Counted from the stretch's first letter, positions 1 through 64,000 are shown. The stretch: 64,000 nt of DNA from an uncultured Acidobacteriota bacterium (GCA_963804995.1 CAWDSK010000003.1:288001-352000), one strand, 5' to 3'. Notes: a model not told the origin generated them from the letters alone. Numbers and translations are program-made.

Positions 1-1
1 C

Positions 2-1063
2 GGTTATACCTTTGAGCGGTGGAAAAAGCTTTCGGGGGAGGCAATTGACCCCTCAAAGTTTCCTTCCACGGGCCATCGCGACCTCGCGGCGCATTGGAGC
101 GAGGACACCAAGAAATCCATCCTTCAAAGGCTCAACTGGGCCCTGGGAGACGAGCCCGCCGGGGTTCGCTTCCCTGCCCGCACCACGCTCAAAACTGGCG
201 AGGTCATGACCGATGGGGGATGGATTGCCATGCAGCTCGGCCGGCCCTTCAAGAACCCATCGATGGGCGCCGTAGGCTTGGCCTATGGAGACGATCTCAA
301 GGCAGACTTCTATTTCCCCGTCGACGCGGACGGCACACCCCAGGGGAACAAATGGCCGGTGGTGATTTGGTTGCACCCTTACTCCTATACGAACGGCTAT
401 TCGCGCGACACCCAACCGACCTTTGTCTCCCTGACCCAGCGCGGATTTGCGGTTCTCGCCTTCGACCAAATCGGCTTCGGCACTCGCGTACGCGATGCGC
501 GCTATTTCTATCAACGCTATCCGAAATGGTCGTTGCTGGGAAAAATGGTTACTGACACACGCGCCGCGCTGGATGCCGTGGCGGCGCTGGAGGTGGTTGA
601 TGCTTCGCGGATATACCTGGTGGGATATGCACTGGGCGCCAAAGTGGGATTGCTAACCGCTGCTTTGGATGACCGGGTCAAAGGTGTCGCAGCAGTCTGC
701 GGCGTTGATCCCTTGCGGCTGAGCACGCGGGAGAAAGGAACCGAGGGTGTGAAACATTACTCTCACCTGCATGGACTCCTGCCTCGCCTCGGATTCTTTG
801 TTGGGCAGGAGGGCCGCTTGCCTTTTGACTTTGACGAGATACTGGCGGCCAATGCGCCCCGGCCTACGCTGGTGGTCGCGCCTACCCTGGATCGCTATGC
901 GCCACTGCACGATGTGCAATTAGAGGTTGAGGAGGCAAAAAAAGTCTACGCGCTTCTGGGGCACGAAGACGCGCTCCGGTTCCAGACGCCATTGGCGTTC
1001 AATTCTTTCACGCCGTCAATGGAGGAGGCCGTCTTCGAGTGGTTGCGTGACGTGCGCGGGTGA
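2..1063 (+). CDS. alpha/beta hydrolase (esterase/dienelactone hydrolase-like), 5' truncated by window edge
   Basis: The frame of ORF 206..1063 stays open back to base 2 (GYTFERWKKL...). It has VVIWLH and GFAVLAFDQIGFG, and GYALG at the nucleophile elbow (Ala in place of Ser). Confidence 0.8.
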   Translation, partial: GYTFERWKKLSGEAIDPSKFPSTGHRDLAAHWSEDTKKSILQRLNWALGDEPAGVRFPARTTLKTGEVMTDGGWIAMQLGRPFKNPSMGAVGLAYGDDLKADFYFPVDADGTPQGNKWPVVIWLHPYSYTNGYSRDTQPTFVSLTQRGFAVLAFDQIGFGTRVRDARYFYQRYPKWSLLGKMVTDTRAALDAVAALEVVDASRIYLVGYALGAKVGLLTAALDDRVKGVAAVCGVDPLRLSTREKGTEGVKHYSHLHGLLPRLGFFVGQEGRLPFDFDEILAANAPRPTLVVAPTLDRYAPLHDVQLEVEEAKKVYALLGHEDALRFQTPLAFNSFTPSMEEAVFEWLRDVRG

Positions 1064-1245
1064 GCGCAGCACACGCGTTGGAGTGGCAAGAGGAAGTGGC
1101 GGCGTGTCGGCGGCTCGTTTGTACGGATTCTTGAGCGAACCATGAATCTACGAATCGGGTCCCTGCCACTCCGCTCAGTGCCCTGCATTTTGTGATGATC
1201 TGGGTCCGGGATAACATTTCCCTGATGGCATGCATCTAATTTTCG

Positions 1246-2064
1246 ATGCATAACTCATTTAGGCATTGGGAACAAACTGGCAAGCGAACTCTTGGGAAAG
1301 GAGTCCGGCGCGTGCTCCCAGCGGCCGCGCTCATACTACTGGCCGTGTCATCAGCGTTCAGTCAGACTGCTGGAGCAGGTGAAACAAGTTCCCAGACGCC
1401 CGACGTGCGGAGCGCCACATCTCCGGCTTCAGTGGCGGACAAGACCCAGGACGATAAGAATCGGCTCAGCGTGAATCCGGTAACCGGACAAGTGACGGCC
1501 ATGGCTTCAGATTACACTCCCTTGACCGGAGACGAACGCTGGAAGCTCTACCTCAAGCAGAGCTTTTGGTCTGTCGGAGCTTACGTGGGCCCTTTGTTCG
1601 CCGCCTTGGCCCTGGACCAGTCGACTGGCAGCCCCAAGGAATGGGGCGGAGGATTCCCTGGTTACGGCCGCAGGGTGGCATCACGCGTGGCCTCTGGTGA
1701 CATCGTTCAAAACAGCTTTCAGTTTCCCGTGGCGGCATTGCTGCATGAGGATGTTCGTTACATCGCGAGTAACCAGCATGGATTCTGCCGCCGGGCGGGA
1801 CACGCCATCCTCTACAGCTTCCTCACCTACAACCCCCAGGGCCACGCGACCCTAAACCTCTCCAACATCGGCGGCTACTACTTTGCCGGCGCCGTCTCCA
1901 CGCTTTGGTTGCCCGGACGTCAAAATGTGGCGTCTTACACCTTAAGCAACGGAAGTGAGGCGCTGGCGCTCAGCGTGCCCGTCAACTTGTTGCAGGAATT
2001 CTGGCCGGAGATCAGCCGCAAAGTGTTGCACCGGAAGACAGCAGCAGGCAGGATTCATCAGTAG
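1246..2064 (+). CDS. hypothetical exported/membrane protein
   Basis: Signal-like hydrophobic stretch, then YTPLTGDERWKLYL...GYGRR...LLHEDVRY...NLSNIGGY, a pattern seen in acidobacterial hypothetical membrane proteins. The true start may be downstream. Confidence 0.65.
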   Translation: MHNSFRHWEQTGKRTLGKGVRRVLPAAALILLAVSSAFSQTAGAGETSSQTPDVRSATSPASVADKTQDDKNRLSVNPVTGQVTAMASDYTPLTGDERWKLYLKQSFWSVGAYVGPLFAALALDQSTGSPKEWGGGFPGYGRRVASRVASGDIVQNSFQFPVAALLHEDVRYIASNQHGFCRRAGHAILYSFLTYNPQGHATLNLSNIGGYYFAGAVSTLWLPGRQNVASYTLSNGSEALALSVPVNLLQEFWPEISRKVLHRKTAAGRIHQ

Positions 2065-2123
2065 GCAGCAAGCGCCGCCGATGAAGGCGTGGTCCGCGCT
2101 ACTTCCCTTATGAAACAACCACC

Positions 2124-3353
2124 TTAGTGCGGCAGCGGCAGGCCGCGCACCGCCCGGAAGGTGTCACGTGCAATCAGGAGCTCTTCGTTGGTGGGGATCA
2201 CCATCACTCGCACGCGGCTAGCGTCCGTTGAGATCTCCCCTTCCTTGCCGGCTATGGTCTCGTTCCGGTTCGCGTCGATCTCGATTCCCAACTCGCGGAG
2301 CCCTGCGCAAGCCAGGGCACGCACGTGGGGCGAATTCTCTCCAATTCCGCCGGTGAAGACCAGGCCATCCACGTGTCCCAGCGTCGCGCTGTAAGCGCCA
2401 ATATACTTCTTGATGCGGTAGCAGAAGACTTCAATCGCCAGCTTCGCCTGTTCGTCACCCTTCGCGGCGGCCGTCATCAGCTCGCGCATGTCGTTCGACT
2501 CCCCTGAGATCCCGTAGAGCCCGCAGAACTTATTAAGCAATGTAGACATATCATGGAGAGTCAATTCGTCTTTTGACATGATGTAGAACAGTGCGGCCGG
2601 GTCGATGTCTCCGCAGCGCGTTCCCATCACCAGGCCCTCCTGGGGGGTGAAACCCATCGAGGTGTCCACCGAGTGGCCTTTGTCAATGGCCGTTATGGAG
2701 CAGCCGTTCCCCAGATGCGCGGTGATCAGGTTCGCCTCGTCGCGCTCCTTGCCGAATATCTGCCGGTAGCGGAACGCCACGTAACGGTGGGATGTGCCGT
2801 GGAACCCGTAACGCCGGATGTGGTACCGCCGGTAATAGGAATAAGGCAATCCATACAGATAGGCGTGCGCCGGGATCGACTGGTGGAATGCCGTATCGAA
2901 CACCGCCACTTGCGGTACCTGCGGCATGACCTTGCGCGCCACGTAATACCCGCGCAGGTTATGCGGATTGTGCAGCGGTGCGAGCTCCACGCAATTTTGG
3001 ATTTCCTGCTCCACGGCCTCGTCAATGACCACGGATGCGGCGAAGCGTTCGCCTCCGTGCACGATGCGATGCCCCACCGCCTGAATCTGCGAGATATCCG
3101 CCACGGCACGGCATTCCTTCAGAACCGCAATCGCCCGGGTCAGAGCCGTCTGGTGGTCAAGAATTTCCTCGGTCGAGGATCTGGCCGGATTGGGCGGCAC
3201 CGTTACCTTCAACGTCGCCTCGTCGGTCCCAATTCGGTCCACACTTCCCTTGGCAATTGACCGGTCCGTGTTGGAATCAATCATCTCGCTATCGGTCTCA
3301 ATCAGTTGGAACTTGATGGAAGAGCTGCCGCAATTCAAAACTAGAATCTTCAT
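2124..3353 (-). CDS. ackA: acetate kinase
   Basis: LVLNCGSSSIKF, GHRIVHGG, LAPLHNP, VAVFDTAFH, RRYGFHGTSH, HLGNGCS, FTGGIGENS, PTNEEL. Confidence 0.97.
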   Translation of the reverse strand: MKILVLNCGSSSIKFQLIETDSEMIDSNTDRSIAKGSVDRIGTDEATLKVTVPPNPARSSTEEILDHQTALTRAIAVLKECRAVADISQIQAVGHRIVHGGERFAASVVIDEAVEQEIQNCVELAPLHNPHNLRGYYVARKVMPQVPQVAVFDTAFHQSIPAHAYLYGLPYSYYRRYHIRRYGFHGTSHRYVAFRYRQIFGKERDEANLITAHLGNGCSITAIDKGHSVDTSMGFTPQEGLVMGTRCGDIDPAALFYIMSKDELTLHDMSTLLNKFCGLYGISGESNDMRELMTAAAKGDEQAKLAIEVFCYRIKKYIGAYSATLGHVDGLVFTGGIGENSPHVRALACAGLRELGIEIDANRNETIAGKEGEISTDASRVRVMVIPTNEELLIARDTFRAVRGLPLPH

Positions 3354-3613
3354 CGGTCACCCCAGAACCTGTCGCTTTCTGAAAAATACTCACAAGGACA
3401 ACTCGTCAGAGTCCCTCAGTCAAAATACTCACTCAATGTGACAGCGCAATATAACACTCTCGACTGATGTGAACAAATCAAGGGCCAAACTTGGCGTCGA
3501 ATTGTCCGTTCGAAATGTGACACGCGGTCAGTTCAGGTCAGATCACACTCATGTAACGGGCCAATCTAAATTGCCTCGCGACCGGGTGTCCGATATCATA
3601 TGGGAATACTAAT

Positions 3614-4546
3614 ATGTTGAAGGGCAACAACTCCGCGCTCGTGCACGTTGAGAATCTGCGCAAGTCGTATGGTTCGCTCCAGGCTCTCGGCGGAATCACC
3701 TTCGAGATCAAGCAAGGTGAAGTCTTTGGACTGCTCGGCCCCAACGGCGCGGGCAAGACGACCACCATCGAAATTCTGGAAGGCCTGCGTCAGCCCGATA
3801 GCGGTACGGTCACCGTGTGCGGGATGGACCCCACGCGTGAGAAGGCGGCGCTTAAGGAGCGGATTGGCGCGCAACTCCAGGCCACGGTTCTTCCCGATAA
3901 GATTCGGGTCGAAGAGGCCCTGCTACTGTTCGCGAGCTTCTATCGCGCCTCGGCCTCGATTGAAATGCTGCTGGACCGTTTTGGCCTCACGGAGAAGCGC
4001 CGCGCCTTTTATGAAAAGCTCTCGGGGGGGCAAAAGCAGCGCCTGGCGCTCGCGCTCGCCCTGGTCAACAATCCCGAGCTGGTATTGCTGGATGAGCCCA
4101 CCGTGGGCCTTGACGCCCAACTGCGCCGCGACATCTACGCGCTCATCGAGCAGTTCCGCTCCGAGGGCCGCACCACCTTGCTGACCACTCACTACATCGA
4201 GGAAGCGGAGCGCCTCTCGGACCGCGTGGCCATTCTCGACCGCGGCCGGATGATTGCCGTGGGTACACCCCGCGAACTGGTTGAGAAATCGGGCAAAGGC
4301 ACGCGCCTGGAAGTGCGCCTGGCCAAACCCGTTTCAACCGACCGCTTGAAACAGCTCGACGCAGTCGTGGATTGCCGCGAAGCCGAGGGCGTGTATTTCC
4401 TGCACGCTCAGCCGCCCGCGCAGGCCGTGGCGGCGCTCGTGCGCTTCCTGGAAACGGAAGGCAATGCCCTGCTCAACCTCCACATCTCGCCGCCCACGCT
4501 TGAAGATGTGTTCGTCGAAATGACCGGGCGGCGGATGGAAGACTAA
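3614..4546 (+). CDS. ABC-2 type transporter ATP-binding protein
   Basis: Walker A GPNGAGKTT, signature LSGGQKQR, Walker B LLDEP, TTHYIEEA, C-terminal PTLEDVF. Confidence 0.95.
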   Translation: MLKGNNSALVHVENLRKSYGSLQALGGITFEIKQGEVFGLLGPNGAGKTTTIEILEGLRQPDSGTVTVCGMDPTREKAALKERIGAQLQATVLPDKIRVEEALLLFASFYRASASIEMLLDRFGLTEKRRAFYEKLSGGQKQRLALALALVNNPELVLLDEPTVGLDAQLRRDIYALIEQFRSEGRTTLLTTHYIEEAERLSDRVAILDRGRMIAVGTPRELVEKSGKGTRLEVRLAKPVSTDRLKQLDAVVDCREAEGVYFLHAQPPAQAVAALVRFLETEGNALLNLHISPPTLEDVFVEMTGRRMED

Positions 4547-4631
4547 CTGAAGAAGTGAGAAGTCAGGAGCCAGGAGTCAGAATAAGACCAGCGGGCTGCT
4601 TGCTTCTGACTTCTGACCTCTGACTACTGTT

Positions 4632-6035
4632 ATGATGCCTGCGGTTCGAATTGCGCTAATGTCGATCAAGTTGGTGATGCGCACCAAGGCCGCGCTCTTT
4701 TTTACTTTCCTCTTTCCCATTGTTTTTCTTTTTGTGTATTCGGGCATCTTCGCGCGCGGTAATCCCGAGACCGTCCTGTATTTTTTTGGCCCGGTGATCA
4801 CCCTCAATATCATGGGGAGCAGCTTTTGGGGATTGGGCATGCAATCAGTTGTGCAGCGCGAGCGTGGCAGCCTGCGCCGCTATCGAATGGCGCCCATCGG
4901 CCCCGGCACCATGGTGTTCAGTAGCCTGCTGGCAAATTATCTGCTGCAACTCCCGACCCTCGCGATACTGGTTTTCTGTGCGACGGTTTTCTTCCACATG
5001 CCGATGAAAATTGGACTGCTCACTCTCCTCGCCCTGGTTACCGTGGGCACTTTCGCCTTTGCGGGTTTCGGCCTGACGATTGCCAGCGTGGCCAACACCA
5101 TGCAGGAAGCGCAAATCTTCAATAATGTCGCGTGGATCACTCTGGTGTTTCTATCCGGAGTGACTTTCCCGCTGCCGCTCCTTCCCCGCTTGGTTCAGCG
5201 TCTCGCCGCCTTCCTGCCCGCCACCTACCTGGTCACGGCGTTTCAAGCCATCATGGTGCGGGGCGATTCGCTCCTCGACCACTGGCTCGAAGTGCTGCTC
5301 CTGCTTATTTCCGGGACCTTCGGCCTGCTCTTTGCCTGGAAGCTTTTCCGCTGGGAGAAAGATGAGAAGATCTCGCGCCGCGCCAAATCCTTCGCCTTGC
5401 TCTTCGTCCTGCCATTTCTCGCCATGGGAATTTGGATGAACACGCGCGGAAATCTGGCCACCAACTGGGAAGAGACTTTCACGCTAATGAGTCACGCCAC
5501 GCTGATCGCGGAACAACCCGCCGCCGCCGCCGAAAGCGAGTTACTCGACGACTTCAAGAATCCCCAGGAGGCTGAAATCCTGCTGGCGCGCTGGCAGATT
5601 TCTACCGACCCCGGTGCGGCCGGCCACTCCCTCGGAGAATTCCAGGTGATTTCACCGGGCGCCGCGGGCACCGAGCATGCCCTGCGCTTCACTGGCCGGG
5701 TTGCTCCCGCCCCGGGCACGGACCACGGGTTTGTTACAGGGCGATATACGTTCTCGATTGCTCCTCGCGCCAAGGGCGTCCGCGGCATCCAATTCGAAGT
5801 GCGCGGCGACAACCGGATTTTCCAGGTCAGTGTCGGGCCCTCTACCCCGACCTCCTCTCGCCCCACGCTCAGCTTTGTCCCCGACTCCGACTGGCAGGCT
5901 GTGCGCCTGCCTGCTGCCTGGCTTGCTAATCCCGAAGTGGCCTCACCCGCCGGCACAACCTGGGCATTCGAGATTACCGTCGATGGGCCCCCCGGCGACT
6001 TCAAGCTCGATCTTGATGAGATATCCCTTTACTAG
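4632..6035 (+). CDS. ABC-2 permease with additional C-terminal soluble beta-rich (CIA30/carbohydrate-binding-like) domain
   Basis: ABC-2 TM core (RERGSLRRY..P, FLSGVTFP, LPATYLV), followed by about 170 aa of soluble domain (LLDDF...GIQFEVRGD...WQAVRLP...LDLDEISLY). Confidence 0.85.
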   Translation: MMPAVRIALMSIKLVMRTKAALFFTFLFPIVFLFVYSGIFARGNPETVLYFFGPVITLNIMGSSFWGLGMQSVVQRERGSLRRYRMAPIGPGTMVFSSLLANYLLQLPTLAILVFCATVFFHMPMKIGLLTLLALVTVGTFAFAGFGLTIASVANTMQEAQIFNNVAWITLVFLSGVTFPLPLLPRLVQRLAAFLPATYLVTAFQAIMVRGDSLLDHWLEVLLLLISGTFGLLFAWKLFRWEKDEKISRRAKSFALLFVLPFLAMGIWMNTRGNLATNWEETFTLMSHATLIAEQPAAAAESELLDDFKNPQEAEILLARWQISTDPGAAGHSLGEFQVISPGAAGTEHALRFTGRVAPAPGTDHGFVTGRYTFSIAPRAKGVRGIQFEVRGDNRIFQVSVGPSTPTSSRPTLSFVPDSDWQAVRLPAAWLANPEVASPAGTTWAFEITVDGPPGDFKLDLDEISLY

Positions 6036-6041
6036 CGCGTT

Positions 6042-6151
6042 GGTAGTGTCTCAGTTTGCTGTAGAGGCGGTGGCATTCATCCCGATCCGATCGGGACGCC
6101 GCCATATGGCGAGGTAAACTCGCCGCTACATCATCAAACTGGGACACTACC
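6042..6151. repeat. composite palindromic element: outer IR GGTAGTGTCTCAGTTTG/CAAACTGGGACACTACC enclosing a GTAG...CTAC REP doublet
   Basis: Inverted repeats read directly. The inner unit recurs at about 19395-19437 and, reversed, at about 41894-41959. Confidence 0.8.
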
Positions 6152-6367
6152 ATCGCGTTGTCCCCGTTGAAGGGACTTTCCAGCAACGTCGCTTCTGCCG
6201 CATGTCCCACCGGACAATTTGTGTGGGCTTTTTCATTTTTGGGCTACCGGTAGCCCAAATGTGTATTTACCCACTTGACAATCCATACTGGGTTTATGAC
6301 ACAATAACACCTAGACAACGTACGCTGCCCTTACGCAGCGTTTTCTTCGCACCCTGGGGAGGTTCGA

Positions 6368-6769
6368 ATGTCTTTAGCTAAACAGCACAAGTTGAGTCGA
6401 GCAAAACTGACTGCAAAACGGTCGAGCAGGCGGCGGCCACGGCGTGAAGTCACACCTTCCGGCAACGCCCCACCGATCAATTTGGAAATACCTCGCGATC
6501 TGAACATGGCCCCAACGGTCAATTTGAAAGGGACACACGATCGGGGCAAGGCGCGGGCTGCGGCAAAACTACGGCCCGTGCTCTACTCACATTCGGTGGA
6601 GGTGACTCTGGCTTCCCCGGGACATGACCCTGCGGACTTCCAACGCCGCCTCGAAGCGCTGATCGACATTTGTCAGCCCGAAAACGCCATGGAGATGGGA
6701 TTGGTGCTGCGTTTAACCCAGCAGATCACCGATTTATTGACAAGCATCAAGCAGGCAGCGCGAAACTAG
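6368..6769 (+). CDS. hypothetical protein
   Basis: 133 aa ORF preceded by GGAGG; no recognisable family. Confidence 0.5.
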   Translation: MSLAKQHKLSRAKLTAKRSSRRRPRREVTPSGNAPPINLEIPRDLNMAPTVNLKGTHDRGKARAAAKLRPVLYSHSVEVTLASPGHDPADFQRRLEALIDICQPENAMEMGLVLRLTQQITDLLTSIKQAARN

Positions 6770-7150
6770 AAAAATATCAAGAATGAAGAGTGGTCCCAAT
6801 AACTTTTTGAAAAGGTTGGAGATAGGCGGGATACCTGAGAAGGTCACACCATTCCAGAACTTGCCAGGAAGCCCCCAGACTCTCCATAAGTCGGGACGCG
6901 TACCGCAACCGCTTCTGGAGACAAGCAGCGGGGACCAAAGATTAGGGTGTGTGCGGATGAGGGGCATACTGTTGCGTCACCCCACGCTCCGCACATCGAC
7001 CCCATCACTTCACCTTTTGGGGCCGACAACGCGCCGGGCCAGCCGAACCTTAAGGACACACCTACCCTCTTTCCACGACGCGTTAGCTTCCAAGGTCTCG
7101 GGAAAGGTAGGGACTACAGGGGACAGGACCGTGTTGGCGGGATCCCGGGA

Positions 7151-7267
7151 CTACCCAATGTCCAGCTTTGTATACTTGCTACCTGACAATTTGCTCCCAC
7201 TGCTCTTAAGAACCGCGAAGAGTGCTCCACCGACAACCAGACCACCAAACACTACGATGATAACCAT
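7151..7267 (-). CDS. putative 38-aa single-TM small protein (MVIIVVFGGLVVGGALFAVLKSSGSKLSGSKYTKLDIG)
   Basis: Not in the ORF track. ATG at 7267, TAG at 7153-7151, GGAGGT 13 nt upstream, 20-residue hydrophobic N-terminus. Confidence 0.4.
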   Translation of the reverse strand: MVIIVVFGGLVVGGALFAVLKSSGSKLSGSKYTKLDIG

Positions 7268-7537
7268 GGGGACAACTTACACCTCCAAATAGATTTCAAC
7301 CAGAACCTTAGACACCGAACAGATGACAAAGGTTCCAATTCCTCGTTTGTTTCAGAGTGCAAGTCAGGGACCATTCACGAGGTGTGGATTTGATGAGCGA
7401 AGACCGGTTCACGAACCTAGAATCGAGCCACGTCTTCACGTGTCGCACCAAGTATCGGGTTTATCCAAGGCAGCTTAAGATCAAGAAAACAAAGGAAGGC
7501 GCCAATGAAAATCGTTCCGGCCATTTATCCCAGGCGG

Positions 7538-7750
7538 TTATGGGGTGCCCAAGTCGCCATGGATCATGGGTTCAACCCAGGACTGAAAGTCCTGCGGGTA
7601 TTCGACCGGCAAAGCGCTGGCGGCGTCAAGCTTTTGCCACTCGTCGGGCGGAAACTCCCACCCCGCCGCGCCCAGATTCTCCTCAAACTGTCCGAGGTTC
7701 GGTGTCGATGAAATTACCGCCTCGCTCGAGATAGGCGTTAAGCATCTCAA
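7538..7750 (-). pseudogene. C-terminal remnant of an aldo/keto reductase
   Basis: GQFEENLGAAGWEFPPDEWQKLDAASALPVEYP matches the typical AKR C-terminus; no N-terminal part is present. Confidence 0.6.
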
Positions 7751-7878
7751 GACGAGGCATTCTCATCGCATCCGGGAACGCGTCGTCCCCCGGGCAGACT
7801 TCCAAAGGTCATCGTGCCCAGACAGATTTCTGAAACCTTCAGCCCGGTACGCCCCAGCAGCCGTATGCGCATGGTAAC

Positions 7879-8406
7879 TTATTTCGCCTTAAAGTCGGCC
7901 GTGGCTTTCAGTGTGCCCCATTCGATAGTGATCGCTCCACCCTTGCCGGCTTTCGCCAGAGTGATCGTGACCATTTCAGCGGGTGCTGCAGGCTTCGATT
8001 CTTTCAAAGGCACAGACGCGAAACACTGCGCAGGATCGGGGGTGGGCTCTCCCCATTGGCCGTGCTGCTTGTCGAAAAGCAGTTTCCAGGAATTATCTTC
8101 CTGCCGCTGCATCCAGATGCTGTATTCCCCGGCGGGGATCGTAACGTCACCAAAAGCCAGATCGATGCCGGTCTTAAAGGTCGTGGAGGTATCGGCACCC
8201 AGCCGCCAAACACCTCCTGCCTTCAACTTGCCGAGCAACTCGTCCGTGGTACGTCCCTTCAGCGAGGGCCGCCCGTACTCAACCGAAACCGTTTTGCCAT
8301 TGAGTGCTATCTGCGATGTGCCGCGAGGATTCTTCTGCGCGAAAGCCGGACCGGCAAGTGCGACCAGCACCAGCATCATCAACATCCCAATCGTAGCTCT
8401 TCTCAT
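7879..8406 (-). CDS. DUF2911-family secreted protein
   Basis: Signal peptide, VEYGRPSLKGR, VWRLGAD, IPAGEYSI, QWG, IEWG. Confidence 0.85.
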   Translation of the reverse strand: MRRATIGMLMMLVLVALAGPAFAQKNPRGTSQIALNGKTVSVEYGRPSLKGRTTDELLGKLKAGGVWRLGADTSTTFKTGIDLAFGDVTIPAGEYSIWMQRQEDNSWKLLFDKQHGQWGEPTPDPAQCFASVPLKESKPAAPAEMVTITLAKAGKGGAITIEWGTLKATADFKAK

Positions 8407-8534
8407 TTCATCCTCCTTCTTAAGACTAAGGCTTGTAGTCTTACCTGAACTTCCCTGCCTCGACGCGAACCATTCCGGGGATCAGGCACGGCATATCTTC
8501 CAGTGCCCCCTTGGGTCCATAGGCCTGGCCGCGT

Positions 8535-9929
8535 CTACGCAAACGTGGCTTCTTTCCCATCCCAAACGACTTTCCGGTTGCCATTGCGGTACGACATGTT
8601 GGCTAGGTGAGCGCCCAGCGCCGCGTTGTGGCCCTCAACGCCAGATTCTTTACTCTTCTTTCGCGTGCGAACACATTCAACGAAAGCCTTCACGTGAAGG
8701 TCACCCGGATCACCAATCACATCGTAGTGCTCATTGGCTTCCGCCGCCCGGCATGTCCCCGGGGACCACTGCTGGCTGAGGTTAAGGAAATTGTTTTGCT
8801 TTACCCAATCCTCTTGCATCTTCCGCGGCCACGTGGCCACTACCCAGTCAGATTCATCGAACGGGTCGTCGGTATAAAAGGAGAGGGCCGTTTCGCTGAT
8901 CTGGACGGTGCCTTTGGTGCCCATGAAGTAGGCGCCAAAACCCTGGCTCGATGCGTTCAGGGTCAGCGAAACGTTGTAGGTGAAATTTGGGTACTCGAAC
9001 AGCGTCTGCACCACGTCCGGAACTTCCGTCTCGGGGTAAATCTTCTTCCAGCGATAGCTGCCCCCGTAGGTGATAGCGCTCCGTGGACAAATCTCATTCA
9101 TGAGATAGTGGAGCGTGGTCAGGTGATGCACTACCAAGTCAGTCTGCAAGCCGCCGGAATAATCCCAATAACACCGCCAACGGAAATAGCGTCGCGGGTC
9201 AAAAGGCCGTTGGGGTGCAGGACCTAGCCAGGTTTTCCAATCGATGGTCTCTTCGTTCCCATCCGGAGCGATGGGATAAAACCAAGCACCGGAAGGCGTA
9301 TTGCGGTTCTCCCAGGCCTTCACCAGCGTGATCTGGCCGCAACGTCCTTCGGTGATCCACTTCTTCGCAAGTTCAGTGAGCGGTGAGTTCACCCACTGGC
9401 TGCCAATCTGCAAGATGCGTCCCGTACGCTTTTCAGCCTCCATGATTTCGAACCCATCCTCGATCTTATAGGTCATGGGCTTTTCGCAATAGACGTCCTT
9501 GCCCGCGTCCAGGGAATCCAGGATCATCTTCTTGTGCCAGTGATCGGGCACGGCGATCAGCACGGCATCAATGTCTTTGCGGTCGAGAACGCGGCGATAA
9601 TCACCCGTGGTTTCGAGCTTCTCGCCAAACACTTCCTGGGCTCGAATCAAGCGGTTCTTGTAGACATCACAGGCGACAACCAGTTCCACACCCCGCGTCA
9701 CGGAGAAGCTGAAGGTATCCTGAAGTGCCCGCGCGCCCATGCCGATCACACCCACCCGCACCTTCTCGCTGGGCGGAACGGGCGACGGGTCCGGCGCAGA
9801 CGCCCACAGAACCTTGCCTCCGCTGCGCAGCGCAACCGTGCCCGTAGTCGTGGCCATTCCTGAGTAACGCATAAAGTCTCTGCGATTCATGGGATTATTT
9901 ATTAATGCCTCCGTGTTGAGATTTCGCAA
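8535..9929 (-). CDS. Gfo/Idh/MocA-family oxidoreductase with Tat signal
   Basis: NRRDF twin-arginine motif, VGVIGMG, IAVPDHWH, DVYCEKPM, WRCYWDYSGGLQTD..VH; start may be the Met of MNRRDF. Confidence 0.9.
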   Translation of the reverse strand: MRNLNTEALINNPMNRRDFMRYSGMATTTGTVALRSGGKVLWASAPDPSPVPPSEKVRVGVIGMGARALQDTFSFSVTRGVELVVACDVYKNRLIRAQEVFGEKLETTGDYRRVLDRKDIDAVLIAVPDHWHKKMILDSLDAGKDVYCEKPMTYKIEDGFEIMEAEKRTGRILQIGSQWVNSPLTELAKKWITEGRCGQITLVKAWENRNTPSGAWFYPIAPDGNEETIDWKTWLGPAPQRPFDPRRYFRWRCYWDYSGGLQTDLVVHHLTTLHYLMNEICPRSAITYGGSYRWKKIYPETEVPDVVQTLFEYPNFTYNVSLTLNASSQGFGAYFMGTKGTVQISETALSFYTDDPFDESDWVVATWPRKMQEDWVKQNNFLNLSQQWSPGTCRAAEANEHYDVIGDPGDLHVKAFVECVRTRKKSKESGVEGHNAALGAHLANMSYRNGNRKVVWDGKEATFA

Positions 9930-10194
9930 AGCCGGAAGTATGGGATCGAGTTTCCTCCGTCCCCAGGTTCATTTCCATCCTGACGAGGCGCGATTATACA
10001 GCCACCGTAAGCGTCGCGCCAGATGTGTCTTGGGGAACCAGTACACCACCTCAACGCAGGCAGGGAAAAGTGCTATGCTCCGCCCGCTAACCTTTAGAAG
10101 CGCCGGTGTGCGGAAAGCTGCCCTGCTCTGCTTGTACCTTATGGCAGCGCCACCTGCGGCTTCTCGGGAGCGCGAATCCGAGGAGGAAAATCCC

Positions 10195-10956
10195 ATGGCC
10201 CAATTTTGCACGAAGTGCGGCTCCCCTCTGGTCGAAGGAATGAGATTCTGCACAGGTTGTGGAGCTGCGTTGGAGGGTCCCCCGGCGCCTGCGTCGCAAC
10301 CGCCCGCGGCTCCGGTTCCGCCTCCCGCTGAGCCGCCGCCTGCTATGGCCGCTCCTGCTCCACCGCCAGCCCAAGTCACCGCGACTCCCCCGCCGGTGGC
10401 TGCTACTCCTGCAGCTTCGGCTCCTGCACCCGTCAGCACAGCGGCAAAACCTGGCACCCCCATTCTCAAAATCGTCGTCGCGGTGGTGGCTGTGCTGCTC
10501 GTTTTCGGCCTCATCGGTGCCGGGGCGTGCGTGTACTACGCCTATCGATTCAAGCAAAGGATGAACCAGTACCGGCAGCAAGTCCGGATCACTGCTCCCA
10601 TGCCCTCGGGCACACAGGAGGTTCACCCACAACCCAACCCGGCTCCCACCACTGAGACAGCCGCGCCCATCGATACCGAGGTAGCCACCTATCCCGGCGC
10701 CACTGCGGCGGAAGGTGGCGGTGAGATGTCAATGGGGGGAGGCGCAGTCAAGGTACAACAGTTCGTCACCGACAACTCCGTGGATAAGGTGGTAAGCTTT
10801 TACAAAGACAAGCTGGGGCCGAAATCCATGGTCCAGCAAACTGGTGACCAAGCTCTGGTGCAACTCGCAGGATCAAATGGTGTTATCAGCATTACAATCA
10901 CCCGCGATGCCGCCTCTGGGAAAACCAAGTTCAGTATTACGCGCATCGGAAAATAG
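10195..10956 (+). CDS. zinc-ribbon, Pro/Ala-rich, single-TM protein
   Basis: Start reassigned to ATG 10195 (GAGGAGG upstream); FCTKCG...FCTGCG double zinc ribbon, Pro-rich linker, TM helix. Confidence 0.8.
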   Translation: MAQFCTKCGSPLVEGMRFCTGCGAALEGPPAPASQPPAAPVPPPAEPPPAMAAPAPPPAQVTATPPPVAATPAASAPAPVSTAAKPGTPILKIVVAVVAVLLVFGLIGAGACVYYAYRFKQRMNQYRQQVRITAPMPSGTQEVHPQPNPAPTTETAAPIDTEVATYPGATAAEGGGEMSMGGGAVKVQQFVTDNSVDKVVSFYKDKLGPKSMVQQTGDQALVQLAGSNGVISITITRDAASGKTKFSITRIGK

Positions 10957-11097
10957 TAAGCGCCCACGCTCAACTCGGCAGATAGAACCTTGCTGGCCGG
11001 ACTTGAGTCGGGGGAAGGCGTAGCTCCTCCAAAACCGGCAGCTAAGGAGGGGCGTTGCTCTTGACGCCCAGGCGCGCCCCAAGTCACGAGGTAAATT

Positions 11098-12468
11098 ATG
11101 AAGCCCTTTTCCGGGTCGATAGCCTTCATCCTGTTCCTTACGTGTTCGAACGTTCCAGCTCTGCGGGCTCAGGCAACGAACCCTGCAACCCCGCCCGCCG
11201 CCTCTTCCGTCGACAATAACCCAACGGTCATGCTCCTGAAGCAAGGTCACAGCGACAGCGTACGGGCAAAGGCTGCAAGTGAACTCGGCAAGGAAGGCGA
11301 CCCTGCTACTATCCCGGTGCTGGCCGGAGCACTTACTGACCCCAGTTCCAAGGTGCGGCACGAGGTGGTGCTGGCCCTGGCACAGTTCCACCAGTCGGAG
11401 GTTCTGCCGCCACTGGAGCAGGCCACCAAAGATGTGGACGGTGACACGCGATTGCTGGCTGTCAAGGCGCTGGTGGGCTTCTACTCCGGGGGTTCGCTCG
11501 GCGGGGGCCTGACGGGATTTATGAGGAAGAGCGTGCAACGCGTGAAAGGTCATTTCGAAGCCGACCCCACGAGGATCGATCCCGGCCTGACGGTGGACCC
11601 GCAGGTCATCACGACACTCGTCGCGACCCTCAACGACACGCGCTCGAACGACGCGTCGCGCGAGGCCGCCAAAGGGCTGGGCATTCTGGTCGCAAAGCCA
11701 GCGGTGCCGGATCTGATAAAGGCTGCGCACTCCTCTGACACCGACCTGGCGCGCGAGGCGTTGAACGCTCTTTCCAAGATCAAAGACCTCACGGCAGGCC
11801 CGCAACTCGTCGACTTGCTGGACTCGCCGACCAAGGATGTCAAACGCGATGCCTGCGTCACGGTCGGCATCCTGCGGGCCAAGGATGCTGTGCCCAAGTT
11901 GCAGTCGATCTTTGAGAGCGGCCCCGATCAAAAAGACAAAGTAGCAGCAATCCAGGGGTTGGCTTACCTCGGAGAAAAGGTGTCCGTTCCGGTCTTTATC
12001 AAGGCCCTGTGGAGCCAGGATAAGACCGTCCGTCAGGCGGCGGCAGAGGGGCTGGCGCGTGCTGCAGATCCCCAAAGCCTGGGAGAACTGGAGAAGGCAG
12101 TCACCGCCGAAAAGGACGCCGACGTAACCCTCGCGATCGAATTCGCCATTACGGCACTTGGCAAGGGGGACTACTTGAGCGCCATGGTGGGCGATTTGGG
12201 TTCGCGGACGCGCGGCGACACGGCCCGCGCCTACCTGACCGAACTGGCCTGGACGCCCGGCTTCCTCCCCAAACTTTATCCCTACCTGCAAAGCAAGGAC
12301 TCGGATGTGAGGAAGCGGCTTTGTGCCGTGCTGATGTACAGTGGCGATCAGACCAGCCTGGAGCCGCTGGACCGGCTCTCTCACGATCCTGATGCCGGCG
12401 TGTCTGCACAGGCCCTGCGCGCCAAAAGTGCCATTCGGTCCCGCCTGGGAGCGACGGCAAAACCGTAG
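11098..12468 (+). CDS. secreted HEAT-repeat protein
   Basis: Signal peptide and repeated D...VR..AA..LG helical motifs. Confidence 0.85.
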   Translation: MKPFSGSIAFILFLTCSNVPALRAQATNPATPPAASSVDNNPTVMLLKQGHSDSVRAKAASELGKEGDPATIPVLAGALTDPSSKVRHEVVLALAQFHQSEVLPPLEQATKDVDGDTRLLAVKALVGFYSGGSLGGGLTGFMRKSVQRVKGHFEADPTRIDPGLTVDPQVITTLVATLNDTRSNDASREAAKGLGILVAKPAVPDLIKAAHSSDTDLAREALNALSKIKDLTAGPQLVDLLDSPTKDVKRDACVTVGILRAKDAVPKLQSIFESGPDQKDKVAAIQGLAYLGEKVSVPVFIKALWSQDKTVRQAAAEGLARAADPQSLGELEKAVTAEKDADVTLAIEFAITALGKGDYLSAMVGDLGSRTRGDTARAYLTELAWTPGFLPKLYPYLQSKDSDVRKRLCAVLMYSGDQTSLEPLDRLSHDPDAGVSAQALRAKSAIRSRLGATAKP

Positions 12469-12764
12469 TCCGGATATTTCAGCAGTGAGGGAAACCGTGG
12501 GCCTCTGAGCCCGCCCTTCCAAACCCGTGGTGAGAAATCTGTCCCTCCTCGCGATCCAGAGGTGTGAATCGCTTCTTAAATGTGCGAGTTGGTGGCATCG
12601 GACGGCCTCTGAATACCCGCTTCAACTTCTTGCCTATCGTTAATACAACCGCAACCTGGCATAGGTTCTTGTGACATTGCTCGTTGGGATAATTGCCGGA
12701 AACGGATCCGCGTGGTAGTATAACCGCTCTCCAAATTGAAGGTGATTTCCGGTTGAGTGAAGGT

Positions 12765-13640
12765 ATGTCGTCTACATCCCCGCAGAAGTTGGATTCCCAG
12801 ACACCCCGCGAGCTCGAGCTGAAGCTGGCGCACAGTCCGGACTCTGACGACGCTTTTATGTTCTATGGCCTCGCGACCAAGAAACTGCGGACGGGCAACC
12901 TGCTCTTCACGCACACGCTTGAGGACATTGAATCCCTGAACCAGAAAGCGATGGAGGGCGTTTACGACATCACTGCAATCTCTTTCCACGCCTACCCCTA
13001 TCTCGCCGACCGTTACATTTTGCTCCCCTCCGGCGCGAGCTTCGGCGAGCGCTATGGACCTATTGTGGTGGCGCGTGCCACGCTGGGAACAGAAGGCTTG
13101 CGTGGTAAGCGCGTGGCGGTGCCAGGGAAAATGACTACCGCTCATCTGGTGCTGCAGCTCTATGAGCGTGAATTTGAGGCCATTTTCACCCCCTTCGATC
13201 AGGTCCTGGAAGCTGTCAACCGGGGTGAGGCGGATGCCGGGGTGATCATCCACGAAGGCCAGTTGACGTACGCCGAATCCGGGCTGCAAAAGATTGTGGA
13301 TTTGGGCGAATGGTGGCACCAGGAAACAGGTTTGCCGCTTCCGCTCGGTGGAAATGCCATCCGCCGCTCGCTTGACCACCGTACCTTGCGCGCGGCCGCT
13401 AGGTTGTTGAAGGAAAGCATTCAATACTCGCTCGATCATCGCGAAGAAGCCCTTAACTATGCCCTGCAGTTCGCCCGCGGGCTCGATTCCCCCACGGCCG
13501 ACCGCTTCGTGGCCATGTACGTCAACGATTGGACGCTCGATTACGGTGAGCGCGGCCGCCAGGCGGTACAAACGCTCCTTGACCGTGGTTACGAAAAGGG
13601 AATCCTGCCTCAGCACGTAAAGGCGGAATTTGTGGAATAA
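12765..13640 (+). CDS. mqnD: MqnA/MqnD/SBP-family menaquinone biosynthesis protein (1,4-dihydroxy-6-naphthoate synthase-like)
   Basis: [57 protein letters not shown]. Confidence 0.85.
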
Positions 13641-13754
13641 CCCCGCCGCCTGCCCTGCGCGGTTCAGGCGAGGAATTATTCGGCCGCTGGCCAGCAGCTT
13701 GATCCAAACGTAGCACCGCAAAACCCAAACTTTTGACGACGAGAGGAATCTGCC

Positions 13755-14558
13755 ATGCCGGACAAGTATCGCTATGAAGAATTCACTTGGCCGGAGATTC
13801 GCGAGGCGGTGGCGGAGAATCGCGTGGCCGTCCTCCCGGTGGGTACCATCGAACAACATGGCGTGCACCTGCCACTGGTCACTGACGTGCTGACTTCCAC
13901 CGAGGTCGCCCGGCGGGCGGTCGAGCAAGTGCCCCACGAGGCCGTCCTGATGCCGTCGGTCTATTATTCCTTCAACATTCACCATATGGATTTTCCCGGC
14001 ACCATCGCCATCGACGGGCCGAATATCATTGGCTATGTGACCGATATCGGCAAAAGCTTGGCCTACCATGGTTTCCGCAAAATCCTCCTGGTCAACGGAC
14101 ACGGCAGTAATGTTCCCTTTCTCGACATCGCGGCTCGGAACATCGCAAACACGACCGAGGCGATCTGTGGCATGATTTCCTGGTGGAGCTTGATCCCTCC
14201 CCAGCTTTTTCGAGAGTTGCGGGAATCGGAGATCCCTGGGGGCATGGCGCACGCTTGTGAACTTGAAACCTCCGTGTTGCTCTATTTGCGCGGCGACTTG
14301 GTGCAATTCGAAAAGGCGGAGAAAGAAATCAACCTGCCGCCTAACTCCGAGTTCTTCTTCTGGGATTTCGAGACGCCCTCGCGGCTGGTTTTTCAAGAAT
14401 GGGCCAGCCGGAATTCGAAGACCGGAACCTTCGGCGATCCCACCAAGGCCACGCGTGAGAAGGGCGAGAAGTTCGTGAACGCCGCAGTGGAAAGAATGCT
14501 GGTCTTGCTCCGGGAACTGCGAGCGCGCCCGATTCCTCCGCGCGTGGACCATCACTAG
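13755..14558 (+). CDS. creatininase-family amidohydrolase
   Basis: LPVGTIEQHGVHLPLVTD, HHMDFPGT, VNGHGSN, HACELETS, GDPTKAT.EKG. Confidence 0.92.
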   Translation: MPDKYRYEEFTWPEIREAVAENRVAVLPVGTIEQHGVHLPLVTDVLTSTEVARRAVEQVPHEAVLMPSVYYSFNIHHMDFPGTIAIDGPNIIGYVTDIGKSLAYHGFRKILLVNGHGSNVPFLDIAARNIANTTEAICGMISWWSLIPPQLFRELRESEIPGGMAHACELETSVLLYLRGDLVQFEKAEKEINLPPNSEFFFWDFETPSRLVFQEWASRNSKTGTFGDPTKATREKGEKFVNAAVERMLVLLRELRARPIPPRVDHH

Positions 14559-14569
14559 GCACAGTTTAA

Positions 14570-15799
14570 ATGGCCAACACTACTGTCCGTAACCGCCTCG
14601 CATTTACTTCCACCCAAAGAAAGGTGCTTTTGGCGCTCGCCAGCATGGTGGGCTTGCGCATGCTGGGCTTGTTTCTAGTCCTGCCGGTCTTCACCCTTTA
14701 CGGGCTCCAATTCACTACCTCAAAGTTTTTGGTCGGCTTCGCTTTCGGCGCCTATGCCCTGACCATGGCGATCCTGCAAATTCCCCTCGGCAGACTCTCA
14801 GACCGCATCGGCCGCCGCAAGGTGCTGGTAATGGGCATGACGCTATTCAGTGTGGGCTCGTTCCTCTGTGCCTTGCCTCCCTTGTTTCCCCACTCCTGGC
14901 AAATCTGGGAGCTGATTTTTGGGCGGCTGGTGCAAGGCGGCGGAGCCATCATCTCCGTAGCCTTTGCCACCGTGGCCGATTACATTGAGCCCGAGCGGCG
15001 CTCAACCGCCATGGCGGTGCTGGGCATCCCCATTGGCGTGTCGTTTGCGGTGGGAATCATCGGCGGGCCCATCCTGGCGGGATGGTTTGGCACGGCCTTC
15101 CTGTTTTGGCTGACGGGTTTCCTGGGCCTGGCAACGGATTTTCTCCTGGTGCGCTACCTGAAAGACGAGGTTCGCGAGCGGCAGGCTCCCGCACCCATGG
15201 CACAGGTCTTCGCTCATCCGCCGCTTGTCGCCTATGCCGGGGGCGGGTTCCTGATCAACTTCTTCATGACTACGTTCTTCTTCCATTTTCCTCTGATTGT
15301 CACCGGCCAGCACCACCTGAAATTGACCGATTACTACATGCTGTTGTTGCCGATGATGGTGATCAGCGGCTTCACCATGTTTGGCTTTTCGCAAGGCGCT
15401 GACAAAGGCTGGGGGCGCCCCCTCGCCTCGGTTGCCTACTTGATGTTCATTCCCAGTTTCTTGCTGCTCTTTGCACCGGCTAGTTTGGGCTTGGACCCCC
15501 AACGGCTGTTTCCGGTATTTCTTGCGGGAACGCTTTTCTATATCGGTTTCACAGGGCTGGAGCCGATTCTCCCCAGCCTGGTCAGTAAAGCCTCGCCCGG
15601 AACGGCCTATGGAACGGCCCTGGGCTTCTACAACACCGCGCAGTTTCTGGGCAGCACGGTGGGAGGCTCTTTGGCCGGTGCCCTCGCCAATTACCCGCCG
15701 GAGCGGACCTTGGTGACCATGCTGGTCGCCGCAACCATCGGTTTCCTGATGATGGTCGCAACCAAACCGCCCGTTCGCGCTGAAACCGAATCTCACTGA
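14570..15799 (+). CDS. MFS transporter (YajR-like)
   Basis: LRMLGLFLVLPV, G.LSDRIGRR, about 12 TM segments, LEPILPSLVSK. Confidence 0.9.
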   Translation: MANTTVRNRLAFTSTQRKVLLALASMVGLRMLGLFLVLPVFTLYGLQFTTSKFLVGFAFGAYALTMAILQIPLGRLSDRIGRRKVLVMGMTLFSVGSFLCALPPLFPHSWQIWELIFGRLVQGGGAIISVAFATVADYIEPERRSTAMAVLGIPIGVSFAVGIIGGPILAGWFGTAFLFWLTGFLGLATDFLLVRYLKDEVRERQAPAPMAQVFAHPPLVAYAGGGFLINFFMTTFFFHFPLIVTGQHHLKLTDYYMLLLPMMVISGFTMFGFSQGADKGWGRPLASVAYLMFIPSFLLLFAPASLGLDPQRLFPVFLAGTLFYIGFTGLEPILPSLVSKASPGTAYGTALGFYNTAQFLGSTVGGSLAGALANYPPERTLVTMLVAATIGFLMMVATKPPVRAETESH

Positions 15800-15842
15800 C
15801 TCTTGACAACGCCCCATTAGAGTTTCAAGCTCAACGCTAGGG

Positions 15843-15964
15843 CTAGTGTGGTATCCGGTAATTAACTGGACATCGAAACGCCGCTATCTTGGCGGCATTT
15901 GCCGGCAGGATGCCGGCGCTACGACCAACCCATTTGTCCAGCCATTTCCTGGACACTGCACTAG
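15843..15964. mobile_element. MITE-like element (imperfect 30-bp TIRs CTAGTG...CACTAG) carrying a REP-like palindrome
   Basis: TIRs match 22/30. The internal CGCCGCTATCTTGGCGGC...GCCGGCGCTACG and the right end recur at 16393-16482. Confidence 0.6.
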
Positions 15965-16934
15965 ACACATTGTCATCCTGTTCTACCATTTATCATAATG
16001 CTGCTAACAGTATTTGTTTTCAATAACCTCTCAGCTTTGGCAAACAGAAATCCCTAGTTGACGCGCTTTGTTTTCAACATGTTCTCAGCTTTGGGCGTTT
16101 TGGGCATCAAGCGACACATTGTCGACTAGAATGAACAGCTCAGATGGTGCGTTTTCGGTCTCATATTTACACTTCACTGGGGGGCCTCCATACGGTGCGC
16201 TCCACGCCCAGTCCTTCCGACAGTCGGCGCAGCCGGATTATACCAATCAGTAAGGCTTAGTGTCAAGCTTTATTATTGCGGGGGATGAACTGAGGGAAGT
16301 AGGGCCTCCACCTTCGCCGGGAACCCTGAAATTAGTCGCTCCGGCGGCAAACTGCACCACTACCACTAACCAGGCGCTGCCCTAATTGGAGCGTAGCGCC
16401 GCTATCTTGGCGGCACTTGCCCGCAGAATGCCGGCGCTACGGCCAACACAGTTGTCCAGCCATTTCCTGGACACTGGACTAGGCTTTTCTTGATCTCCTT
16501 TCTCTTGAATTTCGATCTGACTCCCATGGGGTTTAAGCTTCGGCAACAGGTAGGTCACGCGCTAGCCTTCCCGCAAGTTGGAACCTCCTGGGTTCCGGGG
16601 ACTGGGGCTTGGAGTTGCTCTCGCGCCCTTGACACCTAACATCCAGTCATCTGACCGAATATGTCATCGCGATGCCTTTTGTGTTGGGGGTTTGCAGAAT
16701 CTTCAAACGAAGAACCGCGGACCCCAAAGACGGGGGACCACGTTACGGTTGCTACACTTGCTCGTAAATTTCGTCCTGGCTTCGCGCTTGCTCCCAAACT
16801 CTTCCGGGGCGTTGTATATTAGGAGACAGGCATGTTGTAATGTTCATGTTCAGGGCAAAGACGAAGGCATCGTGAATATGCGGCGCGAAACTGAAAATCC
16901 GCGCTCTGCAGATGAGTTTGCGCACCGCTGTGCC

Positions 16935-19277
16935 ATGAAGGCGACGGCCGCACGGCTCCGGCTCACCCTAGGAATGGTTTTCGTGGCTCTCCTGGCCTCA
17001 ACCTCGCTCTCGGCGCAGAGCAACACCGGAGAGCTGCGCCTGAAGATGACCGACCCTGCCGGGCTGGGGGTCGAGAGCACGGTCGAGTTGACCAGCGACT
17101 CGAACCAGGTGCGGCGGACGCTCACGACAGACGACGCAGGGAACGCCGTGGCCAAGTTGCTGCCCTTTGGGATCTACAGAATCCGCGTCGCGCCACCGGG
17201 ATTTGCGCCCTTCTCGCAATCGCTGGAGATTCGTACCGCCCTCCCCACTTCCTTCCGCATCAAACTCGACCTGGCCACGGTGAGCGCTTCCGTGGTCGTT
17301 AAAGACGCGGATACGCTGATTGATCCCCACGCCACGGGCACGATCGAGCGCATTGGTTCCGACACGCTTCGCGACCGGCTGACTTCCCTGCCGGGCCGCT
17401 CGCTCGTTGACTTGGTGAATTCCGAACCGGGCTGGCTATACGAAGGCAACGCGGTTCTGCATCCGCGCGGCTCCGAATACCAGACTCAGTTCGTGGTGGA
17501 CGGAATTCCGCTCACGGACAATCGCTCGCCAAGCTTCGGGCCTGAACTCGAAGCCGACGACGTGGAATCGATAAGCATTTACACCGCCAACATCCCGGCC
17601 GAATACGGAAGGAAAATGGGCGGCGTAGTGGAGGTGAACACGACGAACGACTCACGCCCGGGGTTCCACGGAAAAGTGGTGGGGGCGGGCGGCAGCTTCG
17701 ACACTGCGGATGGCTACGGGCAGGCGCAGTATGCCTGGGGCGAGAATACGTTGGGAGTAAGCGCCTCAGGCGCCACCACCCATCGGTATCTGAACCCTCC
17801 GGTCGTCGAAAATTATACGAATGCGGGCACGACCTCAGATTTCGGGGCGCACTACGAGCGGGATTTGACGGATCGCGACCGCTTCAATGCGATTCTTCGG
17901 CATGAACAGGTGGGATTCGAAATCCCCAATGAGCAAGTCCAGCAGGCCGCGGGGCAGCGGCAAGATCGCTCGAATGACGAGACGATGGGAGTCTTGAGTT
18001 ATGAGCACATCTTCTCCCCCAGTGTTTTGGGGGATCTCCGGGCGATGGTGAGGTCGGACGACAACCGCCTTTGGTCGAACCCCTTCGCGACGCCCATCCT
18101 CGCCGGGCAGGAGCGAGGCTTGCGGGAAGGCTATTTCAAAGCCAGCGTGGCGGTACACCACGGCCGTCACGAGTGGAAAACCGGCATCGAGGCGGACTTC
18201 GCGTATCTTCACGAACAGTTCAGCGACACCCTAACTGACCCCACCCAATTTGACCCCGGAACGCCCCCAAAATTCAACTTCTTCGGCCGCGGAAACGATC
18301 TCGAACAATCCTTTTTCGTACAGGACCTCATCCGTCTGGGCGCATGGACCCTAAGCGCGGGCCTGCGATGGGATCACTATCAACTGTTAGTGAACCGGAA
18401 CGCGCTGAGCCCGCGGCTAGGAATCGCTCGCTATTGGGAAAAGGCCAAACTGGTTCTGCACGCTTCCTATGACCGAGTCTTCCAAACGCCGGCTTTTGAG
18501 AATATTCTTCTCTCCAGCTCTCCCGAAGTTGCCGTTCTGAACCCCAACGTCCTGCGGCTGCCCGTCGAGCCCTCACAGGGTAATTACTACGAGGCCGGGC
18601 TTAGCAAGGGCTTCTTCGGAAAATTCAAGCTGGACGCCAACGCTTTCGAGAGGCGGGTGAGCAACTTTGCCGACGATGACGTGCTGCTGAATACCGGTGT
18701 CAGTTTTCCCATCGCCTTCCGCAAAGCCGCTATTTACGGGGCCGAAGGGAAGCTCGATTTCCCCCGCTGGGGGCGGCTCTCCGGGTACACCAGCTATTCG
18801 TATCTGGTGGGCGCCGCCTATCTGCCGGTAACCGGCGGGCTCTTCCTGGGAACGGACTCAACCGATGCGCTCAGCGCAACTACCGGCCGGTTCTGGATTT
18901 CCCAAGACCAACGCCACAGCGTGCGCACCAGGTTTCGATATCAACTGAAGCCGCGACTGTGGGCGGCCCTGGGTGGCGAGTATGGGAGCGGTCTGCCCGT
19001 GGCATTCGATGGCACGGAGCAGCAAGCCATCGCCCAGTACGGCTCGGAGATTGTGGACCGCGTGAACCTGGCCGACGGCCGCGTGAAGCCGTCGCTCTCC
19101 GTCAACGCCTCTATGGGCGCTGACCTCTGGAAGAGTGAGCGCCTGACGATGCGGGTGCAAGCGGACGCGGAGAATCTGAACAACCGACTCAACGTGATCA
19201 ATTTCGCTGGCCTCTTTTCTGGAAACGCCGTGGCGCCCCCCCGCAGCGGGACAATTCGCCTTACTGCCGATTTTTAG
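16935..19277 (+). CDS. TonB-dependent receptor with N-terminal carboxypeptidase-regulatory-like domain
   Basis: Signal peptide from MKATAARL, plug motif FVVDGIP, IPAEYGRKMGGVV, GLRWD, SPRLG, C-terminal Phe; alternative start at 16878. Confidence 0.9.
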   Translation: MKATAARLRLTLGMVFVALLASTSLSAQSNTGELRLKMTDPAGLGVESTVELTSDSNQVRRTLTTDDAGNAVAKLLPFGIYRIRVAPPGFAPFSQSLEIRTALPTSFRIKLDLATVSASVVVKDADTLIDPHATGTIERIGSDTLRDRLTSLPGRSLVDLVNSEPGWLYEGNAVLHPRGSEYQTQFVVDGIPLTDNRSPSFGPELEADDVESISIYTANIPAEYGRKMGGVVEVNTTNDSRPGFHGKVVGAGGSFDTADGYGQAQYAWGENTLGVSASGATTHRYLNPPVVENYTNAGTTSDFGAHYERDLTDRDRFNAILRHEQVGFEIPNEQVQQAAGQRQDRSNDETMGVLSYEHIFSPSVLGDLRAMVRSDDNRLWSNPFATPILAGQERGLREGYFKASVAVHHGRHEWKTGIEADFAYLHEQFSDTLTDPTQFDPGTPPKFNFFGRGNDLEQSFFVQDLIRLGAWTLSAGLRWDHYQLLVNRNALSPRLGIARYWEKAKLVLHASYDRVFQTPAFENILLSSSPEVAVLNPNVLRLPVEPSQGNYYEAGLSKGFFGKFKLDANAFERRVSNFADDDVLLNTGVSFPIAFRKAAIYGAEGKLDFPRWGRLSGYTSYSYLVGAAYLPVTGGLFLGTDSTDALSATTGRFWISQDQRHSVRTRFRYQLKPRLWAALGGEYGSGLPVAFDGTEQQAIAQYGSEIVDRVNLADGRVKPSLSVNASMGADLWKSERLTMRVQADAENLNNRLNVINFAGLFSGNAVAPPRSGTIRLTADF

Positions 19278-19310
19278 GCGCTGCCATCAAGGCCCTTGCT
19301 ACCGTCGGGT

Positions 19311-19575
19311 GGGTAGTCGGTCAGTTTGAATCCGCAAGCCGGGTGGTTCGTTTGTGACGCATACATACAAGGCAATGTATGCGACCCCCCGAAAGGCGGA
19401 TTTACTCCGCCATATGGCGAGGTAAACTCGCCGCTACGGCAAACAGCCCTGCCCCCCGACCCAGGGTATTGGTTCAGTTTGGTTGTTTGTAGCGGCGGTC
19501 TATGACCGCCGACTTTTTAATTCAATAAGTTCCGGCGCTCATAGAGCGCCGCTACAGCAAACTGCACAACTACCC
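19311..19575. repeat. two tandem composite palindromic elements (outer GGTA..CAGTTTG/CAAAC..CC IRs around REP-like units)
   Basis: Second unit has an inner doublet TGTAGCGGCGGTCTATGACCGCCG...CGGCGCTCATAGAGCGCCGCTACA at 19488-19556. Confidence 0.75.
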
Positions 19576-19589
19576 GACCCAGCTTGGGG

Positions 19590-19618
19590 TTGACATTTTG
19601 CCGCATGCACCTTATGCT
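19590..19618 (+). promoter_or_regulatory. sigma70 promoter for the leader/sulfite reductase transcript
   Basis: TTGACA (19590-19595), 17-bp spacer, TATGCT (19613-19618). Confidence 0.75.
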
Positions 19619-19630
19619 TTTATTTTGCTG

Positions 19631-19708
19631 ATGCGTACCCCCTTCCAACCCGGCATGGCCATGTGCTGTTGTACGGTGCCAGCGCCGACGTGTGGGGAAC
19701 GTGCTTAG
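19631..19708 (+). CDS. putative Cys-rich attenuator leader peptide MRTPFQPGMAMCCCTVPAPTCGERA
   Basis: 25-codon ORF with TGC-TGT-TGT (19664-19672) plus a fourth Cys, located between the promoter and the terminator. Confidence 0.7.
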   Translation: MRTPFQPGMAMCCCTVPAPTCGERA

Positions 19709-19736
19709 CCACCAGCTAGCCTAAGGATCTAATTCC

Positions 19737-19781
19737 AACCCACCGCCGGACGCAAGTCGAGCGGTGGGTTTTTTGTTTTTT
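19737..19781 (+). terminator. intrinsic terminator in the 5' leader (attenuator)
   Basis: AACCCACCGC...GAC-GCAA-GTC...GCGGTGGGTT followed by TTTTGTTTTTT, ending about 15 nt before the reductase ATG. Confidence 0.85.
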
Positions 19782-19795
19782 GGAGAGCACTGGGA

Positions 19796-22051
19796 ATGAA
19801 AGCTTCGAATTCACTTTGGAAGGAACGCCTCGCCGGCAAGATGCCGGAGGCCCTCGCCCACGAGGTTGACAACTTCGAGTCGGACATTGGTCTGAGGAAG
19901 CAAGGCAAACTCAACGAGCGCCTTTTTGCTGAAACGCGTTTGCGCAGAGGGGCCTACGGGCAGCGCTACGACAACGGTCAGCGGCACGATGGCAAGAAGG
20001 TCCAGGAGTTCGCCTACCCCACCGGCGGTTTAACCAAAGGCCCCCATACCCTGTGGGACGCCCCGGGGATGCAGCGCATTAAGATTCCAGGCGGCGGCCT
20101 GAATGCCTCGCAGCTTGAAACCTTGGCGGACTTGGCCGAGGAGTACTCGGACGGAATCGCGCACATCACCACCCGCCAGGACGTGCAGCTTCACTACGTT
20201 CACATCGACGACACTCCCTCCTTGATGCGCCGCCTGGCCGCGGCCACCATCACGACGCGCGAGGCCTGCGGGAACTCGGTGCGCAACGTTACCGCGTGCC
20301 CCTATGCAGGCGTTTGCCCGGATGAAGTCTTCGACGTCACCCCCTACTCCCTTGCGCTTTCTAGGTTCCTGCTGGGCCATCCGGATTGCCAGAGCTTTGG
20401 CCGGAAATTCAAGCCCTCCTTCAGCGGGTGCGCGCAGCACGCATGCGGCCTCGCCAACATGCACGACATGGGATTGGTAGCCGTCACGCGCACTGAGAAC
20501 GGCAAGCAGGTGCGGGGCTTTGCTCTGTACGTGGGCGGCGGCCTGGGCACGGTTCCTTACCAGGCAAAACTGTTCGACGCATTTCTGCCGCCGGAAGAAC
20601 TGCTACCCATCGGGCAAGCCATCGCCAGGGTCTTTGCAAGGCTGGGCGAGAAGAAGAATCGCAATCGGGCCCGGATTAAGTTCTTAATCCACGATTTGGG
20701 TATCGAGAAATTCAAGGAGCTGGTTTGGGAGGAGCGCAAGACGCTGCCTCCCGATCCGCGCTGGACGGAATTCCTCGAAACCCTGGAAACCTTCAAGGAA
20801 GAGCCGTTGCGCCCGCCCGGAGAGGCACACCCGCCGGGGTCAGAGGACTTCGAGCGCTGGCGCGCTTCGAACGTGCGGCCACAAAAACAGGATGGCTACT
20901 CAACCGTCACGGTGACCCTCCCCCTGGGGGACATCACCGCCAATCAACTCCGCTCGCTCGCCGATATCGTGCGCCGCTTTACGCGCGAGACGGTGCGGAC
21001 AACCGTGGAACAGAATTTCGTCATTCGCTGGGTCAGCAACGCCGATTTGCAGGACATCCACGAAGCCTTGACCGCCGCGGGCTTGGGACAGCCGGGCGCC
21101 GGAACCATCGTGGATATCGTATCCTGCCCCGGAACGGACACGTGCAAGCTGGGAATCTCCTCGTCACGTGGCCTTGCCTCGGAACTGCGGAAGCGGCTCG
21201 CCCAGAAAAGCTTTGAGCTGGACGAGGCGGTCAACAATCTGCACATCAAAGTCAGCGGCTGCTTCAACAGTTGCGGCCAGCACCACGTAGCGGACCTGGG
21301 TTTCTACGGTGTCAGCCGCAAAATGGCGGGTTACGCGGTGCCGCACTTCCAGGTAGTCCTGGGAGGAGAATGGGATAACAACGCCGGCTCGTACGGGCTG
21401 CCCATTGTGGCGATCCCGTCCAAGAACATACCGGAAGTTGTGGCCCGCTTGACCGATCGCTATGTAGCGATGCGGAAGAATGGCGAAAGCTTCAAGGATT
21501 TTGCCAAGCGAATCGGGAAAGCGGAAATCAAGAATCTGCTGGAGGATCTTACCCGGATACCCACCGAGGAAACCGAGCGTTCGTTCTTCAGCGACTGGGG
21601 CGATCCACGTGAATACAGCTTGGGTGATTTGGGGGTCGGTGAATGCGCCGGCGAAGTTGTGTCCGCTATCGAATTCGACCTGGCGGCTGCAGAAAGAGAA
21701 GTCTTTGAAGCGCAGTTGGACTTGGAAAAAGGCCATTTTGAGCCGGCAGCCAGGACTGCCTACCTGGCTATGCTTCATGCGGCCAAAGCGTTGGTCAAGC
21801 TGGAACTCCGAGACATCTCAGATGATCCAGACCAGATCGTTCAGGAATTCACTGCCCGATTCTATGACACGCAGAAATTCTTCGATTCCTTCGCAGGAGG
21901 AAAATTCGCGCAATACTTGTTCGCAGCCCATCAAGCGTCAGGCAAGCCCGTGAGTCCGGACTCAGCACGCTACCTGATCGACGAGGCACAACTGTTTATT
22001 GACGCCTCACACGCCTGCTATAACCGCTTGGGAGCCGCCGTAGTTGCGTAG
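19796..22051 (+). CDS. siroheme/[4Fe-4S] sulfite (or nitrite) reductase with C-terminal HEPN-like helical domain
   Basis: RLRRGAYGQR, MQRIKIPGG, HITTRQDVQ, CGNSVRNVTACP, CPGTDTCKLG, SGCFNSCGQH, DWG..Y...G.GECAG. Confidence 0.92.
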   Translation: MKASNSLWKERLAGKMPEALAHEVDNFESDIGLRKQGKLNERLFAETRLRRGAYGQRYDNGQRHDGKKVQEFAYPTGGLTKGPHTLWDAPGMQRIKIPGGGLNASQLETLADLAEEYSDGIAHITTRQDVQLHYVHIDDTPSLMRRLAAATITTREACGNSVRNVTACPYAGVCPDEVFDVTPYSLALSRFLLGHPDCQSFGRKFKPSFSGCAQHACGLANMHDMGLVAVTRTENGKQVRGFALYVGGGLGTVPYQAKLFDAFLPPEELLPIGQAIARVFARLGEKKNRNRARIKFLIHDLGIEKFKELVWEERKTLPPDPRWTEFLETLETFKEEPLRPPGEAHPPGSEDFERWRASNVRPQKQDGYSTVTVTLPLGDITANQLRSLADIVRRFTRETVRTTVEQNFVIRWVSNADLQDIHEALTAAGLGQPGAGTIVDIVSCPGTDTCKLGISSSRGLASELRKRLAQKSFELDEAVNNLHIKVSGCFNSCGQHHVADLGFYGVSRKMAGYAVPHFQVVLGGEWDNNAGSYGLPIVAIPSKNIPEVVARLTDRYVAMRKNGESFKDFAKRIGKAEIKNLLEDLTRIPTEETERSFFSDWGDPREYSLGDLGVGECAGEVVSAIEFDLAAAEREVFEAQLDLEKGHFEPAARTAYLAMLHAAKALVKLELRDISDDPDQIVQEFTARFYDTQKFFDSFAGGKFAQYLFAAHQASGKPVSPDSARYLIDEAQLFIDASHACYNRLGAAVVA

Positions 22052-22150
22052 AGGAAGAGATTCGGGTCACAGATCGAGCCCTGGAAGCCCAAATGGGATC
22101 GAGTTTCGAATTTCGAGTTTCGATTTTCGTCTTTTAGAGGATTGCATCGC

Positions 22151-22753
22151 ATGGAACTTCAGCACGTCAACGTTAAACTCCTAATGAAGAATCTGGAGGA
22201 ACATGACCTCAACCCCTTGATTCCGGTCTTTCATAGCTGGATCCAGGATCAGGGCCGCGGCGAGCTTCTGATTGATGTTGCCGATTACCGGCATGTCCCG
22301 GCGGGGCCGGGTGTGGTGTTAATCGGACACGAAGCCAATTACAGCCTCGATAACACCGGCGGGCGCTGGGGGGTTCGATACAATCGCAAGGCTGTGCTGG
22401 AAGGAACTAACCAGGATCGGCTGACGCAAGCCGCACAGGCGGCCCTTGCTGCTTGCCAGCGCCTCGAAACGGACCCGCGCCTGAATGGGAAGATTCGGTT
22501 TGAGGGCCGGGAGATCGAGGTGTTCATAAACGACCGCCTACTGGCCCCGAATACGGAAGAAACCCGCGCCGCGGCTGAGCCTGAGTTCCGTCCCTTTTTC
22601 TCGCGCTTATTTGGAAGCGTTGAATTTGATCTTGTTTACCCCCAAGACCCCCGCAGCTTATTCTCAGTTAGGGCAACGGCGTCCCAACCCGTTAGCACAC
22701 TGACTTTGCTAAACAACTTGTATTCGCTCGCCTCCGTGGCCGATCGAAATTAA
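22151..22753 (+). CDS. conserved hypothetical protein
   Basis: IPVFHSWIQ, LIDVADYRHV..GPGVVLIGHE, NDRLLAPN; directly downstream of the reductase. Confidence 0.75.
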   Translation: MELQHVNVKLLMKNLEEHDLNPLIPVFHSWIQDQGRGELLIDVADYRHVPAGPGVVLIGHEANYSLDNTGGRWGVRYNRKAVLEGTNQDRLTQAAQAALAACQRLETDPRLNGKIRFEGREIEVFINDRLLAPNTEETRAAAEPEFRPFFSRLFGSVEFDLVYPQDPRSLFSVRATASQPVSTLTLLNNLYSLASVADRN

Positions 22754-22856
22754 ATTGAACTATTCACCGCTCGCCTCCCACATCCGGATTGGGTCCGGCC
22801 CCCCACCGCAGGGATGCTATACTTTATAAGTTTACGGCCACTTTTTCGGAGCCCTT

Positions 22857-23687
22857 ATGCACGATATCTGTGTGTGGACCGCCCTGGCGTTATACGGCCT
22901 GGGAATTTTGCTGATCATTCCATCCGTCAAGCGACGCCGCCCCTCGCTCTCCCCCGCGTCATTAGGAGCGCTAGGGCTGGGTCTAGTTGCCCACGCCGCG
23001 GCCTTAGCAACTGTAGTCGCACGCATTCATCGTCTGCCGGTCACCGACGTGCGCAGCGCTTTGTCGTTTTACGCATTCATGGTGACTCTTGCCTTCTTCT
23101 TCGTCTACTTGCGCTACCGGATTGTTTCGCTCGGACTCTTCATGCTGCCGCTGGTTTTCCTGCTGACGCTCACCTCCGCACTGCGCCCCGAAGGGTCCTT
23201 TGATTCATCGGCGTTTCGTGGTGGCTGGCTGCTGGTGCATATCTGTTCGATATTTCTTGGCTACACGGCATTCTTTCTAACCTTTGTCGCGTCCGTCATG
23301 TACCTGATTCAGGAGCGAGAGCTGAAATCACGGCAGCCGCGTGGATTTTATTACCGGCTGCCCTCGCTCGAAGTCTGCGACGAGATCTATTACCGCTCGC
23401 TGGTGTTGGGACTTCCCTTCTTGAGTTTGGGAATTCTAACGGGCTTTGTGTGGGCCAGCCGGACGTGGAAAGGCCCCTGGGAACTTGACCCGAAAATTCT
23501 CGCCTCAATGGTGACTTGGCTCATCTACCTTGTGCTCTTTTCCACAAGAGTCAGCGGCGTCTGGCGAGGGCGGCGCGCTGCGTACCTTGCTATTTTCGGA
23601 TTCGCCGCCATCCTGGTGACCTTCATGGGAATCAGCGTGCTAAGCGGACAGCACGGGTATATCCCCAAGCTGGGGTCTGGGGGCTAG
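22857..23687 (+). CDS. ccsA: cytochrome c assembly protein (CcsA/HemX-like)
   Basis: About 8 TM segments, W..VH, LIQERELK, LPSLE, WELDPK (WWD-like). Confidence 0.85.
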   Translation: MHDICVWTALALYGLGILLIIPSVKRRRPSLSPASLGALGLGLVAHAAALATVVARIHRLPVTDVRSALSFYAFMVTLAFFFVYLRYRIVSLGLFMLPLVFLLTLTSALRPEGSFDSSAFRGGWLLVHICSIFLGYTAFFLTFVASVMYLIQERELKSRQPRGFYYRLPSLEVCDEIYYRSLVLGLPFLSLGILTGFVWASRTWKGPWELDPKILASMVTWLIYLVLFSTRVSGVWRGRRAAYLAIFGFAAILVTFMGISVLSGQHGYIPKLGSGG

Positions 23688-23707
23688 GGGCTGGGCACTG
23701 GGAAATT

Positions 23708-24973
23708 ATGAACTTGACGCTGTTGGGCATCAATCATCGCACGGCGCCGGTGGAGATCCGGGAGAGGATGAACATCCCGGAAGCACGCCTGGCTGAAGCC
23801 GTCTCTGATTTGGTGCACCGAACGGGCATTCGCGAAGGGATGATTCTTTCCACCTGCAACCGCGTGGAGGTGATGACCTCCGCGGAAGACGACGTGGATG
23901 CAGAGACGATTATCCGCGGCTTCCTGGCCGATCATCACCACTGTGACCTGACGCACTTCGCCCACTTCTTCTATCGCCTGCGCCAGCAGGACGTGGTGCG
24001 CCACCTCTTTCGCGTGGCCTCCAGTTTGGATTCTATGATCCTCGGCGAGCCACAAATCCTGGGACAGATGAAGCAGGCGTACTCTGTGGCGCGCGCCGTA
24101 GGTGGACTGCACGGCGCCTTGAACGAGGTGGTCGACCAGGCGCTGGCGGTGGCGCGGCGGGTGCGTCGCGAAACGGCTTTGGGGTCCGCGGCAGTATCGG
24201 TCTCCTACGCGGCAGTGGAACTGGCCAAAAAAATCTTCGGCAGCCTTGCGGGCAAAACCATCTTCGTGGTGGGGGCGGGCAAGATGAGTGAGCTCGCCGC
24301 CAAACACCTGCTGCGCAGCGGCGCCAGCAGCATTCTGGTCAGCAATCGCACCTACGACCGGGCTGTGGAACTGGCCGCCGCTTTTCACGGGACAGCGGTG
24401 CCGTTTGAAGAACTCTTCGACCATCTCGGCCAAGCGGACATCGTCATCAGCTCAACTGGCGCGCCCAATACAATCATCAGCAAGGCGCAAGTTGAAAAGA
24501 TCCTATCCGCGCGCCGCAATCGACCGGTGTTTTTCGTGGACATCGCCGTACCACGTGACATCGATCCCGCCGTCAATGAACTGGATAATGCTTTTGTTTA
24601 TGATATCGATGACCTGGGCCACGTTGTCGAAGCCAATAAGAAACAGCGCGAGCAAGAGGCGGTGTGGGCCGAGGACATTGTCCAAACCGAAGTGCAGAAG
24701 ACTATGAAACGCCTGGCGTCACGCGATGTGGTGCCCACCATCGTGGCCCTGGAAGGACGCCTGAACCGCATTCGCGAAAGCGAAATGGACCGCTACCAGG
24801 GCCGCCTGGGGAACCTTTCGCCCGAGCAGCGCCAGGCCGTCGAGGCGCTGACCCGCGGCATCCTGAACAAAATTCTGCACGGGCCCATCACCGAGCTCAA
24901 GAGCGGCGTGGGTGAACCGGAGCACGTGGCGCTGGTGCGGTTGATTCATAAAATTTTCGGGTTGGAGGAATAA
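23708..24973 (+). CDS. hemA: glutamyl-tRNA reductase
   Basis: GINHRTAPVEIRE, LSTCNRVE, LDSMILGEPQILGQ, VGAGKM, DIAVPRDID. Confidence 0.97.
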   Translation: MNLTLLGINHRTAPVEIRERMNIPEARLAEAVSDLVHRTGIREGMILSTCNRVEVMTSAEDDVDAETIIRGFLADHHHCDLTHFAHFFYRLRQQDVVRHLFRVASSLDSMILGEPQILGQMKQAYSVARAVGGLHGALNEVVDQALAVARRVRRETALGSAAVSVSYAAVELAKKIFGSLAGKTIFVVGAGKMSELAAKHLLRSGASSILVSNRTYDRAVELAAAFHGTAVPFEELFDHLGQADIVISSTGAPNTIISKAQVEKILSARRNRPVFFVDIAVPRDIDPAVNELDNAFVYDIDDLGHVVEANKKQREQEAVWAEDIVQTEVQKTMKRLASRDVVPTIVALEGRLNRIRESEMDRYQGRLGNLSPEQRQAVEALTRGILNKILHGPITELKSGVGEPEHVALVRLIHKIFGLEE

Positions 24974-25069
24974 GCTCGCGGATGAGCTACGCCGAATGCT
25001 CAATTCGCTGCGGCGCAGACTCGGCTGATTGCTCGTCACTTGTCACTCGTCACTGGTCACTGTTTTGTT

Positions 25070-26020
25070 ATGAAACTTACCATCGGCTCACGCGGCTCTA
25101 AACTCGCGCTTTGGCAGGCCCAATGGGTCCGCGACCAGCTTACGGCCAAGGGCTTCGAGGTGGAGGTCCGCATCATCAAGACCACAGGCGACAAACTTCA
25201 AGCTTTCGCCCCCAACGAGTCCTTGCCGGCGTCGATCGCCGAGACGGTGGCGCAGGTTGGAAGCAAAGGTATGTTCATCAAGGAAATCGAAGAAGCACTG
25301 CTGGCTGGAGAAATTGATGTGGCCGTGCACAGCCTGAAAGATCTCCCCACCGAGCCGCCCGCCGGTCTCGTGCTCGGCGCGGTACCACAGCGTGAGGACG
25401 CTCGCGATGTCTTCATCTCGCGGAACGACCAGACCCTTGCGGCTCTCGCACCGGGCGCGCGGGTCGGAACCAGCAGCTTGCGCCGCCAGACTCAATTGTG
25501 TTCCTTGCGGCCCGACCTCACTTTCGAAGCGATGCGAGGCAATCTCGATACTCGCCTGCGGAAACTCGAACGTGGCGATGCGCAGGCACTGGTACTGGCC
25601 GCGGCGGGCGTGCACCGACTGGGCCTGGCCGGGCACATCACGGCGTACTTCTCCTTTGAGCAGATGTGTCCGGCCGTGGGCCAGGGCGCACTGGGCATAG
25701 AGATTCGAGCTGATGACCCGAAGGCGCGCGAAGCCGTCGAGCCGCTTGATCATGTATCGACACATCAGGCCGTGCGCGCGGAGCGTGCTGTGCTGCGCCG
25801 CCTGGGCGGCGGTTGTCAGGTGCCCATTGCCGCGCACGCGGTTTCAGAAGATAGCCAACTGCACTTGCGCGGGTTGGTTGCTAACCTGGACGGAACGCGA
25901 GTCATACGCGCGCAGGCCGTTGGCGCCGCCTCCGATCCCGAGGCGCTGGGCACGGCGGCGGCCGAAGACCTGCTGCAACAGGGCGCTCGGGATATTCTCA
26001 ACTCGATTGGCCAGGCGTAA
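25070..26020 (+). CDS. hemC: hydroxymethylbilane synthase
   Basis: IGSRGSKLALWQ, KGMFIKEIE, AVHSLKDLP, GTSSLRR, RGNLDTRL, GGCQVPI. Confidence 0.97.
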   Translation: MKLTIGSRGSKLALWQAQWVRDQLTAKGFEVEVRIIKTTGDKLQAFAPNESLPASIAETVAQVGSKGMFIKEIEEALLAGEIDVAVHSLKDLPTEPPAGLVLGAVPQREDARDVFISRNDQTLAALAPGARVGTSSLRRQTQLCSLRPDLTFEAMRGNLDTRLRKLERGDAQALVLAAAGVHRLGLAGHITAYFSFEQMCPAVGQGALGIEIRADDPKAREAVEPLDHVSTHQAVRAERAVLRRLGGGCQVPIAAHAVSEDSQLHLRGLVANLDGTRVIRAQAVGAASDPEALGTAAAEDLLQQGARDILNSIGQA

Positions 26021-26050
26021 GACCTTGCTCCTATCGTGATGGGTGTAGAT

Positions 26051-26863
26051 ATGGGGTCGCACAATCACGTGCATTCGCCCGAGCACCTGCCACTTTCCGG
26101 CAGGCGCATTGCCATCACCCGCGCCCGCGACCAGGCCAGCGTGCTGCGCGAAGAGCTTGCGGCAATGGGCGCGGAAGTAATTGAAATTCCGACGATTGAA
26201 ATTCGACCGCCTGATTCATGGGAGCCGCTCAACGCCGCGATTAGCAAGCTTGATAAATTTGATTACCTGCTGGTGACCTCCGCGAATGGGGTGCGAAACT
26301 TCCTGGCGCGCCTTGCAGCGTGCGGGCGAGACGTGGGGGATCTGAGGGGCCTGACCATCGGCGCCATCGGCCCTGCTACGGCGGCGGAATTCTCACGTGC
26401 AGGCGTGAAAGTGGATTTGCTGCCGCGCGAGTACGTGGCTGAGGGGTTGCTCGCGGCGCTCGGCGACCGCGACTTGCGTGGTAAAGCATTCCTCATTCCA
26501 CGCGCGCGGGTGGCGCGAGACGTGGTGCCGCGCGTGCTCGAGGAGCGGGGCGCCCGGGTGGAAGTCGTGGAAGCCTACCAGACGGTCGCCCCTGAAATCT
26601 CCCCGCAGGAACTCACGCTCCTGCTCACGCCGCCACCGGACGCCATCACCTTCACCAGTTCGTCTACTGCGATAAACTTTGCGAAGCTCGTGGGCGAAGG
26701 CCGGCTCGTGGAAACGCTGCGCGGAACAGCTATCGCCTCCATCGGCCCGGTCACCTCCGGAACCCTCGGCAAGCTTGGCCTCACGGTAAACCTCGAAGCG
26801 CAAGAATCCACAATGGCGGGACTAGTAGAGGCAATTCAAGGATACTTTTCCAAAAACTGTTAG
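26051..26863 (+). CDS. hemD: uroporphyrinogen-III synthase
   Basis: IAITRARDQA, TSANGV, IGPATA, FTSSSTA, ASIGPVT; start uncertain (26036-26051). Confidence 0.92.
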   Translation: MGSHNHVHSPEHLPLSGRRIAITRARDQASVLREELAAMGAEVIEIPTIEIRPPDSWEPLNAAISKLDKFDYLLVTSANGVRNFLARLAACGRDVGDLRGLTIGAIGPATAAEFSRAGVKVDLLPREYVAEGLLAALGDRDLRGKAFLIPRARVARDVVPRVLEERGARVEVVEAYQTVAPEISPQELTLLLTPPPDAITFTSSSTAINFAKLVGEGRLVETLRGTAIASIGPVTSGTLGKLGLTVNLEAQESTMAGLVEAIQGYFSKNC

Positions 26864-26994
26864 AGAGAAGAGGTTGTCAGTTGCAAGTTGTTTGAAGTAA
26901 ATCAACTCACAGCGCTGCCAACCGCCCCATCAATCGATCACTCCAGGTTTCGACTTTCGAATCCAGTTATTGGACTTACCCGCTCGGACACATC

Positions 26995-27768
26995 TTACAG
27001 GTTCAACAACTCGCGCAGCTTGCGGGTTTGGGCGCGGCTGACGGGGATTTCCGTCTGCTTGCGGTCTTCCATCTTAAGTTGGTAGGAGCTCTTGAACCAC
27101 GGCACAACTTCTTTGATGCGGTTCACGTTAACCAGGTAGGAACGGTGAACGCGCCAGAAGGTTTTGTCGTCGAGGTTCGCCTGGAGTTCCTCGACGGTCC
27201 GGAAGTTAGATTCGCCTTCCAATTCGCGCGTGACAATGCTGATGACACCGTCTTGGATGCTGGCGTAAATGATGTCGCCGGAATCAACCAGAAAGAGCCG
27301 GTTGCCGCTCTTAATAACCACTTTGCCTTTGCGGTCGGCGGGACGCTCCTCCATCATTTGCACCAAGCGGTCAAGCTTCTGGCTGGCGGGGTCCGAGGTG
27401 TCAACCAGGCGGCGCACGCGCAGTAGGGCCTTTTCCAAGCGCGCCTTGGCGATAGGTTTCAAGAGGTAGTCGATGGCGTTCACCTCAAAGGCCTGCACGG
27501 CATAGTTATCGTAGGCCGTCGCGAAAATGAAGAAGGGCAGGCGCAGCTTCTTCTCCAGCAGGCGCTTGATGACGCCGAAGCCGTCCATGCCGGGCATTTG
27601 CACGTCTAAGAAGACCACGTGCGGGTTCAGGTCGCGGACCAGATTCACGGCCTCAACGCCGTTTTTGCCTTGGCCAACGACTTCCAGCTCGGGAATGCCT
27701 TTGAGCAGGAATGCCAACTCGTCACGGGCCGGCTGTTCATCGTCAACGATAAGTGCCCTGATTTTCAT
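26995..27768 (-). CDS. LytTR-family response regulator
   Basis: REC domain (IVDDE, FLDVQMPG, DYLLKP) plus LytTR domain (FWRVHRSYLVN, IPVSR). Confidence 0.95.
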   Translation of the reverse strand: MKIRALIVDDEQPARDELAFLLKGIPELEVVGQGKNGVEAVNLVRDLNPHVVFLDVQMPGMDGFGVIKRLLEKKLRLPFFIFATAYDNYAVQAFEVNAIDYLLKPIAKARLEKALLRVRRLVDTSDPASQKLDRLVQMMEERPADRKGKVVIKSGNRLFLVDSGDIIYASIQDGVISIVTRELEGESNFRTVEELQANLDDKTFWRVHRSYLVNVNRIKEVVPWFKSSYQLKMEDRKQTEIPVSRAQTRKLRELLNL

Positions 27769-28016
27769 GCCAGACAATTCTCCTTCCTCACCTATTGATT
27801 CCGTTACAACTTAGTCGCCACCAGTCCCTGTGCATCATTATACCTGACACCGGATTTCCCGAGAACGCCGAGTCGGGCGCGGCGGCCTCGCGACGACGAG
27901 AAATGCTGGGCGTCCTGTGCTAGCATGGGCGACAGTAATCGGCCTCGGGCTCCCAAGATCGGCTGCCGGTGGGCCGTGTCCCCAAAGGTGCACAGTCAGA
28001 ATTGTGAGGTGTAACC

Positions 28017-28457
28017 ATGAGAATCGCACGCGGGATCGCCCTCCTGATGGCTATTGGATTCGGGTCGATGGCCTGGCCACACCACGCTGCTGCCCAAGCC
28101 TGTAAAGACGAGGAATCCATGGTGGAGGAGTCCAAGAAGTCGCTCGTAGGATTGGTCACGACCGTAAAGCAGGAGAGCGTCCAGGATTTCGAAAAGGCCT
28201 ACCATCAGAAGAGCGCTGTGAACAAGCTAACCTTCTTCGGCATCGCCGTGGATAGTCTCGTCAAGTGTCTGGAAAAGGTGGAGCAGGATCCGTCTACACC
28301 GAAAGAGGTCATCGAGGCCAGCAAGACCAGGCACGAGGCCTCCGCAAAGCTGAAAGAAAAAGTCCAACAAGACCGTGACGCGTTGAAAGCGCTGAGTGCT
28401 CCCAAGGACGCGAAAGAGTACGTCGAGAAGCTCGAACGAAGCACATTAGGCGCGTAA
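28017..28457 (+). CDS. hypothetical secreted helical protein
   Basis: GAGGT RBS, signal peptide, two Cys residues. Confidence 0.7.
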   Translation: MRIARGIALLMAIGFGSMAWPHHAAAQACKDEESMVEESKKSLVGLVTTVKQESVQDFEKAYHQKSAVNKLTFFGIAVDSLVKCLEKVEQDPSTPKEVIEASKTRHEASAKLKEKVQQDRDALKALSAPKDAKEYVEKLERSTLGA

Positions 28458-28576
28458 GAGCTCTTCGAGGACTTGTGAAGCTCCCTCCGGCGCTCTTGCC
28501 GGGACGGCAGGCTTGAGGTGCTATACTGCCTGCGCCGATATCGTTGCGTCACTGTCACCATGCGAGGTTGATACTT

Positions 28577-29119
28577 ATGGCCGGGCGTGCCCGCGTCCTG
28601 AAGAGCAAAACCCTTTTCCGTGGAAGAGTGATTCAGTTAAAGGTCGAACGAGTAGTCGAGCCAGGTGGCATCCTTACCACGCGCGAAGTCGTCTGCCATG
28701 CCGGGTCCGTAGTGATCGTACCCCATCTTCCCGACGGCCGGATAATCCTGGTGCGTCAGTATCGGCATCCCGTACGGGAGAGTCTTTGGGAACTGGTCGC
28801 GGGTGGCATGGAGCGGGGAGAGACTCCGCTCCAAAGCGCCCGGCGTGAGTTGCAGGAAGAGACGGGATACCGCGCCCGGGTTTTCAAACCCCTGGTTGAG
28901 TTCTTCCCAAGCCCCGGGATCTTGAGTGAGAAAATGCATCTTTTCGAAGCCCATGGCCTGACGCCTTCCAAAGGCCACCCCGACGCAGACGAACACATCG
29001 AAACTGGACTCTTTACCATTACTGAGCTGATTAATATGGTTCGGGAAAACAAGATCCGGGACGCGAAAACACTGGTGGGAATTCTCTGGCTCTTTGGCCC
29101 CCCAAAAGATTCAGTCTAA
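28577..29119 (+). CDS. NUDIX hydrolase (ADP-ribose pyrophosphatase-like)
   Basis: LVRQYRHP, Nudix box GGMERGETPLQSARRELQEETG, IRDAKT. Confidence 0.92.
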   Translation: MAGRARVLKSKTLFRGRVIQLKVERVVEPGGILTTREVVCHAGSVVIVPHLPDGRIILVRQYRHPVRESLWELVAGGMERGETPLQSARRELQEETGYRARVFKPLVEFFPSPGILSEKMHLFEAHGLTPSKGHPDADEHIETGLFTITELINMVRENKIRDAKTLVGILWLFGPPKDSV

Positions 29120-29333
29120 TCAAGAAAAGGACTGAATGTTCATGATTGGAACATTTTCCTTGACAAATCGCAGGCAGAAACGTTATCAGTATTGGTGAGG
29201 GAGTTGGGAAAGTGTTCTCGCTGGGAAAGTGGTCATAGAGTAAAGCTGCCGGGGATCGAAATGATCTTCGGCTTTTTCTTTTTTGGCGCTTCCCGGGAGC
29301 CGCAACCCCAAAGCACAATCGAGGAGGGCGCAA

Positions 29334-29543
29334 GTGGCAAGACTTCAAGGAAAAGTTAAGTGGTTCAATAACAGCAAAGGGTACGGGTTTATCGGCCAGG
29401 ACGGCGGAGCTGATGTCTTCGTTCATTACTCGGCCATCCAAGGAGAAGGATTCAAGACCTTGCAAGAAGGCGACACCGTAGAGTTCGAGATCGTCCAGGG
29501 ACAGAAAGGACCTCAGGCCGACAAGGTCACAAAAGTAACGTAA
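29334..29543 (+). CDS. csp: cold-shock protein
   Basis: GTG start after [31 protein letters not shown]. Confidence 0.95.
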
Positions 29544-29568
29544 ACCGGCATCTGCTTCAGCATTTCCT

Positions 29569-29600
29569 GGCCCAACCCTCAGGGTTGGGCCTCTTTGTTT
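29569..29600 (+). terminator. intrinsic terminator after csp
   Basis: GGCCCAACCC-TCA-GGGTTGGGCC followed by TCTTTGTTT. Confidence 0.8.
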
Positions 29601-29804
29601 CTGGGCAGAATGGGTATGGTTGCCACCTCGCGACGGAATAACCTTGATCTGTTAATTGTCCCCTTGCTTTTCTGTCAGCCAAGCGAGACAATACGTCGGT
29701 TAGGTTAAGCCTACAATCAGGGAGGGGGCAGCAGGGTGCCACCCTTCAATCGCAAGATGATGCAAGTGCAGTGCCAGCCCAGGGACTGCAGAGAGGAAGT
29801 TGTT

Positions 29805-30515
29805 ATGACGAAGTTTACCCGAGCCGCTGTTGTCGCGCTGTTGGGTGTGTTCTGTGCCTTGGCCCAGGACACCGTTCCGACCACGCCCTTGTCCCACCGC
29901 GCGACTTTTCCGTCCGACCTAACGGAGCCTTCCACGCCCCTGACGGTCACGCTCCCAGCGGAGACTCAGGTCAAGGTCAGTGTGCTGTCCGGGATCGATA
30001 CTGGAATTAACCGTGTAAACGACCCCGTCATCGCCCAGGTCCTCGAGCCGATATACGTCAAAGGGAAGGTCGCCGTGCCATCCGGCACTTTGCTGGATGG
30101 GCACATCACTTTGATTCGCAATTCTGGTCACATGCATCGCCCTGCCGAACTGGGTTTGCGATTTGATCGCATCAGCCTTCCGGACGGCCAGGAAAAACCT
30201 GTCGCTGCGCTGTTGGCCGCCTTGGAGCACCCAGAGTCTCTCGATTTTCACCTAGACGCGGAAGGTCACTTGACGGGTAACCGCAGCTTATCCTGGAAAA
30301 CGCTCTTCGGTGGTGTCACGGCACTGGGCACGTATGGAGTTCTAAAGATTGCTGCGGTCGGTTCCAGCGGCGCTTCCCTGGTGCTTCCTATCGGCGGGGC
30401 AGCCCTGATTGGTTACGAAGCCATTTGGCGCCGTGGCCGCGAGGTCGATTTGCCCCCTGACACTCATTGCCGTCTGCGGCTGAATTATCCTCTCACCGTG
30501 CGCGTGCCTTGGTAA
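29805..30515 (+). CDS. exported protein with TrbI/VirB10-like beta domain
   Basis: Signal peptide, LPAETQVKV...VPSGTLLDGHI...LRFDRI.LPDG, Gly-rich hairpin. Confidence 0.65.
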   Translation: MTKFTRAAVVALLGVFCALAQDTVPTTPLSHRATFPSDLTEPSTPLTVTLPAETQVKVSVLSGIDTGINRVNDPVIAQVLEPIYVKGKVAVPSGTLLDGHITLIRNSGHMHRPAELGLRFDRISLPDGQEKPVAALLAALEHPESLDFHLDAEGHLTGNRSLSWKTLFGGVTALGTYGVLKIAAVGSSGASLVLPIGGAALIGYEAIWRRGREVDLPPDTHCRLRLNYPLTVRVPW

Positions 30516-30746
30516 GCAAGAAAAGCATATCCTGAGGGCTCCGCCATTGGGTTTGTGTCTCACGAGTTGGCCGGCACTTTAAATCCGTAACACTCCACAC
30601 AAGCGATTCTCTGCCCGACATTTCCTTCGGCTTCTACCGACGTGTTGAGCATCAGCCGCAGGAATTTCCACGGGGGCCTGGGAATAATTCGCGGTGAGCA
30701 TGGCACGGACAGTTGTAGAATGGAATTTACCGTAAGGATCATCAAC

Positions 30747-31613
30747 ATGGACTCACTCATCTTTCATAACGACCGCGTGGTTCCCCTTGAGGAGGCGCGG
30801 CTTTCTCCCGGCCAAATGGGCTTGCTGATGGGCTGGGGCGTTTTCACAACGCTGCGCATCTACGAAGGCGTCCCCTTCGCCTTCGACCGGCACTGGGCGC
30901 GGATGGCGCGTGATGCGCAACGCCTCGGCATCGGGCTCGATTATCATCAGCAGGCGGTTTGGGAAGCAATCGTGAAACTGGCGGCCGCCAACACCCGGCC
31001 GGAAGGCATGGCCCGCCTTTCCTTCGTCAAGAACCAGGGCGGCCTCTGGGCTCAGGCGCCGGACAACCGCGCTACGGACCTGCTGATCTTCACGCGCGAA
31101 GTGCCGACCTGGCCGGTGGCGAACAAGCTCAAGCTCACGCCCAACATCGTCTTTTCGACGGGACGATTGGCAGGCGCCAAGATGCTTTCCTGGGTGCAGA
31201 ACGCCGGCACACTCGAGCGGGCTCACGCGGAAGGCTTCGACGATGCCCTGCTCTTGAATGAGCAAGGCCACCTGGCAGAATGCACTTCGGCCAATTTCTT
31301 TATGGTACGAGACGGGGAGATTCTGACCCCTCCCCTCGCCTCCGGCTGCCTGCCGGGAATCACCCGCGAAGTGCTGCACGAGGTCATCCCCGCGGCTGGC
31401 TACAAACTGCTCGAACAAAACCTCACACCTGACGATCTGGGTTCGGCCACAGAGGCCTTCATCACCGGGACCACACGCGAGGTGGCTGGAGTGGGAAGCA
31501 TTCATCCGAATTGGACCTATGCCGCCCCGGGCCCCATCACGAGCGTGGTCGCAACAGCTTTTAAGCAATACGTCCAATCGCACTTGAAGCGCGCCCCCGC
31601 TCCGCTTTCCTGA
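30747..31613 (+). CDS. class IV PLP aminotransferase (BCAT/ADC lyase-like)
   Basis: GWGVFTTLR, HWARM, AECTSANFF, GCLPGITR, EAFITGT. Confidence 0.9.
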   Translation: MDSLIFHNDRVVPLEEARLSPGQMGLLMGWGVFTTLRIYEGVPFAFDRHWARMARDAQRLGIGLDYHQQAVWEAIVKLAAANTRPEGMARLSFVKNQGGLWAQAPDNRATDLLIFTREVPTWPVANKLKLTPNIVFSTGRLAGAKMLSWVQNAGTLERAHAEGFDDALLLNEQGHLAECTSANFFMVRDGEILTPPLASGCLPGITREVLHEVIPAAGYKLLEQNLTPDDLGSATEAFITGTTREVAGVGSIHPNWTYAAPGPITSVVATAFKQYVQSHLKRAPAPLS

Positions 31614-31828
31614 TCGCTCAAGAATCTTCAGGGCCTGATGGACCGGTTTGAAGTCCTGGCTATTGTCGGACCTGAGGGTCCACCCCGCTTCTTGGTTTTC
31701 ACTCCGTCATATCAGGACACCACCATTTTCGCATCCGGGTTGCCGCAATCCGCACCTTGAGCTAACTTATAGACAATCCCTGGGGCGATGGCGTCCCCTT
31801 TGCATGCTGGCGGGAGCCGCCTATTCTT

Positions 31829-33307
31829 ATGCGGGAAGAATCTTCGGAATCGGCCAAACTCGCATCTGCCGGGAGTTCGGACCAAGGGCCGCGCGAACTC
31901 GAATCCGGCCATAATCTCTTGCGTGAGATTCCCTCCCCTTCCCGGCGTCTTTGGCTGGGATTGGGGGTGACGCTTGCCCTCTTCGTCATCTTTGCTTCCT
32001 ACACCATTCACGAAATCGGGTGGCTTCAGGATTTCCAAACCAACGTGGTGCAGAAGAATCGCAAAGCTTCCCTCCAGCTCCTGCGCTTACAGGATGACAC
32101 CTATCAACTTGCCGTCTCGCTTCGCGACATGACCCTTCCGGAAAGCCGTTACCCCATCTTCTATTGGAAGGGTGAGTTTTCGCGGTTGCGCCAGGACATG
32201 GACAACGCCTTGGCGCTCGAAGCTCAATACGCCGTAAACACTCCCCCCGGCGAGGAGCGGCGGAAACAACTGCGCGGCGTCCTCGACAACTTCTGGCTGC
32301 TCGCCGACGAAGCGTTCGAACTGGCGGATCATGGCCACGAGGATTCCGCCCGCTACCTCATCCGCTCCCAACTCGAAGAGCAGCGCGAGACCATCTCCCG
32401 AGTCGTATCGCAATTGCTGAGTTTGAACGACCAGGCGCAGCAGGAAGCCGGGCAGCACGTCAGCCTTGTTTACGGCAGAGTCTCAAAGGACATCTTGCTG
32501 CTTATCGGAGTGCTGCTCGGGGTCGCGCTGGCCACCGGGCTGTACACACTGCAAGCCAGCCGCAAGACTTTTACGCGCCTGCACCACCTCGCGGAACAAC
32601 TGCAATCGCAATCCGAGCAACTGCGCATGCTCTCCTGGAAGTTGATCGACGTGCAGGAGCAGACCCTGCGCCACGTGGCGCGCGATTTGCACGACCACTT
32701 TGGCCAGATCCTCACGGCGATTGGCGTCATGCTGGGGCGGGCAGGCCAGAAAGCGCTGGACAAGGACCCCGTCTTCGTCCAGGATGTCGGAGCCGTCAAG
32801 AAAATTGTGGAAGACACTTTGCAGAGCGTTCGGGACGAATCCCAAATCTTTCGTCCCGCCATCCTGGATGATTTTGGGCTGCAACAAACGCTCGAATGGT
32901 TCGTGGAACAATTCTCGCGCCAGACGGGCGTAAACGTCCATTACAAGGGGAAACTCCCGGACGGCTTCCTCCCGCCGGAGGCGGCCATCCACGTTTATCG
33001 CATCGTACAGGAAAGCTTGAGCAATGTAGCGCGCCATTCCGGCGCTCGCGAGGCCTGGGTGAAGCTCGAAGAAAAGGATGACCAACTAAACCTGGAAATC
33101 CGCGATAATGGGAGGGGCTTCGAGGCCGACGCGGACGCCAGAAGAACCGCGGGTCAGGGCATGGGGTTGATGGGAATGCGTGAACGCGCCGAGCACTTGA
33201 ACGGCTCCTTCTCCATACGTTCTTCGCCTGCGAAGGGAACCACCGTGAGTATCCGGGTTCCACTGCCGCGGCCCTCGATGCACCCACTTTCAGAAGAAGC
33301 GAGTTGA
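31829..33307 (+). CDS. membrane sensor histidine kinase (HisKA_3 type)
   Basis: Two TM segments, ARDLHDHFGQ, LDDFGL, QESLSNVARHS, DNGRGF, GMGLMGMRER. Confidence 0.93.
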   Translation: MREESSESAKLASAGSSDQGPRELESGHNLLREIPSPSRRLWLGLGVTLALFVIFASYTIHEIGWLQDFQTNVVQKNRKASLQLLRLQDDTYQLAVSLRDMTLPESRYPIFYWKGEFSRLRQDMDNALALEAQYAVNTPPGEERRKQLRGVLDNFWLLADEAFELADHGHEDSARYLIRSQLEEQRETISRVVSQLLSLNDQAQQEAGQHVSLVYGRVSKDILLLIGVLLGVALATGLYTLQASRKTFTRLHHLAEQLQSQSEQLRMLSWKLIDVQEQTLRHVARDLHDHFGQILTAIGVMLGRAGQKALDKDPVFVQDVGAVKKIVEDTLQSVRDESQIFRPAILDDFGLQQTLEWFVEQFSRQTGVNVHYKGKLPDGFLPPEAAIHVYRIVQESLSNVARHSGAREAWVKLEEKDDQLNLEIRDNGRGFEADADARRTAGQGMGLMGMRERAEHLNGSFSIRSSPAKGTTVSIRVPLPRPSMHPLSEEAS

Positions 33308-33310
33308 AGC

Positions 33311-33985
33311 ATGGCAGCACCAGAAACCGAAAAGAAGATTCGCGTCCTGCTTGCTGAGGATCACACCCTGGTACGGCAGGGATTTCGCCGCATCCTGGAA
33401 GATGATCCCCAGGTCACCGTGGTGGGAGAGGCGAGCACAGGCCTGGAAGCAATTGAGCTGTGCAAAACCCTGAAGCCGGAAGTCGTGGTGATGGACCTTT
33501 CCATGCCCGACCTCGGGGGTCTGGAGGCCACGGCGGAAATTCTCAAGGCCGAACCGCGCGTCAAAATCCTCATCCTCAGCATGTACTCGAATGAAGCTTA
33601 TATCCGCAAAGCTTTCGAGCTCGGCGCCAAGGGCTACATGCTGAAGAATGCCATCGAGGTCGACCTGAACCGCGCCGTGAAAGCGCTCGCCGAAAACGAA
33701 GTTTATTTCAGTCCCGGCATTTCGCAAATTGTTTTGGAAAGTTTGAAGTCAGGATCTTTTCGCGATTCCACGCAAGAACCTTACGAACGCCTCACGCTCC
33801 GTGAGAAGGAAGTCCTGCAACTCATCGCGCAAGGAAAATCCAACAAGGAAATTGCCATCCTGCTCAACATCAGCGTCAATACCGTGGCCGTGCATCGCGC
33901 CCGGGTGATGGAAACCCTCAACCTTCACCGCACTGCGGAACTGGTCCTCTTCGCTGTGAAAAAGGGTCTGGTGCAGGCAGACTAG
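33311..33985 (+). CDS. NarL/LuxR-family response regulator
   Basis: REC domain plus LTLREKEVLQLIAQGKSNKEIA HTH. Confidence 0.95.
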   Translation: MAAPETEKKIRVLLAEDHTLVRQGFRRILEDDPQVTVVGEASTGLEAIELCKTLKPEVVVMDLSMPDLGGLEATAEILKAEPRVKILILSMYSNEAYIRKAFELGAKGYMLKNAIEVDLNRAVKALAENEVYFSPGISQIVLESLKSGSFRDSTQEPYERLTLREKEVLQLIAQGKSNKEIAILLNISVNTVAVHRARVMETLNLHRTAELVLFAVKKGLVQAD

Positions 33986-34264
33986 CGCCAAGTGTGATCC
34001 CGCTAGCGCCAGTCCTTGTCATCGAACCTCTTCAGGCTGGTGCTGTCGTCCATCAAAAACAAGAATAGCGCTGCGCGGCGGATCGACAAGTAAAAAGTCC
34101 ATGCGTAAAACGCAAGGAGGTTGGGAATTTGGTGGGACCTCGCTCGCTATGCCCCGCGGAGAGCAACAAGTGGGACAGTCCCACTTTGCGAAATCGTCCC
34201 CCCGAAAAGCGCAATTTTATGCGATGGCACTGCCGACGCCGGTGGGGAGCGGTGACACTTTCCG

Positions 34265-34996
34265 CTACTTGATCCCCAAAACCTCGCGGCGGCCGGAGCG
34301 GGTCAGGAAGGTCTTTACGTTGCCTCCGGGGAAGAGGCGTTCCACTTCGCGGTTGGTCACGGCGGGATAGGGAAACGCCATCTGCTGGTCATTCGCGACC
34401 CCGAGCGCCGTCAAGCTTTCGAACCACCAGCGTGCCCCGGCGCCCACTGTCATTTGCGGCTCGCGCAGGATGCCAAACAGCACTCCGCCGGGCTGCAGGT
34501 AGGAGTGCAAACGCTCAACCAAGGCCGGCAGCGCCTCCCGTGGGAGCAGATCCAGCAGGCCCCAGCAGCAGATCGCCGCGAGCGACTCAGGAGGGATGGG
34601 GGGAAGCTGGGCCAGGAAATCCGCAGTCAGGAAAACCGGTATTTTCCCCTGACGCGACCAGAAGGCCGGGTCGTTGCACTGGGCCGGAGTCACGAGGTCC
34701 GCGACGTAGAGCTTGGCGCCGCGCAGCAGCAAGACATCCAAGGTGGATTGGTAGACGCGCCCGCATTCCAGAATAGGAGGGTTGCGCATGTGGGAGAGGT
34801 ACTGCCACAGCCACTGGAGACCATGGCTGGTCGCCGGCGAGACAGGCGGGGTTCGCCGGGTATCCGTCTGGCTTTTAGTTTGCCCCATTTCATGCCGCAC
34901 GCGGGAACCCGGGAATTGCGCCAGGAAGCGGGTATCCAGGTTGTGGTCGCTCAAGCCCTTTACGACTGGCGCGCCTCTCCGACGAGCCGCATTCAT
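34265..34996 (-). CDS. SAM-methyltransferase-like hypothetical protein
   Basis: ILECG, VADL, CWGLLDLL, LQPGG; start codon overlaps the bactofilin stop, although the true start may be later. Confidence 0.6.
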   Translation of the reverse strand: MNAARRRGAPVVKGLSDHNLDTRFLAQFPGSRVRHEMGQTKSQTDTRRTPPVSPATSHGLQWLWQYLSHMRNPPILECGRVYQSTLDVLLLRGAKLYVADLVTPAQCNDPAFWSRQGKIPVFLTADFLAQLPPIPPESLAAICCWGLLDLLPREALPALVERLHSYLQPGGVLFGILREPQMTVGAGARWWFESLTALGVANDQQMAFPYPAVTNREVERLFPGGNVKTFLTRSGRREVLGIK

Positions 34997-35514
34997 TAAG
35001 CGCTGGTCTTCAAGACGCGGGAGCCGGACGCATCCGGCGCGATCCCCTGCCCCCCCTCGCGCGCAATATCGATACTGCCCTTAAAGTAAGCGCCATCTTC
35101 GATAGCCACGCTGCCGGCGAGCAGATCACCCACCACGTGTCCGCTGCGGCGAATCTCAATCTTTTCACGCGCTGTGACATTGCCGGTCACGGAGCCGAGG
35201 ATCACCACCTGCCGGGCATGGACTTCCGCCTTGACGTGACCCTCCGTGCCCACGGTCAGGCAATGGTCGTCGAGACCGATGTTGCCCTCGAACTGCCCTT
35301 CAATCAGCAAATCCTCTTCCGAGGATAGTTGCCCTTTTACCGTCACCGAGCGGCCCAGGAAGGTATGCTGGCTGCCGGAGGCCGGGGGATTCGTCAGCTT
35401 TAACGTCGATTCACTCATAGGGGTTTCCAAAGGAGGAGGGAGAGGCGCCGGAGTCTCTTCAAACATAATTCTGGGGGGCTGTGCATCCGGCCGAGTTTTC
35501 TTCTCCCACCACAT
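34996..35514 (-). CDS. bactofilin (polymer-forming cytoskeletal protein)
   Basis: LGRSVTVKGQL..EEDLLIEGQFEGNI, V.G.V.GNV.A, IEDGAYFKGSI. Confidence 0.92.
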   Translation of the reverse strand: MWWEKKTRPDAQPPRIMFEETPAPLPPPLETPMSESTLKLTNPPASGSQHTFLGRSVTVKGQLSSEEDLLIEGQFEGNIGLDDHCLTVGTEGHVKAEVHARQVVILGSVTGNVTAREKIEIRRSGHVVGDLLAGSVAIEDGAYFKGSIDIAREGGQGIAPDASGSRVLKTSA

Positions 35515-36091
35515 CGCAAAGTTTAGGGGAGACGATAACCAATCCGGCGCCGCCCCGTCGAAACCATCTTAACCTGCCTGCGCCGATAGTTCAATCTCCT
35601 GCGCCGACCTAATTTGCACGTAGCGCCGCCCGACACCCGCGGCGATGAATTCGTCTTACCACGTGAACTTCAGCGCCAGTTGGATGATCTGGTTTTAGAG
35701 GGGCCTTTGGGCAATTTGATGGTGGATAAACCACAAATGTCAACTAAAAGGCGGTCATAAGGGCAATGGGCGAAGGGGCAGCATTGGGGCAAAATGTCCG
35801 GACAGAGGCAGCCTGGCGACATTGTGTCTGTCTCTGGACATCAAGGGGTAACCCAACCTTCTGACGCCCGGAGGCCTTTCAACGAACGACAGTCTCTGTC
35901 AGAGTGCTGCTGCTCGGAGCGCCGCTAGTCCCGTCGCTCGCCGCCGGCGGCGACACGTCCCAATCGTGGCGCGTCTTTGTCGGATCTACGGGGAAAATCA
36001 AGAGAATCACCGGCGATGCGGCGATGTACCCTCCGAATGGGCTCAAGGCAAGGTAGTAGTAAGGCGGCAGCTTCGCGGCCGCAGTCCAAGG

Positions 36092-39025
36092 TCACTTCGT
36101 AACAAAGGCACCGGGCCAGCCGCCGTGGGCTTCGATTACTTTGTCGATTTCGGCCATCAGGCGGATGGTCTCTTTCAGGGCGACGACGATCTTCTGGTAG
36201 TGGGCGATGTCTTCTTCGGAAAGCACCCGGCCGCGGCGGTCCTTAAGCCACTTCTCGCAGACCTGATAGCCGCCAATGTGGAAGTTCCACACGTTTTCGG
36301 GAACGCCCTCGAACCAGCGCTGGGCGTTGATGTAGACTTTCCCAGGGCGCGAAGCGCTTTGGACTGCGGCCGCGAAGCTGCCGCTTTTGTCTGTGGAATC
36401 TCTTGTCCCGCCCTCGATTGAGGCGCCGGGTTGGCCGTTCGAACTTTGGACTGCGGGAGCAGCAGCTCCCGCTTTGGTCTTGCCCGTCTTGGAGGCGCGA
36501 TCGTTTGGGAACGAACCCAAAGCGGCAGCTTCGCGACCGCAGTCCAAAGCGGCTTCGCCGCGGCAGTCTAAATCATAGGCCGTAGAGGGCGGCGACGCGC
36601 TCGTTGATTTCCGCTTCGACTTCTGCCATCTCCGAACGCGGACGGGTGTATGCAACTCGCCCCCTTCTTTCTTCGAAAAATGGATAATGACGTTGTTAAT
36701 GCCTGCATCGAAGAGATCTATGTCTGAACAAAAATCGATGCGCTCAAGCCAAGACTTGGTGAGGAAAAAACTGTGAGACTTGCGCGCATATTTTGCTGTG
36801 CAGTAGGAATCGGAGACTATATAGGTCATGCGCCCGCTAGTGGCTAGCAACTGAAAGGCTCGCTCGAGGAATGGGATGTACAAGTCCCACTTCTCGTAAA
36901 GAGTTTCGTAGACTCCAGACTCCGCAAGACTGGTGCGGTATTCTCTCCAATTTGCTATCGCGTGTTGTCGACCCTCTTCATCCTGAATGTGGTTGAACGG
37001 TGCATCAGCCCGCACGAAAGGCGGGTTCGCAAGGATTACGTCGAATCCCCCCATCAAGAAGACTTCTGCGAAGTCCACACCCCAGTCAAAGCCGTCAACA
37101 GCACCTCCAGCGCGCGCCCAGCCGCGTATCGTCTCACGGCACTGGTCAATCTGCTTACGCAACTCGATCTTACGGCCATGATGAGCGGTCAGGAACTCCG
37201 CTTTGAGTTTCAGGTACTCATCGATCAGAGGCTTACGGAAGCCCTGGTCGAGTCCGCCCGACGGAGCGGGAACGGTAAGGCTGTCTCCGGTCTCAATCTT
37301 GAAGTCGAGGTTCGGCAGGGGCGGAGGGTTGTCGCCTTCATACTCGACGGCCAGTGAAAGCCATAGGCGCAAGCGGGCGATATTCACCGCGAAGACATCG
37401 AGATCGACGCCGTAGAGATTGTTCTGAATAATTTGGAGTTTGCGCGCGAAGTTCGAAATGGCGTCGAGCTTGCGTGTGGCAAAGAGACAAGTGCGCAGGT
37501 CGAGTAATTCATGAAGCATCCCGAGCAGATAGGCGCCGCTGCCGCAAGCCGGATCGCACACCTTGACTTTGCGCAGTGCTTCAAGTACCGGCTCCGGGTT
37601 TCTTAAGCCTTCCGGGTTGTGCTCTTCCACAAACCGCTCAATAGACTCCGGGGTCTCGGAAGGCAATTGCGAGCACAGATAACCCTTCAGCGCTTCCCGG
37701 CACATGAATGAAACCACGGGCTTGGGGGTGTAGTAGCTACCCGTCTCGTGCCGCCCCGTAACCAGCTCTTCAAAGACCTTGCCCAACATCTCCGGGTCAA
37801 CCGCCACTTCCACATCGAGTGGCGTACTTTCCATTACCGTGAAATTGAAGCGGTTGAAAAGCTCATTGAGGACGGCGCCGATCGCTTCGTCCGGCACGTG
37901 GATCGTGGAATCTTTGTCGTCCTCAACTTCTTCAAATAATCCGCCATTCAGGTAAGGCACCTTGCCGATGGTGGCTTTCAAGTCGCCGCCGCGATTGATA
38001 CCAATAATGTCAACTTCACCCGCCGTGCTGAGACCATGAAAGAACAATCGTTTCAGCCGGTCGGCATAGAAATTCCGGCGCTTATCCTTTTCCTCCTGAT
38101 CACCACGCATCCCCAGTTTAGCATCACCACTTAATTTCCTGCTCAGCACCACCCCGTCGCTCGGCGCGCCACCCCTCCTCATCTGAGGAGGGGAGTTCTC
38201 TGAACAACCTCCCTGCTGATACCCGTTCCAAAAGGCGGAAAGATAGTCGGTGTTCCCGTCGAAGCTCAGCCAGCCTTTCTTCTGAATGAAGGCAATGAAC
38301 ATAAGCCGGTTGAAAAGCCGCTGAGTGAAAAGCCGCTTGCGTTCGGCATTGGGGATGCCTTCAATGAGGCTTTCGACGTTGTGAAACACCCGGTCGTATT
38401 CCCGGAAGAACTCTCTCGATAGTTTTTCTTTATCAAACGCGCGCAGCCACTTCTCACGCCACGCCGCGGCGTCCTTTACATCGTCGGGCCACTCCAAATG
38501 AGGAAGGTTTTCCTGAATCAGCGTTCGGTTGGGTGAGTCCGGGCTCCAGCCGAAAGAGGTCAGGCGAGCGGCGCGGCCTTTCTCCTTCGGTTGGGCAAAG
38601 TGCACAAAGACATAGTGCTGCCAAGCGTGAGTGCAGATGAACAGCAGGTCCTCACGCTGCCATGAAGCAAGAGCTGCGGATTTGGTTCGCGCCGCTACGA
38701 GCCCGCGCAATACCTGGCGAAGAACACCCGTCATGCTGCGCCCCGTCGTGAAAGCGTCCGGGTGCTTGAATTGCAGGACGAAAATACCCCAGGGTTGGCC
38801 CTTGGCAAGAGGCTGTATTTGCCAAATGCGGCTGTCCACTACCTTCTGGGCCAAGCCGCTCGCCCTTAAGTCTTCGGCCGACCACGAGTAGGAAACGTCA
38901 TCTACATTCTGGGGGTCTCCAATCTGCCAGCCGAGAGCACCAGTTAGAAGAAGACTCAGGAAGGACTCTTGCCCGCGAACCTTGGTGAGTGCTGCCTGAA
39001 TCGTCAGTTGGAGATCGGTTGCCAT
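36092..39025 (-). CDS. N6-adenine DNA methyltransferase / Type IIG-like R-M protein; chimeric, with in-frame repeat insertions
   Basis: VPYLNGGLF, DPEMLGKVFE, GSYYTP, motif I DPACGSGAY, motif IV NPPF. A REP-encoded stretch follows, then a Type ISP-like C-terminal tail. Start reassigned to ATG 39025 (MATDLQ). Function is doubtful. Confidence 0.8.
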   Translation of the reverse strand: MATDLQLTIQAALTKVRGQESFLSLLLTGALGWQIGDPQNVDDVSYSWSAEDLRASGLAQKVVDSRIWQIQPLAKGQPWGIFVLQFKHPDAFTTGRSMTGVLRQVLRGLVAARTKSAALASWQREDLLFICTHAWQHYVFVHFAQPKEKGRAARLTSFGWSPDSPNRTLIQENLPHLEWPDDVKDAAAWREKWLRAFDKEKLSREFFREYDRVFHNVESLIEGIPNAERKRLFTQRLFNRLMFIAFIQKKGWLSFDGNTDYLSAFWNGYQQGGCSENSPPQMRRGGAPSDGVVLSRKLSGDAKLGMRGDQEEKDKRRNFYADRLKRLFFHGLSTAGEVDIIGINRGGDLKATIGKVPYLNGGLFEEVEDDKDSTIHVPDEAIGAVLNELFNRFNFTVMESTPLDVEVAVDPEMLGKVFEELVTGRHETGSYYTPKPVVSFMCREALKGYLCSQLPSETPESIERFVEEHNPEGLRNPEPVLEALRKVKVCDPACGSGAYLLGMLHELLDLRTCLFATRKLDAISNFARKLQIIQNNLYGVDLDVFAVNIARLRLWLSLAVEYEGDNPPPLPNLDFKIETGDSLTVPAPSGGLDQGFRKPLIDEYLKLKAEFLTAHHGRKIELRKQIDQCRETIRGWARAGGAVDGFDWGVDFAEVFLMGGFDVILANPPFVRADAPFNHIQDEEGRQHAIANWREYRTSLAESGVYETLYEKWDLYIPFLERAFQLLATSGRMTYIVSDSYCTAKYARKSHSFFLTKSWLERIDFCSDIDLFDAGINNVIIHFSKKEGGELHTPVRVRRWQKSKRKSTSASPPSTAYDLDCRGEAALDCGREAAALGSFPNDRASKTGKTKAGAAAPAVQSSNGQPGASIEGGTRDSTDKSGSFAAAVQSASRPGKVYINAQRWFEGVPENVWNFHIGGYQVCEKWLKDRRGRVLSEEDIAHYQKIVVALKETIRLMAEIDKVIEAHGGWPGAFVTK

Positions 39026-39035
39026 TGAGTCACCA

Positions 39036-39098
39036 TTATTTGACCAGCGAAGGAAAGCTCTTGATGGAGCGGAGACGTTCAATATCCACGTCACTCAT
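39036..39098 (-). pseudogene. 20-codon stub MSDVDIERLRSIKSFPSLVK*, resembling the N-terminus of a second R-M methylase
   Basis: Read from sequence; the stop lies 10 nt before the MATDLQ start. The resemblance to L..IK.FPSLV.YLRD.L.W N-termini is from recall. Confidence 0.5.
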
Positions 39099-39296
39099 AA
39101 ACATCCGCTTTCCCTGCGCGAAGCGCTTTTGGACTGCGGCCGCGAAGCTGCCGCTTTAACCCTTCGGTGTGAACGAGATTTCCTGAAAGAAAATGGCAGA
39201 TTACGAATGTAAAAAGCGGCAGCTTCGCGATCGCACTCCAAAATGACATCAAGACGAAAGCGGCAGCTTCGCGGCCGCACTCCAAAAGCTTCGCTG

Positions 39297-39854
39297 TCAC
39301 TCAAGGTCCGGTTGCCAGTCAACTTCGAAATCGTCGGGCACACTCACGCGATCAGACTTAAACGCCATTACGGTCTTGTAAAAAGCTGTCGTCGCGCGGC
39401 GCTCGAACCAGCCGGCTGAGCACCATGGATAAAGTGATGGCTCCGCCACCAGCCGGTGATGCACAGGGTTGGTATGCACGTAATTCAACCGCGCATAGTA
39501 CGACTTGGGAAAGGTCAGGTGAGTATCCCGATATTGGAACCACACCTGCCGGCCAGGAGTGGCATCCCACCGATTCGCTTCCATTGCCGTGTCGGAATGA
39601 AGCTTCTTGAGGAAAAGGACAAGGCTATCGGCGCTCGGCGGCGACATGGCCACAAAGTGATAATGGTTGGAGAATACCGCCCAGGCCTGGAGATTCCAAC
39701 TGTAGGCTGCAGCCAGGTTTAATAGGGAATCGTGTAGGAACCGTAGCCGCTGGGTTCCTCGAAAGCGATGTTCCTTCAGATAGGTGCTACAGGTGACCAT
39801 GTAGGACCCAGCTTCCGCTAGTCGATGCACCGGACTGTGTGGCCAATCACTCAT
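39297..39854 (-). mobile_element. REP-associated tyrosine transposase (RAYT / TnpA-REP, Y1 HUH family)
   Basis: YMVTCST, AWAVFSNHYHF (HUH), W-Q, NYVHTNPVHH (catalytic Tyr), YPWCSA; flanked on both sides by inverted REP pairs. Confidence 0.9.
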
Positions 39855-39966
39855 TTGGACTGCGGTCGCGTAGCTACCGCTTTAATCCTTTCGCGTCAAT
39901 GACAAATCTTGATGAAGACGGCAACATCTAAAATCTAAAGCGGCAGCTTCGCGGCCGCACTCCAAA

Positions 39967-40402
39967 TTAAGACAATGACCTCCATCCGAGCGTGGGTGAT
40001 GTAAGCCTTGGCGTGGAACTTTTGTTTGCGATAGACGCGGCAGGCAATCTTTCCGGAGCGGATGGCCTCAACGATGGCGGGAACGCCGGCGAGGAAATCA
40101 TTCTTCAGCTTTTCCGCTTCCAGGCTGTCATCCAACTTGTCTTTGATGTGAGCCAATCCCTCGGCAAGCGCGTTCTTTGTCTTTCGTGAGACCTCATCGC
40201 CCATCAGGATTCGAAAATGGTCCACCTTCTGCCATTCGTCCTTCAGGGCAAGCAGCGAGCCAATTTCAAAATAGCCTGTGGCGCAGTCGATGGATTGGGA
40301 GAGCTGGCACCAGTCGTGGAGGTAGCGCAGGACCTTCCAGTCCTCGTCGCTGTTATCGACAATGAAAAGCTCGCTGCCGCTAACGCTGGTTCGTTTTGGC
40401 AC
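39967..40402 (-). pseudogene. N-terminal PLD-like domain fragment, probably of a PLD-nuclease/SF2 helicase, truncated at a REP
   Basis: FIVDNS, ATGYFEIGSL, FRILMGDE, FHAKAYI. The frame runs into REP 39937-39966 about 10 codons after HAKAYI and stops. Confidence 0.75.
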
Positions 40403-40571
40403 CGCTTACGCCCCCTTGCCCATTTTGGCGGCGACCCGACCTAACGGACAATTGTGTTTACCCAAGGATCCTGTATTGACTTCGCAGCCAGGCGATTAAT
40501 GTACGCCTGACCGCCTCCGCCTGCAATGCTTCAACTTTGTTGTGCGTACAGGGTACCTGTAGCGACCATAG

Positions 40572-40641
40572 CCCTCTCCCGTGGGGTCGTAGATCCGCCG
40601 AGGCGGGAGAGGGTGGCCGACGGAGGAGGTCGGGTGAGGGG
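40572..40641. repeat. CCCTCTCCC...GGGAGAGGG...GGGTGAGGGG palindromic repeat family
   Basis: Related copies at about 45289-45358 (reverse) and about 51348-51369. Confidence 0.7.
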
Positions 40642-40818
40642 TCTTTTGCACAAGGCGTCGACGGCTCTCGCGATGGCGTTGAGCCCCTTCGAGGGGCCAG
40701 CACCCAATCTCGAATAACGCCCTATGAAAAACGTGAGGGGCCCATCCCTCGGGGATAGCACATCCCCGTCGTTAGTGCCCCTCATTCTATTGGCGAGGAG
40801 AAGAAGCGCCGCACCCCG

Positions 40819-41604
40819 TCACTGCTTGGTGAGCGCGGCCGTCTTCTTTTGGATGCCGTGATTGCCGCCGACGGCAAACCCGGTGAGCATCCCTTTGGCC
40901 TTCACATTGTCTTTGCCATAGGTGAAACGCAGATCGTAGGTTCCGGCCGGCAAGGGCACCTTTTGGGTGCTCCAGAAACTGACGATAGGCTGGAACTCCT
41001 GCTGGTCCGTGCCCGACTTAAAGACGTCAACATGCATGTTGTCGGCAACGTCATTTCCGCCCAGCGTGCCGAAGATGCGGACCCACTGCATGGGCGCCGC
41101 AAAGATGACTTCCGCCTTCCAGAGTTTGCCGGCCACAATGGCTACATTCCTGATCCATCCATCGCCCTTGCATACGTTACTCTCCTCATAACGGAGGCGG
41201 ATGTCCCAGGTTCCAGGCGTAACGGCAGGCTCATGAGAAGCCCAATCGCCCATCAGCGGCTTTTGTTCTTCCGGATCTGATCCCGGCTTCCAGATTTCCA
41301 GGCGGGTGTTGTCGCTGACCTCGATGGGCCCATCCAGGTCGAGAACCTTCACGCGTACGAGGCCCTTGGTCTTGTCCTCAGCTTCCTTGTCAAGGACCTT
41401 GGCCTTCACCTCTTTGACTGCGCCTGCAACCGGCAGGTCTACCGCCGTCATTGTGGTGTCACGTTCCGCTGGCGCCGGTATACCCGAGACGCCGTCCGGA
41501 GGTATCTCCGGGGGCGGTGGGCCGGCGGGCTTCTTCGAGCAACCGGTGACAAGCGCTAGCGCAAGTAACACGACACTAAACATCCTCAGGGCAAAATGGT
41601 TCAT
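40819..41604 (-). CDS. hypothetical lipoprotein
   Basis: Lipobox LVTGC, Pro-rich linker, two beta-rich repeats (PGTWDIR / PAGTYDLR). Confidence 0.8.
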   Translation of the reverse strand: MNHFALRMFSVVLLALALVTGCSKKPAGPPPPEIPPDGVSGIPAPAERDTTMTAVDLPVAGAVKEVKAKVLDKEAEDKTKGLVRVKVLDLDGPIEVSDNTRLEIWKPGSDPEEQKPLMGDWASHEPAVTPGTWDIRLRYEESNVCKGDGWIRNVAIVAGKLWKAEVIFAAPMQWVRIFGTLGGNDVADNMHVDVFKSGTDQQEFQPIVSFWSTQKVPLPAGTYDLRFTYGKDNVKAKGMLTGFAVGGNHGIQKKTAALTKQ

Positions 41605-42031
41605 CGCTTCGACCTCCGTTCGGACAGGATAAGTGGGCCCTTCAAGCCATTACAGGCGGGCCAATGGACGGTTGAAACTTACTGAGGGAAGGGGCGAGAT
41701 TTCCAACTTGCCTATTGTCCTCTCCACGCTCACAGCAGAGCGCTTTCGGCCTCGCCGGCCTCCAAGCCCCCCTCGATTCAAATTATGGGAACGCGCCACT
41801 TTAACGGCGCAGGGTTGAACAAGTACAGTATGTCTCGCGGTAAGCATGGGGTCAAGTCCCTGTGCGCGCAGGTGGTGGTGCATTATGATGTCGTAGCGGC
41901 GAGTTCACCTCGCCATGGCGGCGTCCCGATAAGATCGGGATAAATTCTGCCGCCTCCACGTCAACAGGCTGGCGCTCAACCTCTATGTGCCGGCCACTCG
42001 AATAAGTGAAGTCGTGCATGCACGTCCCGCA

Positions 42032-42223
42032 GGGGTAGCCACGGTCAGCGTTTTTCTGACCGTGGGTTCTTCCATTGATCGCGAAGGTGGAGTTACAACA
42101 ATTATGATCTGGTAAAGACAATGCTGGCCGCATGCTCCATCCGGGTTGATTCTATGCGGTTGCCGATGAGATATCGTGATAAGAAGGACCCACGGTCAGA
42201 AAAACGCTGACCGTGGCTACCCC
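42032..42223. repeat. inverted REP pair GGGGTAGCCACGGTCAGCGTTTTTCTGACCGTGGG ... CCCACGGTCAGAAAAACGCTGACCGTGGCTACCCC
   Basis: Near-perfect 35-bp inverted repeats; a related pair at about 51095-51278 and related halves at about 43122-43145 and 45180-45203. Confidence 0.85.
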
Positions 42224-42302
42224 GCTGGTATCCTATGCTGGCGGGGACGCGAGACACCGTATCTTATGCGGATCAAACTAATCATGGGTTGGGGCTGAGG
42301 AC

Positions 42303-43079
42303 ATGACACACGAATTTGATGGCGAGAAGTACGAGAAGGCATCTGCCCACCAGAAGGAGTGGGGGATGAGGCTTATTGCAGAACTCGATTTGCAAGGAAC
42401 CGAGCGGATTCTCGACCTGGGATGCGGAGATGGGACGCTCTCCGCACAGATGGCCGGTCTTGTTCCCCATGGGGAGGTGGTTGGCATCGACGCTTCCCGC
42501 GGCATGATTCAGGCGGCACGATCGAAGGAGCGGAAAAACCTGCGGTTTCTTCTGATGGACATCAATGAGCTGAACTACGCCGAGCGATTCGATGTTGTAT
42601 TCTCCAACGCCGCCCTCCATTGGATCAAGGACCACAAGCGTCTGCTCCGGAATGTCCGTCACGCCTTGTGTAAAGGCGGGAGGCTCCGCTTCAACTTCGC
42701 GGGAGAAGGAAACTGCTCGCACTTTTTCTCGGTCATTCGGGAAGCCATGTTAAGGCAGGAATTTGCAGTCCATTTTGCGGGATTCGATTGGCCTTGGTAC
42801 ATGCCCTCCGTGCAGGAGTACGCGGCTTTGGTGGATGCGAGCGGAATGGAGCAGGGACGCGTCTGGGGAGAAAACGCGGACAGATACTTTCCGGACACCA
42901 CGGAGATGATCAAGTGGATCGACCAGCCCAGCCTTGTGCCCCTTCTCCCCTATGTCCCGGAGAGGGATAAGGCTGCGTTCCGGGAGTACGTCGTCAGAAG
43001 AATGATTGAGGAGACGCGACAGGACGACGGCAGATGCTTTGAGACTTTCCGTCGAATAAACGTGTTTGCACACAAATGA
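42303..43079 (+). CDS. class I SAM-dependent methyltransferase (trans-aconitate methyltransferase-like)
   Basis: ILDLGCGDG, VVGIDAS, FDVVFSNAALHWI. Confidence 0.92.
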   Translation: MTHEFDGEKYEKASAHQKEWGMRLIAELDLQGTERILDLGCGDGTLSAQMAGLVPHGEVVGIDASRGMIQAARSKERKNLRFLLMDINELNYAERFDVVFSNAALHWIKDHKRLLRNVRHALCKGGRLRFNFAGEGNCSHFFSVIREAMLRQEFAVHFAGFDWPWYMPSVQEYAALVDASGMEQGRVWGENADRYFPDTTEMIKWIDQPSLVPLLPYVPERDKAAFREYVVRRMIEETRQDDGRCFETFRRINVFAHK

Positions 43080-43177
43080 GCGTGCAGCGAGGCAGTCGGG
43101 GACCCTTGTGCCAACACCCCACCGCGGCGACACCGTGGCTACCCCACTAAAAATCAAGAAAACATGGTATTGCAGGG

Positions 43178-43210
43178 CAGAGTAATCCCGCTCCGAGCGG
43201 GATTACTCTG
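43178..43210. terminator. hairpin between convergent genes
   Basis: CAGAGTAATCCCGCT-CCG-AGCGGGATTACTCTG. Confidence 0.55.
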
Positions 43211-43331
43211 TGATTTGTTCGTCTCTGGATGTTAATACTCGTGTTGCGGTTATCATTTTACAAGTCGCAGAGTAAGACAGACTACGCCTCACTCTGCGCA
43301 TGTATCGACGTGCTTCTAGCGCCCTTGCCGT

Positions 43332-44765
43332 CTAGAGCCTGGCGATGATGCTCTGCGCTGCCGAGAGGAGAGGGGCGGCGGTCGCGGCGGCCAGCCGGTG
43401 GCTCTTCACCAGGGCGCTGACGGCGTTGATGAAGGACTGGAGCACGTTGATCGCGTCCGCGGTGTCACCCGCTTGCAGGTAGGCTTGCGCCGCTCGCAGC
43501 TTGGCGTTAAGGCTGTGCGTTTCGCTCGAGCTGAGCCCCACACTGGGGCTCGCGATCTCCGCGCTGAGGTTGGTGATAGCCAGAGAGGGCGTGGCCCCAG
43601 TCAGCACAAATCCGTGAAACACTCCGCTCGTGTCCGTGTAGGCCCCGGTGATAATCCCCGCCGCGTTGATGCCGGTTGCGACGGTTCCCTGAAACAAGCC
43701 GGCCGTCCCTGCACCCGGAACGTCGATGGGGGTTAGGACGCCATTGGCAGCACGCACGAAGCCGTGCAGCGCCGCGTTCGTGTCCGTGTACATCCCCGCG
43801 ACATCGCCCGCGTCGTCAATACTGACGCCGGCGGTTCCCTGAATCCAGCCCTGGGCCGCTGCGCCCGGAGCGTCGAAAGTGGTTATCGTACCATTGGTAG
43901 CACGCACAAAGCCGTGCCTGCCGTTCGTGTCCCCATAGGCCCCCGCGATGACCCCCGCCGAGTTGATGCTGATAGGGAGGATTCCTTTATAGTTGCCCGA
44001 GCCCGTGCCCGGAGAGTCGAAGGTTTTTATGGAGCCATTGGCAGCGCGCACGAAGCCGTGATACACCGGGGCATGGGGAACGTACGAGATGACGTAGAAT
44101 CCCGTGATAACCCCCCCCGCGTTGATGCTGAGGGGTTCGGTTCCCGCATACGCGCCCGTGCCTGCGGCTGGAACCTCGAAGGTGGTTATCGGGCCACTGG
44201 CAGGGAGCAGCAACCCGTGATACAAAGCGCTGTCGTCCCGGTAGAATCCCGTCACAGCTCCCAACGTGTTGACACCCATGAGGGTGGTTCCGTTATGTCC
44301 GGCCAAGCTAGCGTCCGGAGCCTCGTAGGTGGATATCGTGCCACCCGCAGTGCGCACGAAGCCGTGATAAAGGTTGCTCCCGTCAGAGGACATGCCCACG
44401 ATTTCCCCCGCCGCGTTGATGCTGAAGAGGAAGGTTCCCTGATTGCCACCCGAGCCTGCGTCCAGAGCGTCCAAGGTGGTTAGGGCGCCACTGGCGGTAC
44501 GCACGAAGCCGTGAGCCACAAGACCCGAGCCCACCAGGCAGAATCCCGTGATTTCCCCCGTCGCGTTGATGCTGATGGGGAACGTTCCCTGAGGCGCCGC
44601 CGTGGCTGCGCCTGTCGCGTCGAAAGTAGTGAAGGTCTGTGCTTGCGCCGAGGGGGCCGCAACGATCGCCAGGCCAAGCAGAATTGTTAACGCCAGCGCG
44701 GCGCCTGTCGCCCGCCCGCGTATTCCTGGAATCCAGCTCCGATATTGCGATGGGTTATTCATCAA
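43332..44765 (-). CDS. secreted beta-repeat protein with short C-terminal helical (FIMAH-like) domain
   Basis: Signal peptide and about 7 repeats of TTFDAPGA..GT.P.SIN..G.I.G.Y.D...HGFVR; tail ends LQSFINAVSAL...LLSAAQSII. Confidence 0.8.
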   Translation of the reverse strand: MMNNPSQYRSWIPGIRGRATGAALALTILLGLAIVAAPSAQAQTFTTFDATGAATAAPQGTFPISINATGEITGFCLVGSGLVAHGFVRTASGALTTLDALDAGSGGNQGTFLFSINAAGEIVGMSSDGSNLYHGFVRTAGGTISTYEAPDASLAGHNGTTLMGVNTLGAVTGFYRDDSALYHGLLLPASGPITTFEVPAAGTGAYAGTEPLSINAGGVITGFYVISYVPHAPVYHGFVRAANGSIKTFDSPGTGSGNYKGILPISINSAGVIAGAYGDTNGRHGFVRATNGTITTFDAPGAAAQGWIQGTAGVSIDDAGDVAGMYTDTNAALHGFVRAANGVLTPIDVPGAGTAGLFQGTVATGINAAGIITGAYTDTSGVFHGFVLTGATPSLAITNLSAEIASPSVGLSSSETHSLNAKLRAAQAYLQAGDTADAINVLQSFINAVSALVKSHRLAAATAAPLLSAAQSIIARL

Positions 44766-45434
44766 GTCCGCTCCTTTTCTGCTGTTGGGTAAGGTTTTCT
44801 CCGCAGCATGGGTTCATGCGGCGACGAGGGGGGCCAGGGTTCCGTGCGAAATCGTGAAGGCATCTGTCGCCTTCCGCCAGACACTCTTCATAGGATTCCT
44901 CCGTCGACTCTGGTTTGGGTTACACACAGCTCAAGCTCACAAACTGACCGTGGAGCGAGTTCCGCGCCACTCGAGATCGGGCAATTATCCCCCCCTGGCC
45001 AGCCGTCTAGATGCATCCAAAGTTTATATTGAATTTTCTATTGCTCGCTTTCCTCGCGCCGCAACGGTACTCCTTTCAGCCGGCCAATGCAATTTAAATT
45101 GAGTTTTAAGTGGAGTTTGTAGCGGGTGGTCATCACGGTCAAAAAAAGTCGTCCACCATTAAGATTGGCGGACTTTCAGCCGCGGCGACACCGTGGCTAC
45201 CCCGCTTCAGAGAAGCTCAGCGCCTGCCGCCTGACGAGGGCAGGTCGAACTAGTGTCCTGAGTCAGAAGTTCGCTGATTATTAGAGAACCCCCTCACCCG
45301 TCCCGCCCCGGCTGATGAAAACGCCGGCGGCGGTCCACCCTCTCCCCTCGGAGAGGGCTATGATTTCAATTTCTATCCCGAACAACAGGTCCGCGCTACT
45401 TGCTTTTGTGGTGAGATAATGGCTGGGGGTAAAG

Positions 45435-46389
45435 ATGAATCGATATGAGTTTCTGAAAACGTTAGCCGGAGCGGCGGCGATGGCTCTCCCTCGCTACTCT
45501 TTAGGTGAGGAGCCGGCGGCCCCCAGAACTTACACTTACAAATCCGTGGGGGGCTGCGACATCAAGCTGGATGTGTACGGCGCGGACTCAACCGTGCGGA
45601 AGCCAGTCATCGTCTGGATTCACGGCGGCGCCTTGATAATGGAATCGAGAAAGGCGATGGCCAGGTGGCTCAACCCCAAAGGCGACCACGTGGTCATCTC
45701 CATCGATTACCGCTTAGCGCCTGAGACGAAACTGCCGCCGATTATCGAGGATGTGCAAGACGCTTTCCGGTGGATTCGGAAGCAAGGCCCGTCACTTTTG
45801 AACATCGACGCACAGAAGTTAATCGTCGCCGGCGGCTCTGCCGGGGGCTACTTAACTTTGATGACCGGCTTTTGCATCACGCCGCGCCCCAGGGCACTCA
45901 TCTCGCTCTCAGGATATGGTGGCATCATAGGGCCGTGGTATAGCCAGCCGAGTCCCTATTACCTCGAAGCACGTGCCGCGCATCAGCAAAGAAGCTGCTT
46001 ACGCCTCGGTGGGAACCGCTTGCGTTTCTGAGCCTGCGGCGCCGGACCAGCGCGGAACGTTCTATCACTATTGCAGGCAAAATGGGATTTGGCCGCAGGA
46101 AGTGACGGGGCATGATCCTAAGACTGAACCGGAATGGTTTAAGCCCTACTGCCCTGTCGAAAACGTTTCGTCGAAATACCCGCCCACCGTCTTGATCCAC
46201 GGGACGGCCGACACAGATGTGCCGTATGAAGAGTCCGCCAACATGGACAAGGCATTGACCCGCTTCCAGGTCGAGCACAAGTTCATCACGGTTCCCGGGG
46301 GTGATCATGGGATCAAGAACCCGGCCCCGGCGGAAAAGGCACGCATTTTTCAAGAGGCTTTGGATTTTGCTTTGGCGCACGCGAGTTGA
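45435..46389 (+). pseudogene. HSL-type alpha/beta hydrolase split by a +1 frameshift
   Basis: HGGAL, IDYRLAPE and GGSAGG in ORF 45435..46031; LIHGTADTDVP and GGDHG in the next frame (45973..46389). Removing one base near 45966 gives YYL-KHVPRIS. Confidence 0.8.
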
Positions 46390-46600
46390 GACTGTGGATC
46401 GGATTTGTCACGTGGGTTGGGAAGGACGGGGCTTTACAGGCCACGGGAAAACGCCACAATGCGGATAACCACCCCGGCGCTTGGCCCCGATGATCAATTT
46501 GGAAAGAACGCGCTATCGGGGCTCGGCGCGCCACCCCTCCTGAATCAGGAGGGGAGTTCTACCGCAGCTTGGTTAGTCTCGGTGACGCCGAGCCCGCTCG

Positions 46601-46677
46601 GTAGTACAGGCACTCCTGCCTGTAAAGGCGGCTCGAAGGTTCGAGCCTAATGACACAGCCAGGAGTGGCTGTGCTAC
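46601..46677. repeat. GTAG-type REP doublet
   Basis: GTAGTACAGGCACTCCTGCCTGT...ACAGCCAGGAGTGGCTGTGCTAC. Confidence 0.7.
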
Positions 46678-46772
46678 CGCCGCACGGTCAGCCCCTCCGG
46701 CGCTTGGCCCCGATGATCAATTTGGAAAGAACACGCTATCAGGGCTACCAGAGTTGGAATGGAGTTTCAGGG

Positions 46773-47879
46773 TTAGCGTTTGTGGGATAAGGCCGATTTC
46801 AAGATCTTCTGGGTGGTCTCGGCAACCAAGTCTCCCATGTGGGTGGTCGTGGTCGGACGCTTTTTGCCGGGAATGTCAGCGGTGCGCACGCCCCGCTTCA
46901 ATATCCTCTCGATAGCTTGCTCAATGGCCACCGCGACAGGCTCATTGCGCAAGGTGTAACGGAACATCAGCGCCACGGAGGCAATCGCCGCCATGGGATT
47001 GGCGCGATTGCGGCCGGCGATGTCGGGCGCGGAACCGTGAACGGGCTCATAGAGGGCCGAGTGCTCACCCAGACTCGCAGAGGGCAGCAGGCCGATGGAA
47101 CCCGTCAGCATGGCAGCTTCATCACTCAGGATGTCGCCAAACATGTTGTTGGTCAGCACCACGTCAAAGCTGGTAGGCTTGTCGATCAACTGCATGGCGC
47201 AGTTGTCAACATAGAGGTGGTTCAGTTCAACGTCGGGATAGGATCGCCCGATGTGCGTGACCACTTCCCGCCAGAGACGCGACAACTCCAGGACATTGGC
47301 CTTGTCGACCGAGGTCACTTTGCGTCGCCGCAGACGCGCCAACTGGAAGGCCCGATGCGCGACGCGCTCCACTTCGTGCTCGCGATAGACTTCTGTGTTG
47401 ACGCCCAGGCGCTCGCCATTTTTGACGAAAATGCCGCGCGGATTGCCAAAGTAAATGCCGCCCATCAACTCGCGCACGATGACCATGTCGGTGCCGCGCA
47501 CGCGGTCCGGCTTCAAGGCGGAAATGCCAACCAGGGAATCGAGCACCCGCGCGGGCCGCAGGTTCACGTAAAGGCCCAACCGCTGGCGCAATTGCAGCAA
47601 ACCTTGCTCGGGACGCAACTCAGGACGTTTCGAATCCCATTGCGGTCCACCCACTGCTCCCAAAAGCACGGCATTCGAATTGTTGCAAATGGAAATCGTT
47701 TCGGCAGGAAGCGGTGAGGCAGTTTGATCGAGGGCGCAGCCGCCAATCAGACCACTTTGAAATCGGAAGGTTGGGCCAATAATTTCCTCAACCGCCTTAA
47801 GGACTTTCACGGCTTCCGCCGTGACCTCAGGCCCAATCCCATCGCCGCCAAGTACCGCTATCCTGTAGAGACTTTGCAT
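46773..47879 (-). CDS. leuB: 3-isopropylmalate dehydrogenase
   Basis: GDGIGPEV, GAVGGP, RELMGGIYFG, VDKANVL, NMFGDILSDEA, EPVHGSAPDIAG. Confidence 0.96.
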   Translation of the reverse strand: MQSLYRIAVLGGDGIGPEVTAEAVKVLKAVEEIIGPTFRFQSGLIGGCALDQTASPLPAETISICNNSNAVLLGAVGGPQWDSKRPELRPEQGLLQLRQRLGLYVNLRPARVLDSLVGISALKPDRVRGTDMVIVRELMGGIYFGNPRGIFVKNGERLGVNTEVYREHEVERVAHRAFQLARLRRRKVTSVDKANVLELSRLWREVVTHIGRSYPDVELNHLYVDNCAMQLIDKPTSFDVVLTNNMFGDILSDEAAMLTGSIGLLPSASLGEHSALYEPVHGSAPDIAGRNRANPMAAIASVALMFRYTLRNEPVAVAIEQAIERILKRGVRTADIPGKKRPTTTTHMGDLVAETTQKILKSALSHKR

Positions 47880-48174
47880 ACCTTTAGTTATCTATATGTT
47901 ACAAGATTGTCACGCTGAAATGCAAGGTTTTATTGAGGTTAGCCTTTACAAAGGGCTACAGGGGGATATTTCCCCTCATAACCCAATTCAAGTCATTTGT
48001 TTTCTTGATTTTGAGATAAACAGGTTATTGTCAGAAAGTGACACAATGACATAGTTTTGACCGTCGCACGCCTCTCCGGCCTATGTCATCCGTCAGAATC
48101 TTGCCGGTTGAGGGTGCGCCCTCTCCAGGGGAAGATTTACCGCCAGGTCAAGGTCAGTATCCTCCCGGAAGAAG

Positions 48175-49746
48175 TCAGTCCTCGCCTTCGTTCTTGGGCA
48201 CGGACCCGGAAGTAACTTCCGCAGATTCCTCAGCGCGCTTCATTTCGTACGCAGCTTTGTTCGCCGTCTGCAAATAAGCCCGGGCGGCTGCCTCCACGAC
48301 GCTGTGGTTGCTGGACTTCCCCGTGAATTCACGCCCCTCAAAGCGCGCCCGGATACTGACTTCCGCAACGCCGTCGGTGCCCGGTCCCACGGTGTGGACG
48401 GAAAAGTCTGAAATAATTCCCGGCATGCCGGTGATGCGGTCGATGGCCCGGAAGGCAGCGTCGCACGGACCTTCCCCCGTGGCCGAATCGTGGAACACTT
48501 CCCCATCCTTTTCGAGTTCCACGGTCGCAGTAGAGCGCCATTCGTTTGAGGACACGCTTTGCAAAAGCTTCAGCGCAAACATCTCCGGGATGTGGTCAAA
48601 TCCCTCGTTGACGATGCCGATCAGGTCTTCGTCGTAGATGCCCTTTTTGCGGTCCGCCAGTTGTGTGAAGAGCTGATAGGCGCTCTCCAGCTCCGGTTTC
48701 GTCAGTTGATAGCCCAGTTCTTCGTAACGCTTGGCCAGCGCGTGCCGGCCCGAGTGTTTCCCCAGCACAATGGAATTTGACGGCATCCCTACGGTCCGAG
48801 GCGTAATAATTTCGTAGGTAATGGCGTTCTTAAGGACTCCATCCTGGTGAATCCCCGCCTCGTGAGCGAAGGCGTTGCGCCCCACAATGGCCTTGTTGCG
48901 CTGCACGATGGAGCCGGTGAGGCGCGTGAGCATTTGGCTCGAAGCGAAAAGTTCCTCGGTGTGAATGTCCGTATACACGGGCAGGACATCGCGCCGCACG
49001 TAAACGGCCATCACGATTTCTTCCAGCGCCGCATTGCCCGCGCGCTCGCCAATACCGTTGACAGTGCACTCCACCTGCCGCGCCCCGCCGCGAATGCCCG
49101 CCAGCGTGTTGGCCGCCGCCATGCCCAAGTCGTCATGCGTGTGCGTACTCAGGACCACATGGTCCATGCCCGGCAATCGCGTCTTCACGTCGCGAAACAT
49201 CTGCTCGTATTCCGGCTCCAGGCAATAGCCGACCGTGTCGGGCAGATTCAGGACGGTAGCTCCGGATTCCACCGCGGCGTGGCAGCACTCGATCAGATAG
49301 TTGCGGTCGGTGCGGCCCGCGTCCTCCGGTGAAAACTCCACATCCTGGCACTTGGACTTCGCGTAGGCCACCGCCCAACTGATCATCTTCAGGATTTCCT
49401 CGCGCGTCTTGTGCAATTTGAATTGCAGGTGGATATCGGAAGTAGCAAGAAAAGTGTGGATGCGCGGCCGTTCCGCACCCTGCAGCGCTTCCCAGGCACG
49501 GTCGATGTCAAGCTGATTGGCTCTGGCCAGCGCGGCGATGATCGGTCGCCGGATCTCCCCCGAAATAGCCTTCACCGCCTCAAAATCCCCCCGGGAGGCA
49601 ATGGGGAACCCCGCTTCCAGGATGTCCACGCCCAGACGCTCAAGCTGCCGCGACATTTCGATCTTCTCGCCCAGGTTCATGCTGCAACCCGGAGACTGTT
49701 CGCCATCCCGCAGCGTGGTATCGAAGATCAGAATCTTATCAGGCAT
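48175..49746 (-). CDS. leuA: 2-isopropylmalate synthase
   Basis: FDTTLRDGEQSPG, LPDTVG, HTHDDLG, NGIGERAGN, AHEAGIHQDG, LGKHSGRHA; ATG at 49746 after GGGAGG. Confidence 0.96.
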   Translation of the reverse strand: MPDKILIFDTTLRDGEQSPGCSMNLGEKIEMSRQLERLGVDILEAGFPIASRGDFEAVKAISGEIRRPIIAALARANQLDIDRAWEALQGAERPRIHTFLATSDIHLQFKLHKTREEILKMISWAVAYAKSKCQDVEFSPEDAGRTDRNYLIECCHAAVESGATVLNLPDTVGYCLEPEYEQMFRDVKTRLPGMDHVVLSTHTHDDLGMAAANTLAGIRGGARQVECTVNGIGERAGNAALEEIVMAVYVRRDVLPVYTDIHTEELFASSQMLTRLTGSIVQRNKAIVGRNAFAHEAGIHQDGVLKNAITYEIITPRTVGMPSNSIVLGKHSGRHALAKRYEELGYQLTKPELESAYQLFTQLADRKKGIYDEDLIGIVNEGFDHIPEMFALKLLQSVSSNEWRSTATVELEKDGEVFHDSATGEGPCDAAFRAIDRITGMPGIISDFSVHTVGPGTDGVAEVSIRARFEGREFTGKSSNHSVVEAAARAYLQTANKAAYEMKRAEESAEVTSGSVPKNEGED

Positions 49747-49762
49747 CTTGCCTCCCAAGTGC

Positions 49763-49981
49763 AGTGGCTAGTTGCTAGTGGCTAGTGGTTAGTGGCTAGC
49801 AACTGACCTTGTGTCACTTGTGTTGCGTTCGGAAAGTGTGTTTACCGCAGCGTCCCGACCTGTCGGAATACATGGCGGCAAAAGCCCGACACACAATCAA
49901 ATTGATTCACGTCGCATAGGTAATCCTATTTACCGAACGCAACACGAGCGACTAACCACTAGCCACTAACCACTAGCCACT
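49763..49981. repeat. nested inverted repeat: heptamer arrays (TAGTGGC/GCCACTA) enclosing a MITE-like unit (GTGTTGCGTTCGG...CCGAACGCAACAC, 49820-49945)
   Basis: Read directly from sequence. Confidence 0.75.
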
Positions 49982-50035
49982 TGATTATTGTCCGACCGGT
50001 CGGATGGTCGAGTCAAGTTTATAATTGTTCTGATA

Positions 50036-50054
50036 TCATAAGCATGTGTTATGA
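50036..50054. promoter_or_regulatory. LysR-type binding box TCATAA-N7-TTATGA
   Basis: Dyad with a T-N11-A core between divergent leuA and the LysR gene. Confidence 0.65.
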
Positions 50055-50155
50055 GATAAGCAAGGATTCCGACGACCCGGCGAGCGGAGTGTGTTCCCTG
50101 CTCCCCCGATCGCCCGATCTCCGGATCGCCCGATCGCCCGATTACCGGAGGCCTC

Positions 50156-51052
50156 ATGGAAATCACCCAGCTCGAAGCCTTTGTGGCCGTGGTGGAAGAG
50201 AAAAGTTTTTCGCGCGCCGCAGCGCGCCTGCTACGCACTCAGCCGGCCATCAGTCAGTCCGTCCGCCGTCTGGAGGAGTGGGCCGGCGAACCCCTGCTGG
50301 ATCGCTCAATCAAGAGCGGAGTGCTCACCGCACCCGGCCGGCTCTTATACGACTATGCCAAGAAGCTCTTGAACTTGCGCCTGGAGGCACGCTCGGCCCT
50401 CCAGGAACTACGGGCGCTCGAACGCGGCAAAGTCACGATTGGCGCCAATGAAAGCACCGCCCTTTACCTGCTCCCGGTGCTCAAGCGGTTTCGCGAGCGC
50501 CATCCGCGCATTCAGGTGGCGGTCAAGCGCAGCCTGTCGCGGGAGATTCCCAGCGCCCTGCTCCGCTACGAAATCGACCTGGGAGTCCTTTCCTACAATC
50601 CGCACAACCCGGATCTGGAATCCGCCGTAGTCAGCGTCGATGAGCTCTGCCTGATCGTGCCGCCCCGGCATCGCCTGGCGCGGGCGGGCGAGATAAGCAT
50701 TCGCGAACTCGGCGAAGAGCAGTTCATCGCCCATAACATTTCTTCCCCCTACCGGCAGCGCGTCATCGAAACCTTCGCCCGCCACCACACCCCGCTCCAA
50801 ATCGCCGCCGAACTGCCTACGGTCGAGACCATCAAGAAATCCGTGGGCATGGGGATGGGCGTGGCCTTCGTTCCGCGCATGTGCGTGCAGGAAGAGCTGA
50901 CCAGGGGCGAATTCGCCGCCGTACCCGTCAGCGAGTTGCGCATCCAACGTAAACTCCGCCTGCTTTACCGAAGACACGCCACGCTCTCGGCGGCGGCACA
51001 AGGCTTCCTCGAAGTCGCGCGCACCATGGCCGAGCATCAATTGGGCGATTGA
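50156..51052 (+). CDS. LysR-family transcriptional regulator
   Basis: SFSRAAARLLRTQPAISQSVRRLE HTH; ETIKKSVGMGMGVAFVP. Confidence 0.95.
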   Translation: MEITQLEAFVAVVEEKSFSRAAARLLRTQPAISQSVRRLEEWAGEPLLDRSIKSGVLTAPGRLLYDYAKKLLNLRLEARSALQELRALERGKVTIGANESTALYLLPVLKRFRERHPRIQVAVKRSLSREIPSALLRYEIDLGVLSYNPHNPDLESAVVSVDELCLIVPPRHRLARAGEISIRELGEEQFIAHNISSPYRQRVIETFARHHTPLQIAAELPTVETIKKSVGMGMGVAFVPRMCVQEELTRGEFAAVPVSELRIQRKLRLLYRRHATLSAAAQGFLEVARTMAEHQLGD

Positions 51053-51997
51053 CTACGTGAAGATTGAAATCTTGGTGCGGCGATCCCCTTGTCTGGTAGC
51101 CACGGTCAACGTTCTTATGACCGTGGGCTTTTGTGGCGGTGGTCGAATTATAATAATTTTGCTCTGGACAATGTGACGATAGCGGCGTGCCCCACCTGAT
51201 TGACTATGTGCGGTTGCCGCTGGGGTATCGGGCATAAGAAAAGACCACGGTCAGGAAAACGCTGACTGTGGCGACCCGCTGAACGCTTCGCAGCCCCAAA
51301 GGGGCGAACTACGGCAGCCCAGGCTAAACGGCATGAGCGTTAACCTAGCCCTCGCCCTTGGGGAGAGGGCTATGATTCTCTTCTGGTTGCGGCATCGCCA
51401 CGCTGCGCTACCCGCTACGGTTGCCCGCTGCTTCGCAGCCCCAAATGGGCGAGCTATCACAGTCCAAGCCGAAGGTCCGCCGATCGTAATAGTGGGCCAA
51501 CGGCCCATAAACGCTAACTTAACCCGTTTGGGAGCCACGATACATCCTGATTGCTTCCGGTCGCCCTGTCGTTCGTGCAGAATCGCGGATTAGCGCTGGC
51601 CCATCTTTGGTAAACACAAGGCGACAAGGCAGGAGCTATTTCCTTGAACCCCTTTTTGGACCATGAGGGTTACATCTCCGGTCAAGCCGCTGGAACGTCA
51701 AAGTGCCGGGCGTGGCGATTCCCGCGTCGACTACTAAACCCTTGGCGACCTATGGGGAGAAATATGGAGAACCCGCAGCAACAGTTTTTCGATGAGCCAT
51801 CTGATGCATTGGTTAGTACTGGGGACTTGTGCCAGCCCTGTTCGCGGCGTTCCTGCCGCCGCTCACCTGTTATTTCAACTCGCGCCGAGATTACCCATCT
51901 TCTTATCCAGAATTAGATGGCTTAGGTGCGAAGCGAAGTACGGCGGGAAGTTCATGCGGTGCAGGAGGTCTTCGATGCGAGGGTCGGAGTGCCAGGA

Positions 51998-54900
51998 TTA
52001 TTTCAGCTTTGCGTATTCCGCCTTGGCTTGCTTGAGCACGGGAACATCAGGGTCGGCGTCTTTCCAGAGGGTGAGGAAGTCCTGATAAGCGGCGCGGGCT
52101 TTGGCGCGGGCGTCCTGCTGTAGGGGCGCCCCTTGTGGGTGACCCTGGGCGGGCACGAGGCCCGCCCCTACACCGGCTTCGAGGGCGTAAGCGCGTGCCA
52201 GTCCGAGGCGAGCCAGCGGACCCCAGGGAAAGTTCAGCACCAGTCCTCGGTGGTCGATAAATTTCTGAAATTCCGCTGCGGCCCCGTTGCCGTCGTGGAG
52301 CATGAGATAGGCTTCCCCACGCAAATAAACCGGGCACAGGAATATAGTGACGTAGTTGCCCACAGGTGCGCCGAGTTCGATCGTGCTCACTACCTTCAAG
52401 AGTTCGATGGCCCGGTTCGGGTCGTGGCGTTCCAGCGCGACCCCCGCCCGGATCGTGGGCAGCCAATACCTCTGGACCAGCGTGTCCAGAGGGAAGGTCT
52501 TGTCGAGTTCGGCCGCCAGCTTCTCCGCCCCTGCCGCATCTCCTGCCCGCGCCAGGGCCAGCGCCACTATCGCCCGCACATCGCGGTTGGCGGCCAGCTT
52601 CAACGCCGCATGGGCCTCGGCACGCGCCTGCTCCCTGTTGCCCGCTTCCACCTCGCGCAGCGCGGCCGCAGCCTGATAGGCTGCGGCGGCCTCTTTGGCG
52701 TCGTTGTGCTCGGCTGCATCCATCGCCCGCCGGGTCAGTTCGTGCGCGTTCTTCAGCTTGCCGTACCAACCTTCCGTGTCCGCTTGCGTGGCCAGCAACA
52801 GATCTTCCACGCCCGGCTTGCCCATGGCGGCTGAGGCCAACTGCGCCATTTGCGCCGTATCGCCCTTCAGAAAGGCCAACAGGTAGCGGTTCTGGAACAG
52901 AAACTCGCCCTCCACCTTGCGCTCCTCCGCCTGCTTGCACACCGCCTCCGCTTCATCCAGCCGGTTGAGGGCCATGTATGCGCGACTGAGGTTGGAATAG
53001 TTGCCCCCCCTATTTGCCTCCAGGGACAGCGCCTCTCGATCTTCCTCCAATGTCTTTTCCCCGTTTCCCAGGATAGAGGAAATAACTCCCCGCAGGTAGT
53101 AAGGAAAGCCGTCTCTTGGGTAGGTCTGCTGCCACAGTTCGACGGTCTGCGCCCCCCTCTCCAAGTCTCCCGTCGCCCAAAAGTAGTAGTTCCACTCAAT
53201 CAAGAACCGCTCCCGTTCGCTTACCTTCTCCCGCAGGTCGTAAGCCTTGCGTGCATTTTCGGCCCCCCGGCCCAATTCGTTTCGGTCCCCGTAGAGAGCC
53301 GACATGGCGCGGTAGGCCATGGCAAAATTCGAGTCGAGGTCCACCGCCCGTTCGAAGAAGGGCAGGGCGGCTGTTTGCCCTTTCGTACGGGCCGTCTTTA
53401 TTCCCAGGCTGTAGGCTTTCAGCGCCTCCAGGGATGGTGTGGTTGCTTCCTCCACTGGCGTGGCGTATTTCTGCACCGAGCTGAGCGACTCGCCCAATTT
53501 GCTCCGCAGACTGACCGCCGCAGCGTCCAGAGCCTTGAGCACCGCCTCCTTGCCCGCCGCCTGCTCCTGCGCTTCCGCCAGAACGTCGCCCGTGTTGCAG
53601 TTCACTGCCTTCAGGCCAATCACGTACTGGCTGCCCAGCCCCGCAATCGAGCCGGTCAGCATGGCCTTGCTGCCCGTCCGCTCGCAGACCTCGCGTGTGA
53701 CCTCCGGCGTCAGCCGGTCACCGGCGGAACGTCCCATCAGCTTCAATGTCTCATTTACCTTGGCCTCGGAAACCAGGGCGAGAAAGGGCGACTGCTCAAG
53801 CTGCACCGAGAGTCCCTGTTTCAGCGTGTCATCGAATACCGCATCGCCCGTCTTGTTGTCAAAATCGGAAAGAACAATGGGGTCCTTGTCGGTGAGCCGG
53901 GCCGTGGCCTGGCACGAGCGGAAGTAGAACGTCCCCCCAATGGCAACAGCGACAAGGATCACGGCGGCACCGGCCAAGGCGATTGCCAGCGGGCGACGCT
54001 TCTGTAGCGGCGGTGTCCCCACCGCCGCGCGGCGATCAGAGATTGCCGCTGCAGCCCGCCCGGAGTCCGTATCACGTTTCAAGCGTTGGAGGTCGGATCG
54101 CATGTCTGAAGCCGACTGGTAACGCAACTGCCGGTCTTTCTCCAACGCTTTATTAATGATCTCTTCCAGCTTGGGCGGCAGGTCAGGATTGAGGCTCTTT
54201 GGCGAAACTGGCTGCTGCGTCAGGATCGCTTGCTGAACCACTGCTGCCGTCTCGCCAGGAAAAGCCTGCCGCCCCGTGGCCATCTCGTAGAGCACCGCAC
54301 CAAAACTGAAGATGTCCGTGCGCGCATCGAGCGCTTCACCTCGTGCTTGTTCGGGCGACATGTAAGCCGCGGTGCCAATGGGGGAGCCCTGCTGGGTGAG
54401 GGTGTCGTCCGTCGTGCGCGTCGGCCCCGCCGTAGCACGGTCACCTTGCTCGGGTTCACTCCGCGCCACGGCCGAGACCCCGATGAATCGGGGCAGGCTG
54501 CCTGTGCTGCGAGGCAATTTCGCTACGCCGAAATCCAGAATCTTGGCTTGGCCATGTATGGTCAGGAAGATGTTCGCCGGCTTGATGTCGCGATGGATGA
54601 TGCCCTTGCCGTGTGCCGCCTCGAGCCCCGCCGCAATCTGGACGGCGAGGTCGAGCAACGTGTCCAATTGTAGCGGCGGTCTCTGACCGCCGATTCGTCG
54701 ATCAGAGATCGACGCTACAGCGAGCCGCTCCTTCAGCGTCTGGCCCTCCAGCAGTTCCATGGCGATGAACGGCTGGCCCTCGTACTCGTCGATGTCATGT
54801 ACGGTGCAGATGTTGGGGTGGTTCAGGGCGCTTGCAGCACGGGCTTCACGCTGGAAACGGGCGAGGGCCTGCCGGTCATGGGCCACTTCCGATGGCAGAA

Positions 54901-55474
54901 ACTTCAGCGCCACCGCTCGACCCAGCCGCGTGTCCTCCGCCTTGTAGATCACCCCCATCGCGCCACTGCCAATGCGACCCAGCACGCGATAATGTGAAAC
55001 CGTCTGACCGGCCAGATCGGTGGAGGCCTCCTCGGCCCCTTCTCCCGAAGCAGCCTCAAGTGAAGGCGGCTCAGGAGCGGCGAGCACTTCGGGACTGCCC
55101 GGTTCGACTACGGGGGCGGCCACCTGGGGCGAGGCGATAACCTCCACGGGGGCGATGAACCGGTAGCCGCGCCTTGCCAGCGTCTCGATGTAGCGAGGTT
55201 CATCCGCCGAGTCGCCCAAGGCCCGGCGCAGCGTCTTGACTGCCGCGTTAATGCTGTGTTCGAACTCAACAATGGTGTCGTGCGGCCAAAGCCGGTGCTG
55301 CAACTCCTCGCGTGCCACCAACTCCCCCGGACGCGCCAGCAGCATGGCCAGCACTTCCATGGGTTGACCCGAGAGCTTGATCTTTAGGCCATGGTTGCGC
55401 AGTTCCAGTGTGTGCCGATCAAACTCGAAGGCTTCGAACCGGACTAAGCGTGCAGGGGAAGTAGCAGCATCCAT
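51998..55474 (-). CDS. winged-helix / Ser-Thr protein kinase / TPR protein
   Basis: OmpR-like wHTH (RYIETLARRGYRF), IGSGAMGVIY, VALKF, HRDIKPAN, DFG, GTAAYMSPEQ, TPR-like C-terminus. Confidence 0.93.
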   Translation of the reverse strand: MDAATSPARLVRFEAFEFDRHTLELRNHGLKIKLSGQPMEVLAMLLARPGELVAREELQHRLWPHDTIVEFEHSINAAVKTLRRALGDSADEPRYIETLARRGYRFIAPVEVIASPQVAAPVVEPGSPEVLAAPEPPSLEAASGEGAEEASTDLAGQTVSHYRVLGRIGSGAMGVIYKAEDTRLGRAVALKFLPSEVAHDRQALARFQREARAASALNHPNICTVHDIDEYEGQPFIAMELLEGQTLKERLAVASISDRRIGGQRPPLQLDTLLDLAVQIAAGLEAAHGKGIIHRDIKPANIFLTIHGQAKILDFGVAKLPRSTGSLPRFIGVSAVARSEPEQGDRATAGPTRTTDDTLTQQGSPIGTAAYMSPEQARGEALDARTDIFSFGAVLYEMATGRQAFPGETAAVVQQAILTQQPVSPKSLNPDLPPKLEEIINKALEKDRQLRYQSASDMRSDLQRLKRDTDSGRAAAAISDRRAAVGTPPLQKRRPLAIALAGAAVILVAVAIGGTFYFRSCQATARLTDKDPIVLSDFDNKTGDAVFDDTLKQGLSVQLEQSPFLALVSEAKVNETLKLMGRSAGDRLTPEVTREVCERTGSKAMLTGSIAGLGSQYVIGLKAVNCNTGDVLAEAQEQAAGKEAVLKALDAAAVSLRSKLGESLSSVQKYATPVEEATTPSLEALKAYSLGIKTARTKGQTAALPFFERAVDLDSNFAMAYRAMSALYGDRNELGRGAENARKAYDLREKVSERERFLIEWNYYFWATGDLERGAQTVELWQQTYPRDGFPYYLRGVISSILGNGEKTLEEDREALSLEANRGGNYSNLSRAYMALNRLDEAEAVCKQAEERKVEGEFLFQNRYLLAFLKGDTAQMAQLASAAMGKPGVEDLLLATQADTEGWYGKLKNAHELTRRAMDAAEHNDAKEAAAAYQAAAALREVEAGNREQARAEAHAALKLAANRDVRAIVALALARAGDAAGAEKLAAELDKTFPLDTLVQRYWLPTIRAGVALERHDPNRAIELLKVVSTIELGAPVGNYVTIFLCPVYLRGEAYLMLHDGNGAAAEFQKFIDHRGLVLNFPWGPLARLGLARAYALEAGVGAGLVPAQGHPQGAPLQQDARAKARAAYQDFLTLWKDADPDVPVLKQAKAEYAKLK

Positions 55475-55897
55475 CGCCGGCGGCAGCCTGGGGTGGGGAT
55501 GCGATCGAATCTCCTCCGGTAGGACCGACGGGCTGCCGTTCCTCCCGGTTCCGAGGTTGGCCAGAGTCTAGTCCCTGTTTAGTGCAGAGTCAATGCAAAT
55601 AGGTGACCCGTCGGACCTGTTCTCCACGCATTCCTGGACAACCGTGGTACAGCGGCCCAGATGCCAGGCATGCTTGAGACTCCAATGTTTGAAGCTGTCT
55701 GGAGTCGCTGTCGCATCCATTCCACCCGACCCTTCAAGTCTAACCATCTTCCTGCCAATAGGTTAGGTCTTCACCTATTCTTCCGACATCTTTCACCCTC
55801 CTTGCATTGAGGTAGCAGCCTACCAAGTACCAAATGGGCGTCACCAAGCGGCCCGCCTGGCCACCAGTTGAAGCCGGCGGGCAGAGAGGTGATGACC

Positions 55898-56584
55898 ATG
55901 AAACGGTTCTTTGCCAGCTTCCTCGTCTTTAGTTTCCTTCTTACTTTCAATTCTCCATCTCTTGCGCATGACGGCAGCAAGAAGACTGGCGTCGCAATGC
56001 CAGGAATTAACGTGTTGGTCTGCAACCATGCCCAAGTGCCAGGGCAGACCCTGGACCAGGCGGAAAGGGAGGTGGCAAGGATTTTCCACGACGTGGGGAT
56101 CGGGGTCACGTGGAGGAACTGCAACCCTGAGATGACGGGCATCCACCAGGACGTCAACCGCACTCAAGGGGTGAGGCCAACCGATCTTATCTTGAGGATC
56201 GTCCCGGAGATTACCGTCAGCCCGGGTGTTAGCCACGACACAACCATGGGCTTTGCCATTGGAAACCACGCCAGCATTTCCTTCCGCCGGGTCAGACAAG
56301 AGGCGGTAAAGTTCGGAGTAGAACCCGACGAAGTCCTCGGTCCTGCCGTCGCACACGAAATCGGCCACCTGCTGGGGCAGCAGGGACATTCTCCCACCGG
56401 GATCATGCGGGAGCGCTGGGAACGGATGGACTATAAAATCCCCCCGCCGTCGGCCTTCAGGTTTACCCCGGAGCAGGCGAAGCAGATGCGCACCGAGGTG
56501 AGGGAACACGAGCGACAGCAGGCGACAGAGGCCCCCAATCTAACCACATATTCACAAAGATCGCCGGGGGTAGCTCCCCTGTAA
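55898..56584 (+). CDS. secreted protein with HExxH zinc-protease-like motif
   Basis: Signal peptide; AHEIGHLLG..GHS.TGIM. Confidence 0.75.
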   Translation: MKRFFASFLVFSFLLTFNSPSLAHDGSKKTGVAMPGINVLVCNHAQVPGQTLDQAEREVARIFHDVGIGVTWRNCNPEMTGIHQDVNRTQGVRPTDLILRIVPEITVSPGVSHDTTMGFAIGNHASISFRRVRQEAVKFGVEPDEVLGPAVAHEIGHLLGQQGHSPTGIMRERWERMDYKIPPPSAFRFTPEQAKQMRTEVREHERQQATEAPNLTTYSQRSPGVAPL

Positions 56585-56825
56585 CGGCGTAGGGTAGAGC
56601 GAAGTCGCTCAACCCCTCTATCATTGCCTATTCGGAAACTGGTGAACCCGCCTCAATCCGCCAGCGTCGGTTCGACGTTGACTAGGACTTAGGTTAATCC
56701 CTATGACCCTGGGTACTCGCTGGAAAGGGCAGTATGATATCGATAGAGTTAAGGCGTCGACAAGGATAGAAGAATTGGGCTATGCCGTCCCCTCTATTTC
56801 GATCTGAGGCGGTGATATAAGCACT

Positions 56826-57464
56826 ATGAGCTTGGAAGAAGAAACAGGACGCGGGACATTGACGCACGCCTCGGGATGCGCAGGATCTTCCGGCGAAATA
56901 TCGATTGTGCGGTTGCAGGTGTTCACGCTGATCTGGATGGTGGTGGAGTGCGCCCTTGCCCTCTTTTCTGCAAGGCGCGCACGGAGCCCTGTGCTTTTGG
57001 CCTTTGGCGCCGATAGTCTCATCGAACTCTTGTCGGCGCTCGTGGTGCTTCTACAGTTTGTCCCACGCCTTGCTTTGAGCACCGCTCGGGCCGGGAGGCT
57101 CGCGGGCATCCTTCTCTTCCTGCTCGCTGCGGTCATCACTATGAGTTCTGCCTTCGCGCTGTGGCAGCATGTGCGGCCCGATACAAGTTGGATCGGCATA
57201 GGCGTTACCATTGCCGCGGTCGTGGTCATGCCCGCGCTGAGTTCGGCGAAGCGAAGAGCCGGGAAAACAGCTCGCAATGCTGCGTTGACTGCCGACGCGG
57301 TGCAGTCAGCGACCTGTGCTTACCTTGCCGGCATAACCCTTGCCGGCTTGGTCCTCAATGCGGTGCTTCATATCCGCTGGATAGACCCCGCCGCCGCGCT
57401 GGTTGCGGTTCCAGTCATCTGCCTTGAGGGGAAGAAAGCATTGCAGGGCGAGGAGTGTTGTTAG
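56826..57464 (+). CDS. cation-efflux-like membrane protein (TM domain only)
   Basis: LLAFGADSLIELLS, AL.ADA.QS..C.YL, WIDP. Confidence 0.8.
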   Translation: MSLEEETGRGTLTHASGCAGSSGEISIVRLQVFTLIWMVVECALALFSARRARSPVLLAFGADSLIELLSALVVLLQFVPRLALSTARAGRLAGILLFLLAAVITMSSAFALWQHVRPDTSWIGIGVTIAAVVVMPALSSAKRRAGKTARNAALTADAVQSATCAYLAGITLAGLVLNAVLHIRWIDPAAALVAVPVICLEGKKALQGEECC

Positions 57465-57512
57465 TTGGGATACCTCGCCAAGTCGAGATACTCCCATCGA
57501 GCAAGCGTAGCG

Positions 57513-59425
57513 GTTGCGGTAGGGATACCGGTTACCCGGTACCCCCCGCACGGATCCGTACGTGCGCTGGTTAGCGCATACGGCTCTTATCTCGGATGTG
57601 TGGCGGCGAACCGTTGGGATGGCCAAGGATGCACAACGTGCGGAGCAGGCAACCAGCAGGCCGCAAGCTTCCCCAGTCGGTCCCAGTTGAGGCGGTGGCG
57701 TTGACTGCGTTGACGCAGTTGTGTTCGCCACAGTCGGGTCAACCGTTCCCGAAAGATTCGCAGGCGGTCGAGGTTTCCCGGTACCGCGTGATAGTTGAAG
57801 TAGCCTTGCACGACCGACCGGAGCCATTTACCCGTATCCGCGATGGGATCGTGCCGACGCTGCCGGAGTTGTTGCTTGAGTTCCTGCAACTTCCCCCGCA
57901 GGCGCTTGCTGATCGTCTTCCGCTTCACGGTAAATTGCCCCCTCCGGTTCTTCCCGCTGATATGCGTGAAGCCCAGAAAGTCGAACGTCTCCGGCTTACC
58001 TTCTCCTCTCCGTTTCCGGTAAAGTTCGGCAAACGGCCCGAACTCGATCCGGCGCGTTTTGTCAGGATGCAGTTCCAATCCAAACTTCCCCACCCGCTCC
58101 CGGAAATCCTCCAGAAAGCGGTCGGCTTCCGTCTGCGATTGGAATCCAAGGACCGTATCGTCGGCATACCGCACCACGACCACGTCTCCCCGGGCGTGCT
58201 TCTTGCGCCACGCCTGCACCCACAGGTCAAAGACGTAGTGCAGATAGATATTCGCCAGCAGGGGCGAGACCACCGCCCCTTGTGGCGTACCCATCTCCGT
58301 CTCCGACCATTCGCCTTCCTCCCTCACCCCGGCTTTCAGCCATTTCTGGATGAGCCGGAGAATCCGGGGGTCGGCGACGCGATGCTGCACGAACTTGAGC
58401 ATCCATTCGTGGGATATCGAATCGAAAAATCCACGAATGTCCGCGTCAAGAACGTAGTTCACGTGCTTCACCGTGAGCGCGTACGAGAGCGCGTCCAGCG
58501 CTTGATGCTGGCTGCATCCCGGTCGAAAGCCATACGAGAAGCCCAGAAAGTCTTCCTCGTAAATCGCCTTGAGGATGGTGACCACGGCCTGTTGGACGAT
58601 CTTGTCCTCCAGTGCCGCAACCCCCAACGGACGTTGCCGCCCGTCGCCTTTCGGGATATACGCCCTTCGCGAGGGCTTCGCTCGGAATGCTCCGCGGTGG
58701 ACCCGGCTGTGCAGATCGACGAGTCGACCTTCCAGCCCGCTTTCATACTCCTGCCACGTCATGCCGTCTACTCCCGGTGCAGCTTTTCGCTTCAAGGCGT
58801 AAAAGCTTTCCCGCAGCAGATCGACCGTTAAGTGGTGGAGCAAGGCCGTGAACTTCATCTCCCTGTGTTCCTTCGCGGCTTTCCGCACACCCGCGAGTCC
58901 CTGGGACACGCGTGCCCCGCTCTGTGTCGGGTGCGTGTTAGGCCAACGGGTGTTCTCCTTGATCAGCGGCCTTCCCTCCTCATTCTCCGCCAACGGCTTC
59001 CCGTCTTTGTTCAAATGATTCATCGGTACTGTTCCGCTGTCCGACTCCTCGAAAGCGTGCAGGCGGGCTGTACGGCCATCGCCTTTTCCCGCCGTCCGGC
59101 CACGATCTACGGCGGCCGGCGCCTCCGAGGTCTCCCGGTTCTCGTGCAGAAAGTGTCTAGGCGTGTCTGGGGTCTACGACTACGCAGGACTGTGCCGGAA
59201 CTCGCGTTGGCGTCCCGGCCTCATGTTGCCTTCCGTTTAGTCTGAAAACGTCGGCGTCCTGATTGGACATTTTCGAAGCTCAATACCCAGCCCACCTATT
59301 CCCCTGTTTACGCTTCACCGTGCGCCTCACGACGCCCAGCGCAAAACTCGGGGCCGAGTGGATCGCTGCTCCTTCCTCGTGAGAAATTTTCATTCTCTGC
59401 TTTCTGCCGGTTTATCCCGGCGCAC
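57513..59425 (-). mobile_element. group II intron (probably bacterial class E), about 1.9 kb
   Basis: 5' end GTGCG at 59425. Domain V GAGCCGTATGCGCTAACCAGCGCACGTACGGATC lies right after the RT stop. Domain VI ends CCCTACCGCAAC at 57513. The flanks rejoin into an intact REP. Confidence 0.92.
57587..59023 (-). CDS. ltrA: group II intron reverse transcriptase/maturase without endonuclease domain
   Basis: APGVDG, RPLG, SYGFRP, DADIRGFFD, GTPQGAVVSPLLAN, RYADD, KPETFDFLGFTH, domain X (GYFNYHAV). Confidence 0.95.
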   Translation of the reverse strand: MNHLNKDGKPLAENEEGRPLIKENTRWPNTHPTQSGARVSQGLAGVRKAAKEHREMKFTALLHHLTVDLLRESFYALKRKAAPGVDGMTWQEYESGLEGRLVDLHSRVHRGAFRAKPSRRAYIPKGDGRQRPLGVAALEDKIVQQAVVTILKAIYEEDFLGFSYGFRPGCSQHQALDALSYALTVKHVNYVLDADIRGFFDSISHEWMLKFVQHRVADPRILRLIQKWLKAGVREEGEWSETEMGTPQGAVVSPLLANIYLHYVFDLWVQAWRKKHARGDVVVVRYADDTVLGFQSQTEADRFLEDFRERVGKFGLELHPDKTRRIEFGPFAELYRKRRGEGKPETFDFLGFTHISGKNRRGQFTVKRKTISKRLRGKLQELKQQLRQRRHDPIADTGKWLRSVVQGYFNYHAVPGNLDRLRIFRERLTRLWRTQLRQRSQRHRLNWDRLGKLAACWLPAPHVVHPWPSQRFAATHPR

Positions 59426-59540
59426 CGGACCTCCGTCTCTGAGGTCCGCGGTTCTTCCTGCAACATTTGAGCGAATGTATCGTGGCGAAGCAGCCATCGG
59501 GCTTAGCCGCCCGCGTCGGAGATTTGTGGATTCCCCTATA

Positions 59541-59583
59541 GAAGAACCGCGGACCCCAAAACCGGGGGACCGCGCTACGCTTA
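59541..59583. repeat. intact partner REP of the intron-interrupted doublet
   Basis: GAAGAACCGCGGACCCCAAAACCGGGGACCGCGCTACGCTT; a third copy at about 16710-16747. Confidence 0.85.
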
Positions 59584-59974
59584 CTGCTGCTTATGTTGAC
59601 CACATTTTTGGTATGACCTGACCATATGCTTGACTTGCGTTCCAAGGCACTGCCAGAGGGAAGCAGGTAGCAGAGTGTATGCCTTTCACACTCTGCGGTC
59701 CTTAATCTGATAAACATGCACTGTATTATTAACACACCAAAAGACAGGTAACAGGGAATAGGGAACAGGGAAAAGAAGAGGTCATAAAAGACGGTGACCA
59801 GTGACGAGTGGCGAGCAAGAAAGTCAAGAGGGGGGCACGCCCGACGAAGGAAGAACCGCCCCGATGCATCGGGGCGCTACACCTCCTGGCTGAGCTCTGG
59901 CCCCGGGCGTGTCCCCAAGTCACGTGCGTCTCAAGAAGACCTTCCCACCCCTTATTTATTCTAACCAAGGTATG

Positions 59975-60361
59975 CTAAAAAAACACGGCAGGTGAAACGT
60001 GGAATCGTTTGCTCAATTTCTCGATGTGGGTTTTGTTGAGGTGGCGTTTCTTGTGCAAAATTTCGGAGACGATGCTTTCAGAGCCGAAGATGGGGACGAG
60101 GTCTTTTTGGCGGAGATCATTGGCCTCCATCAACGCGCGAAGAACCTCTACCGGGGAGGCGTCAGGAATGGAATGATGCTCTTCCTCGTACGCTTCAATC
60201 AAAGTCATCAAGACTTCGGCATACTTCTCTTCATCACTCGCGGGATTAGCTTTGCTGGTTAGCTTGTCCAAGACCGAGAGGTATTCCTCATGCTGCCGCT
60301 CAGAGGTAATCGGGGTGGGCGAGCTGACTTCGAGGGCATATTTTTCAGATACTGCAATCAT
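59975..60361 (-). CDS. higA: HigA-like antitoxin (XRE HTH)
   Basis: LIEAYEEEH, LRALMEANDLRQKDL..IFGSESIVSEIL.KKR.L...HIEKLSKRF; ATG overlaps the upstream TGA (ATGA). Confidence 0.88.
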   Translation of the reverse strand: MIAVSEKYALEVSSPTPITSERQHEEYLSVLDKLTSKANPASDEEKYAEVLMTLIEAYEEEHHSIPDASPVEVLRALMEANDLRQKDLVPIFGSESIVSEILHKKRHLNKTHIEKLSKRFHVSPAVFF

Positions 60362-60432
60362 GACTTTTGCCACTCCTTCTCGTCGTATTCACCGTGATCG
60401 AGAATGTGTCGGATGTAAACCATTCTCCATAT
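60358..60432 (-). pseudogene. higB: 3' remnant of a HigB toxin gene
   Basis: Translates WRMVYIRHILDHGEYDEKEWQKS*, the typical HigB C-terminus; the N-terminal part is absent. Confidence 0.7.
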
Positions 60433-60631
60433 GCGAAGTTCGTGTCAAGCCCAAATTCCGCTTCTGAGCACCAGCAAGCCAGTTTCTTAATTCAAAATTT
60501 AGAATTCAGAATTCATAACTCAGAACTCATAACTTAGAATTCCAGCTTCACAGTTCCCCATCGCGTCACAATCGCGCATATAATACCCGGCTCGGATTCT
60601 GGCAAGTACGACAATTGGAGGAGACGCATTC

Positions 60632-61381
60632 ATGTATAAGCTGGTGTTATTGCGGCACGGAGAAAGCATTTGGAACAAGGAGAACCTCTTTACCGGCTGG
60701 ACGGACGTGGGGCTGAGCGAAAAGGGCCTGCAGGAAGCGGTGGACGGTGGCCGCCAGCTTCGCAAAGACGGCTTCGTTTTCGATGTGGCGTACACGTCGG
60801 TGTTGAAGCGCGCCATCAAGACGCTGTGGGTGGCGCTCGAAGAAATGGACCAGATGTATATTCCCATCCACAACACCTGGCGGCTGAACGAGCGCCATTA
60901 CGGAGCGTTGCAGGGACTGAACAAAGCTCAGACCGCTGAGAAGTACGGTGAGGCGCAGGTAAAGATCTGGCGGCGCAGTTACGACATCCAGCCGCCCGCG
61001 CTTACGCCTGACGACGATCGCTATCCCGGCAAAGATCCTCGCTATGCCGGATTGACGCAGCAGGAATTGCCGCTCACCGAGTGCCTGAAAGACACGGTGG
61101 CGCGCACCCTGCCCTACTGGCATGAAACCATCGCGCCGGTGGTGCGCTCCGGCAAGCGCGTCATCATCGCTGCACATGGCAATAGCTTGCGCGGGCTCGT
61201 CAAATATCTGGATAACGTTTCGGAAGCGGAGATTGTGGGATTGAATATCCCTACGGGGATTCCACTGGTCTACGAACTGGACGATGAGTTGAAGCCGCTG
61301 CGGCACTATTATCTGGGCGATCCTGAGGCCGTAGCGCGCGCCGCGCAGGCCGTCGCCGACCAGGCAAAGCGCAAAAATTAA
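60632..61381 (+). CDS. gpmA: 2,3-bisphosphoglycerate-dependent phosphoglycerate mutase
   Basis: [46 protein letters not shown]. Confidence 0.97.
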
Positions 61382-61400
61382 GAGTGCTGTCAGGAAAATG

Positions 61401-61612
61401 CTCCCCTCCTCAGATGAGGAGGGGTGGCGCGCCGAGCGCCGGGGTGGTGCTGACAAGAGAAATGGGTCGTGCTGATCCTGGCGGCAAGCCGCCCGGCGAA
61501 TGAAATAACCACCCGAGGTGCCCACGTAACCACCCCGTCGCCTACGGCGCCACCCCTCCTAAATCAGGAGGGGAGTTTTTCACGAACTCCCCTCCTCAGA
61601 TGAGGAGGGGAG
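61401..61612. repeat. cluster of CTCCCCTCCT-N5-AGGAGGGG palindromes
   Basis: Copies at 61401-61453, about 61530-61576 and about 61587-61612; also about 46521-46557 and inside the R-M gene. Confidence 0.85.
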
Positions 61613-61721
61613 CATTTTCGTGACACCAAGCGGCAGACCCGCGTCGACCATTCGAGAAGTTCGCTTAATTGGATGGGTTTACCCGCGCACCTCCCCACTC
61701 ATCCCCGCCGCTGCGAGCTGT

Positions 61722-63572
61722 CTAGGGCGTACTCTGCGTCGGCGGGGCGTGTCGCGAGAACATTTCCTCGATCGCATCGCGAAATTTCTCTTCCACGACC
61801 CGCCGTTTCACTTTCAAGGTCGCAGACATATCGCCGTCCGCCATGGTCAGTTCCTGGGGCAGCAGCACGATCTGGCGAATCCGCTCGTGAGGAGGCAGCC
61901 AGCGCGTAGTCTCGTCCACAAGCTGTTGCATAAAGGAGCAAATCTCCGGGTGCGCCACAAGTTCCGCGCGGCTTCCGAACGTCAGTTGATGCGCCCGCGC
62001 GTGGTCTTCCAGGCGCGTGAAGTTCGGCACCACGAGCGCACCCACAAATTTTCGCGCGTACCCCAGCACCACAATCTGGGATACATAAGGATGGCTCTGG
62101 AACAGGTTTTCGAGTTTTTCCGGAGAAACGTATTTGCCACCCGAAGTCTTAAAGAGGTTCTTCAAGCGGCCTGTGATGCGAAGATATCCCTCAGCGTCCA
62201 TGGCGCCCAGGTCGCCGGTATGAAACCAGCCATTCTGGAAGGCGGCGCGAGTCTCCTCTTCCAGATGGTAGTAGCCCGGCGAGACGTTGGGCCCTCGAAC
62301 CAGGATTTCGCGTCCTACTTCCCCGTCGGGCTCATGGCTCGCTTCACCGAACTGCACTTCAACTCCCGGAAGCAGCGGACCCACGGTTCCTAGCTTGGTG
62401 TGCCCCCGATAATTGAGGGACACCACCGGAGAGGTCTCCGTCAGCCCATAGCCCTCGTACACCGGCAACCCCATGGCATAAAAAAATTCCGCCAATTCCT
62501 TTGCCAGGGGAGCGGAGCCTGACGCCAGAATCGCAATTCGGCCGCCCAGTTGTTCACGCACTTTGGAGAAAATTAGCTTGTCCGCAATCGCATGCTGCAA
62601 GCGCAAGAGCAAGGGCAAACTTCGGAGCTTGAGACGGTAAGGAAATGCTTGCTTGCCCACTCCTAAGGCCCAGTAAAAGATTTTCCGCCGAGCTGCCGGA
62701 GCGGTGCGGACGACGTCCATGACCCGGTCGTGAATCTTCTCGAGCACGCGCGGCACGACGCCCATCAACGTGGGCCGGACCTCGCGCAGGTTTTGCGGCA
62801 TCGCCTCCAGGCTTTCCGCGTAGGCGATCGAAGTGCCCGTCCAGAAACAGAGGTAGTCGAGCGTGCGTTCCAGGATGTGGCTGAGCGGCAGCAGCGACAT
62901 GGCCACATCATCGCGCGTCAGCGGGAAACGCTGCTGGCAGGCCAGCACGTTGGAAGCAATGTTGGCGTGGGTCAGGATGACACCCTTGGGCTGGCCCATC
63001 GTGCCGGAGGTGTAAAGGATGGTGGCGATGTCGTCGGGCTGCGCGGCCAGCGCCTTGGCCTTGAAGGACTCAACGGCGTTCCCCAGCCAGAGGAGCGCAA
63101 GGGCAATGCTGCTCTCCCAACATTCCGCGTCGGCCCCTTCAAGATTGGAGCAGTTCATCCCCAGAACGAATTTCAAGTCCGGCAGGTGGGGCCGCACGTT
63201 CACGATTTTCTGAAGCTGCACTTCCGTGGCCAGCACGATGCCTTTCGCCCCGGAATCACGCAGGATGTATTCGATGTCGGGCTCAAGCAGCGTGGTGTAG
63301 ATCGGCACTGGAATCGCGCCCAGGCCCAGGAGCGCGTAATCAGTCAGCGCCCACTCCACACGATTCTCTGAGAGGATGGCCACGCGGTCGCCGCGCTCAA
63401 CCTGCAGGCGTTCCAGCACCGAGGCCAGTGCCGCCACTTTGCGCAGCGCGTCCGCCGAGGATAGTCCCTGAAAGCACCCCTCGGTCTTAGAGAGGAAACA
63501 GTCCGGCTTGCGGTGCCGCTCAACTGCTTTCAGGAACATCTCGTTGAGCGTTCTGAATTCGTGCAGGACCAT
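61722..63572 (-). CDS. long-chain fatty acid--CoA ligase (AMP-dependent synthetase)
   Basis: ILYTSGTMGQPKGV, LPLSHILER, YEGYGLTETSP, WFHTGDLG, ITGRLK..FKTSGGKYVSP. Confidence 0.93.
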   Translation of the reverse strand: MVLHEFRTLNEMFLKAVERHRKPDCFLSKTEGCFQGLSSADALRKVAALASVLERLQVERGDRVAILSENRVEWALTDYALLGLGAIPVPIYTTLLEPDIEYILRDSGAKGIVLATEVQLQKIVNVRPHLPDLKFVLGMNCSNLEGADAECWESSIALALLWLGNAVESFKAKALAAQPDDIATILYTSGTMGQPKGVILTHANIASNVLACQQRFPLTRDDVAMSLLPLSHILERTLDYLCFWTGTSIAYAESLEAMPQNLREVRPTLMGVVPRVLEKIHDRVMDVVRTAPAARRKIFYWALGVGKQAFPYRLKLRSLPLLLRLQHAIADKLIFSKVREQLGGRIAILASGSAPLAKELAEFFYAMGLPVYEGYGLTETSPVVSLNYRGHTKLGTVGPLLPGVEVQFGEASHEPDGEVGREILVRGPNVSPGYYHLEEETRAAFQNGWFHTGDLGAMDAEGYLRITGRLKNLFKTSGGKYVSPEKLENLFQSHPYVSQIVVLGYARKFVGALVVPNFTRLEDHARAHQLTFGSRAELVAHPEICSFMQQLVDETTRWLPPHERIRQIVLLPQELTMADGDMSATLKVKRRVVEEKFRDAIEEMFSRHAPPTQSTP

Positions 63573-63871
63573 GGAGTTGTAAGAATCGACTGCTTTGCCC
63601 CCGGAATGGTTGCTGTCGTCGCGCTGAGCTTTAGCTCAGCACATTCCGACTACAAGTGCCGACCTGAAGGTCGGCGCCACAAGTACATTCCGACCTCCCG
63701 ACCCAGTCGGGCCAAGTTCCGGTCAGCCCTACTTTGCTACAGAATTCGCCATCTTAACATATTCTTTTGGTGCGGACCCTTCCCTGGCCGGGTAGACATC
63801 ACGGTGGAATTGTGGTGACGCGCCCACCAGGTCCAATATCCCCTCTAAAGGAATTAACAAATAATCATGTA

Positions 63872-63900
63872 TTGACAACTTTTATGATATAAGGTATATT
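63872..63900 (+). promoter_or_regulatory. sigma70 promoter for a gene continuing beyond the window
   Basis: TTGACA-N17-TATATT; an ATG at 63948 opens a frame that runs off the end. Confidence 0.6.
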
Positions 63901-64000
63901 AAATTCTCCTGACCGAAAGCTTACAGAACTGAAAGGATGTGCCTCCCATGGGACGCCAAGCAACAACACGACAACCGACTCCTCTTCCTGCAACCCCGAA

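Follow-up and report, generated by a model that had tools for sequence, protein, structure and literature searches.

A predicted cysteine-reading leader-peptide attenuator of the terminator type upstream of a probable assimilatory sulfite reductase from an uncultured Acidobacteriota bacterium

In attenuators of the E. coli trpL and Salmonella hisL type, a short ORF with codons for the end product, alternative 1:2, 2:3 and 3:4 helices and a terminator precede the first biosynthetic gene. In E. coli, it is the protein CysB that governs sulfur assimilation. For cysteine, leaders without terminators were first predicted in Actinobacteria, according to the accessible part of that report (PMC1262725). 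Ms5788A from M. smegmatis is described as a translational cysteine attenuator that hides a Shine-Dalgarno sequence and involves no transcription termination; the available text states that uORF attenuation for cysteine was previously undescribed, leaves the mechanism at other mycobacterial polycysteine loci open and reports that no conserved terminator was found there (bioRxiv 10.1101/834739). Rv2391A is listed as a cysteine-response attenuator sORF in the accessible sections of another source (PMC13096801). In Rhodobacterales, the motif uORFC-8-2 upstream of cysS is predicted to combine an intrinsic terminator with a uORF that has tandem Cys codons at positions 14-15, stalling being predicted to allow read-through; in the text available, this is a prediction only (Brewer et al. 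2021, PMC8632094). For Acidobacteria, it is noted that almost no predicted attenuators have a function (PMC2965389), and the supplementary lists of that work may include terminators of the reductase loci treated here.

The locus described here lies in a stretch of 64,000 nucleotides from an uncultured Acidobacteriota bacterium (the window; positions are counted from its first letter, see Table 1). On the basis of its sequence and of comparison with related loci, we propose, with a probability of roughly 0.88, that it carries a trp-type ribosome-mediated transcription attenuator which reads the supply of cysteinyl-tRNA and controls a probable assimilatory sulfite reductase together with a partner gene. 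The arrangement resembles that of trpL and hisL, while the sensor codons are Cys codons, the host belongs to the Acidobacteriota, the target is sulfur assimilation, and the leader ORF, which lacks a Shine-Dalgarno sequence, starts within 0-7 nt of the predicted 5′ end. With uORFC-8-2 it shares a predicted uORF with tandem Cys codons and an intrinsic terminator, but that element precedes cysS, belongs to another phylum and has two Cys codons with UGC dominating, whereas three or more, with UGU dominating, are found here; compared by description, the available text on uORFC-8-2 contains no antiterminator covariation. As far as they are described in the accessible sources, Ms5788A, Ms4527A, Rv2334A and Rv2391A are likewise (near-)leaderless sORFs with a Cys run, several loci being placed under one signal (a 'ribulon'). 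Rv2391A precedes Rv2391, which we take to be the M. tuberculosis NirA/SirA sulfite reductase, a homologue of the reductase described here. In contrast to the mycobacterial sORFs as presented there, a covarying terminator and antiterminator are found in our case, and the Cys run is located in the middle of the ORF, ~12 codons before the stop. The leader does not fall into the mycobacterial polycysteine translational class, in which a Cys tract at the 3′ end of the ORF pairs with the Shine-Dalgarno sequence downstream and a terminator is missing, as its Cys codons pair within the 1:2 hairpin and the terminator is conserved.

In the literature searched, which is poor in subscription papers, no terminator-type cysteine attenuator was found on a sulfite reductase or in Acidobacteriota; PMC13236596, PMC11109978 and PMC11361707 did not contribute to this question. 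The initial annotation had known of no such precedent, and this held for sulfite reductases, although the cysS prediction and Rv2391A come closer than it allowed. Judged from sequence, the element is new in the sensed amino acid, the target and the phylum rather than in kind, and is otherwise a case of classical leader-peptide attenuation.

Table 1 Features of the reductase locus and of its predicted attenuator, in window positions.
Feature	Position	Strand	Remarks
Sigma-70-type promoter TTGACA-17-TATGCT	19590..19618	+	predicted transcription start ~19625-19626
Predicted 1:2 hairpin of the untranslated leader, hides segment 2	19627..19709	+	-35.5 kcal/mol
Leader ORF, 25 codons / 25 aa	19631..19708	+	ATG 19631, TAG 19706-19708
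Three consecutive Cys codons TGC TGT TGT, predicted sensor	19664..19672	+	conserved CCC run
Segment 2, 5′ strand of the predicted antiterminator	19682..19696	+	pairs with 19739-19753
Segment 3, common to antiterminator and terminator	19739..19753	+	folding and comparison
Intrinsic terminator and U tract	19739..19781	+	stem 19739-19746/19761-19768, inner stem, T6-G-T6 19769-19781
Shine-Dalgarno-like GGAGAG of the reductase	19782..19787	+	sequence; GGAG = 19782-19785
NirA/SirA-type siroheme/4Fe-4S reductase, probable assimilatory sulfite reductase	19796..22051	+	751 aa, NIR_SIR
Conserved 200-aa protein, likely second gene of the regulated unit	22151..22753	+	follows the reductase

The two promoter boxes (TTGACA at 19590-19595 and TATGCT at 19613-19618) match the consensus at 10 of 12 positions with a spacer of 17 nt and form the single promoter-like site in 19000-20200, where shuffled sequences give 0.5. 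The leader ATG is found 12 nt past the -10 box, which corresponds to a predicted 5′ UTR of 5-6 nt, and in some relatives the start codon even coincides with the predicted +1; no Shine-Dalgarno sequence precedes the leader ORF. In addition to the run of three, the leader contains a fourth Cys codon (19691-19693). Rfam covariance models, including those for riboswitch, T-box and leader families, yielded nothing near the gathering score in 19200-19900. The promoter, the 25-codon leader with its three Cys codons close to the start of transcription, the strong terminator, and the ribosome binding site and ATG of a siroheme reductase had all been claimed in the initial annotation, and each could be read back from the sequence. 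The same is true for a 9-mer which had been reported to occur twice (19643-19651 and 19733-19741) and of which there are no other copies on the plus strand of the window.

Upon folding, the terminator hairpin (19739-19768) reaches -21.7 kcal/mol. It had been passed over by a simple terminator scan, probably because an inner stem is contained in its loop. The antiterminator duplex between segments 2 and 3 has -17.7 kcal/mol and occupies the entire 5′ arm of the terminator. The region as a whole (19625-19795) folds better than all of 200 shuffled versions (z -3.1). With a ribosome positioned at any Cys codon of the run, the RNA left free pairs segment 2 with segment 3, whereas a ribosome at the stop codon, or no ribosome at all, in which case the 1:2 hairpin is present, results in a terminator probability of 1.0. 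Folding with and without the ribosome-covered segment hence leads to mutually exclusive states, as had been anticipated. The spacing agrees with this: counted from the A-site codon's first base, a ribosome footprint spans ~12 nt, and segment 2 starts 12 nt past the same base of the last Cys codon. The antiterminator strand is thus left free by a ribosome on the sensor codons and covered by one at the stop. For the full transcript at equilibrium with segment 2 free, the terminator fold is preferred (-35.5 versus -27.8 kcal/mol). As the terminator is ahead by ~8 kcal/mol, the switch must be kinetic and be decided during transcription, which is generally held to be the case for attenuator switches.

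A different helix had initially been proposed as the core of the switch, namely GTGGGGAA/TTCCAACCC, formed by an 8-mer (19692-19699) and the 9-mer. This helix was rejected. On its own, the duplex has only -4.1 kcal/mol, it occurs in the minimum free energy structure of none of the states, and orthologues do not retain the 9-mer as such. What stood is the idea that stalling frees a strand which sequesters the terminator arm; that alternative helix is formed by 19682-19696 with 19739-19753 and overlaps the proposed one, but it is longer and is located mostly 3′ of the 9-mer.

In the attenuator model, whose functional steps (leader translation, ribosome stalling, termination, cysteine response) we infer, a ribosome would load just behind the 5′ end of the transcript and follow the RNA polymerase. 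When cysteine is scarce, it would stall on the Cys run and cover segment 1 together with ~12 nt beyond the A-site codon. Segment 2 would be left free and would capture segment 3 as it emerges, no terminator would form, and the reductase would be transcribed. When cysteine is plentiful, the ribosome would reach the stop codon and cover segment 2, the terminator would form, and transcription would end at ~19775. Without translation of the leader, segment 2 would be hidden by the 1:2 hairpin and termination would be the default. A further Cys codon is found 3′ of the run in 44 of 63 leaders, usually inside segment 2, where it is probably held by pairing. Stalling at such a codon would favour termination, which counts against the model.

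The leader was compared among 96 distinct reductase loci, window included. These remained from 110 loci (30 from 61 related genomes and the best 80 of 595 contig matches) after removal of 4 without upstream DNA, 2 with less than 140 nt and 8 duplicates, and 600 upstream regions of the own genome were used as controls. According to a loose rule (10-50 codons, at least two adjacent and at least three Cys codons in total), a leader is present in 73 of the 96 sampled loci and in 43 of the 600 controls. A short ORF with three consecutive Cys codons occurs in 66 of the 96 loci versus 4 of the 600 controls, which bears out the conservation of tandem Cys codons that the initial annotation had named as a check, while triple runs of ten other amino acids were seen in 0-1 of the 96. 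All 16 loci of the same family for which upstream DNA is available have the leader, with TTGAC being invariant in the 16 aligned sequences, and the promoter pattern precedes 55 of the 73 leaders in the sample. If the promoter alone is used to fix the start at the first RTG after it, the TGY run falls into that reading frame at 50 of 53 loci, and the distances from the ATG to the run, which range from 24 to 51 nt, are multiples of three. The start codon and the in-frame stop are kept, and TGC substitutes synonymously. The ratio of TGT to TGC is 270:96 in the leaders versus 91:1006 in the reductase coding sequences of the same loci; the Cys run favours a codon which is rare in the reductase genes.

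Among the 23 sampled loci without leader are a block of Versatilivorator and relatives, which have another conserved sequence upstream, as well as a locus (L023) that has kept the terminator while the ORF is degenerate. A displaced leader with a U tract was not found upstream in any of these 23. A more distant set consisted of 20 further stretches, 18 of them with distant reductases (33-59% identity) and 2 with close ones. Leader and terminator precede both close reductases and 9 of the 18 distant ones; at 3 others a Cys ORF was seen but no terminator found, and 6 have no Cys leader, one of these being cut by a contig end.

A terminator was found for 63 of the 73 leaders, the other 10 being without a strong terminator by our rule. 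These 63 loci (terminator of -15 kcal/mol or better, aligned with MAFFT) served for the analysis of the structure. Between the last Cys codon and the terminator there are 56-76 nt (median 66, sd 3.7), a spacing that holds while the position of the stop codon changes (r -0.82). The pairs of the terminator hold in 89.9% of cells, with double changes at 8 pairs (0 of 500 shuffles), and a U tract directly 3′ of the stem is conserved. For the antiterminator, 79.8% of cells are paired, compared to 31-59% when the strands are slid against each other. It shows 14 double-change cells (0 of 500 shuffles), but these affect only 6 pairs (112 of 500 shuffles), and the slid registers have 16-27 such cells. 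Among 26 representatives under 70% identity, segment 2 pairs with the arm of its own locus at -17.1 kcal/mol versus -15.1 kcal/mol with those of others (permutation p 1.5e-4); only 2 of the 26 had their own arm in first place. Upstream and spacer pairing controls in the 63 loci gave -9.1 and -4.7 kcal/mol, and segment 2 beats 95 of 100 of its own shuffles in only 31 of 63 (median z -1.7). Base composition accounts for some of the 2:3 pairing, as a G-rich/C-rich core is common to the loci, and the p values are overstated because the loci are related. The covariation of the antiterminator is therefore rated as moderate and partly compositional. At one position of the shared core, the A or G is matched by T or C in the terminator in 63 of 63 loci, and at 6 of the 11 loci with G a C is found in the antiterminator. 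The duplex between segments 1 and 2 is more stable than the mean of shuffles in 54 of 63 loci, and in 57 of 63 the minimum free energy structure of the stalled-ribosome fragment sequesters the terminator arm.

By comparison of sequences, promoter, ORF, in-frame Cys run, terminator and alternative helix are conserved with fixed spacing, and the layout of ribosome-mediated attenuation, which the initial annotation had recognized, was found again in the orthologues with Cys run, frame, spacing, terminator and antiterminator. The locus has what characterizes classical attenuators: a run of end-product codons, a terminator, a mutually exclusive antiterminator and the appropriate spacing. As to the target genes, these are a siroheme reductase with motifs resembling those of sulfite reductases and, behind a second leader, a TauE/SafE permease and an APS reductase.

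This second leader was found in a strict genome-wide scan, in which promoter, short ORF and terminator occurred together at three places. Besides the reductase locus, these are C2:95043, with a leader containing three consecutive Cys codons before the permease and APS reductase genes (tauE-cysH), and C2:750119, where the his operon (hisG and hisD, as named by NCBIfam) is preceded by a leader rich in His. The tauE-cysH and his leaders fold into the same alternative states as the reductase leader. The Cys triplet of the tauE leader is present in 23 of 25 loci from the genus, the two exceptions being paralogues with ~55% identity, and a terminator was detected in 15 of the 23. This leader-terminator would put sulfate uptake and APS reduction under the same signal. 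No Cys leaders were found before the cysK, cysE, cysS and sat genes of the genome in strict and relaxed scans. Two further scan matches were set aside as chance, one being inside a long ORF (C1:62080) and the other having no promoter (C1:654018).

Three other explanations were weighed. The leader might sense cysteine but act mainly on translation initiation, the hairpin hiding the Shine-Dalgarno sequence of the reductase rather than, or besides, stopping the polymerase. The base of the hairpin can indeed extend, with 19733-19738 pairing with the GGAG region (probability of being unpaired ~0.1, 4 of 7 bases, in the window fold), the end of the terminator is a median of 25 nt from the start codon, and the single experimentally dissected cysteine attenuator, mycobacterial Ms5788, is translational. 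However, the conserved U tract directly after the stem speaks against a translational switch, as do the variation among orthologues of those bases that would pair with the Shine-Dalgarno sequence and a hairpin-to-ATG distance of up to 160 nt in some loci, and we regard this explanation as improbable.

Less probable still, and to the same degree, are two explanations that assign another role to the UGU repeats or to the peptide. The repeats could bind an RNA-binding protein or form a ligand RNA (TRAP-like or riboswitch-like) which flips the terminator, the ORF being incidental. The dominance of TGT would also be expected from a motif at the nucleotide level, and the missing Shine-Dalgarno sequence of the leader fits, but the frame of the run, its synonymous TGC codons, the distances in threes, the retained start and in-frame stop, the result with Rfam and the His leader of the same design in this genome argue against it. 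Alternatively, the Cys-rich peptide itself could be the product, metal-binding or redox-active and encoded by a small monocistronic unit, from which constitutive leak-through would reach the reductase. Cys makes up 20% of the residues in the leaders, many of which share a PxCGG-like tail, as would suit a functional peptide. Against this, the peptides differ freely in their N-terminal half and in length (15 to over 30 aa), the leader peptide has no Pfam match, and the conserved tail coincides with the antiterminator strand, which in one locus (L086) is still kept after the stop although the ORF ends two codons past the Cys run. We prefer attenuation of transcription by a ribosome that reads cysteine codons.

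The protein encoded behind the attenuator contains PF01077 and PF03460 twice each (two NIR_SIR repeats), and is the sole match of its kind in a genome that is 92% complete. Its best NCBIfam match is the NirA family, below the cut-off (288 versus 523 bits), and no equivalog cut-off was reached. It has the siroheme/4Fe-4S cysteines and the second active-site lysine, a residue that favours sulfite over nitrite; no literature on residue-level specificity for sulfite or nitrite was found. The closest solved structure is 1zj8, M. tuberculosis NirA (E 6e-55), which reportedly is called a sulfite reductase in the title of Schnell 2005. It shares the EACG..R and RK.K motifs with the reductase, where wild-type plant nitrite reductases have QSGM and RKWN, and differs in that the reductase described here is longer and has a weak C-terminal HEPN match (E 7e-4, below the cut-off). 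A P. aeruginosa homologue named NirA reduces nitrite, as stated in the available text (PMC8092218), and sulfite as the substrate is therefore not settled by sequence. The reductase is a probable assimilatory sulfite reductase, an assignment that leans on the Cys leader.

Wherever the downstream DNA suffices (58 of 58 loci), the reductase gene is followed by that of the 200-aa protein. This protein belongs to no Pfam or NCBIfam family, and its Atlas neighbours are unnamed. The genes ccsA-hemA-hemC-hemD (22857-26863) were rejected as part of the regulated operon, since only 1 of the 44 leader-bearing loci tested has them behind the reductase, and since a promoter of their own is suggested by a TATACT box at ~22818. 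Genes for tauE, cysH, cysG or sat were not found within the ~4 kb examined at the reductase loci.

As all parts of the element are contained within ~190 nt and the promoter is of the sigma-70 type, it is directly testable in a laboratory host. We lean, with reservation, towards a wider reading in which sulfur assimilation in Acidobacteriota would be under a multi-locus 'transcriptional cysteine ribulon': near-leaderless Cys leaders with a shared antiterminator/terminator core would serve sulfite reductases down to 34% identity and, separately, tauE-cysH, RNA taking the part that CysB/CymR proteins have elsewhere. The element would then be the first demonstrated cysteine attenuator with an intrinsic terminator, and this large, unannotated reductase family together with its 200-aa partner would represent the assimilatory sulfite reduction module of the phylum. 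Cysteine has long been missing among the amino acids of classical attenuators, the dissected case being translational and the terminator-type case in print being predicted. The leader likely shows how sulfur assimilation is controlled in an abundant, little-studied soil phylum, and it may provide a functional label for an ambiguously annotated family of nitrite/sulfite reductases and for the 200-aa partner gene.

The cysteine attenuator predicted before the reductase has a counterpart elsewhere in the genome. A second leader with three consecutive Cys codons precedes the genes for a TauE/SafE protein and APS reductase (see table), where it is accompanied by a promoter, an antiterminator and a terminator, all predicted from the sequence. 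The three-Cys leader of this type is kept in 23 of the 25 genus loci. The genome also carries a His-rich leader, which is followed by a putative hisI-like ORF, hisG, hisD and a hisC-like ORF. It is a candidate for a classical His attenuator in an acidobacterium.

Leaders and sulfur-gene regions in the assembly that contains the window (G000). L numbers denote the analysed stretches.
Feature	Position	Stretch	Strand	Characteristics	Genes
Second Cys leader	G000:C2:95043-94800	L032:8044-7796	-	31 codons, three consecutive Cys codons	5' of tauE/safE and cysH
His-rich leader	G000:C2:750119	L033:8120-7965	-	24 codons, terminator and antiterminator	5' of his operon
Sulfur-gene cluster	G000:C3:1739000-1757200	L126, L128			cysG, cobyrinate diamide synthase (DsrN-like), sat, DsrK-like, aprA
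Second sat copy	G000:C2:592700-594150	L127		apparent frameshift near 5' end	truncated cysG fragment upstream

In its gene content, the sulfur-gene cluster on contig C3 resembles dissimilatory sulfur metabolism. Neither dsrA nor dsrB was found in the 92%-complete assembly, and the contig ends 3 kb beyond aprA. The second sat copy, together with its cysG fragment, is likely a decayed duplicate of the start of this cluster. No Cys leader was found before cysS, where a tandem repeat of about 195 nt lies immediately upstream (G000:C5:179200-179630).

Directly 3' of the reductase, in all 58 loci with sufficient downstream sequence, is the gene for a 200-aa protein (window 22151-22753). This protein is without any family match and is a candidate partner or maturation factor. 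On the other side, upstream of the promoter, interspersed GC-rich inverted repeats occupy window positions 19430-19565, with a terminator-like hairpin among them (19493-19511). Similar elements occur in stretch L004 and at other sites of the genome, and they are probably REP-like.

The region upstream of the reductase varies among relatives. In L167 and L169 the leaders are longer (40-43 codons) and each has two separate Cys clusters, which might act as tandem sensors. Locus L023 retains the terminator and an antiterminator-like sequence, while its leader ORF reads CYCY and is without the usual stop; this attenuator is possibly decaying or altered. One lineage is leaderless (L024-L026, L104, L106-L108, L111 and L112) and has another conserved region about 90-130 nt 5' of the reductase. 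This region contains the -10-like box TATAGAAT, preceded in most of these loci by an imperfect palindrome that overlaps the -35 element. Judged from this arrangement, the reductase of the leaderless lineage may be controlled by a DNA-binding protein rather than by attenuation.
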